A stretch of 64,000 nucleotides of DNA, taken from Anolis carolinensis (taxonomy: Eukaryota). Shown here piece after piece: positions 1 to 64,000 of this stretch (position 1 is the stretch's first letter; each line of letters begins with the position of its first letter). The DNA lies in assembly GCF_035594765.1 (NCBI RefSeq), contig NC_085842.1, positions 30,976,782 through 31,040,781 on the forward strand, in the 5' to 3' direction. Under the pieces are notes generated by a model. That model was not told the origin of the DNA, ran no database searches, and saw only the letters and a list, made by a program, of their open reading frames with translations. Both the position numbers and the translations under genes were made by a program.

Positions 1-140
1 GCCCCATGTAAGAGACAGTCTAGCTTGTGCCGCTTCTCTGTGGTCTCTTCCGAGTGAGGTGTATGATGGGAAGTGAGGCACGCCAGAGCGGAAGAACTAG
101 GCAGAGAGGAAGAGAAGAAGGATCCTTCCTAATGGTGAGG
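1..140 (+). promoter_or_regulatory. Probable GTF2H4 promoter / non-coding first exon
   Basis: ETS-like CGGAAG near 89, donor-like ATG|GTGAGG at 135, and an acceptor (aacaccAG, 418) upstream of the start codon. Inferred. Confidence 0.45.
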
Positions 141-180
141 CTGAAGGCAAAGGATGGGAAAGCTCAAAGAGGCACTAAAG

Positions 181-366
181 CAGGCCTGGGCCTACTTGGG
201 CCCTCGAGGTGTTTTGGACTTCAACTCCCAGCATGCCTCACGGCCTCGGGCCCTTTCCTTTTCCCCCTCAGCCGCTAAGCGGCTGAGGGGGAAAAGGAAA
301 GGGCCCGAGGCCGTGAGGCATGCTGGGAGTTGAAGTCCAAAACACCTCGAGGGCCCAAGTAGGCCT
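181..366. mobile_element. Palindromic non-autonomous hAT-type MITE
   Basis: Near-perfect fold-back centred on CAGCCGC-TAA-GCGGCTG, with a CAGGCCTGGG terminus. Related copies at 25933, 26336, 51057 and 58969. Confidence 0.8.
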
Positions 367-450
367 AATCTTGTTTAAAACGCTTCTAAATATTTTTAAC
401 CTTTTGTTGTAACACCAGAGATGTCCTAGCCACAAACCGGACTTTGTAAT

Positions 451-14994
<14,544 letters not shown>

Positions 14995-15766
14995 GGGCAG
15001 TGGCTCTCTTCAGGACCTTATGCTTAATGCTGGAAACTTGGAACAGTGAAGATGTTTTGCCCTGTAGCACTGGATGGGTCACAAGAACAAGGAGAGAAAG
15101 GAGATGTCTTAACAGGAGCTGCCTATCTAGTCAAAGGAAAGTTAAGAATCAAGTGAAAACCTACCAGTAGTTTACAGCTCCAAGCAAGAACATAGTTATG
15201 TTCTTTTTCATCTTCCATGAATTTTCTATGAAAGGAACTACAAAATAAGCAAGAGCTTATGTGCTCAAACTGTTTCAGGAAACTTGAAGTGAGTAAATGG
15301 CCCAAATTGATTCCTCCTCGAGATGTACTTACTTGGGACCAGTGAATAGCTCAAAAAGAAATGCTGAGATTGTTACAAAAACTCGCCCACTTGTGTGGAT
15401 AGGAGTCTGTTGGCTCTTTTGTGTAGAAGAGGCATTCAAGAATAATACTGTTTAAAACAGAGACTTTGACACCCTGGACTTTTCTTCTCCAAATATTCAT
15501 AGTAAAGGGGAGGGGAACTGTGTTGGGGAAGAGTTGTTTAGATCTTTTTTCTTTTTCTTTTTTGGACAATTGTTTCCGCAAGTCCTCAGCATAGCCAAAT
15601 GGATACTGAGATTCTGGTAGTTGTAGTCCAAACAATAACTTTTCCACAAACAAGATGTGGGACTCAGGGGACAAACAAGGGGACTCAGGACTGCTTACAA
15701 TAAAAAACACAGTGGCAAACATTCAGTGCCAAAAACCAAAAACAACAATAAACAAATCAAAAACTA

Positions 15767-15980
15767 GGTTGTTGTATGTTTTCCGGGCTGTATGGCCATA
15801 TTCCAGATGTATTATCTCCTGACGTTTCGCCCACATCTATGGCAGGTATCTTCGGAGGTTGTGAGGATGCCTGTCATAGATGTGGGTGAAATATCAGGAG
15901 AAAATACTTCTGGAACATGGCCATTCAGCCCAGAAAACGTACTACAACCCTGTGATCCTGGCCATGAAAACCTTCAATAA
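15767..15980. mobile_element. Penelope-like element terminal fragment (inverted arrangement)
   Basis: GGGCTGTATGGCCATATTCCAGA...TCTGGAACATGGCCAT; relatives at 24517, 49445 and 61030. Confidence 0.6.
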
Positions 15981-16719
15981 CAAATCAAAAACAAACTCAA
16001 TAATATTAATATAACAGCATAAATAAACATAGCATAATACAACCCACACTTTACAACATAGTACTGTAATTTCTTAAATTCTTTAAAAGTTCGACTGTGA
16101 TGGTATAAGCTAATCGACAAAGGTAGGTATTCACTAGAGGCCAGTGAAGGACATTGCAGAACTTGAAGGGCAAATGAACTGGTGTCTGAAATGGCTAAGA
16201 AAGGATTCGTGAGATCTTTGTCCTTCCTGCCTGCCTCCAAATGGAAATGGGAAAACTTGAAGATGTATACATTCCTCCTCTCACTAACCCAAAAAAATGC
16301 CCTCCCCCCTCCACGATAGGATTGCCATACATCAGAATTGACTTGAAGGCTCATAACTACAGCTCACGCCCTCAAATACTTTTATTAAGTGCATAGGGAG
16401 AAGCTAGCACAAACAAATTCTACAGAAGTAGCTCTTGCCAAGTAACAAAACCTGGCTGTGCATATTGTAGACCTTTCCACCTGTTGTTATGGTTAAATGC
16501 TATGGTTTGCCTCAAAACCACAATTGCTAGCTGGGGAATACTACTGACTCTGGTTAAGAACATGAAGTGTTGGGGAAATGAGCAATTACTAAGCCCTTTT
16601 TATGTGGCTGAGCAGTTTGTTTTCTAAATTTGGAACGGGAATGTGTGGCTTGCCAGATTTCTTCAAAAGCACCTTTCATTCAAGAAAATCCAACAATTGC
16701 TACATCCAGCAAGGGATAA

Positions 16720-17440
16720 GAGGGGATCCTCTAACAACTGCAGGAATCTACCGTATACCATGCAGCTGTGGATATGTCTACAGAGGGACCACCAAACGCA
16801 GCATTGCCCAAACACGAATCAAGGAACATGAAAGGCACTGCAGACTAACTCAACCAGAGAAGTCAGCTATAGCACTTGAGGAACCAACTTGGACACAGAA
16901 TATTATTTGAGAACACAGAAATGCTGGACCACTCTAACAACCACCATGTCAGACTACACAAGAAGCCATTGAAATCCACAAGCATGTGGATGATTTTAAC
17001 AAAAAGGAGGAAACCATGCAAATGAACAAAATTTGGTTACCAGTATTAAAAAAACCGCCAGAATCAAGACAGTAAATAATGAACACCACTCAGAGACAGG
17101 AGACCTCCAGACAACAAGCAATCAAGGGCCAGTTAACACCTTCCAAATAGAGGATGCCACCAGGCAACAAACACCAGGCTATCTATGCAGATACCCTCAG
17201 TAATTGACTTTGGAAACACTTCATGGCTACCCAAATGCTAATTTAAGCTTGCTAATTGCAACATTCACACTTGCTTTAAACAGACAAGGGTTCTTTCTCC
17301 TACCCTGGACATTCCACACATTCCACTTGCCTCACTGCCAACAGAACTTCTGAAAATGCCAGCCACAGATGCAGAAAAAATGTCAGAAGAGAATGCTACT
17401 GGAACATGGCCATACAGCTCGAAAAACTCATAGCAATCCA
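16720..17440 (+). mobile_element. Penelope-like retroelement 3' fragment (GIY-YIG endonuclease remnant)
   Basis: AGIYRIPCSCGYVYRGTTKRSIAQTRIKEHERHC is a GIY-YIG motif. Confidence 0.85.
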
Positions 17441-17744
17441 ACAACATTCATTATCTATCTCCATTGGCATTTATGAGTGGAGCTGATGGGAACTGCTGTC
17501 TGACAATATAGGGAGACTATATGTTGCCCACAGTATAAATCAGGGGTCCTCGAACTTTTTAAGCAGAAGGCCGGGTCACAGTCCCTCAGAGTGTTGGGGG
17601 GCTGGACTGTAGTTTGAAAAAAAATACAAATTCCTACACACTCTGCATATGTCTTATTTACAGTGCAAAAAACAACAACGAAAGAACAATACAATATTTT
17701 AAAATAACAACAGAGAGAGAAGAGCGGTATATAAAATAAAGAAA

Positions 17745-18330
17745 TAAATAAGTCATGCTTCCCCTCTATTCTGCCTTGGTCAGACCACACCTAAAATACT
17801 ATGTCCAATCCTGAGCACTGCAATTTAAGGGAGATGTTGACAAGCTGGAATGTGTCCAGATGAAGGCGACAAAATCATCAAGGGTCTGAAGAATAAGCCC
17901 TATGAGGAGTGACTTAGAGAGCTGGCCATGTTTAATCTGCAGAAGAGAAGGTTGAGAGGAGACATAATGGCCATATATAAATAGGGAGGAGGAAGCGAGC
18001 TTGTTGGTTGTTTGTTTGTTTTTTTGGTTTTTTTGTTTTGCTTATTTTTTGGCTGCCCTGGAGTCTGGGATATGGAGCAATGGCGTCAAATGACAGGAAA
18101 GGAGATTCCACCTGAACATTAGGAAGAACTTCCTGAGAGCTGTTCAGCAGTGGAACTCTCTGCCTTGAAGTGTAGTGGAGACTTCTTCTTTGGAGGCTTT
18201 TAAACAGAGGCAGGATGGCCATCTGTTGGGGGTACTTTGAATGCGATTTGAAGCATCTGGGCCTCATGCTTCTTGGCAGGGGGTTGGACTGGATGACCCA
18301 CGAAGTCTCTTCCAGTTCTTTGATTCTATG
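17745..18330 (+). mobile_element. CR1 LINE 3' fragment
   Basis: Decayed RT C-terminus (LVRPHL.Y..Q, LE.VQ..ATK) and a GATTCTAT tail. Confidence 0.8.
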
Positions 18331-18674
18331 ACATTGAGCCATGGCAGTTCAAGCGGTGTTGAATTAACACAGAAGCACCCTGAGTTGCATCAACCTGCAT
18401 CCTCAGTGCTTTGATGCACCTGTTTTATGAGTGAAATCCATTGTTTTTAAAGCTGTAATGATTTGTTGAGCTGCCCCCTTACACTTTTGTAAAATAAAGA
18501 GTTGAACAGAACTTTGTTTCAGAGTTTTACAAAAGTGGATCTGGGTCCCATGTAAGAAGAAAGGGAGAGTGAGTAATAAAGTCAGTTATAACTTCAAAGT
18601 CACAAAAGTAGACCTGGGTTCAGTGTCTGAAGAAAGAGTGGGTGGGTATTAAGGACTTGTAGTTCTGCAAGGTA

Positions 18675-18937
18675 GGAGCCCCCAGATGGCGTAGTGGACT
18701 AAGTGACTGGAAGGTTGGGTTGCTGACCTGAAAGTTGCCAGGTTCGAATCCCACCTGGGGAGAGTGCGGATGAGCTCCCTCTATCAGCTCCAGCTCCATG
18801 CGGGGACATGAGAGAAGCCTCCCACAAGGATGGTAAAACATCAAAACATCCGGGCGTCCCCTGGGCAACGTCCTTGCAGACGGCCAATTCTCTCACTCCA
18901 GAAGCAACTTCGGTTGCTCCTGACACGAAAAAAAAAA
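18675..18937 (+). mobile_element. tRNA-derived SINE (Anolis SINE2-like) with TSD
   Basis: A and B boxes, poly-A tail, flanking direct repeat TTCTGCAAGGT. Confidence 0.85.
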
Positions 18938-19566
18938 TTCTGCAAGGTGTGTAGTATTCTCTTCCAAGGAGTGCTAGGGCATGACCAAACTACAAGCCCC
19001 AGGATTTCATAGCATTCAGCCACGGCAGTTAAAGCAGTGTCAAACTGTATTGATTCTACAGTGGAAGCGTCTCTTAGATTTAAAGTCCAACCAGGGCAAG
19101 AATGAGAGGGAACAGTCACTGCAGTTTAGGCCATTTCTGCCAAATTGCCATGTGTGCTCTTAACGTGATAACATGCAATTCAGATTGACACCAGGGATTT
19201 TCATGCCATGCTGCAGAAGTATAGTGCCATAATTCCATTTTAGCCAGAGAGTTGTAGTTTAGGGAAAGACATTTGGGTTTCTCGGCCAGAGGAAAACTTC
19301 AGTGGAAAACTTCAAACCCCACCTCCTCCAGCAGCGGAGGAGCTTGGGGGTGGATCTTGGGGGAGTGCTTGGATAACTGGATGAAACCGGGGAAACTGGA
19401 TGAAACGAGGTTACTTGAGCTGGTGCCTCACTAAACTGTAACTGACACTGAGGATTCTATAGCCTTCAGCTATGGCAGTTAAAATGGCATTGAATAGCAG
19501 GCCTATTAACTATGAATTTTAAACTCATGTCTTCTATTTACTTTAACTTTTGTTCTATATATTATA

Positions 19567-21884
19567 CTAGCTGTGCCCGGCCACGCGTTGCTGTGGCAAA
19601 GTATGGTGTATGGGAAATAAAGTATTGAGGAATTGGTGGTAGTTAAGGTAAAGGGTAAATGTTTTCCCGACTCTGGGGATTGGTGCTCATCTCCATTTCT
19701 AAGCCGAAGAGCCGGCGTTGTCCGTAGACTCCTCCAAGGTCATGTGGGATGACTGCATGGAGCGCCGTTACCTTCCCACCAGAGCAGTACCTATTGATGC
19801 ACTCACATTTGCATGTTTTTGAACTTCTGGGTTGGCAGAAGCTGGGGCTAACAGTGGGGGCTCACTCCGCTCCCCCAATTCAAACCTGCAGCCTTTCAGT
19901 CCAGAAGTTCAGCAGCTCAGCGCTTTAACACGCTGCGCCATCAGGAGATATTATTTCCTAAAGGTTGTGAATATACAATATTTCTGATTTTCTTGTCTCT
20001 GTTGGAGGCAAGTATGAATGCTGCAATTAGGAAAAATGATTAGGATGTGATGGCCTTGCAGATTTAAAGCCTGGCTGTTTCCTTCCTGAGTGAATTTTTT
20101 GTTGGGAGGTGTTAGCTGGCCCTGATTGTTTCCTGTCTGGAATTCCCTTGTTTTCAGAGTGGTGTTCTTTGCGATATTTTATGTGCTTCTACTGTCTGTG
20201 GCCCTGAGAAAACAGAGGATTTGCCAGACTTTGATGATGGGAATACTTTGTTGGGAGGTGTTAGCTGACCCTGATTGTTTCCTGTGTGGAATTTCCCTGT
20301 TTTCAGAGTGTTGTTCTTTATTTAGTGTTCTGATTTTAGATTGTATTGTTCTGTTTTATTATACCATATTAATTTTTATATATTCAGATTTTAGTGTTTT
20401 TGAATACTTGAAGCCAGATTGTATTCATTTTCACAGTTGACCGCAACACAACAATAATAATAATAGTAATAGTAATAGTAATGATAGTAATAATAATGAC
20501 TTTGGGACTATACAGTGCTTCACTGCCTTCTCAGCTTCCTTTCTGGAAGAATCCTTTCTTGGGAGGTGTTAGCTGGCCCTGATTGTTTCCTTTGTGGAAT
20601 TTCCAATTTCCCTGCTTTATTTACTTTCTTTATTTCTTTATTTACTGTCCTGGTTTTAGAGATTATATTGTTCTGCATTATTCTATCCCAGTAATTATTT
20701 CATATTAAAGTATAATCTCACTTATTCAACATTCGCTTATACAATGTTCTGGATTATCCAACGCAGTCTGCCTTTTCGTAATCAATGTTTTTGTAGTCAG
20801 TGTTTTAAATTCATTGTGATATTTTAGTGGTAAATTTGTATATACAGTACAGTAGAATCTCACTTATCCAACATAAACAGAATGCCGGCAGAATGTTGGA
20901 TAAGCGAATATGTTGGATAATAAGGAGGCATTAAGGAAAAGCCTATTAAATATCAAATTAGGTTATGATTTTACAAATGCAGCGCCAAAACATCATGTTA
21001 GACAACAAATTTGACAGAAAAAGTAGTTCAATACGCAGTAATGCTATGTAGTAATTACTGTATTTACGAATTTAGCACCAAAATATCATATATTGAAAAC
21101 ATTGACTACAAAAATGTGTTGGATAATCCAGAAAGTTGGATAAGCGAGTGTTGGATAAGTGAGACTCTACTGTAATTACTACATAGCATTACTGCGCATG
21201 GAACTACTTTTTCTGTCAAATTTGTTGTATAACATCATGTTTTGGTGCTTAATTTGTATAACGATTACCTAATTTGATGTTTAATCGGCTTTTCCTGAAT
21301 CCCTTCTTATTATCCAACATATTCACTTATCCTGCCGGCCTGTTTATGTTGGATAAGTGAGAGTCTACTGTATATTGATAATCTTATATTATCTGCTTAG
21401 AACTGGATTATATGAGGCCCCTTCTTCACAGCTTTATAAAATGCACACTGAAGTGGATTATATGGTAGTGTGAAGTCAAAATAATCCAGTGCAAAGCAGA
21501 TAATATAAGATTATAAATGGGTTATATAGCTGTGTGGAAGGGCCTTGAGTCTACACTGCCATATAATCCAGTGCAAATTAGATAATCTGTGGAAAGGCCT
21601 GAGGCCTAAATCTGCCTATCCCCTAACTGAACCCTAGCTGTGCCTTGGTGAGTTGGTTGCTAGGAGACCAAGTGGGCAGAGATTAGCCCTCTTAACTGGC
21701 AGCAATTGGATAAAAACAATTATTGCTCTCCCTCTAATTAGGACTTTATTTTTCTTTTCTTTTTTTGTATCAACCTAGACGCGTGGATGATGGGTTGTGT
21801 TGTCAAATTTCGAGGTTGGGGGGCCTGTAGTTTTGTTGTTTTGTTCGGTGCCCTGATTCCATCACTCTTTTATATATATATAGA
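19567..21884 (-). mobile_element. Composite non-autonomous Helitron (about 2.3 kb) carrying a Sauria SINE, Penelope pieces and MITEs
   Basis: Minus-strand 5' TCTATATATA...; 3' GCCACAGCAACGCGTGGC hairpin plus CTAG; A|T insertion. Homologous along its length to 61526-63506. Confidence 0.85.
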
Positions 21885-21888
21885 TGTA

Positions 21889-22588
21889 CAGTGTTCCCTC
21901 ACTTATCGCTGGGGTTAGGTTCCAGGACCACCCGCAATAAGTGAAAATCTGCAAAGTAGGGACGCTATATTTATTTTAATATTTATACATTATTTTAGTA
22001 GTTATACACTAATTTAAGTCTTTATCAACCAACCGTGTGTTGATAAATCGCCTCCTCCTCTCGTTGCTGCTTGGGCTCCTTTTCTCTCCCTTTGACTTTT
22101 CCTTCCTCCCTTCCTTAGGCTGTAAATTGTAATTTTTTTGATTTATAATAGTCTTTTAGAGTTTATTGAAAAACCGTGAAACAGCGAATCCGCAAAAAGT
22201 GAACCGCGAAGTAGTGAGGGAACACTGTATTCCATAGAAATAAGTTTTAATACAGTGTTCCCTCACTTATTGCGGGGGTTAGGTTCCAGGACGACCCGCA
22301 ATAAGTGAAAATCCGTGAAGTAGGGACACTATTTATTTTAATATTTACGTATACATTATTTTAGTACTTATACGCTATTTTAAGTCTTTATCAACCAATT
22401 GTGTGTTGATAAATTGCCTACTCCCGTTGCCGCTTGGGCTCCTTTTCTCCTCCTCCAGCTTCTCCTTCCTCCCTTCCTTAGGCTGTAAATTGTAATTTAT
22501 GATTTATAATAGTCTTTTAGAGTTTATTGAAAAACGGCAAAAGAGCGAATCCATGAAAAGCAAACCGCGAAGTAGTGAGGGAACACTG
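21889..22588. mobile_element. Two adjacent Tc1/pogo (Tigger-like) MITEs, 21889-22227 and 22253-22588
   Basis: TIRs CAGTGTTCCCTCAC...GTGAGGGAACACTG, each flanked by TA. Confidence 0.85.
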
Positions 22589-22873
22589 TATATGTATTTG
22601 ACACGATGTTTTATAATGATTTATTTCTACTGTTTGTGCCCCAACTCAAGAAGAGGTGAGTAAGAAACAAAAATTATTAATTTATTTATACTCCACTTTA
22701 TCTCCCCAAAGGGGACTCAAATCAGCTTGACATAAAAGTATAAGTATACAATTTAAAATATACAAATATGCAAACACTAAAATACAACTAAACACAAACA
22801 GTACTAAGAAATTTAGTTAAAATCCACCAAAATTTTTTAAAAACCACAGCACCCCCTGACTAGATTTTAAACA

Positions 22874-24397
22874 CTAGTTTAGGTACCCAACAATGCCCGG
22901 GTTAGGTCTTTTGTAACGATAAAAGAAGTTGCTTTTGGAGGTTTTTATGAATTGTTCTAGTAGAAAATGTATAAGGATACAACTTCCATCATCATGTCAC
23001 TGCCACAAAAGCACACCAATACTTAAAATTGGTCACCAGAGGGGGGGGGGGGGGGGCGGTGTCTGTATACCTAGTTTGGTCCAAATCCATAGTTGTTGGG
23101 AGACACAGGGTGCTCTCGAAATGGGAGTCATTGCAGAAATAACTTGCCCACATACATATTTTCCCTTTTACTATATACTACCCTTAAGTACCCAGAGATG
23201 CCTGGGTTAGGTCTTTTGTAATGCTATGTTATGTTCATCCAAGGTCAGGTTCAGAGTGCTAGCTGGATGTGGGTGAACTCCTAGCACCCAAGGTCAATTC
23301 CCTCCAAACCCCACAAGTTAGTCATGGGTGTCTTGGTCCAAATCCCATTTCAGAGCATGTGGGATTTTATTCAGCTGTGTGGGTGGGGGCTGGAATAGAT
23401 GAGTGTGGACTCAGATAATCCAGGTATCGTGAGATTTTCTGCCTTGATATTCTAGGTTATATGGCTGTGTGGAAGGGCTCACAGTGCTCTCTGGAAGTAG
23501 AGCCATCCTAGAAAATACAAACAGATACACACACATACATTTTCACTTTTATTATAGACTAGCTTGGAAACCCAGCAATGTCCCAGTTAGATAAAGATAA
23601 ATATTAAAAGCAGTCATTGTTTGGTTTTGAATTCTATGAATACATCCAATAGAAAATGCCTAAGGATGTGGATAAACTACAACTCCCATCATTATCTGTC
23701 ATGGCCCCTAAACTGTAGAAGTAAAGTGGATTCTGATGGGCACATGTACCAGGCTTGGTCCAGTTCCATCATTGGTGAGATTCAATGTTCTCTGGTTGTG
23801 TGTGAAGTAGAACTCCCACCATCTTAGGTCAATCCCCCCCTCCCCCCTCCCCCCTCCCAAAGTTCACCAGTATTTAAAGTTGGCCAGGAAGGGTTTGTGT
23901 GCCAATACATTGTAGTGGGGTTCAGAGTGCTGTTTGATTGAGGGTGAACTACAATTCCCAGAACCGTGGGTCAATTCCCCTTAAATCCTGCCAGTATTCA
24001 GATTTGGTCATGTTGGGTTTATGTGCCAAGTTTGATCTAGATCCATCATCGGTTGAGTTCACAGTGCCATTTGAGTATGGGTGAACTACAATTCCCAAAA
24101 TGGTGAGGTAATTCCCTTTAAACCGCACCAGTCTTCAAAGTTGGCCATGATGGGTCTGCGTGCAAGGTTTGGTGCAAGGTTTGGTCCAGATCCATCATCG
24201 TTGGGGTTCAAAGTGCTCTCCCAAAATCCAAGGTCACCCCCTCCCTCCAAAAAACCACCAGTATTTTCTGTTGGTCATGTAGTGTCTGTTTGGTCCAGAG
24301 TGACAAATCCATCATTTGTAGGAATCACAGGGCTCTCAAAATGAGAGCCGTCTTGGAAATCCCATACATAGATGCAAACATACAAACTTGTATTAGA
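22874..24397 (-). mobile_element. Head-to-tail array of three Helitron-like units
   Basis: CTAG-plus-hairpin ends at 22874, about 23178 and 23559; direct CTAG|TC junction at 23558/23559. Confidence 0.6.
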
Positions 24398-24904
24398 TAA
24401 TGAAATTATTTTATTATTTTATTAAAGTTATTGTATTTATTAGATAATAAAATTATTAAATAATAGTAATAATAATTTGATAGTGCAAATACGCCCTGAC
24501 TGTATTCATCCTGTTATTGAAGGCTTTAATGGCCGGAATCAGAAGGTTGTTGTATGTTTTCCGGGCTGTATGGCTATGTTCCAGAAGTATTCCCTCGTGA
24601 CATTTCGCTGACATATATGGCAAGCATCCTCAGAGGTTGTGAGGTATGGAGAAACAGTTTCATAGATATGGGCGAAACGTCACGAGAGAATACTTCTGGA
24701 ACATGGCCATACAGCCCTGAAAACGTACTACAACCTTGCATTCATCCTGCTTTTCCTGGCTTCGATGTGTTTGTTTTGTGAGTTTGATCCATGTAGTTTT
24801 AAAAACATGATTTATTGAATTGCTTCTCTCCCTCAGCCCCCTCCACCATGTAAGCACACACCCACTTTTATGTATTTTGTGAAACATGTGAGTTGCTTCA
24901 AAGT

Positions 24905-25140
24905 TGTGCTGGGCGGAAATAAGTGTAGCGGAGAAGGCCATCTTAAGTTTTTAAGGACGTCAATACTGCATAGATAAGGCCGTGTGCTTTCTGGGCCGGA
25001 TTGGATGTTCACTCCACCTTAAAAAAGTGGCTCCCTGTGCCTGTGGTCCCTCTGACGACTGTAGGGCTGTGTAAGGCTTTAAAAGCCCGGGTCTCCTAAT
25101 TCCTAGAATTGCAGTCTGAAGCTGACTTCCCAGGTAAGGA
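24905..25140 (+). promoter_or_regulatory. Candidate haematopoietic-type promoter / first exon
   Basis: GGGCGGAAAT at 24911, AGATAA at 24972, ATTGG at 25000, TGTGGT at 25042, donor CAG|GTAAGG at 25134. Motif-based inference only. Confidence 0.35.
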
Positions 25141-25265
25141 AGGAGGGAGATAGAGAGAGGGTGTAGGGCTGTGTAAGGCTTTAAAAGCCCGGGTCTCCTA
25201 ATTCCTAGAATTGCAGTCTGAAGCTGACTTCCCAGGTAAGGAAGGAGGGAGATAGAGAGAGGGTG
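25060..25265. repeat. Perfect 102-bp tandem duplication
   Basis: TGTAGGGCTGTGTAAGG...GATAGAGAGAGGG occurs twice. Confidence 0.95.
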
Positions 25266-25342
25266 GGGGGGAGGGGCTTTGCCATTTGTGTCCCCTCAGG
25301 GAGATAGGGCAGGTTACAAATAAATTTTATTATTATTATTAT

Positions 25343-25623
25343 ATGACACAGCAAACAAGATAGATATGCTGGATTTTGTATCACAAAATCACAAGTCGAA
25401 AACTTCCCAAGTATCTAGGACTGTGTGATGTATTTTCGGATGATGTGCACAGATCCCAGTAGGGTGGCCTTTTGCAGTTGGCAGATTGTAATTTTGTCAA
25501 TGTCTATTGTTTCCAAATGCCGGCTGAGATCTTTTGGCACGGCACCCAATGTGCCGATCACCACCGGGACCACCTGCACTGGTTTCTGCCAGAGTCTTTG
25601 AAGTTCAATCTTGAGGTCCTGAT
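25343..25623 (-). mobile_element. 3' end of the same R4/Dong element
   Basis: Reverse complement of about 13920-14200; flanked by TTA/TAA-type repeats. Confidence 0.9.
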
Positions 25624-25932
25624 GTAATAATTATTACTACTACTACTTCTACACAGCTATATAAAATCTAGATTATCCTTTTTGAACTGTATTATCTGGC
25701 ACTGTAGGTTCAGATAATCTAGTACAAAACAGATAATATGGATTATATGGCAGTGTAGAAGAAGCCTGGGGCAGCTGCTTCATGCTGCTTAATAATAGAG
25801 CTGACAGTTTGAAAGTAGTCCCTACTTGATGGGATTTGAAACTGTCATGAAGCCATCTCTCTACCTTTCCCTACAGCTGCTACTGGAATATGAAGCAAAG
25901 AAGGAGAGTTGGGGGGAGAGGTGCGTCTACAC

Positions 25933-26078
25933 CAGGCATGGGCAAACTTGGGCCTTCCAGGTGTTTTGGACTTAAGCCCCTTAAGAGGCTGACGGGGGAA
26001 AGGAAAGGGCCGAGGCTGTTAGGAATAGTGGGAGTTGAAGTCCAAAACACCTGGAAGGCCCAAGTTTGCCCAGGCCTG
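25933..26078. mobile_element. hAT MITE with 8-bp TSD (GTCTACAC/ATCTACAC)
   Basis: Termini CAGGCATGGGCAAAC...GTTTGCCCAGGCCTG. Confidence 0.8.
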
Positions 26079-26335
26079 ATCTACACTGTAGAAGTAATGT
26101 AGTTTGATTGCCATGGATCAATGCTATGGCGTCCTGGGAGTTGTAGTTTTACAAGGTCTTGAGCCTTCTCTGCCATTGTGCTACTGCTTCATCAGATCAC
26201 AAAGCATAACATTGAGCCAGGACGGATAAAGTGATGTCAAAGTGCATTAGCTCTACAAGTGTTGATGTGCGCGCTTTCCCTGTTAACAAATAGGATGTTG
26301 ACATCAGAGACCTCATGGCAGGTTACAGTTAAAGA

Positions 26336-26521
26336 AGGCATAGGCAAACTTGGGCCCTCCAGGTGTCTTGGACTTCAACTCCCAGAATTCCTAACAGCCT
26401 CAGGCCTCTTCTTTTTCCCCCTCAGCGCGGCCGAGAGGGGAAAGGAAGGGGCCTGAGGCTGTTAGGAATTCTGGGAGTTGAAGTCCAAGACACCTGGAGA
26501 GCCCAAGTTTGCCCAGGCCTG
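26336..26521. mobile_element. Palindromic hAT MITE
   Basis: Same family as 181-366. Confidence 0.8.
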
Positions 26522-26527
26522 TTCTAC

Positions 26528-26930
26528 CTTAGGCAAGCCCTTCTGAAGATCCACGGCCTCCGCCAAAGGCCCCTTGCAGACAATATCCCGGCAGCAGAGC
26601 AGGCAGAATAATAATGGCGCCGGTTTTTCCCTCAGGCGGAGAGAGAGAAGGGCGCTGGCTGGCTGCTTTTGCCGTCGCTCAAGTTGGGCAGGGAGGCGAG
26701 GAACAGAGAAGTGCGCTGGTTGGTTGCCTCGTCTGCCGTTCGGTGCGTCAGCCCGCCTCTTCGAGGCTACTTCCGCCTGGGAAGGCGGGCAGGAGAGCTC
26801 TGGCTGGCTGCTTCTGCTGTGGCTTAAGTTGCTCAGCCCGCCTCCGGGGGGGGGGGTTAAGAAGTGGAGCAGCTGGTGGATTGGCTGCTTCCGCAGTTAC
26901 TCTATTTTTCAGCCCGCCTACTGACAAGCA
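26528..26930 (-). promoter_or_regulatory. CpG-rich island, probable promoter / non-coding first exon (minus strand tentative)
   Basis: High GC and CpG content; ETS motif ACTTCCG near 26769; minus-strand donor AAG|GTAGAA at 26527. Confidence 0.55.
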
Positions 26931-27350
26931 ACACTTCCCACCAAGCATCACTACTGGAATAGTTCCGCGATTGACCAGAGTATAGATCAGGCACGGGCAA
27001 ACTTCAGCCCTACAGGCTGTTAGGAATTGTAGGAGTTGAAGTCCAAAACACCTGAAGGGCCGAAGTTTGCCCATGGTTGGTATTTCAAGTGGCAGAGCTG
27101 TTTGGGCCTCTCAAAATTCCTGACTATTGAACAAGTTGGCGAGGGCTTCTGGAACTTGGGGGCCCAAACAGTTGGAGGGCCGCAGTTTGAAGGTGCCTGT
27201 TGTATTCCAACTAGATCAGTACGACAGATATTCAAATGGGTTCTTAATGGGCCATGTCTGTGCGTATGGCAGATTTCAAAGCCATATGTCCCAACTTTGT
27301 TGGTCCTTCTGACCATTTTCAAGACTTAATGTTATTGAGAAGATTGTAAT

Positions 27351-27995
27351 ACAGTAGAGTCTCACTTATCCAACACTCGCTTATCCAACATTCTGGATTA
27401 TCCAATGCATTTTTGTAGTCAATGTTTTCAATACATTGTGATATTTTGGTGCTAAATTCATAAATACAGTAATTACTACATACAGTACAGTCTCACTTAT
27501 CCAATGTAAACGGGCCGGCAGAACATTGGATAAGCGAATATATTGGATAATAAGGAGAGATTAAGGAAAAGCCCATTAAACATCAAATTAGGTTATGATT
27601 TTACAAATTTAGCACCAAAACATCATGTTATACAGCAAATATGACAGAAAAAGTAGTTCAATACGCAGTAATGTTATGGTAGTAATTACTGTATTTACAA
27701 ATTTAGCACCAAAATATCATGATGTATTGAAAACATTGACTACAAAAATGTATTGGATAATCCAGAACGTTGGATAAGCGAGTGTTGGATAAGTGAGACT
27801 ACTGTAGCATTAATGTGTAATGAACTACTTTTTCTGTCAAATTTGTTGTATAACATGATGTTTTGGTGCTTAATTTGTAAAATGATAACCTAATTTGATG
27901 TTTAATAGGCTTTTCCTTAATTTCTCCTTATCCAACATACTCGCTTATCCAACGTTCTGCTGGCCCGTTTATGTTGGATAAGTGAGACTCTACTG
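27351..27995. mobile_element. Tc1/mariner-type MITE with a same-family copy nested inside
   Basis: TIR CAGTAGAGTCTCACTTATCCAA, TA-flanked; inner copy at about 27483-27804. Confidence 0.85.
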
Positions 27996-28280
27996 TATGT
28001 GTATGTGGCTACCTAGACTAATGAGCCCAGTTTTCTTTGTACAGACCATGGGTACCTGTTGACTTTTGATCCAACTTCTATAGATAAATTTGCTGGCTCC
28101 AGATTTGCAGTAACAACCATAGTTATCCAGTTATTGTTTCTTATTATTTTTGATGAGGGGCAGTCAGTCTCTTGGCAGTATTTATCGTGTCGGAAGCAAA
28201 CCGAGGGTACAAGTTGTAATGTATTTGAAAACACAAACATTTTTTTAAAACCTGTCATTATACTAAATGTCCATTGACCA

Positions 28281-28580
28281 TTAGCTGGCCACTGGTGTTG
28301 CTATAAGAAGGTTCTCCATTTTGCATGTGGCAGGGCTCAGGCTGCATTGTAGTAGGTGGTCTGTGGTTTGCTCTTCTCCACAATCACATGTCGTGAACTC
28401 CACTCTGTAGCCCTGTTTCTTAAGGTTGGCTCTGCATCTCGTGGTGCCAGAGTGCAGTCTGTTCAGCGCCTTCCAAGTTTCCCAGCCTTCTGTGTGTCCA
28501 GGAGGCAGTCTCTCATCCGGGGGCTCCGGACAGGCTAAACTGGTCAGTATCTGCACCACTAGCACTTTAAATCTAGCCCA
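28281..28580 (-). mobile_element. Non-LTR retrotransposon C-terminal fragment (ingi/Vingi-like)
   Basis: WKALNRLHSGTTRCRANLKK.GY...CDCGEEQTTDHLLQC zinc knuckle. Confidence 0.65.
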
Positions 28581-28584
28581 CCAG

Positions 28585-28843
28585 AGCCCCCGGTGGCATA
28601 ATGGCAGGCTGATGATTTGGAGGTTGGGTTGCTGACCTGAAGGTTGTCGGTTTGAATCCAACCCAGGGAGAGCACAGATGAGCTCCCTCTGTCAGCTCCA
28701 GCTCCATGCAGGGACATGAGAGAGGCCTCCCACAAGGATGGTAAAACATCAAACATCTGGGCGTCCCCTGGGCAACGTGACAACCAATTCTCTCACACCA
28801 TAAACAACTTACAATTTCTCAAGTCGCTCCTGACACGAAAAAA
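28585..28843 (+). mobile_element. tRNA-derived SINE (Anolis SINE2-like)
   Basis: Same family as 8664; flanking repeat ATCTAGCCCA. Confidence 0.8.
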
Positions 28844-31800
28844 CATCTAGCCCATCACCCTTCTCTTCTCATGTAAACTCTCACAGCCAAGGCTAGGCTA
28901 CCCCTTGTCTTTAGTTCCCTGTTGAGTTCTTCAGGTTCAGCTAACAAAAAGTCACATTAGTACGTTCAGTATTTGGGGAGGGGGGAATAGGAAACAATAA
29001 ATAGGTTGCCAATCTTTAGATTTTTAAAGATAACATTTTATGCTATTCAGAGAGTCTTCCCAACTGACCAAATGGCAAAAGACAATATTTGTGTAAAACT
29101 AGAAGAATTCTTGGAAAGGCGGGGGGGGGGGGGGGCACACAAGATTGTATGTACCATTCCTGGCCCTGTGGCCACAGAAATTTCACTATGTCACATAAAG
29201 AAAATTTCCCTTTAGCAATGGTGAATGGAAGTTTTCAATTTGACATCTAGTTTGTGGCATATTTTTCATGACCACAAACCTGATTTGAATATGAATAAAC
29301 AAAAACTATCAAAAACTATCTGGTTCCAGGTTGATTTAGAGCAGCCATGTTGCTTTCACTGATTTTACTTTGAAGTATGATTAACATTTGTAACTTGCCC
29401 ATTGAGAGCACATGAGCACATTTTTTTTACAAATTAGAAAAAAATGCACAAATGATATAAAAAGTCTTCTTTTATTACAGGTTCTATTGAAGATTTGGCT
29501 AACTTTGGTTGTTGTGGAAGACATTTTGTGATCGGTTCAAACGTTATTTCTCCAGATTGACACCTTTGGCTAAAAGTTGTCTATAGCTTTGTTCTGGTGG
29601 GTAAAACTTTGTTTTATTAATAATTCCATTTAAAGGCTATTGATGTCTGTTTTTAATGGATTGTGCTAGATATTGTGTATGAATCAACAGAAGACAGAAT
29701 TGATTCTGTGAAGGATTCCCATATCCACATGGGCTTCACAATTCTGGGGCTCTTTCTCAGGCCAAAAGATGATGCATGTATTAATACATTTTATTTGTTA
29801 TCTGCCTTTCCTTACTGCTCAAGGCGGGGCACAACACAGTTACATTCATCATTATAAAAGACATTCAATAAAATCAATATATTGAAACACATTCCTTTAA
29901 AATACATATTAAAATATATGGAACAAAGGATAAAATATAATAGTCATACAATGCAAATTTGAAAGCCATGGTTTAAAATTGAGTGAAGATAAAGATGTCT
30001 CAGAAGATTATAATATGGATTATAATATAGAAATGCTACAATTTTAACACATAATTTATAGTATAATCAATTATAATATTGTAAGCCGCCCTGAGTCCCT
30101 ATGGATGAGAAGAGCGTGGTAAAAGTGATGTAAATACATAAATAAATAACTATTATAATAAAATATTTGTATGTTTAGAATGTTATTGTATTCCTAGAAT
30201 TCACCTTTTTGAAAAAAAATTATTCATTTTTCAAGTGCATTACATAAAAGGGAAAGATACCATCTGTAAACAGGAAATGAATAACAAAGAGAGAAAGAAA
30301 AAAGAAAGGGGGGGGGGAAGGTTTCAGGATGTATTTTGGTCTTCCGTTCTTTGTTCTTCACGTTGTTATTATTCTATTCAATTTATTATTTTCAAGTTTT
30401 CTAGACTCATCCATATTTATTTGAGTCCTCAGGAACTCTTAGTTATGTTCAAGGCCTTTGCTTGTTCTTATATTCTTCATATTTCTTCCAATCTGTTGTT
30501 TTTAATATTTTTCCTTTACTTTCTTTTAATAGGAAGGTCAACCTTCCTAGAATTCACTTTTGTTTAGAAATTCTAAAAGACTTTAAATATATTTTCAGGA
30601 ATTTCTATTTTCTTGGAATTCGAGCTTGAAATTAGTGTGTATCTTATATTTGAGGGTGTCTTAGAATCGAAAAAATATAGTCTTTCACTGTTCCTCTCAA
30701 AATGCAGTCTATTCTTGGTCCCCCCCTCTCTCTCTGCCTCTAACTGGCCCTATCTGAGTGATTAACAGCCAAGGTTCTGGTTTTATACCCTTCAATCCAC
30801 CTCTCATAGCATTCCAAAGACTCTGATTGGCTGGTTTTGCTCAGACTTGCCAGATAGACATCCCTCTTTTATAGAACTGAAATAGTATTACAGTACTAAT
30901 AGATACTACGGCATAGAGATGGAAGAGGATGATAAGAGAGAATCTGTTCAAGTACTAACATTGTGACATAAATACTCACTGACAAATACTTCCATAAAAA
31001 GCAACAATATTTGAGTAGAATGTCTTTGATACATAATTGTCCAAATCTGGAAATAGACTGAAGCACCGCTGACTGAGGAATGGATAATCACTGTTGCTGA
31101 GTGAATGGATCACCACTATTGTTACTGGGCATTTAAAGGAAAAAAATGGAAGATATTTTTGAAAGCTTGGAAGTTATTTTTGGACTGTTTCAGCAATAAG
31201 AAACCTAATGATCTAATAATCTAGTTGGTAGGATCTGCTATGATATAACTATATATTTGTATGTGGATTCTTTTTTTAAAAAAAAATCTATTAATTACAG
31301 TTAAGATTGGTGGGTCATGGCCCTATTGTGCTTTAATTATATGTCTTTCCCCCTTCTCTTTCTAGCTCTCCATCATTTCACTTTTTCTCTTTAATATCAT
31401 TATTATTGTTATTTATACTTGGCTTTTTCTCTCCGCAAGGAGACTCAAAGCAGCTTATTGTCTGTAACTTGTTTTTTTTTAAATGAATATAAAACAGCAG
31501 AAAACAAGCTCTAGTAGTAAGTGTACACTCTTATATCCTATCCCAACAGTATATGTGCAACAATCTTAGTGTACTGTGTCAAAGAAGAACAATCTGTCCC
31601 TGCCATCTAAAAGAACCAGAATCGGAAGAACAGGTTTTTACAGGACCCTTTAACCAACCAGGTATATACACATTAATTCAGCATTAAATTGGGATACAGA
31701 GAACCAACTTTCTATAGAAGGACATTTGTTTTTCTGGACCAGTGACCATGTTGGCTGAGGGCTTCTGCTTATTGCAGTCCCCAAAGTAATATTTCTTCCA

Positions 31801-32039
31801 CATCATGAGTTAAATTTAGTAACGTTTGGAGGATGGGGTGTAAAGTTAGGTTTCTTTTGCTACTTTCTCAAGAAGAAACCCAAAAGGATAGATCCACATG
31901 GCTGTAAGAAGAGGCCTTCCACGCTACAGAGTTATAGCCCTATGATTCCATTTTAACTGCCATAGTAACATTCTGTCGAATCCTGGGATTTGCAGTGGGG
32001 GAGGGGGCTATTTAGAATTCTTTGCTAGAATGCCATGAT

Positions 32040-32400
32040 ACCTAGAATCATAGAATTGGAAGAGACCCCAAATGCTATCCAGTTCAACTCCATTCTGCTG
32101 TGCAGGAAAACACAATTAAAGCACTTTTTATAGTTAGCCATCCAGGCTCTGCTTAAAAACATCAGAAGAAGGAAACTCCACCACACTCTGAGGCAGCAGG
32201 ATATTCCACTGCTGATCAGAAATGTCTTCCTAATGTTTAGGTAGAATCTCTTTTCTTGCCATTTGAATCCATTGCTCTGTGTTCTTGCCTTCAGAGCAGC
32301 AGAGAACAAGCTTTCTTCCTTCTCAATCTGACATCCTTCCAAATAATTAAACATGGCTATTGTGTCACCTCTTAGCCTTTTCTTCTCCAGGTTAAACACA
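32040..32400 (-). mobile_element. CR1 LINE 3' fragment
   Basis: FNLEKKRLRGDTIAMFNYL...RTQSNGFK motif. Confidence 0.8.
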
Positions 32401-33019
32401 CCTATTGTCCTGAGAGTGGATCTACACAGAAGAATTAATGCAGTTTGAAATCACTTTAACTCCCATGGCTCAAAGCAGTGGAATTCTGGGAGTTGAAGTT
32501 TGATGAGACAACACTCTTTTGCAGAGTAGGCTAAAAGAGTAGGCTTGTCAAATAATGACCCCCATGATTTCATAGCATTGAGCTATGACAGTAAAATTGG
32601 TGTCAAACTGCATTAATTCTGCAGTGAATATGCACCCTGCACAGTTTTCCACATTATTTGGCTTCCAGACCTTTTATCATTCTGGTTACCTTTCTCTGGA
32701 AACATTCCAGCTTGTTAATATTTTTCAGTTTACCTCATCCTAAGATTCCACAGGCTGTTGCCATGATATTTAGCATGGAAACATAGTGCTATGACCGTGC
32801 AATTGGAAAGGGCCCATAAACAGACCATGCTCCAAACATACATCAAGTGTACCTGGAAAGAAATGTTAACACCAAGGTGAGAGTGCTGTGAAATTATATA
32901 TAAATGAATAGAAATTGTTCTCTTGCAGAGACCATTGATGATAAACTTCTTTCTAAAAAATACGAGAGGAGAAAAGGATAGTGGACTGTGAGGATCCCAC
33001 GAAAGCTGAAACAAACAGT

Positions 33020-33209
33020 ATGACACCTAGCAATGGAAACTATGGAAATGGACCAAAGATGACAGAAAAGGTGGCACAGAGCAATGGAAATGCCGCAAAT
33101 GGACCAAAGACTGCAGATCAGGTGGAACAGGGCAATGGAGACTCTGAAAATCGACCACAGCCTCTAGAACAAATGGGATTGCTGGATCAAAACATGAAGA
33201 AAGCAACTG
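33020..33209 (+). CDS. C-type lectin coding exon 1, cytoplasmic tail
   Basis: Acceptor at 32928, first ATG at 33020, phase-1 donor G|GTAAGT. Confidence 0.75.
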
Positions 33210-35347
33210 GTAAGTTACTGTTTCTGTTTAATAAGATAAGAGGATTGAGATTGTGCCTAGAATAAATGTTTCTGCCAAGAGCTGGAGGAGAATTGAAAAC
33301 GATACAGGTTTTATTGTCTGAGGAGTGGGAAACTGGTCTCTGGACTGCCTTAGTACCCAATCCTTTCTTACATTCCCAGGACAACCTGAAAGCATTCTTA
33401 CGTCCCGATTTTTCTTAAAAAATAGATGAAAGTGATAAAAAATACAGCAGATTAGGTTGCTTGTCCTTCATTACCCCTTGATTTTTTTAATTGATAAGGA
33501 ATGGTAATTTTTTATTGAACAATGAAACAAGAAGTAATGTCACATCTGCTTTGAGTCACTTGGCACAAGGTAGTATTCTCTGATAAGGGATTGTACAGGG
33601 TCCAAAACTGCCTGCCAGCCCAAGTGCCATCTTAATCCTTGTTCTTCATGGTTTAGTTAGTGACATACTATACATACTTGTGTGTAAATCGATCTCACAT
33701 GTTTGGTGAGGACAGGTTTGGGGCCCAACATTAAGGATTGTGATATGACTTGTGAAAAGGCCTGTGGATCTGTATGTGATGCTTCTTTTCAGATACTGAG
33801 TGCTCTGCATAGCACATGTGTCTGTTCACAGCCAGTTCATCATCATGATATATCATGCAGCGATTCACAGTAGTTATCCCCTTTATTGAAGGAATGTACA
33901 CTCAGTATGTATTTCTTTCTCTTAGATGGAGGATGGAAAGCCAAATGGAGCAAGACCTGGTTTAAGGCTGTGATTTTTTCAGTCATACTTGTTACTAGCA
34001 ATGTTGTTACTGCCTTCATTAGTGAGTTCTCAATGTCTTTCTTATCTATTTTATTTGATTACCACCTGTCTGTCATAGTTCTGTTTCAGAATTCATTGGT
34101 TTCCAGTTTTTCTTCAATACTAAGACACCATTGATTGTAACATGCAAACTAATTTCAGTACCACCAAGAGGGGAAAAAAACTACCGTATTTTTCGCTTTA
34201 TAAGACGCACCTGATGATAAGACGCACCTAGTTTTCAGAGGAGGAAAATGGGGAAAAATAATTTGAACTAAAAGATGACCCACACGTTCTTGTGAAATGC
34301 CAATTATGCTTGAAATTTTTCTCTGAGTGATACGACTATCATCCTGAGTCAATCTGTCAAACTTTTGCTTGTGAAACTCGGTGGTTGTTGTCATAGGACG
34401 TCCAACTCTTTGTTTGTCACTTTCCAAATTGACCGGCGAGCGGGGGTCCCGGATCATGGCCTCCAGCTTCCTCCGCCGGCCCGGGAGCAGCGCGTCTTCC
34501 CCGCTGGCGGGCGCTTGCGGGGCGGGTATTTTCCCCGGCGAGGCCGCCGGCTGCTGTGGGGGCCGGTAGTTCATGCCTAGCCCTTCCTCCTCCTCCTCCT
34601 CCTCCTCCGCTGGCTTCCTGGCGATGGCGGCTGCTCGGCTTCGAGGGGGGAGGAGGAGAAGGCAGGCGCAGCGGCGGTGGCAACAAGCGAGGGGCGCCTC
34701 CCGCCGCCAGCGCCTCCTGCGGGGCCTACTCCGAGAAATCCAGGCGGCGGCTCAGTCCCGGCCTGGACCGGCCAGGCCTCTTCTGCCTCGGAGGGAAGGG
34801 AGGGAGGCGAAGGCGAGAGAGAGCAAGAGAGGCCCGCCCTCAGCAGCCGGGGGGAGGAGGAGGAGGAGGACGGCCCCTTCCCCCCGCTCGCTCTCCGTTC
34901 CCAGAGCCAAGGAAATGGGCTCAATGGCGCCTCCCAAACTCTCCTCTTCTTCTTAGGCGGGAAAACAAGTCGCGTCCCTTCCCCTCAAATCCCTGAGGGG
35001 ATTTGGAGCAGCTTACAACAGTGTAAATACTCATCCATATTGAGAAACAGTACTGGTTGCATCCCCTCCCCGCCCCACCCTTCCAAGGGAAAAGTCATCG
35101 GCAGCAGCACGTGAGGTCATATTGCGTTTATAAGACGCACTGACTTTTTCCCTCTATTTTGGGGGGGGGGGGGGGAAAGTGTGTCTTATAAAGCGAAAAA
35201 TACGGTATATACATGCAGTCCCTAAGTTACAAACAACATAGGTTCTGTTGGTTCTTTCTTAAGTTGAATTGTATGTACGTCAGAACAGGAACATTTTCTA
35301 GCTGTATTCCCCCCCCCCCCCTCTCAATCTCCCCCTTTCCTCCCCCC

Positions 35348-35429
<82 letters not shown>

Positions 35430-38400
35430 TTTCAAATGCATAGGAAAGGGTTATCATCCCTGTGGTGTTTGTTTTGCTTTCTGTGCCCCTGTTCAGAAGA
35501 TTTCATCTCACTTTCTGTTCCTGTGATAATTAGATTTTGAAAACTTTGGCTTGTTGTGGAAACAAGGATTGGTGAGAAAGTTTCAGTGGAGACATTTTTC
35601 CCCATAGCTCTTTCAGGAGTGTATTTCCCTTCTGAGGAGGAGATTTCTCTCTCTTCCTGTTGTCTCGCCCCCCCCCCCCTTAAGTATGAGTCATTTGTAA
35701 GTCATATGTTGCACACGTGCATGCCTTCAAATTGCTTTTCAACTTATGGTGATCTCATTAATTTCATAAAGTTTTCACAGGCAAGGAGTACTCAAAGGTG
35801 TTATGACTGGGAGTAGAGATGTTACCTTGAAAAATGCCTATTTCTCTGTATTTGCTTAATTAAGGGCAGAGGCAAGAGATGGCATTTGCGGACAAGAGAG
35901 GTGTGAAGTTTCACCATTGTTTGTATTCATTCTTTCTACCTTAATTCTTTCCCCAAACAACCTCCCCCCAGCTGGCCTGACTTCCATTCTCTGAACTCAG
36001 CTAGATTAAAAAGGTCTCAGGGAGGGACTAATATAGATGGAAAGACAGAAGTGTACTGCCCTTCTCTTTCTACTTGCCTGTTCTACTCTGCAAACATTGA
36101 TTAAAAGTCTACACTGGTCTACATTTTGTAATTTTACAACTTCATATGTACACTGCAGAAATGCAATACAACTCTGTTAGTGAATGGCAAAGATGCATAT
36201 CTGAGCATTGGCAAGAGTTATATGATGTCTGCTGGGTGCTCCCGAAGCACATTCAACATTTTCCGTGCTCATTGAGCATATCTGATGTAGTCTGGCGTTT
36301 CTTAGCTCGTGTCCAGATGCACATTGGGGTTGCCTTGATGTGAATCAGTCTCAGCACTGGCTACTATTGCTCAAAAACATGTGTTGGTTGTAATGACATA
36401 GGACCCCCTATACTTACATGGACATTGCAAAACTATTCACTTCTATTTCATGCTCATGTAAATCCATTTAGAAAGATGTCTGGCCGAATAAGAATGTTGA
36501 CCAATTTAGGATTTGTGTTTTCATATAGATACAGGTTTGCATCACACTATATTTGCCTCGGGGCCCCTGGTGGCACAGAGTGTTAAAGCGCTGAGCTGTT
36601 GAACTTGCGGACCAAAGGGTCCCAGGTTCAAATCCCAGGAGCGGAATGAGCGCCCGCTGTTAGCCCCAGCTCCTGCCAATCTAGCAGTTCGAAAACATGC
36701 AAATGTGAGTAGATCAATAGGTACCGCTCTGGTGGGAAGGTAACGGCGCTCCATGCAGTCATGCTGGCCACATGACCTGGAGATATCTATGGACAATGCT
36801 GGCTCTTCGGCTTAGAAATGGAGATGAGCACCAACCCCCAGAGTCGGTCACAACTGGACTTAACGTCAGGGAAAAATTTTACCTTTTATATTTGCCTCAC
36901 ATCATGTAGTAATGCTTTCAGCCTATCCTAAACCCCCTTTTATAGTCTTTTCTCTCTCAGTCCCCTCAGCCACCAGCAGCAGCTCATTCAGACTGAGGGA
37001 GGCTTTACTACATTAGATGCTATGGCATTTAAATTTGCATACTCCAGCCTTCTTCCTGTTGTCCTGAAATGGAAGACAGAGCAAGATGGAAAGTTACTTG
37101 CATGCAAGCAATTAATGTGCATCATTCTAAAAATATGAACTGCTGGCACAGAAGATCCTTGGCGTCTATCAATATTCAGTATCAATTGAAGTTTTCAAGG
37201 GCAGGTGCACAGAAAGCACATTTTGTTATATTCAGTTTGAAAGTCTCTGGGTGCAAAGACAACTAGGAGGAAATTAATCTTCCCCAGATATGGTCACAGC
37301 TGTTATATTAGCCTTGGTTGAAAAGAGGTACTTCTAGCCCTTGACATTCTCTGTCAGGATCATCCTACCTACCTGCCTACTGCTCCATCTCCCTGCCAAA
37401 AAAGAGGGGGAGGCTGGGAAGATTAATGGGGAATGTAGGATAGGTAAGACCATCTATTATTTTGAAAATTGAAACTGTAGTTAGAAAACCGTGAGAATGG
37501 AGTTTGCCCAGTGGGGAGGTGGTCTGACACTCTCTGCTTGTGCAGATAGCACCAAATCCTTGAGTTCCTCCAATTGCAAGCATTTTTCTCCAAAAATTAG
37601 TGCAATCAATAAAGTGAGACTTACTAAATTGAGCCCAAGGGCTGAATTCCAATTTGGAAAAGCTCTCTTTGTATGTATGTGTTGTATGTGTGTGTGTCAT
37701 GGGGTGGGATGCGAACAAAGCAAAATAGATGGGGTCAGGAGTAGTTCTAATCAGATTTCAAGTCTGCAAAAAAGAGCTTAATTCAATGCCAAAGCTTTGT
37801 GACCTTTAAATACTCCCTTATTAGTAAAAATAAGAAGTGGAAGTAGGCCTGAGGTTCATTGTCCTTTAACTAAATTCTTATTCTTTTCTTTGTTTTAGGT
37901 GTAACCATGACCAAATCATCTGTCCCACACCCAGTAATAATGGTCCTCTCCTGTCCTTCAGGATGGGTTGGATATGAAGGCAAATGCTACTACTTTTCTG
38001 AATCAGAAACAAACTGGAACTTGAGCCAGAGCAATTGCTCTGCATCTGGTGCTTCCCTGGTTACAATTGAAAATCAAAAGGAGATGGTAAGGGAGACTTT
38101 CAGACTGCATAGTAAGGGTTTTGTACCCTGTATAAGGTGCTAACAAGCATCTGTGGGATCTGAATGCAATGAACCTGTGCAACGTTGAACTCATGATGGT
38201 GGTAGAGGCTTGTTGCATGATTGGAATACTTGCCAGAGTGAAAACTAGAGAAGGCTCTTACGCCTTTCATGATTGTGTGAAATAAGGGATTTCAGCAAGT
38301 ATAAAAAACAACACTAAGTTTCCTTCCTCAAGTGGCAAGGAAAGGCAGGTAATCAGTAAGTGATGATGACGTTTCTTCTTGAAGGAAACAATGAGTATTT

Positions 38401-41054
38401 TAACAGCTATTTTACTACACATGAACCATTGTTTTCTATGCAAAATCAAATTCAAATGAATTTTGCAAAGTATAAACCCCCAATTAAAGTATGTTTTACA
38501 CAGAAAATATTATTTTCACCACATCATCATACCCATTCACTTTTCATTTCTATTGCTGTTCACAACACACAGTCTGGCTATAAAATTTGCCTACAGACCC
38601 TTTACTCCCTGCATTTGAAGAAGTAGACTTAGTCTAAAAAAAGCTCATGCTGCCAGTATCCTTCACTCTGACTCTAATATGCAACAAGATAATTTTGCTT
38701 GTTGTGATTCAGGATTAACATGGGTATGTCTTTTCCTGAAAGTGTTTAAATGTTTTTCAATCCCTAGGCAACACCTGTTACAATCCTCTCTTCTACATTA
38801 AAAGTATGAAATTGCTCTTCAGTTTTCACCCTAGTTTCCTTCCTTTGTAACCCACATTTCTATAACATGGTGGTCAGTGTTTATGATGCTTGACAATGTG
38901 AGACACATTTTCTTTAATTACAGGACTTCATAATGCAAGCTAAGGGACCAACTGAGTATTGGATTGGCTTGAAGAGAAAGAAAGGGCAGCACTGGGAATG
39001 GGTAAATGGAACTCTCTTCAATGACTGGTAAGGTTTTCCAAGTTGCTAAAATGGAGAGGTATCAGTCAAAAACCAAACAACAACCAAAATATTATAAAGT
39101 CACATAACTAGAAAATATGAGGGTTCAATTTTGCAATTACAAAAATGATGACACACAAAATTTCAGGATTCAAAACAAAAAGAACACAAAAATGGCAGCA
39201 GAACAGAAAATCACAAACATTGTGACATAATTGAGTCAGATAAAGAAGAAAACAATATTTATTAGCTCGGATTATGGTGAATCTGAACTTTCTAAAAGAT
39301 ACAAACTATTTGGTGTTCCATGGTCTTTAGTCAGGGAGCCCCCGGTGGTGCAGCATGTTATAGCGCTGAGCTGCTGAACTTGTGGACCAAAAGGTCGCAG
39401 GTTCGAATCTGGGGAGTGGAGTGAGTGCCCGCTCTGCCAACTTCTGCCAACCTAGCAGTTCAAAAACAGGCAAATGTGAGTAGATCAATGGGTACCACTT
39501 CAGCGGGAAGGTAATAGCACGCCATGCAGTCATGCCGGCCATATTACCTTGGAGGTGTCTACGGACAACACCGGCTCTTCGGCTTGGAAATGGAGATGAG
39601 CACCAACCCCCAGAGTCAGTTACAACTGGACTTAATGTCAGGAGAAAACCTTTACCTTTACCCTTAGTCTTGAGTCAATGAGTAGCATTTGCTTCTGACC
39701 CCAGGCTCATTCTGGTTTGAGGCAGTTTAAAAAGGGATTTCTCCCATCAATTGCAAGAGGAACTTCTTTTTAAAAATTCTAGTTGTGCAGAAGAAATTTT
39801 ACTCTATTTGATTCCTCATCAATTTTGGCTTGGCCTTTTCCAGTATAGTGTATCATATACATGGAGAATTTTGGGTTTGTTGTGTTTTCTCTTTCTGTAA
39901 TTTTGTGTCCTTCTGGCATTTTTACAAGATTTTGATATTTTGTGCCCTTGAATTTGTGTATCATGGTTTTGTAATAACATAATTTAACTATCATGCTTTG
40001 TAATTGTATGATTTTATTGTGTGGTTGTTGTTTGGTAAGACAGTCCTTCTTTAGATTTTAGGTTTCAGAAGATCTTGAGACAATGTTAAAAGGTTTCATT
40101 TTAACATTTCCCCTCCTTAAAACAAAAACGTTTGTTTGAAAAGTGGTCTGTTTCTACAGTTAGGACATTACATATTTTATGTATTTAGTCTTTCAGGGCC
40201 ATCCCTCACAAAGCAGCATACATAAAAGAAAAAAAGTCACAGATACAGTAGGCAGATAAATCTAGATCCAGGTGGCCAAAGCTATTTTTGTGAATCTATG
40301 TGGCAAATCCCAGAATTCCATGGGAAGTTTCCATTGCAGTTAAAGTGGATTCAGAGTGCTATAACTTTGTAGTGTGGATGGCCACAAGATACTGGGACAA
40401 TAAATGGAAGAAGCAAGGAACTTTGCAAGGGAAAAGAAACATGATTTTGCTGACCTCCTGCTAATAACTTATTTTTTATCCTCCATTTTCCTGATTGGTA
40501 AAATAAGAAAATTAATTGGTTGCTTTCACATATATCTTTATTTATTTCAAGCAAATTTAGAGTGGTCTGCCAGAATTTCTGATCTGTAATGCAAGGTAGA
40601 TTCACATCTATCCAAGTGCATGTTACATGGACTGCAGTCAATAACTTCTGTTTATAGACTTCACCATTCTCATTTAAAAAATTAATAGATCCTGCATGTT
40701 CACTTTACCCTGTTAAAAGATATACAGGGTGTTTCATGGACTCAAGTGTAGAATTTGTCGAGTGCTTTGAGTGTGTATTCCTGGATGATCCTTTCTGTTT
40801 CTTTCAACTCTGATCTTTCTATGTTTTATGATTCTATGAGGGGTTTTTTTTCTTTGACACAACATAAATAAGGAAACTACTGGTAGTGTGATGTAGGTCA
40901 CGACATAGGGACTTCATTTCTGTTGTCCTCTCATTGCAGGCTCGACATTGGAGCTGATGGACCCTGTGCTTACCTGAATGATGAGAAGGCCAGTTCAACA
41001 TTATGCGGGACAAGACGAAATTGGATATGTGGCATGTCTGCTCGCACAGCCTAA
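33020..41054 (+). CDS. Type II transmembrane C-type lectin-like receptor (CLEC2/CD69/avian BLEC-like), 5 coding exons, 230 aa
   Basis: Exons 33020-33209 (cytoplasmic), 33926-34021 (TM), 37899-38086, 38924-39027 and 40940-41054. Intron phases 1,1,0,2 are typical of NK-complex lectins. All six CTLD cysteines are present, plus CPxGW..KCYYFS, YWIGL and CAYL...C..R.WIC motifs. An in-frame TAA at 32954 lies upstream of the ATG. Confidence 0.92.
33926..34021 (+). CDS. C-type lectin coding exon 2, transmembrane segment
   Basis: GGWKAKWSKTWFKAVIFSVILVTSNVVTAFI: basic residues then a hydrophobic stretch; phase 1-1. Confidence 0.85.
34275..34418 (-). mobile_element. Mariner transposase HTH fragment
   Basis: DKQRVGRPMT....K.DRL.QDDSRITQRKISSIIGISQERVGH matches the GRP linker and second HTH. 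Confidence 0.8.
34419..34990 (-). pseudogene. ROCK2: Transduplicated fragment of the ROCK2 5' region and coding exon 1
   Basis: MNYRPPQQPAASPGKIP...GRRRKLEAMIRDPRSPVNLES resembles the recalled ROCK2 N-terminus (MSRPPPTGKMP...[22 protein letters not shown]), preceded by a GC/CpG-rich leader. No further ROCK2 exons are in the window. Confidence 0.85.
35213..35720. mobile_element. Tigger-like MITE with an internal (CT)n(AT)n microsatellite
   Basis: GCAGTCCCTAAGTTAC terminus; sister copy at 44712-45108. Confidence 0.65.
36561..36887 (+). mobile_element. Sauria SINE
   Basis: Full-length tRNA-like head and ACCTTT tail. Confidence 0.85.
37899..38086 (+). CDS. C-type lectin coding exon 3, stalk and start of CTLD
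   Basis: LSCPSGWVGYEGKCYYFSESETNWNLSQSNCSASGASLVTIENQKEM. Confidence 0.95.
38924..39027 (+). CDS. C-type lectin coding exon 4
   Basis: DFIMQAKGPTEYWIGLKRKKGQHWEWVNGTLFNDW. Confidence 0.95.
39334..39663 (+). mobile_element. Sauria SINE
   Basis: Full-length copy with ACCTTTACC tail. Confidence 0.85.
40940..41054 (+). CDS. C-type lectin coding exon 5 (last)
   Basis: LDIGADGPCAYLNDEKASSTLCGTRRNWICGMSARTA, then TAA. Confidence 0.95.
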
Positions 41055-41506
41055 GCAAAGTTTGAAAGCTTCCCAACACAAATGATTTGATAATTGTATG
41101 CTGTACATGGGTTATCTGTTTATTCAAAAGGTCCAGACCAGAACTGGGGAGCAACAGGTTATCGGCTACATTTGGATGACCACAAGTTGCCCACTTTGCT
41201 TGGTTCAGCTGCTGGATTTGTCCGTGGAGAAAAATCAAACACAATGGAATCCTCACTGCCAGTCTTACCCATTGAATATTTCAATTTGCAATTCAATGGT
41301 TATCCCATTAGAATATTCTAATGGGCAGACAAACTATTTCCACACCCCAGTGCAACTCCCAGCATTTCTTGGCACTGCCACCAGCTAAGACTGATGGGGA
41401 GTATAGTTCAACAGTTTCTAATAGGCCTCTCTTGCACCAAAAATGTAGCCTTGTGACTTTAGTATCCCAGAGGGAGTACTCGAGGACTCCCTCTGGGATA
41501 CTAAAG

Positions 41507-42460
41507 GACTCAACGCTGACACTTGACGCTCAGGTGTTGGCGGTGGCTGGGAGGGCCTTTGCACAATTAAAACTTGTGCGCCAGCTGCGACCGTACCTCG
41601 AGAAGTCGGATCTGGCCATGGTGGTCCATGCCTTAGTTACCTCCAGACTGGATTATTGCAATGCGCTCTACGTGGGGCTGCCCTTGAAGACGGCCCGGAA
41701 ATTGCAACTAGTCCAGCGTTCGGCAGCCAGGCTTCTAACTGGAGCAAATTGCAGGGCGTGTTCAACGCCACTGTTAAAGGAGCTCCATTGGCTGCCGTTT
41801 ATTTTCCAAGCCCAATTCACCTACAAAGCCCTGAACCGTTTGGGATCCACCTACCTTCGTGACCGCATTTCCCCCTATGAACCTGCATGGTCTCTTCGCT
41901 CGTCGGGGGAGGCCCTCCTCTTGCTCCCACCACCCTCGCAGTCGCGGTTGGTGGGGACGAGGGAGAGGGCCTTCTCCATTGTGGCCCCTCGGCTCTGGGA
42001 CTCTCTCCCCAGGGAGATCAGGCAGGCCCCAACACTCCTTACTTTTCGGAAGAGCCTGAAAACCTGGCTCTTCCAACAGGCCTTTGGCGATTGACTTCCA
42101 TAGCAAAGGATTGACTAGTTGCCCATTTTTATTTTTACCGCACTTTATTCTTTTAGCCGGCCATAGTCTCCTTTGTTTATGCCTTCCCCAGCACTTTAAT
42201 GGGATTGTGGTTTTGTATCGTCCTCCCCCCGACTGCATGTGATACTACTAGCACTCTTATGGCCCAGTTCTTTTTAGGAGCCAACCCAGGATTTTATCAA
42301 GCATGTTTGTTTTATATGATTTTATTTGTTTTATGACTTGCTTTATTGTTGATTGATTTGTTTTTATTGTTGTGTTTTACATTGTCTGTTTTGCCTGGGC
42401 TTGGCCCCATGTAAGCTGCCCCGAGTCCCCTTGGGGAGATGGGGTGGGGTACAAAAATAA
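41507..42460 (+). mobile_element. L2 LINE 3' fragment (RT C-terminus and 3' UTR)
   Basis: LVRQLRPYL...VHALVTSRLDYCNALYVGLP...LHWLP...RERAFS..APRLW.SLP. Confidence 0.85.
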
Positions 42461-44711
42461 TAATAATAATAATTATTATTATTATTATTATTTCTCTGTC
42501 TGTTGAGCCATAACTGTTTGAAAAATGAATTTCCTCTGTTTGTTTCCCAGTTGGCAACTGCTGGGTATCTCTGTGGAAGAGAATCTCATGCAACAAGAAA
42601 AGTATGAGGTAACCTTATATTAAGGGTGCCCTCACCAAACCCCCACAGGATATTTGGTACTGTATCCACATGATCTAATGTGCCATAAAATCTAATGTGC
42701 ACTTCAGTTTTCAAAACCCTGAAATCAAAAAAAGTATTTGCTGCCAAATGTAATGCACAGTGGTAAAAAGTGAGCTCTTTGTAATTTGGCCTCAAAAGAT
42801 GTGCATTACAGTTGCACAAGATTCCTTCTTTAAGAACAAAAGTGTTAAAGCACCACAGCTTTCCTCAATAGAAAAGAAAACCTGAGGATGTATCTATGTT
42901 GTGGATGCCTTGATTCAATTAATTGCCATGGTTCAATGCTATAGAGTCATGGGAGCTGTAGTATGATAGGATAATGAGTCGTCCCTGCCAAAGAATGCAA
43001 GTACCTTATTTAGCAGTGGCAATAAAATTAGCCATTGCATCCCTCCAATAGGAGCTCCAGGTACAGCTCCTGAAGCAGCTTCCCCTTTGGCTTTGGCTCA
43101 GCACTAAGATTACGGTATGACTCAAATCTAATGCACACCTTAATTTTGGTAAAATAATTCAGCCAAAAAAGGTGAGAATTAGATTCAAGTAAATAAGGCA
43201 GTTTGTTTTTTCTTTTCAGTTGTTTACCTGTTGCTACGGATCCTAGACAGGGTGGGCAACTTGTGGGTCTTCAGATGTTGTTAGACTGCCCCTCCTGTCA
43301 ACTGTCACCTTGGCTTTGCTGGCAAGGGCTACTGAAAATACAGTCCAACACTTAAACGTCAGAAGTTATCCACTCTAAATCTGGAAATTATGGACTCCAA
43401 CCTGTGATTTGTACTGTGTGTTCCAGCAACAATGGCAAGGAATACGGAAAGTTGTAGTCCAGCAATACTTGGGAGGGTACATGATTCCCATCCCGTGGGC
43501 AGGCTTTGAGTCTGAGTTCAGCAAGATTTCTATTAACGTTTTTGTTTTGCTTTCTTTATTTGGCAAAAAAATGGTTCCTAGTCCTCTCACTCAGAGTAGG
43601 TCAAGAATCCAGTTGTAACAGAATCTGGGATGAAGAACTGCCCAAAACAGAACTTTTAGGTGGCATTTTTATGCATGTTACTTTCTTTGCCATTTAAGTA
43701 ATTTAGCATGCATGTCTTTGCAGTAATAACCTGTCAGAGCATTTGGTTTACTTGCTAGATCTGGGAAAGATGTACATAATCTTAGCAATAATCTTCAGGG
43801 TGCTGGTGCAATGTATGGACTTTTTAAATCCAGGAATTTGTTGTTATGTGCCATCAAGTAATTCCTGACTAAGGAGATTTTTTTTCGCCCTTCCTCATTA
43901 TAAGCTTCCCATAGATAACATACAGGCCAATCTGTGAGCTAAAGCTTAGTGTAGACAAAGTATACAGTCTGATCCAAGAGGACAGATAAGTTCTAAATGA
44001 CAAAAAATAAAGAGAAGGCAAGTTGATTTTTTTTTTTTGTAAAACCTAGAGATAAGTGGGAAGGGGGAGCCAGACCACCAGTGTTGTGGTTTGCAATTAA
44101 CAAAGGTGAACAAGATGTAGTGACACAAACCACTTCTCTTATCATCCTAGATAGTTTGTCCATTTTTGCCATTTCAACAAATTATACTAATCAATTTTCT
44201 CTTGAAATACATCTGTATTCTTCCATTTTGGAAGTAAAGTATTCTTGCAATTGGAACCATATAGTGTATTAACATGAGATCCATTTTTTAAATCTGCATA
44301 GTTGGTAATCCCAGTAAAAATAAAATCAGGTCTTAGTTCACATTTATTTTTGAAATCCCTTGTATGAGGCCTTAGAATAATGTGCAATACTTCTTCACTT
44401 TGTCACATGTCCACAACATATGGCAGAAAGTACCTTGTTGTATTTTGTACTCCCAGCACACATTTTAAGTTTCTGTATACATCTTAGATAATATAATTGG
44501 CATTAAGCACATCAGTGAAGTAGCCCCAAAGTTTTCATCTAAGAGAAGGAAGGTACATAGATTCTTAGAAGTTGAAGTTGTATATACCTCCAGCTCTTTT
44601 TGAACCACAGGCTCCTTTCAAGATCAGGGTGAACATGATCTAAGCATGTCCTGAGGCAGCCCATATTATTATCCAGTCCTCTGAAACTATGGCATTGAGC
44701 TTTTCTATGTA

Positions 44712-45108
44712 CAGGCAGTCCCCAAGTTACAAACAAGATATGTTCTGTAGGTTTGTTCTTAAGCTGAATTTGTATGTAAGTCAGAACAGGTATGTTTTAA
44801 AAGTAACTCCAGCTATATATGTGTGTGTGTGTGTGTATGTATGCTTTGGACAGCAACGGTGAGGGTTAACACCCTTGTCTGTGTCTCTGTTCTCACTTTC
44901 TATTCCTGCGAGAATTTGAAAATTTGGCTTGTTGTGGAAATAAGGATCGGTGAAAAAGTTTCAGTGAAGACACCTTTTCCCCATGATAATTCTTTCAGGA
45001 GTAAATTTCCCTTCCTAGGCGTAGATTTCTCTCACTTTCTATGGTCCCACCCCTGTTCTTAATTATGAGTCATTTGTAAGTCGCATGTCTGTAACTCAGA
45101 GACTGCCT
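44712..45108. mobile_element. Tigger-like MITE
   Basis: CAGGCAGTCCCCAAGTTAC...GTAACTCAGAGACTGCCTG, TA-flanked. Confidence 0.75.
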
Positions 45109-48100
45109 GTACTTACTTTATTTTTATCCTGCCTTTCTCCCAATTTTGGGGACTCAAGGTGGCTAACCAATTAAATCCTTTGTAACATTAAGCATAAAAA
45201 TACTGAAGTACATTAAATACTACACAGCCATCCCAAAATCCTACCCATACCATCCCCAGAAGTCTGCCTCTCATCATTCCATAAACACCTGATGGCAGAG
45301 GCAAGCAAAGGCAAGCAAGGACAAGGCCATCCTGGTCTCTCTAATGGGGGGATTCCAGCATTTGGGAGCAGCCACTGGAAAGGCCCTCTCCCTTGTTCCT
45401 ACCAAATGAGTTTGAGAGGGTAGTAGGATAGAGAAAAGACTCTCTCCAGAAGATCTTGCTGTCCTAATAGGCTCTTAAATAGAGATATGGTCATTCAAAT
45501 TACCTGGACTCAAGCTGTATAGGGCTTTTATTTATTTATTTACAGTATTTATATTCCGCCCTTCTCACCCCAAAGGGGACTCAGGGCGGATCACATTGCA
45601 CACATATAAGGCAAACATTCAATGCCATAACATAGAACAGAGACATAGACAGACGCAGGCATGGGCTGGCCTCGAACTCATGACCTCTTGGTCAGAGTGA
45701 TTTGTTGCAGCTGTCTGCTAACCAGCCTGCGCCACCACAAGGTTGACTCTCGCCCTTAAATTTCCAATTTCCTGGAGTCTGAGCCAACATGAGCCATACA
45801 CCTAAGTCTTAAACCAGCAGGGGTTTTGATTATTGGATGTAATTTATGTTGTAATTGTAAGTTTATGTTTAATATTGTTAGTCTACATATTTTGTTACAA
45901 TTACACTTGAAATTGAATGTAACATTCGAAATCTTCTCATAACTGAAGAAACGTGCTTACATTGTTTTAAGGCACCAGGTTCAGTATGACCTTGGACGTT
46001 AAGCAAGATCAGCCCTAGTTAGTTGGATAGGGGACCACCAAGGTGTTGTGGGATACATTTCAGAAGAAAGCACTAGCAAAACCATTTCTGGGCATTCCTT
46101 GCCTAAGAAAAAATTCTATGCAATTCATGGGATGGCCATATGTCAACAGGTGCTTCTTTTTATTCCTTTGTAACACTGCTTTTGTATTTTCATGTAATAC
46201 TAAGGCATTAAAATAAAATAATGAGGAAAGGAATTCTGTTTTTTTTTCTCATGTAATAACTCTGTTTGTTCTCCGGAATTTTATCCCAGAGATTCTGGAG
46301 CATGGGTGCAATTTTGTAGTTACAGTTTAGGAAATCTATCTCCAAAGAAAGCATACGTTTCCCACTTGATCCCTAAAAATGTATGATAGGAAAATTTCAG
46401 AATCGAGATCTTCAGTTTGTGGCTTTATCTTCCATCATAGCATTGGTGGACTTTGAATAATTGAATCCTTGAAGAGATTGCAAGGGCCATCCAGTCCAGT
46501 CTCCAGCTATGCAAGAAAATACAGTCAAAGTACTCCCAACAGATGGCCATCCAGCCTCTGTTTACAAGCCTCCAAAGAAGGAACCTCCATCACACTCCCA
46601 GGCAACGTATAACACCGCTGAACAGCTCTTGCCATCAGGAAATTCTTCTTAATGTTTAGGTGGAATCTCACTGGTTATGACAATCCTAGAGTGATGCATA
46701 TTACATTTGCGGCATTAAGCAGGGCCAATACAAACTCAGAAAATGCAGTGACAAACAAAGGGGGGTGTTTAGAGTAGACAAGTTCCTAATTTCACTTCCC
46801 ATACAAGAAGCTGACTTCAAATTGGCAGGACCCTCATGAAAGTGAAAAACTGCAAAAAAATTAATACTTTTAACCTGAAAGAACACATCTCTGGGATTTT
46901 TTAGGTCTTCCAACATTACTGTAATCAACCAACCATAGAACTGCACTGAAGAATCTAGAAATTCCTAGACAGGTGTTCTCCCTAGAAATCTCTATCAGGG
47001 TCTTCCAGCATGACTGGAGTCAGTCGACCATAGGGTCACACAGGAGGGCTAAGGGTGAATCAACACTATAGAAACAATACAGTATGACATTACTTTAACT
47101 ACTAGGGAATCCTGGGAGTTGAATTTTGAAAGGTACCAGTTCCCTCCACTTTGGAGACCTGTACATTTAGACTGGTGGACATGTTGTCAGACAGCAACTC
47201 CCATCACCATACCTTTTAAAGACTATATGGCAAGACATGCATACTGAGTTCTGGGTTTAGAAACCAAACTGTTCAGCCACATAAACAAAGTGTATAATAA
47301 TTCTCAATCTCCCCAAAACGTCATGTTCGTAACAAAAGTTGGCATTGAGTATTCCCCAGATAGCAATTGTGGTTTTGAGGCAAACCATAGCATTGAACCA
47401 TAACAGCAGGTGGAAAAAGGAAGGCTGTCGCCATCTACAAAATGCACAACCAGGTTTTGTTACATGGTTAGAGTTGATCCCGTAGGATTGATTTAAGTGT
47501 ATTCACTTATAATATTTTTGTGTGCAGTTGTTATGCGCTTTCAGGTCAACTAATGCTTGGCAACTCTGCCTAAGGTGCGTCTACACTGTAGAACGCATGC
47601 AGTTTGACACTATTCCAGATGTTTTGGACTTTGACTCCCACAACTCCTCACAGCCGGCAAGCTGGCTGGAATTTCTGGGAGTTGGTCCAAAATGCCTGGA
47701 GGACCAAAATTTGGGAACCACTGGGCTAAATAAAGACTTTGTGGAATTCCCAACTCCCAGAATTCCATCGCATTGAGCCATGACAGTTAAAGCAACGTCA
47801 AACTGCATGAATCCTACAGTGTGACTATACCTCTGAGATTCCTAAAGAGAACATTCTTATCAAATCCATGACAAAATTTGAAAAATGTTCTGTTTCTAGT
47901 TTGCAAGTGTTATTTCCTGTTTAATTGTGCGGTACTTACTTTTGAAGTAGTTGTTATACTCCAGAAACTTTGTTTTTGTGACTGTCACAAAGTAGGCTGA
48001 ATTGGTCGAGACTCAATAAGATATTCACTGAAAAACTAGAGCAAAATGTGCTGTAGGATGTCCTTCTCTCGAAAAAAGTTTTTTTTCATTTTAATAATTT

Positions 48101-48267
48101 TTTCCCCTTTTCTATGATAGAACCAATGAGGAAATGATATTTATAACCCAGGAACAAAAATCGTGTTACATAGGATGAAATCAAAACCACAAAGGTGGAG
48201 GGAAAACTGAATCATATATTATGCCAGGCATGGGCAAACTTCGACCTTCCAGGTGTTTTGGACATCA

Positions 48268-48900
48268 TGTTGTTGAAGGTTTTCATGGCCGGAATCACTG
48301 GGTTGCTGTGAGTTTTCTGTTGCTGTATGGCCATGTTCCAGAAGCATTCTCTCCTGATGTTTTGCCCACATCTATGGCAGGCATCCTCAGAGGTTGTGAA
48401 GTATATTGGAAACTAGAAACTGGACACAGCATATTATTTGAGAACACAGAAATGCTGGACAACTCTAACAACCACTATGTCAGACTACACAGAGTAGCTA
48501 TTGAAATCCACAAGCATGTGGACAATTTCAACAGAAAGGAGGAAACCATGAAAATGAACAAAATCTGGCTACCAGTATTTTTTAAAAAAGTATAAAATCA
48601 GGACAGTAAAGAAAGAACATCAGGAAATGGGAATTCCAGACGTGAAACAATCAAGTCCAGCTAACACCTCCCAACAAAGGATTCCCCCAGGCAGGAATCA
48701 ACCAGACCTTGAAACTGCCAGGCTTTTCTATGCTAATTGCAACATTTACACTTGCCTCCAAGAGTTCTTTCTCCCACCCTGGACTTTCCAGAGATATATA
48801 AACCTGTCTTGCCTAGTTTCCAATAGACCTTATAACCTCTGAGGATGCCCGAGGATGTGGGCAAAACATCAGGAAAGAGTGCTTCTGGAACATGGCCATA
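48268..48900 (+). mobile_element. Penelope-like fragment nested in a hAT MITE
   Basis: Homologous to 16890-17440 (GHSILFENTEMLD...EIHKH..NFNRKEE). Confidence 0.75.
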
Positions 48901-49204
48901 TAAAGTAGCCTAGTTTTGGACTTCAATTCCCATAATTCCTAACAGCCTACCTGGAGCTAGAATCCAGAGCTTTATGGTTGCCCAACTATAATTGTTTTGC
49001 ATAGTCATTGGTGCTCTTTAGTTTTTACCCAGTTTGGGTCCCCAGCTCCTTTACAGACCACAGTATTTATTGTGTATTATTAATAGGTTAGGCTAAAAAT
49101 ATATTCCCAAGCTCATCCAGTCATTATGGCTCAGGGAAACAGAAGTCCTAGTCTGTCATTCTAACCACTACATTATAGTAGCTCCCTTTGTAAACGGTAT
49201 CTAT

Positions 49205-49990
49205 TGTTGGGTGAGGGGGCTTATCAACCCTCTGCATAAAGGTATAGCAGAATAACTTATTAGCAGCAACGTGACCCAGCACCAGTAGCCGTGATAAAAT
49301 AAACAAAACATACAGACCAATGTTACCTCTTCCTTAGGAAGCTTTTCTTTATAGCAAAATTGGCTTCTTTCTTATGCAGATAAACAGCTTCACTCTCATA
49401 GAGCCTCCTCTCACACAGAACTTATACAGGAGCTTCACACAATAGGGTTGTTGTGTTTTCCGGGCTGTATGGCCACGTTCTAGAAGCATTCTCTCTTGAC
49501 ATTTCACCCACATCTATGGCAGGCATCCTCAGAGGCTGTGAGAATATACCTCACAACCTCTGAGGGTGCCTGCAATAGATGTGGGAGAAGCGTCAGGAGA
49601 GAATGTTTCTGGAACATGGCCATACAGCCCAGAAAACACACAACAACCCTGTGATTCCGGCCATGAAAACCTTCGACAACACATTCACACAATAGCTTCA
49701 CACACAGCAGTCTTCACACTGGAGCCTCACTCAAACCAGGTCTCCAACCTGGGGCTTCTCTCACCAAAGCTTCTCACACCAGGCCTTTCTCCCACTGAGG
49801 CCTTCTCACACTGAGACCTCTCTCACATAGAGGCTTTCTCATACTCTTGAGTAGCTTTGGCCCACAAACTCTTAACAGACTTCAGCCTACTCACTCTCCT
49901 CAGGACGACACCAGCTGATTTAAGCCTTTCAGTGCTTGACTCACGTTTTTGTAATTAAAAATATCTAGTTAATTTTTAATATTTCTGACA
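49205..49990. mobile_element. Possible solo LTR with a degenerate CTTCTCACAC minisatellite and a Penelope insertion
   Basis: TG...CA ends with an imperfect 5-bp flank (TCTAT/ACTAT). Confidence 0.35.
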
Positions 49991-50004
49991 ACTATTGCTT
50001 AAAC

Positions 50005-50454
50005 CAATGATGGGCAAGCTTTTGCGCTTGGTGTATCAAAATTCACCAAAAAACCTAGCATGACTTGGGTGGTGTGTTACTTTGAGAAAAAAAGAAACAT
50101 AATTTTGCAATATGTATAGTTTAAATAACAAAAATGTATAATTTTAATATATAACTGTATTTAATAAATCAAAAACTATTTACTACCCTTATTTTCATAT
50201 ACAACAATATATGGTGCCTCTTGCAGTTTCCACGCTGATTTCTCTCTATTCTAGTTTCAATGTAGTCATGAATAATGAATAATATAATAGTAATAATATG
50301 ATAATATACTACAATAATAATAGAATGATATTATATATATATATAATTTGGCCACAAAAAATAGTCATCCAATAAATCTGCAGGCAGCAGCGTGTTAGCA
50401 AAAATGGCTAGGCGTGTCAATGCTGACACGCGTGTCATAGGTTGGCCATCACTG
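50005..50454. mobile_element. Non-autonomous hAT element
   Basis: CAATGATGGGCAA...TTGGCCATCACTG; TSD GCTTAAAC/GCTTAGAC. Confidence 0.85.
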
Positions 50455-50574
50455 GCTTAGACGATCAAGTCATTTCTGTTGCATTAAAGTTACCTTTCAT
50501 ATTTTTTTTAAAAATCCTTTATTTACAAATATTTTCTGCCTAGTGAATTCTAGGAAAATGGACGATTCATACAT

Positions 50575-51000
50575 ACACAGCCAATACATTCCCCTTCTTA
50601 AAGTCTCCCAGCAGGTGGGGGCGGGACATCCTGCAGCTGAAATCGGAAGAGAGAGAAAGAAAAGACTTCCGGTGTCTCTACTGCTCCGTCTCTCCGCTTC
50701 TGCTTCTTCATCGCTGCAGCCGTTCTCCTTCTCGCATCTCTGTTGGATTCTGGGCCTTTCAGCCTCCCTTAACCAAAGGCAAACCAGAGGCCTGAATCCT
50801 CTCAGCGCCTTGCCTTGTTCCTGCGGAGGAGGGAGCCCAGCATGGAGGAGGGAGATCCCGGGGAGAGAAGGAAGCTGTTGAGGGGGATCCAGGCTCGGCG
50901 AAGCAAAGGCCCCTCTGCGCATGCGCATGTCCCGTCTGAAGCAGGCCAAGGGCCCTGGAGAGAAGCCGCCCTCGACGAGAGAAGGAGCGGAGTAAGTGCC
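50575..51000 (+). promoter_or_regulatory. CpG-island promoter and first exon
   Basis: CCAAT at 50581, GC box at 50617, ETS ACTTCCGGT at 50665, NRF1 TGCGCATGCGCA at 50916, donor GGA|GTAAGT at 50992. Confidence 0.75.
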
Positions 51001-51056
51001 CCAAAGACAGGAGGGCTGCGTGGTCAGCATACAAGGGGGAAGGGGCTCTTTCAGCT

Positions 51057-51233
51057 CAGGCCTAGGCAAACTTGGGCTCTCCAGGGGTTTTGGACTCCAA
51101 CTCCCACCATTCCTCACAGCCTCAGGCCCCTTCCTTTTCCCCCTCAGCCGCTTAAGGAAAGGGCCTGAGGCTGTGAGGAATGGTGGGAGTTGGAGTCCAA
51201 AACCCCTGGAGGGCCCAAGTCTGCCCATGCCTG
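51057..51233. mobile_element. Palindromic hAT MITE
   Basis: Same family as 181-366. Confidence 0.8.
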
Positions 51234-51689
51234 GACTATACCTTCCATGATGCCAGACCTGCAGCTGATCAGGGCTTCTGGGAGCTAGAATCCAAAACTT
51301 TATGGTTGCCCAACTATAATTGTTTTGCATAGCGGTCAGTGCCCTTCCACCCCTTTTGATTCGCAAACTACTACTCCAGGTGTTTTAGATTTCAGCTCCC
51401 AGAAGTTGTGGAAGTTGAAGTCCTAAACATCTGGAGGTGCAGTTTGAGAAACTATGACCTAAGATAACACTTTCCTCTTTATCCTGATCATTTAGCTAAC
51501 ATGTGTCAAACTGAAGACCCATGTGCCGAATCTGAACCGCCATGTCATTTTATGAGACCCTCCAGATGCTGGACTATTTGTCATCATTAGACATCATAAC
51601 TAGAGCTGATGGGAGTTGGGATGCATAACTTTTGATTTTCCACCATGCGGACCGGGGAGAGTGGGAATTGCGAGCCAACAGCACGCTGA

Positions 51690-52255
51690 GGTTGGGCAAA
51701 GATACAGGGAAGTCATGCAACCTCTCTGTTCTGCCCTGGTCAGCCCACACCTGAAATACTGTGTCCAATTCTAGGCACTGCAGTTTAAGGGAGATGTTGA
51801 CAAGTTGGAAAGTGTCCAGAGGAGGGTGACTAAAATGATCAAGGGTCTGGCGAACAAGCCCTATGATGAGCGGCTTAAAGAGCTGGGCATTTTTAGGCTG
51901 CAGAAGAGAAGGCTGAGAGAGACATGATGAGGCCATGTATAAATACGTGAGGGGAAGTCATAGGGAGGAGGGAGAAAGCTTGTGTTCTGCTGCCCTGGAG
52001 ACTAGGACATGGAACAATGGCTTCAAACTACAGGAAAGGAGATTCTACCTGATTATTAGGAAGAACTTCCTCACTATGAGAACAGTTCAGCAGTAGAACT
52101 CTACCCCGGAGTGTGGCGGAGGCTCCTTCTTTGGAGGCATTGAAACAGAAACTGGGTGGCCATCTGTCGGGGGTGCTTTCAATGCGATTTTCCTGCTTCC
52201 TGGCAGGGGTTGGACTGGATGACCCCTGAGGTCTCTTCCAACTCTATGATTCTGT
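51690..52255 (+). mobile_element. CR1 LINE 3' fragment
   Basis: Decayed RT C-terminus and CTATGATTCT tail. Confidence 0.8.
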
Positions 52256-53009
52256 GAAAGGTTATAGGACATTTTAAAGTCAGGCATCACATCCACAAGC
52301 CTTATGTCTAAATTCAAACCTCTGACTGAGCAGAATAAACTGCAGCACCTAGGAATCTCTTTGCTCTGTAGACTAGCCTTTACTTAGTTGATCCCTCGGC
52401 TTTTTATTAAATTGGACTATAAATTACTTTTGTTTGACTCGGGTTTGTTTACTGTGATGTCCTCTTCTTCTACCCTCGGCTTTGACCTGGACTGTTTCAA
52501 CTAATCAGGCCAGTAATGTTATCTACTACCTTCTTCGAAATACTTGGCTTGCAGGGGGAATTTTACCAACACAATCCTTCCATGTGTTCCTCTGTTTACT
52601 CCTCATGCTCACAAGAACCTTGAGCCGAGTCTCAAGGCCCTTCTGAGAAACAATATCTTAGGTTAAAGAAAAGAAAAAACATTTTTTGCTTGCCTGCAGG
52701 CTGTTGCTACCTATGGCTGCCTCAAAAAGTACTGGCAACTGCAAAGAGTAAAAAGGGGGATCACAAGCCCTCTTCTCTACGGCACCCCAACATATGGGAA
52801 AAACCAGCTGAGAAGCATGTTGTGGCCTAGCTAGTTCCTGTTCCCTAGTGGTAACTGTATGGGAGGAATAGAGGTGTCCTAACTAGCAGAGGGTGCACTT
52901 CAGTCACTGATTTCTAGAAAGAAGGAATAACGGGAGCATAGGGAAGGGAAAGCATAATAGCCAGGCACTCCTCCAAATTGGAGTTTGGGGACCAGGGTGC
53001 ATTTACACT

Positions 53010-53660
53010 GTAAGATTAGGGTTGGAAAAGACCCCAAGGGCTATCAAGTTCAACCCCATACTGCCAGGCAGGAAAACACAATCAAAGCACAGGTGGCCAT
53101 CCACCCTCTGCTAAAAAATCTCCAGAGGCAGGGACTCCACCACACTCCCAGGCAGCATATTCTACTGCTGTACATCTCACACTGTCAGGAAGTTCTTCCT
53201 TATGTTTAGGTGGCATCTCTTTTCTGCAGTCTTCATCCATTACTCCCTGTCCTAGTTTCCAGAGCAGCAGAAAGCAAGCTTTCTCCATCATCAGATATTT
53301 AAACATGGCCATCATGTTATTTCTCAGGTTTCTTTTCTTCAAGCTAAACATACCCTTCAGCCATTCTTCATAGGGCTTGGCTTCGAGACAACATTGGGTA
53401 TACTTCTCCGGACCCTTACCTCTTGTCAATATCCTTCTTGAATTGTGGCGCCCAGACTGGACACAGTATTATTCCAGATGAGGTCGGATCAAAGCAGAAT
53501 AGAGTGAGACTATGACTTCCTTCTATCTCAGCACTGTGGTCCTATTGATGCAGCCTATGATCGCATCGGCTTCTTTAGCTGCCACATCACATTGTTGACT
53601 AATGTTCAGCTTGTGGTCGGCTAAGATTCCTAGATCCTTTTCATGTGGACTGTTTTCAAG
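53010..53660 (-). mobile_element. CR1 LINE 3' fragment
   Basis: KPYEEWLK.MFSLKKR.LR motif. Confidence 0.75.
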
Positions 53661-54574
53661 CCAGTTTGACATTACTTGAATCACCACAGCCCAATAGTAT
53701 GTTCTCCTGAGAATTGTAGTGTTAGAAGGTCTTTGATTTTCTCTATCAAAGGGTTCTGGTGCCTCACTGAACTACAATTCCCATGATTCCATAGCATCGA
53801 GCCATGATCATTAAAGTGATGTAAACAACATTAATTCTACAATGTAGATGTATCCTAGACCTCCTGTATTTCCTCCTTGGAAGTTGAGGAGGGAGAACCT
53901 TCATTAGAGATGGAAGTAAATTCAACCCTTCCCCCACTTGTAATACAATGCAATTAGGCTTTGTAAAACGAATGAGTTTTCTTGTACACCTGAAGAAAGG
54001 CATTAGAGATCTAGGTCTCCCGCAGCCTTTGGAAACTCCCTCCAAACTCCCTTGGGAAAATGAGTAGGGTTTTTAAATTATTTTTATTATACTTTTAAAA
54101 AAAATGTAAATTGAATTCCAAGAAATTGAAAATAAGAAATTAAAAACACAGGTGCTAAAATAGGCAACAAAAGAATTAAATACAAAGTCAACCCCATAGT
54201 ATTCCCTTTCCATAACTTCCCCCATCCCACCAACTAAACATAACAAATAAACTCTAACCTCCCTTGGGGGAGACTTTTGTCCAGGGTAGCTCCCTCCCCC
54301 CTGGAGGAGACAATCCATGCCAATATAATGTTATAGCAATTCAAGCCATTAAGAGAAGTTTTTTTCTGTCTATCACAAGCATGGCTCCACTGCACTGGAC
54401 TAAAATGCTATTAAAAGCCTAGCATACATGGACTGAGTCAAAGGTAATAAGAATGATTTCTTGCACAGAGTAGAAGGGGCAGGAACCAAGAGAGCAGTTG
54501 AGGCAGATGGAAGGGGAACCCAGGAATATATTTTGAACATCCTTGGTAGAATCTGTTCTTTTGAAGCAATGTTT

Positions 54575-55920
54575 ATAGAAATTTTTGTGTCTTGTCACAG
54601 GCAAAAATGCAGAGGAGTTTGGAGCAGCGATATGCGATCAAGTTTTGCGTCAAACTTGGAAAATCTGGCTCCGAAACGCTGCAGTTGTTGAGGACAGCTT
54701 ATGGGGATGCTGTGTTGTCTTCAGCCCAAGTCTTCAGGTGGCACAAGGCATTCAAGGACGGAAGGGAGAGCGTTGAGGATGAACAGCGTGCTGGGCGGCC
54801 TTCAACTGCTAGAACTGAGGAGAATGTGGCTCGTGTGAAGGCGGTCCTGGATAGGGACCGAAGATTGAATGTGCGGTTAATTGCAGAGGAGGTAGGACTA
54901 CCGAAAACAGATGTCCATCGAATCATTACGGAAGATCTGCGTATGAGAAAAATTTGTGCAAAACTGGTCCCAAAGAATTTGTCAGATGAACAAAACAACC
55001 ATATGTTGATTTCTCATGAACTCTTGGGTCGTGTGACAAGTGAGCCCAACTTACTGCAGCGACTGATAACTGGGGATGAAGCATGGGTTTTTGAGTATGA
55101 TCCCACAGATGAAAAACAAAGTTCAGAGTGGCACACTTCCCAGTCACCTCAATCAAAGACTGAATAAGCAAATCAAGAGTACAATCTATGCTCATCTGCT
55201 TTTATTTATTTATATCATTTCTATCCCGCCTTTCTCACCCGAGGGGACTCAAGGTGGCTTACAGATCTGGCAAGATTCAATGCCAATAAAATAACAATAC
55301 AGTAGAGTCAAAAACATCAAGCAATAAAAACAATTAGGCATTAAAACACATAAAACAATATACAAAAATTAAGACATATAAAGTGCATAAATCCATTCGT
55401 CCAGAAATCCTGCACATAATCCGTGAACCAGGCCATGTCGAAGTCATAAAATTTATTCATTGAATGCTTTTGTGCATAACCAGGTATTTAGCTTCTTTCT
55501 AAAGCCCAGAAGGGATAGAGCCTGCTGGATGTCGCAGGGGAGGGAGTTCACAAGGGAGTTGTTCACAAGGAGACTTTGTCACCCAGGCAGACTGTGTATC
55601 AAGCATTTTACTTACAGGTACTCAAGCTTTTGAGAAACAAGAGTTGTGTGCTTCCACTGTTTAATTGCAAACACATGGTTTGATCAGCATGCCAGTGTGC
55701 TAAGTCACAGATCATTCACTGTGAGGGACTTTTTGCTTCAAAATATTATCACAATACTTCCCCAACCACTGTACAACCCTGTCTTGGCACTGTGCAATTT
55801 CTTGTTTCCCCTGAGCTCCAAACCCACTTCTGTAGATAACATTTTGGTACACTTGGAAACATTCATGCAACTGTGATGAGGGCTTGGAACAACATCTCTA
55901 GTGAAGACTTCTTTCACTGT
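54575..55920 (+). mobile_element. Mariner transposon remnant, split by an L2-type insertion (about 55203-55555)
   Basis: The decayed catalytic half resumes at about 55555 (GVVHKE...QTV.Q.FYLQVL; LPQPLYNPVLALCNFLFP is a degenerate YSPDLAPCDF motif). Confidence 0.85.
54601..55167 (+). CDS. Mariner transposase N-terminal ORF (both HTH motifs, linker, first catalytic Asp); candidate exon of a domesticated or fusion gene
   Basis: MQRSLEQRYAIKFCVKLGKS..ET...VFRWHKAFKDGRESVEDEQRAGRPST...KICAKLVPKNLS...ITGDEAWVFEYDP. Preceded by a splice acceptor ttttgtgtcttgtcacAG. The mariner identity is clear; gene status is inferred. Confidence 0.55.
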   Translation, partial: AKMQRSLEQRYAIKFCVKLGKSGSETLQLLRTAYGDAVLSSAQVFRWHKAFKDGRESVEDEQRAGRPSTARTEENVARVKAVLDRDRRLNVRLIAEEVGLPKTDVHRIITEDLRMRKICAKLVPKNLSDEQNNHMLISHELLGRVTSEPNLLQRLITGDEAWVFEYDPTDEKQSSEWHTSQSPQSKTE

Positions 55921-55944
55921 TACGTTTAAATATTTGTCACGTTG

Positions 55945-56200
55945 AGGAGGGGCAAGCTTGTTTTTTGCTGCTCCAAATGCAAGGACACAGAGCAGTGGAT
56001 TCAAATTGCAGGAAAAGTGTTTCCACCTAAACATTAAGAAGAACTTCCTGACTGTAAGAACTGTTTGGCAGTGGAATATGCTACCTGAGAGCAGAGGAGT
56101 CTCCTCTGGAGGGCTATTTGTTGGGGTTGCTTTGAATGGCAGAATGGGGTTGGACTGTATGGCCCTTGGGATCTCTTTCAACTTATATGATTCTATAATA
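55945..56200 (+). mobile_element. CR1 LINE 3' fragment
   Basis: RTQSSGFKLQEKCFHLNIKKNFLTVR and a GATTCTAT tail. Confidence 0.75.
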
Positions 56201-56659
56201 TGAAGAGTGGCAGGAGCACTGGAATTGCTGTATTCGGATACAAAATGTCTGTTTTGAAGGGGACAGACTGCACCTGCATGTATGTTCAATAAAAACGTTT
56301 TTATTAATTGTCATCACTTCTGAGGTTTCTAAAGCACAAATAGAGGGGAGGAGAACCCCACTTTTAGCAACAGCTGCATGGCCTTGTTAGCCTCTCCACA
56401 TATAGCATGGGGTTTGTCGTGTGCTTTCAAGTAATTTCTGACCAGAGTTGATCATACTATGGATTTTTTTTCTAGCAAAAATTATTTGTAGGTTTGTTTT
56501 TCTCTGAAAATGTGTGACCAGCCAAAGTCACACAAATGGTTTTTGTGGCTGAATGGGGATCTGGATCCTGGTCTTCAAGGTTATGGCCAAGCACTCAAAG
56601 AACTACACCAAACTGGTGTGGCTTTGGTTCCAGCGTGTGTTCAAATTATTATTACTTTT

Positions 56660-58960
56660 ATTTATTAATAATAAATACTACTATTGGGCTTATGGATCCA
56701 GATGGGTGCCTGATGGCTCATGGGGATTTTCCTGCCTCCATGGAAGTTGATTCTGTTGTAGCTCTGGCAGACCTTTGAAACACGAAGATTGCCAAGTTGA
56801 TAGACACAATCGCTCTTGAACGTCCATTTGCATAGAGCAGAGCCAAGTCAGCTCCATGGTATAATGCGGAACTAGTGATGAAGCAAATGTGCACAAGACC
56901 AGAGCGATTTTGGCACCTAACTCACACTGAATCTGATCGAACATGGATTATAGCATGTTGGAAGTCCTATTCTGCAGCAATGAAGGTGGCTGAAAAATCT
57001 TTCACAGCCACCAACATTGCATCTACAAGGAACCGTCCAGCGGAGCTGTTCCAGGTGGTCAGGGGACTCCTTCAGCCTGATTCTTGAGCAGGGACCCCTG
57101 GCCACTGAATTTGCAAAGTTCTTTGCAAATAAAGTCACTCAGGTCTGTTCCAACCTAGACATCTCTATTGATACAGTCTCTGTGGGTGTATCCTGGGCAC
57201 CTGCTTGTCAGGTTGTAATGAATTCATTTCAGTTGGTTCAGTCAAGGGATGTGGACAGGATCCTTGGAGAAGCGAGACCCACCACATGTATCTTGGATCC
57301 TTACTCCTCCTGGCTAATCAAACAAGCCAGAGGGGGATTGGCTGACTGGATGATGAGGGTATGTAATGGCTCCCTCACCCAAGGCAAATTTCCAAGAAGC
57401 CTAAAAACGGCAGTCGTTAGACTGCTGCTAAAAGAAACCATCATTAGATCTGGCCAAAAAAAAGGTTATTACCAGCCAGTTTCTAACCTCCCTTTTTTGG
57501 ACAAGGTCCTAGAGCAATGATGGGCAACCTTTTGCGCTTGGTGTGTCAAAATTCACCAAAAAACCTAGCATGACTTGGGCGGTGTGTCACTTTGAGAAAA
57601 AAACCATATTTTCACAATATATATAGTTTAAATAACACAAATATATAATTGTAATATATAACTGTATTTAATAAATCAAAAACTTTTTACTACCATTATT
57701 TCCATGTACAACAATCTATGGTACCTCTTGCAATTTCCACGCTGATTTCTCTCTATTGTAGTTTCAATGTAGTCATGAATAATGAATAATGTAATAGTAA
57801 TAATGTAATAATATACTACAATAATAATAGAATAATAATAGAATGATTATACATATATATATATATATATACAGTAGAGTCTCACTTATCCAATACTCGC
57901 TTATCCAAGCCTCTGGATAATCCAAGCCATTTTTGTAGTCAATGTTTTCAATGTATCGTGATATTTTGGTGCTAAATTCGTAAATACAGTAATTACAACA
58001 TAACATTACTGCGTATTGAACTACTTTTTCTGTCAAATTTGTTGTATAACATGAAGTTTTGGTGCTTAATTTGTAAAATCATAACCTAATTTGATGTTTA
58101 ATAGGCTTTTCCTTAATCCCTCATTATCCAAGATATTCGCTTATCCAAGCTTCTGCCGGCCAGTTTAGCTTGGATAAGTGAGACTCTACTGTATATGTAA
58201 TGTGCATAATTCCCATGGAGTAAACAACAAAACCACTGGACCAAATCACACCAAATTTGGCCGCAAAAGACATTAGTCATCCAATCAATCTGCATGCAGC
58301 AGCATGTCAGTAAAAATGGCTAGGCGTGTCAGTGCTGACACGCGTGTCATAGGTTGGCCATCACTGTCCTAGAGCATGTGGTGGCCACGCAACTCCAGAG
58401 ATTCCTGGAAGAAACGGATTATCTAGATCCACTTGAGTCCCCTCTACGGAACTGAGACAGCTTTGGTCGCCTTGGTAGATGATCTACACAGAGAACTAGA
58501 TGGGGAGTGTGTCCCTGTTAGTTCTCTTGGACCTCTCAGTGGCCTTCGATACAATTGACAATGGTATTCTAGGTCGCCTGGTTGGGATGTGACTCGGAAT
58601 CACTGTTTTACAGTGGCTCCAATCCTTTCTGGAAGGTCGGACCTAGAAGGTGGCACTAGGGGATGCCTGCTCAACCCCATGGCCATTGTCCTGTGGAGTC
58701 CCACGGGTTCTGTACTTTCCCCTATGTTGTTTAATATCTATATGAAGCTGCTAGTAGAGATCATCTGGAGTTTTGAAGATCAGTGCCATCTGAACGCAGA
58801 TGATAACCAACTGGCCTATTAATTACCATAAAAGCAAAGATGCTGCTCAGTGCCTGGCAGCTGTAATGAACTAGATGAGAACAAACGAAATTGAAACCAG
58901 TCTAGACAGAGGTCCTTCTGGTCAATCGTAAGGCAGATCAGAGTATAGCCTGGCAACCTG
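56660..58960 (+). mobile_element. Decayed L2 LINE ORF2, interrupted by a hAT element
   Basis: PTTCILDP, YQPVSNLPFLDKVLE, GSVLSPMLFNIYM and (Y)ADD motifs. Confidence 0.8.
57515..58366. mobile_element. Non-autonomous hAT element with a nested Tc1/mariner MITE (57872-58191)
   Basis: Perfect 8-bp TSD TCCTAGAG; same family as 50005-50454. Confidence 0.9.
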
Positions 58961-59049
58961 TGTTAGAAGGCTGAGGGGGGAAAGAAAGGGGCCTGAGGCT
59001 GTGAGGAATGCTGGGAGTTGAAGTCCAAAACGCCTCGAGAGCCCAGCTT

Positions 59050-59579
59050 TCTAGAAGTGGAGCAGGGCCCGCCTCTCACAGTTGCTCCGCCCACTCGGAG
59101 GAACAGGAAGGAGAAAAAAAAGCGCTTCCCGAGCCCCAGGCGCCATTTTTCTACCTACCTTCGCCGAGGAGGGTGCATTGTCTATTGTCCTGCTTCTCCG
59201 TCGCTGAGGCGATTCCATTCCTCTTCCTTCTCACTGTTTTTTGGACTCGGCTTTTAAGATTTCCTTTCTTAAAAAGCCTTAAACTTCCCCGAAGTTGCCT
59301 TCTCCGGCCTGGCGGAGGAACCAGGCCTAGGGCCCTCTCCATCCACAGCGGGAACGGAGTAAGTACGGCCTACATTTCGGGAAGGCCTATATTTCGCTTC
59401 CCGGCTGAACGCTCTGAGCCACGTGGCGAGGGCCAGGCCTGGGCGCGGAACCGGGATGCGCCGCTGGCCCAGGCAGGGATCGCCATCCCGTTTCAGGGCC
59501 GAGGCCTGGACATGGATGTTGGGCTCAAAGCCCTCAGCAGGGAAGGGGGCGGGCCGTCTGAATAACGGACAGCCAGGGG

Positions 59580-59580
<1 letters not shown>
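59050..59580 (+). promoter_or_regulatory. CpG-island promoter and non-coding first exon of a gene that probably continues past the window
   Basis: GC boxes, YY1-type CGCCATTTT at 59141, donor GGA|GTAAGT at 59359. Confidence 0.7.
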
Positions 59581-59613
<33 letters not shown>

Positions 59614-59638
59614 TCTTTTCTTTTGATTTTTTTTTATT

Positions 59639-59945
59639 ACAGTCGAATCTCACTTATTCAACATAAATGGGCCGGCAGAACATTGGATAAGCGAATATGT
59701 TGGATAATAAGGAAAGATTAAGGAGAAGCCGATTAAAGATCAAATTAGGTTATGATTTTACAAATTAAGCACCAAAACATCATGTTATACAACAAATTTG
59801 ACAAAAAGTAGGTCAATATGCGGGAATGCTACATAGTAATTACTGTATTTACGAATTTAGCACCAAAATATCAGGATGTATTGAAAACATTGACTACAAA
59901 AATGTGTTGGATAATCCAGAATGTTGGATAAGTGAGACTCTACTG
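59639..59945. mobile_element. Tc1/mariner MITE
   Basis: CAGTAGAGTCTCACTTATCCAA family. Confidence 0.8.
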
Positions 59946-60063
59946 TATTTGACAAAAACAATCTAATATACAATAAGAAAAGACACATTAAAAATAATGG
60001 AATGTGTCTGGATCTGTATTCAAATGACAACTTGTACTAAATAAATAAGTATAACATACTCTA

Positions 60064-60390
60064 AGGTAAAGGTTTCCCCTGACGTTAAATCCAGTTGTGA
60101 CTGACTCTGGGGGTTGGTGCTTATCTCCATTTCTAAGCCGAAGAGCTGGCGTTGTCCATAGACACCTCCAAGGTCATGTGGCCAGCATGACTGCATGGAG
60201 CGCTGTTACCTTCCCGCCGGAGCAGTACCTATTGATCTACTCACATTGGCATGTTTTCAAACTGCTAGGTTGGCAGGAGCTGGGGCTAATAGTGAGTGTT
60301 CAGTCCGCTCCTGGGATTTGAACCTGGGACCTTTTGATCTGCAAGTTCAGCAGCTCAGCGCTTTAACACACTTTGCCACCAGGGGCCCCC
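60064..60390 (-). mobile_element. Sauria SINE
   Basis: Full-length copy on the reverse strand. Confidence 0.85.
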
Positions 60391-60554
60391 ATAACATACT
60401 CTACCATCACTCAAATTCAAAACATTTTGGCAGCAAAGGCACCAGCCACTTCTCCCCCTCCATATCATGCAGAAATCCTAATGTAATTTTTTTTAAAAAG
60501 AAACTAATTGCAAGGCAGGGAATATATCTTCATGATCAAGAACATTTCAAAATA

Positions 60555-60883
60555 CAGTAGAGTCTCACTTATCCAAGCTAAACGGGCCGGCAGAAGCTTG
60601 GATAAGCGAATATCTTGGATAATAAGGAGGGATTAAAGAAAAGCCTATTAAACATCAAATTAGGTTATTATTTTACAAATTAAGCACCAAAACATCATGT
60701 TATACAACAAATTTGACAGAAAAATAGTTCAATACGCAGTAATGTTATGTTGTAATGACTGTATTTACAAATTTAGCATCAAAATATCATGATATATTGA
60801 AAACAAAATATATTGAATACAAAAATGGCTTGGATAATCCAGAAGCTTGGATAAGTGAGGCTTGGATATGTGAGACTCCACTG
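60555..60883. mobile_element. Tc1/mariner MITE
   Basis: TIRs, TA-flanked. Confidence 0.8.
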
Positions 60884-61525
60884 TATGTCTAAACACAACA
60901 TGTTTACATATCACATTAATAAAAAATAACCCCATAAGAATGGGAACAAGCAACAGAATATTTTCTTGTGGTTTGAGCTCCCTGAATGTATTATTATTAT
61001 TTCTTGATCATCTGGAAAAAATACACTGTGTTGTTGAAGGCTTTCATGGCCGGAGTCACTGGATTGCTGTAGGTTTTCCGACCTGTATGGCCATGTTCCA
61101 GAAGCATTCTCTCCTGACTTTTCACCCTCATCTATGACAAACATCCTCAGAGGTTGTGAGGTCTGTTGGAGACTGGAGAAGAACCTACGGCCCTACAGCA
61201 GTCCAAAAAATACACTGCAAAATGTTAATTGTTCCCCCCTTCATTAGTACTTTTTTTGTATTGCCTCTAGCTTTCCAAAGATTTAATCTGTACAGTAGAG
61301 TCTCACTTATCCAAGATAAACGGACCGGCAGAATCTTGGATAAGCGAAAATCTTGGATATTTATTTATTTCCATCATTTCTATCCCACCCTTCTCACCCG
61401 AAGGGACTCAGGGCAGCTCACAATCTGGCAAAATTCAATGCCAATATACAATACAAAAAGATAAAACATAAGCAATTAAAACAATTAGATAATTTAACAA
61501 AATACAATGAATAGATTTAAAACAA

Positions 61526-63506
61526 TCTATATATATAAAAGAGTGATGGCATCACGGCGACTCACAAAACAACAAAAGTACAGGCCCCGCAACCTCGAAA
61601 TTTGACAACACAACCCATCATCCATGCCTCCAGGTTGATACAACAAAAAGAAAAGAAAAACAAAGTCCTAATTAAAGGGAGAGCAATAATTTTTTTATCC
61701 AATTGCTGCCAGTTTAGAGGGCTAATCTCTGCCCACTTCGTCTCCTAGCAACCAACTCCTAGCAAGACAAGGGACAGCCAGGGTTCAGTTAGGGGACAGG
61801 CAGACTTAGGCTATCTAATTTGCACTGGATTATATGGCACTGTAGACTCAAGGCCCTTCCACACAGCTATATAACCCATTTATAATCTTATATTATCTGC
61901 TTTGCACTGGATTATCTTGACTCCACACTGCCATATAATCCACTTCAGTGTGCATTTTATACAGCTGTGAAGAAGGGGCCTCATATAATCCAGTTCTAAG
62001 CAGATAATATAAGATTATCAATAAACAGTAGACTCTCACTTATCCAACATAAACAGGCCAGCAGGATAAGTGAATATGTTGGATAATAAGGAGGGATTAA
62101 GGAAAAGCCTATTAAACATCAAATTAGGTAATCGTTATACAAATTAAGCACCAAAACATCATATTTTACAACAAATTTGACAGAAAAAGTAGTTCCATGC
62201 GCAGTAATGCTATGTAGTAATTACAGTAGAGTCTCACTTATCCAACACTCGCTTATCCAACGTTCCGGATTATCCAATGCATTTTTGTTTTCAATATATT
62301 GTGATATTTTGGTGCTAAATTCATAAATACAGTAATTACTACATAGCATTACTGTGTATTGAACTACATTTTCTGCCAAATTTGTTGTCTAACATGATAT
62401 TTTGGTGCTTCATTTGTAAAATCATAACCTAATTTGATGTTTAATAGGCTTTTCCTTAATGCCTCCTTATTATCCAACATATTAGCTTATCCAACATTCT
62501 GCCAGCCCGTTTATGTTGGATAAGTGAGACTCTACTGTACTGTATTTACAAATTTACCACTAAAATATCACAATGAATTTAAAACACTGACTACAAAAAC
62601 ATTGATTATGAAAAGGCAGACTGTGTTGGATAATCCAGAACATTGTATAAGTGAATGTTGGATAAGTGAGATTCTACTTTAATATGAAATAATTACTGGG
62701 ATAGAATAATGCAGAACAATATAATCTCTAAAACCAGGACAGTAAATAAACAGGGGAATTCCACACAGGAAACAATCAGGGCCAGCTAACACCTCCCAAC
62801 AAAGTATTCCCATCATCAAAGTCTGGCAAATCCTCTGTTTTCTCAGGGCCACAGACAGTAGAAGCACATAAAATATCGCAATACCACTCTGAAAACAAGG
62901 GAATTCCAGACAGGAAAGAATCAGGGCCAGCTAACACCTCCCAACAAAAAATTCACTCAGGGAGGAAACAGCCAGGCTTTAAAGCTGCAAGGCCATTACA
63001 TCCTAATCATTTTTCCTAATTGCAGCATTCATATTTGCCTCCAACAGAAAAAAAACCCAATCAGAAATATTGTATATTCACAACCTTTAGGAAATAATAT
63101 CCCCTGATGGCGCAGCGTGTTAAAGCGCTGAGCTGCTGAACTTCTGGACCGAAAGGCCGCAGGTTTGAATTGGGGGAGCGGAGAGAGCCCCCACTGTTAG
63201 CCCCAGCTTCTGCCAACCCAGAAGTTCAAAAACATGCAAATGTGAGTGCATCAATAGGTACTGCTCCGGCGGGAAGGTAACGCCGCTCCATGCAGTCGTC
63301 CCACATGACCTTAGAGGAGTCTATGGACAACGCTGGCTTTTCAGCTTAGAAATGGAGATGAGCACCAACCCCCAGAGTCAGACACGAATGGACTTAACGT
63401 CAGGGAAAAACGTTTACCCTTTACCTTAACTACCACCAATTCCTCAATGCTTTATTTCCCAGACCACCAGACTTCGCTACAGCAACGCGTGGCCGGGCAC
63501 AGCTAG
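61526..63506 (+). mobile_element. Composite non-autonomous Helitron (about 2.0 kb)
   Basis: A|TCTATATATATAAAAGAGTG...AGCAACGCGTGGCCGGGCACAGCTAG|T; same cargo as 19567-21884. Confidence 0.85.
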
Positions 63507-63654
63507 TACAATATAAAATACAATAAAATAATGAGGGATTAAGAAAAAGACTATTAAACATAAAATTCCATTATGATTTTACAAATTAAGCACCAAAACA
63601 TCATGTTTTAACAAGAAATTAGCAGAAAAAGCAGTTCAATAATAATAATAGTAA

Positions 63655-64000
63655 CTAGCTGTGCCCAGCCATGCATTGCTGTGGCGTTGTCTGGTGGTGT
63701 TGGTGAGAAATTTGAGTTAGTGGTATGGAATGTCTGTTCTATGGTTGTCTTTATGTTTAGTATGTACAGTACAGTCTTATCCAAGCCTCGCTTATCCAAG
63801 CCTCTGGATAATCCAAGCCATTTTTGTAGTCAAATGTTTTCAGTATATCATGATATTTTGGTGCTAAAGTCATAAATACAGTAATTACAACATAACATTA
63901 CTGCGTATTGAACTACTTTTTCTGTCAAATTTGTTGTATAACATGATGTTTTGGTGCTTAATTTGTAAAATCATAACCTAATTTGATGTTTAATACGCTT
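63655..64000 (-). mobile_element. 3' end of another Helitron, running off the window
   Basis: CTAGCTGTGCCCAGCCATGCATTGCTGTGGC terminus. Confidence 0.65.

Follow-up and report, generated by a model that had tools for sequence, protein, structure and literature searches.

The 64-kb window, by which we mean the whole stretch of Anolis carolinensis DNA that was analysed, carries a gene for a CD69/CLEC2-like type II C-type lectin, and a transposable element with foreign cargo lies antisense to this gene, 162 nt into its intron 2 (34022–37898). Exon-by-exon translation upheld the position in lectin intron 2 that a sequence-only reading of this DNA had proposed. The features of the locus are as follows.

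32981–41054, forward strand: five-exon CD69/CLEC2-like type II C-type lectin gene, its exons translated singly.
About 32981–33209, 33926–34021, 37899–38086, 38924–39027 and 40940–41054, forward strand: the lectin exons, with intact splice sites.
34182–34183, no strand: left TA, putative target-site duplication, read from the sequence.
34184–34280, reverse strand: Passer (Anca-PasserC) end, downstream of the transposase gene, assigned over 97 nt against the published element with 1 mismatch; it includes the terminal inverted repeat (TIR) at 34184–34210 and a subterminal repeat at 34217.
34276–34420, reverse strand: internal, high-copy fragment of a mariner transposase gene (linker and second HTH region), assigned from mariner loose ends and peptide identity.
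34419–34574, reverse strand: coding part of ROCK2 exon 1, codons 1–52, cut 6 nt before the splice donor, assigned from PDB, protein and orthologous DNA matches.
34575–35107, reverse strand: GC- and CpG-rich leader, presumably ROCK2 5′ UTR and promoter.
35108–35205, reverse strand: the other Passer end, presumably the upstream one, with a TIR at 35179–35205 and a subterminal repeat at 35130, assigned from the TIR match and a depth border.
35206–35207, no strand: right TA, putative target-site duplication, read from the sequence.
34155–34574, reverse strand: 139-codon chimeric open frame through ROCK2, mariner, the Passer end and flank, taken from the frame list.

The element spans 1022 nt (34184–35205), its paired TIRs of 27 nt differ at a single position, and a TA borders it on both sides; all of this had been claimed from the letters and was found as described. 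A TIR match of this kind occurred nowhere else in the window and in 0 of 100 shuffles, and the two bordering TAs probably represent a target-site duplication. The inner border at 35108 was marked by a loose end before this position and a jump in depth. The Passer, ROCK2 and mariner pieces share one reading direction, and no second copy of the element was found within the 64-kb window. The surroundings consist of a TA run between an older Passer-like repeat end (34104–34181) and a Tigger-like MITE (35212 to about 35712) containing a (CT)23(TA)15 microsatellite, which places three TA-targeting elements at one spot. In the host gene, lectin exon 1 contains three imperfect 51-nt repeats (33021–33173) that code for an Asn/Gly-rich cytoplasmic tail; among the runs compared below, X11 shows a variant joint 33143>33221 at these repeats, and the exon 1 region is raised 6-fold in X2. 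The lectin sense strand also has a splice-acceptor look-alike inside the element (pyrimidine run and AG, 34939–34956); no strong donor follows it, and by its sequence it could disturb lectin splicing.

The element's ends point to the Passer (pogo) family. Anca-PasserC-lizards, described from Anolis carolinensis, is 1849 nt long, encodes a 422-aa DD35D transposase, makes a TA duplication and has 3 copies (PMC7386202 Table S1), and an intact 422-aa DD35D copy is present in the anole genome (PMC7386202). Compared by eye, positions 34184–34280 correspond to its first 97 nt at 96/97 identity; the TIR, short and starting CCGTA as in Passer elements, agrees at 28 of 29 positions; and in two runs a loose end at 34280 extends exactly as Anca-PasserC. 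In our reading, the published sequence at this end is the reverse of the transposase C-terminus, and 34184–34280 is therefore the downstream Passer end. Six-frame translation of the element revealed no DD35D transposase gene between the TIRs, so it is not autonomous. The likeness to Anca-PasserC (Gao et al. 2020, PMC7386202; Wang et al. 2023, PMC9976928) thus extends to the TIR, the 97-nt end and the TA duplication, whereas the published element has a transposase gene and the anole element described here has its interior replaced by host and mariner DNA. Together, these features support its assignment as an apparent non-autonomous Passer derivative with mosaic cargo.

The host part of the cargo begins with an ATG at 34574, from which a reverse-strand frame runs through 52 codons to 34419. 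Against the PDB, this peptide had ROCK2 proteins as its top 11 matches (best E 2.7e-4). It also aligns with reptile-type ROCK2 exon-1 proteins from residue 1 or 7, and a similar N-terminus occurs in a gecko protein and in two genomic read-throughs giving ROCK2 exon 1. The earlier likening of these 52 codons to the ROCK2 N-terminus was thereby confirmed, and, judged by its orthologues, the captured gene appears clearly to be ROCK2. Orthologous genomic DNA from two loci (L001 and L003) shows, after the matching Ser, two more codons, both for Leu, and then a GT donor, the end of exon 1; the capture therefore ends 6 nt short of the donor, which agrees with the proposal that it was cut two residues before the exon end. 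A further claim, that other ROCK2 exons are absent, also stood: no further ROCK or kinase motif was found in the 64-kb window. Record 30 of run X5 stops exactly at 34419, as a branch to parental ROCK2 would produce, and may reflect such a branch. Searches of proteins and of metagenome contigs, which have length limits and cover little lizard DNA, did not bring up the anole ROCK2 parent, a blank that carries no information. We rejected a retrocopy or processed pseudogene, as the cargo holds only part of exon 1 and the element contains neither exon 2 nor an AATAAA or poly(A) tail.

Contiguity with the ATG suggests that the leader derives from the ROCK2 promoter and 5′ UTR. The orthologous loci L001–L003 are distant and match at the DNA level over only 70 nt of coding sequence, with none in the leader, so they are unable to test its origin. 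The CpG observed/expected ratio is 0.97 in the coding part, 0.66 at 34575–34900 and 0.42 at 34901–35108, with the window at 0.30, and the leader shows no unusual folding (z −0.28). Isolated CpG-rich patches also occur elsewhere in the window, at 26500–27000 and 59000–59500.

The sequence-only reading had recognized both leader and ROCK2 codons in the interior and had missed a 145-nt piece of mariner transposase between these codons and the Passer end. Mariner loose ends lay on both sides of 34276–34420 in all four runs compared, depth over this segment was thousands of times that of the flank, and its peptide is 68–74% identical to mariner pieces in two anole gene models (P0003 and P0004). The Passer–mariner joint shows a 5-nt microhomology (34276–34280) and the mariner–ROCK2 joint a 2-nt overlap (34419–34420), a putative microhomology as well. 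The source of this piece may be intron 1 of ROCK2 or, alternatively, an earlier derivative of Passer. The window's other mariner (54592–55167), an open frame for a mariner DNA-binding domain downstream of a CpG island at 50500–51000, was rejected as donor, being only 26% alike.

One organism was represented by sixteen runs, drawn from five studies, that contained 0.58–0.65 of the words; four of these runs, each from a different study (X1, X2, X5 and X11), were compared over 32900–35345, with contigs classed as human left aside. Contigs of unique flank had a depth of 6 in X1, 31 in X5 and 7 in X11, and single cargo contigs in these three studies stood at 3.6–15 times flank depth; the raised depth stops at the element ends, and the unique flank is single-copy. 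X1 record 6 and X11 record 13 span the ROCK2–mariner joint, each at about ten-fold flank depth; past the joint they extend for 30 and 29 letters into sequence that is mariner only. This length is at or slightly below the 31-letter bar, and is as far as words of 31 letters can reach into a high-copy repeat. Two derivative joints in X11 (34227>34528 and 34908>35117) connect each of the Passer ends with cargo at ~3 times flank depth, and a loose end at 34459 in X2 reads as 34284–34298, another deletion. Furthermore, a contig of single-copy depth (X5 record 25) crosses from unique flank into the left TIR, covering 24 nt of it; the contig differs from the window by one letter and thus places a Passer end at the same site in another haplotype. 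We rejected joints 34167>35169 and 34167>35172, which comprise 20–21 letters within repeats. No contig listed in the four runs spans the whole element or the Passer–mariner joint; the empty-site joint 34183>35208 was likewise absent from them, a result that is uninformative since both flanks are repeats.

We estimate about 4–10 copies, a small mobile family, with contig depth as a rough guide to copy number that includes the parent and is to be halved if the flank contigs represent single haplotypes. These copies are known from depth and joints, the contigs breaking in the repeated ends. The further copies that the sequence-only reading had predicted appear as raised cargo depth and derivative joints. 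As a separate observation, a loose end at 34226 in X2 joins the Passer left end to another GC-rich interior, possibly further cargo.

The copy in the window is young, with a divergence of about 1% from the majority of the family: at 7 positions of the 688-nt cargo (34527, 34538, 34678, 34682, 34825, 34896 and 34916), or 1.0%, each of the four runs has a majority letter other than that of this copy. Four of these seven private changes turn CpG into TpG or CpA, hitting 3.6% of CpG positions vs 0.5% of others, a 6.9-fold excess (Fisher p = 0.016) obtained with n = 7 changes and the majority letter assumed to be ancestral. Decay of CpG to TpG or CpA is a mark of germline methylation. Since the private changes are mostly of this kind, the high CpG content of the copy, in which 93% of CpGs remain, reflects youth and not protection, and germline methylation with neutral drift is supported. 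Intact CpGs had earlier been taken to imply a young or unmethylated insertion; the first holds and the second is not supported. Likewise, in the notion of a ready-made CpG island antisense in an immune receptor gene, the antisense intronic position stands, whereas the CpG decay points away from a ready-made unmethylated island. The two coding private changes hit Ala13 and Met16, where the majority letters are shared with other ROCK2 proteins. Differences from the majority are non-synonymous in 5 of 6 cases in the mariner piece and in 7 of 8 across the 139-codon frame, which is therefore without purifying selection. A functional chimeric protein was rejected as unlikely on the latter ground, and no protein record of a 139-aa chimera was found.

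These findings bear on a view in which the ROCK2 CpG island is a mobile promoter, open in some copies and perhaps in this one, that drives lectin-antisense transcripts or the 139-aa chimeric protein. It would account for the retained CpGs and the open ATG and frame, and at least 30% of Pack-TIRs, the animal elements considered below, are transcribed (PMC8277862). It also draws on run X2, in which single cargo contigs reach 1,900 to about 6,000 vs about 15 for the flank, more than 100 times flank depth with a peak at 34458–34867, like a chromatin or RNA library. However, in X1, X2 and X5 the contig that has this copy's 34825 letter, together with a gap of 1 nt at 34808, stays at the depth of the flank (in X2, 17.6 vs about 15), and the X2 signal may stem from the parent gene. 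Should X2 be a chromatin or RNA library, activity would lie with the parent or with other copies, and not with this copy or its sister; should it be a methylated-DNA enrichment, or should the 34825 contig be the parent, this reading of activity would reverse. The private CpG decay, the excess of non-synonymous differences, two of them at residues conserved in other ROCK2 proteins, and the loss of the splice donor also argue against a mobile promoter, and none of the confirmed RNA runs contained more than 0.04 of the words. We therefore consider it unlikely.

Our preferred explanation, in which we have good confidence, is that the element belongs to the anole Passer family as a multi-copy, non-autonomous Pack-TIR and most likely sits in intron 2 as a functionless passenger. 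The animal elements that correspond to Pack-MULEs have been described under the name Pack-TIRs (Tan et al. 2021, PMC8277862), and the anole element, with both TIR ends around non-transposon DNA, has the defining structure. Template switching during gap repair or replication is their proposed origin, and microhomology at breakpoints is typical of them (PMC8277862). By analogy, a template switch during Passer repair or replication would have copied the ROCK2 5′ region and the mariner piece, and synthesis would then have rejoined the Passer end at the 5-nt microhomology. As both ~97-nt ends were kept, PasserC transposase could have acted in trans and carried the product to further TA sites; this transposition, a step that has support, would have yielded the roughly 4–10 copies and some deletion derivatives. 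One copy sits at the TA run in lectin intron 2, in antisense orientation, and has since then apparently been methylated in the germline and drifted neutrally. The capture of a gene fragment by a TIR element, the core of the sequence-only reading, is thus supported by the TIR ends around ROCK2, the cargo joints and the depth.

A single in-place gap filling of an old Passer MITE with ROCK2 and mariner, without later transposition, would instead assign the extra depth to segmental duplication or collapsed paralogues. Animal Pack-TIRs most often arise by such filling (PMC8277862), and the missing empty site, uninformative as it is between repeat flanks, would agree with it. Against it, the raised depth ends at the element borders next to single-copy unique flank, derivatives with other internal joints are present, the TIRs are nearly identical to those of a young autonomous element, and in-place filling favours nearby templates, yet the window has no other ROCK2 exon; we regard it as quite improbable. 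An assembly chimera that joined reads from ROCK2, mariner and Passer, which the sequence-only reading had named as fatal to its claim and to which the absence of a listed contig over the whole element might be credited, is scarcely credible given the ROCK2–mariner joint at about 10-fold depth in two independent studies, the flank-to-TIR joint in a third, the matched TIRs with TA duplication and the coherent private CpG decay.

A survey of 100 animal genomes found 370 Pack-TIRs, four of them multi-copy (frog, alligator), and 0 in the anole, for which only 77 annotated elements were available in anoCar2; the origin of the multi-copy cases was left open for missing outgroups (PMC8277862). With multi-copy Pack-TIRs such as Pack-hAT-N8_XT, which carries the CAPSL 5′ UTR in frog, and Ssk-FB4 in fly (PMC8277862), the Passer-borne element shares TIR ends around a copied host 5′ region, breakpoint microhomology, several copies, GC-rich cargo and a parent that is not nearby. 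It differs in its pogo/Passer carrier, its squamate host and its mosaic cargo with a second transposon, and depth suggests more copies than the 3–4 of published multi-copy Pack-TIRs; moreover, expression and selection set Ssk-FB4 apart. The earlier analogy to plant Pack-MULEs holds for the mode of action, as the rice elements (PMC5861414) are also non-autonomous TIR elements that move GC-rich gene pieces and raise local GC. It does not hold for the class: rice Pack-MULEs belong to another superfamily, with long TIRs, 8–11 nt duplications and thousands of copies, whereas the anole element has short 27-nt TIRs, TA duplications and a handful of copies, and the fitting animal class is Pack-TIR. 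In the same species, hobo/hAT elements and Helitrons (Novick et al. 2011, PMC3014272) likewise gain filler DNA, often from other transposons; that account does not mention exons or pogo elements. We found no published account of a ROCK2-carrying anole element in a search that was thin on subscription journals.

A second cargo may exist. In three UniRef entries of Anolis carolinensis (P0001, P0041 and P0042), the first LIM domain of a LIM-homeobox protein continues in frame into the same Passer-end peptide, and each entry has a tail of its own. We take this domain to be Lhx1/5-like; its best PDB matches were Lhx3/4. Judged by these sequences, the entries probably represent a second Pack-Passer cargo at three sites that was annotated as genes, although splicing onto a Passer end may be an alternative. 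On a bolder and tentative view, which we think doubtful, Anca-PasserC would be the vertebrate counterpart of rice Pack-MULEs, repeatedly capturing promoters with CpG islands, along with first exons, from unrelated genes (ROCK2, LIM-homeobox) and spreading them to several sites, with some copies open or transcribed.

Collectively, our findings suggest that the ROCK2 element is probably a new multi-copy Pack-TIR of a known class, without function at this site. Although this kind of event is known, a mobile multi-copy gene-capturing family is rarely seen in vertebrates. For annotation, such elements are a warning, as they yield false short gene models, three of them in UniRef. The family is young (~1% divergence), its host species offers population genomes, close relatives and an intact transposase as partner, and first exons of several genes appear to be carried between the same Passer ends; the mechanism of capture and its bias toward CpG-island 5′ ends are thus testable in a vertebrate.

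What the first reader, a model, noticed from the sequence alone, without database searches (positions are those of the whole stretch)
50575..55290. Candidate host-transposase fusion gene: a CpG-island exon splices in frame onto a mariner DNA-binding domain
Seen: a housekeeping-type promoter (CCAAT, GC box, ETS, NRF1) with a strong-context ATG (AGCATGG, 50842) and exactly 50 codons to a consensus phase-0 donor (GGA|GTAAGT, 50992). No recognisable host coding exons follow. At 54600 a good acceptor opens in phase 0 (GCA AAA ATG CAG) onto an uninterrupted 188-codon mariner ORF. Joined, these give 238 aa: MEEGDPGERRK...DERRSG-AKMQRSLEQRYAIKFCVKLGK...SKTE*. The ORF keeps both HTH motifs and the LVPK linker but only the first Asp of the DD34D triad. 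AATAAA at 55285, inside an L2-type insertion just past the stop, could end the transcript. Established: SETMAR and KRAB-transposase fusions arose by splicing onto transposase DNA-binding domains. Inference: this is a lineage-specific, catalytically dead protein that binds mariner TIRs. The frame match alone has a 1-in-3 chance, so expression data are needed.
Basis: partly seen in the sequence, partly recalled or inferred. Interest (0 to 1): 0.85.

Follow-up and report, generated by a model that had tools for sequence, protein, structure and literature searches.

The report
Domesticated mariner DNA-binding gene in anoles
A dead jumping gene in anole lizards was hooked up to a host promoter by splicing, and natural selection has kept its DNA-binding half intact, so it is now a real lizard gene, though not a fusion with a host protein domain as first proposed.

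Summary
Real gene; the 'fusion' label is mostly wrong. The 50991^54601 junction (GT..AG) is present in RNA-type contigs from two studies and absent from a genome-sized run. RefSeq already predicts the same 238-aa protein in Anolis carolinensis (XP_008122103, auto-named GVQW3). A syntenic orthologue in A. sagrei has the same splice sites and the same truncating frameshift. Between the species, dN/dS is 0.11 over the DNA-binding domain, against 0.76 plus frameshifts in the discarded catalytic part of the same element. Exon 1 is not a host domain: the start codon at 50842 is GTG and out of frame in sagrei, the peptide evolves neutrally, and it has no homologue. The acceptor is the element's own leader sequence with one G-to-A change; the conserved polyA signal (56288) is also the element's own. 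The L2 AATAAA is carolinensis-only and is read through in one run. Best reading: a stand-alone domesticated mariner DNA-binding protein, born by promoter trapping, probably a dimeric binder of the family's inverted repeats; binding and targets are untested. It is not in the Cosby et al. fusion catalogue. The scan noted the CpG boundary on this stretch earlier; no record on other DNA surfaced.

The parts
50581..50672 (+). Promoter motifs: CCAAT (50581), GC box (50618-50625), ETS site (50665-50672); all three conserved in A. sagrei; single-copy in the genome-sized run
   Evidence: table 2 (bin 50679-50877 has one contig's depth in X1)
50709..50991 (+). Exon 1 (at least from 50709; true start not mapped). 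Leader exon; holds NRF1 motif 50916-50927
   Evidence: table 8 (X8 record 24, X3 record 17)
50842..50991 (+). 50-codon in-frame N-terminal extension, specific to A. carolinensis in this form; no domain, no homologue, neutral-like evolution
50992..54600 (+). 3609-nt GT..AG intron; contains CR1-type and other repeats and, at its end, the element's 5' inverted repeat and leader
54425..54456 (+). TA target site (54425-54426) and decayed 5' terminal inverted repeat of the mariner copy (6 mismatches in 30 to related copies)
54580..54600 (+). Splice acceptor made from the element's own leader; AG in both anoles where five related copies have GG
54607..54966 (+). Transposase ATG and bipartite helix-turn-helix DNA-binding domain (aa 1-120); dN/dS 0.11; 6 differences in 125 aa from an intact transposase
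54967..55167 (+). Linker and stub of the catalytic domain (first Asp only), weakly constrained; ends at a 4-nt deletion near 55160 shared with A. sagrei and stop 55165-55167
55168..56329 (+). 3' UTR: decayed rest of the transposase, neutral, several frameshifts; decayed 3' inverted repeat about 56300-56329
55205..55551 (-). L2-type insertion (family assigned from memory), absent in A. sagrei; holds AATAAA at 55285 and 55323
55923..56198 (+). CR1-type fragment (family assigned from memory) inside the element, shared with A. sagrei
56288..56293 (+). AATAAA conserved in A. sagrei (its only one) and present in a related copy: the element's own polyA signal

Best explanation
A stand-alone domesticated mariner DNA-binding gene born by promoter trapping. 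Shown: one whole mariner copy sits 3.4 kb downstream of a housekeeping-type promoter and first exon; one G-to-A change in the element's leader gave an AG acceptor 6 nt before the transposase ATG; a 4-nt deletion cut off the catalytic domain; the element's own polyA signal closes the unit; all this predates the carolinensis-sagrei split, and selection since has kept aa 1-120 only. Inferred: the product dimerises through helix-turn-helix 1 and binds DNA with the old family's specificity, as SETMAR and Mos1 domains do. With no effector domain, it most likely acts by occupying inverted-repeat-derived sites, blocking or recruiting other factors, as a small host regulator. The exon-1 peptide is a tolerated extension: what matters is probably that the first AUG of the mRNA is in frame, as it is in both species though the AUGs differ.
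For: Junction in two studies, none in the DNA-type run; 13 further RNA-type runs hold exon 2. Orthologue with the same splice sites and stop. dN/dS 0.11 for aa 1-120 (Fisher p 8e-7; 0 amino-acid against 7 silent changes in aa 1-60), 0.55 for aa 121-183, 0.76 after the frameshift; 1.00 after the frameshift against related copies. No frameshift between species in 558 nt against five events after the stop (chance about 0.004). CpG at Arg codon position 1 kept 7 of 8 times in the domain, mostly lost outside. Domain 95% identical to an intact transposase. Fold and sequence match Mos1 and the SETMAR domain on its inverted repeat; dimer and DNA contacts of that domain are described in PMC9062482.
Against: No protein-level or binding data. 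Only two species. The number of intact target sites in the genome could not be counted; this copy's own inverted repeats are decayed and no other site lies in the window. PMC9062482 warns that specificity cannot be predicted across families. Basic residues of the clamp loop, which carry the nuclear signal in Mos1 (PMC3158080), are lost or cut here, so nuclear import would need diffusion or another signal.
Confidence: 0.62

Rival explanations
1. Anti-transposon factor: the truncated protein is kept because it blocks this mariner family or relatives, by covering inverted repeats or poisoning transposase dimers, like the truncated P-element repressors. Same anatomy as the best reading, different purpose.
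For: No effector domain; dimerisation and DNA-binding parts unchanged from an intact transposase. Dominant-negative poisoning is the classical fate of mariners and truncated P transposase represses (PMC3687335). Many mariner-like non-autonomous families with no known autonomous partner exist in this genome (PMC3014272). The closest relatives found are in metagenomes, one of them a termite gut.
Against: Selection continued for tens of millions of years after this copy decayed; no active family member in anoles was shown here; the same paper notes truncated P transposase alone does not give full repression.
Confidence: 0.2
2. True host-transposase fusion: exon 1 encodes a functional host peptide, for example the remnant of an older gene or a basic nuclear-import signal, and A. 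sagrei lost most of it.
For: ATG 50842 is the first AUG of the mRNA, in strong context and in frame; both species have an in-frame first AUG (chance about 1 in 9); both leaders have basic residues. With two species the ancestral state cannot be polarised.
Against: No domain or homologue; 9 replacement against 3 silent codons, a 6-nt duplication and a 23-nt indel; exon and promoter divergence (0.146) equals neutral flanks (0.137-0.166). GTG to ATG in a CG context is the commoner direction of change (inference).
Confidence: 0.12
3. Neutral read-through: a non-coding transcript happens to splice into a dead mariner, and the frame survived by chance.
For: No protein evidence; RNA status of the runs is a guess by the tool; one in-frame codon indel and several changes lie in aa 121-186.
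Against: Internal control within the same element: strong constraint ends at the domain boundary, silent sites diverge at the neutral rate (dS 0.22), so this is protein-level selection, not low mutation rate or RNA constraint.
Confidence: 0.04

Closest known systems
Drosophila CG4570, Tc1/mariner DNA-binding-module domestication (PMC13548663)
   Same: Only the N-terminal helix-turn-helix region kept, catalytic domain lost, about 200 aa, dN/dS about 0.12, conserved synteny, expressed.
   Different: Independent origin, in insects, and so old that the element's ends are gone; here the whole parent element, both repeats, the acceptor change and the frameshift are still readable.
SETMAR, KRABINER and the host-transposase fusions of Cosby et al. 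(10.1101/2020.05.07.082677)
   Same: Captured by splicing to an acceptor just upstream of the transposase ORF, derived from the element (2 of their 8 cases also needed one substitution); purifying selection on the transposase part.
   Different: No host domain and no parental coding gene seen. The Anolis entries of their Table S3 carry KRAB, SCAN, SET or zinc fingers, and the mariner-class ones have HTH_Tnp_Tc5 domains; none matches this architecture.
Drosophila montium P-element neogene (Nouaud 1997, 1999; titles seen, details from memory)
   Same: A stationary truncated transposase gene that gained an upstream promoter, leader exon and intron and encodes a DNA-binding, repressor-like product.
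   Different: P element with a THAP domain, not mariner; different phylum.
Human GVQW3 (FLJ37770), the name RefSeq transfers to this protein
   Same: Mariner-derived helix-turn-helix protein (from memory); the name is given to many insect and spider mariner ORFs in the hit lists.
   Different: The name reflects similarity, not orthology: the anole gene is 80% identical in DNA to metagenome copies and still has its repeats, so it is a separate, younger event. Human sequence was not compared.

Membership tests
Host-transposase fusion gene (Cosby et al.) | Contains a transposase domain | tested here: met
   Pfam HTH_48, HTH_32; Mos1 and SETMAR matches
Host-transposase fusion gene (Cosby et al.) | Two or more exons with RNA support for the intron | tested here: met
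   joint 50991-54601 in X3 and X8
Host-transposase fusion gene (Cosby et al.) | Fused in frame to host-derived protein sequence or domain | tested here: not met
   in frame in A. carolinensis, but no domain, no homologue, start codon and frame not conserved
Host-transposase fusion gene (Cosby et al.) | Splice acceptor supplied by the element just upstream of the ORF | tested here: met
   one substitution from related copies
Domesticated Tc1/mariner gene, DNA-binding-module type | Loss of mobility (catalytic domain and intact repeats lost) | tested here: met
   shared frameshift, two of three catalytic Asp gone, repeats decayed though still visible
Domesticated Tc1/mariner gene, DNA-binding-module type | Purifying selection after insertion | tested here: met
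   dN/dS 0.11 against 0.76-1.0 in the same element
Domesticated Tc1/mariner gene, DNA-binding-module type | Orthologous position in more than one species | tested here: met
   A. sagrei, collinear from the lectin gene onward; only two species
Domesticated Tc1/mariner gene, DNA-binding-module type | Expression | tested here: met
   RNA only, tissues unknown
Domesticated Tc1/mariner gene, DNA-binding-module type | Sequence-specific DNA binding and a host function | not testable with these tools
   inferred from unchanged domain and PMC9062482
Mariner (DD34D) family | TA target site, about 30-bp inverted repeats, about 350-aa transposase with DD34D triad | tested here: met
   met by the parent family; the anole protein itself lacks the last two Asp

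The most novel reading that the evidence does not exclude
The gene is a bare mariner DNA-binding protein kept as a standing defence against a family that lives in insects: its domain has stayed 95% identical to an intact transposase while the rest decayed by about 20%, and the closest relatives include a termite gut sample. In addition, two anole lineages reached an in-frame first AUG by different routes, so selection acted on frame rather than sequence and a new N-terminus is arising from leader sequence.
Probability: 0.12. Interest if true: 0.78.

Novelty: new member of a known kind. Interest (0 to 1): 0.52.

Why it matters
It adds an apparently undescribed, anole-restricted domesticated transposase gene that domain-architecture surveys would pass over because it has no host domain. 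Every birth step is still legible at one locus (insertion, one-base acceptor, frameshift, own polyA signal, sharp selection boundary), which is rare. It asks what a transposase DNA-binding domain does with no effector, and A. sagrei is a gene-editable lizard, so the question can be tested.

Tried and rejected
Host coding exons downstream or KRAB, SCAN or zinc-finger exons in the window: none. Exon-1 peptide as a domain: nothing in Pfam, 1.84 billion proteins or the ESM Atlas; no second copy of the promoter in the window. Orthologues or longer fusions in other reptiles: only A. sagrei among the best 120 hits in two searches covering 103-490 aa; this does not exclude unannotated or longer kin. 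Run X19 (another organism, identity coded) shows no mariner or promoter coverage at 85% likeness; inconclusive. Other inverted-repeat sites in the window or the sagrei locus: none better than 11 mismatches in 30. Single-sequence fold was poor; the alignment fold was usable. A tree failed on a script error and was not needed. Literature: no paper on this gene; GVQW3 hits are passing mentions.
Full report
Observation. Exon 1 has ATG 50842 and 150 nt to a donor at 50992; the acceptor ends at 54600; 188 open codons follow, with the transposase ATG at 54607 and the stop at 55165-55167. Two details need correcting: the NRF1 motif lies inside exon 1, and the CpG island is marginal (obs/exp 0.55-0.58).

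The splice is real. Contigs of runs X3 and X8, from different studies, join 50991 to 54601 across a 3609-nt GT..AG intron at depth 79.8 and 39.2, while unique intron sequence has depth 0 to 8. The genome-sized run X1 passes through both splice sites and shows no joint. No other joint into this acceptor or out of this donor was among those listed. Thirteen other RNA-type runs from five studies, counting X3 and X8 among them, hold 95% or more of the exon-2 words; the tool only guesses that they are RNA, and tissues are not given. RefSeq predicts the same 238-aa protein for Anolis carolinensis, XP_008122103, named GVQW3 by similarity.

The element. Related copies in metagenome contigs (L003-L009, about 80% identical) define a 1.3-kb mariner with TA target site and about 30-bp inverted repeats. 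One sample is a gut metagenome of the termite Labiotermes labralis that holds host DNA (PMC7800795); whether the copies are termite DNA was not shown. The anole copy is whole: 54427 to about 56329, split by an L2-type insert (55205-55551) and a CR1-type insert (about 55923-56198). Five related copies have GG where both anoles have the acceptor AG, in a CG context in four of them, so one transition most likely made the acceptor. The AATAAA at 56288 is the element's own, conserved in A. sagrei. Contigs cannot show ends.

The orthologue. A. sagrei XP_060615302 is 92% identical, lies after the same C-type lectin gene, uses the same donor and acceptor and ends at the same 4-nt deletion. The split is put at under 50 million years (PMC9596491). 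The L2 insert is absent in sagrei; the CR1 insert is shared. Neutral distance to the related copies (0.22-0.24) is two to three times the per-lineage distance since the split (about 0.08), so the insertion may be much older than the split, if the founder was close to those copies and allowing for early CpG decay. No other reptile protein was found, within the length limits of those searches.

Selection. Between the species dN/dS is 0.11 for aa 1-120 (6.5 replacement, 16.5 silent; Fisher p 8e-7, 1e-5 with a transition bias of 3), with no replacement in aa 1-60; 0.55-0.8 for the rest of the ORF; and 0.76 with five indels for the transposase remainder after the frameshift. Whole-ORF values by four methods are 0.20-0.35. 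Silent divergence in the domain (0.22) is not below neutral flanks (0.14-0.17). CpGs at the first position of Arg codons are kept 7 of 8 times in the domain; third-position ones mostly decayed. This explains the CpG boundary noted earlier by the scan. The carolinensis domain differs from an intact 351-aa transposase at 6 of 125 positions, none in the recognition helices as aligned.

Exon 1 is a leader, not a host domain. In sagrei the 50842 codon is GTG and lies 121 nt from the donor, out of frame; the sagrei model starts at another AUG, which in carolinensis (50921) is out of frame. In 28 alignable codons there are 9 amino-acid changes and 3 silent codons. The peptide has no match anywhere. 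In A. carolinensis the 238-aa form is still the likely main product, because 50842 is the first AUG and in strong context (inference). That the first AUG is in frame in both species, by different routes, has about a 1 in 9 chance and hints at selection against an overlapping upstream ORF; out-of-frame AUGs would stop 71-173 nt into exon 2. Where the promoter came from is unknown; it is single-copy in X1.

Mechanism. Shown: promoter trapping, truncation, expression, selection on the DNA-binding domain. Inferred: the protein folds into two helix-turn-helix units (pLDDT 80-94; nearest structures Mos1 and SETMAR on its repeat), dimerises and binds repeat-like DNA as SETMAR does (PMC9062482). With no effector it would act by occupancy or by recruiting partners. 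I put the host-regulator reading at 0.62, anti-transposon defence at 0.2, true fusion at 0.12 and neutral read-through at 0.04. Target abundance is unknown: X1 shows extra depth over 54460-54658 and one contig with a 1-nt deletion at 55111, which suggests other relics of the family, but depth is no copy number.

Comparison and verdict. It works like Drosophila CG4570 (PMC13548663) and, by memory, the montium P neogene. It shares the birth route of SETMAR and KRABINER but fails the host-domain test, and no entry in Table S3 of Cosby et al. matches it (I matched by architecture, not by gene id). It is a new member of a known kind: predicted by RefSeq, apparently never described as domesticated. 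A per-column majority of four related copies was used inside a script only to polarise changes. Interest 0.52.

Noticed in passing
window 34155-35000: Strong CpG island whose minus-strand ORF resembles ROCK2 exon 1 (from memory) joined to a piece of a different mariner; earlier scan notes call it a pack-type element inside a lectin intron.
   Followed up: no
window 59050-59365: Second promoter-like CpG island (obs/exp 0.75) with a YY1-like motif and a consensus donor at about 59360; no partner exon identified, no match in the A. sagrei locus fetched.
   Followed up: no
window 26540-26920: Third promoter-like CpG island (obs/exp 0.65). Like the islands at 50600 and 59050 it has the same palindromic repeat right beside it (26330-26520, 51057-51237, 58970-59050).
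   Followed up: no
window 38900-41055: Last exons of a C-type lectin gene on the + strand, 9.5 kb upstream of the promoter, syntenic in A. sagrei.
   Followed up: partly
window 55111 and 54460-54658: In run X1, a contig with a 1-nt deletion at 55111 and about 20-fold extra depth over the element's leader: probably other relic copies of this family in the genome.
   Followed up: no
L003-L009: The nearest relatives of this lizard element are in metagenome contigs, at least one from a termite gut; suggests horizontal transfer between insects and anole ancestors. One copy (L009) has an intact 351-aa ORF.
   Followed up: partly
window 55108-55119: Both anoles have lost basic residues in the clamp-loop stretch that carries the nuclear signal in Mos1, and the frameshift removes a second basic stretch.
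   Followed up: partly
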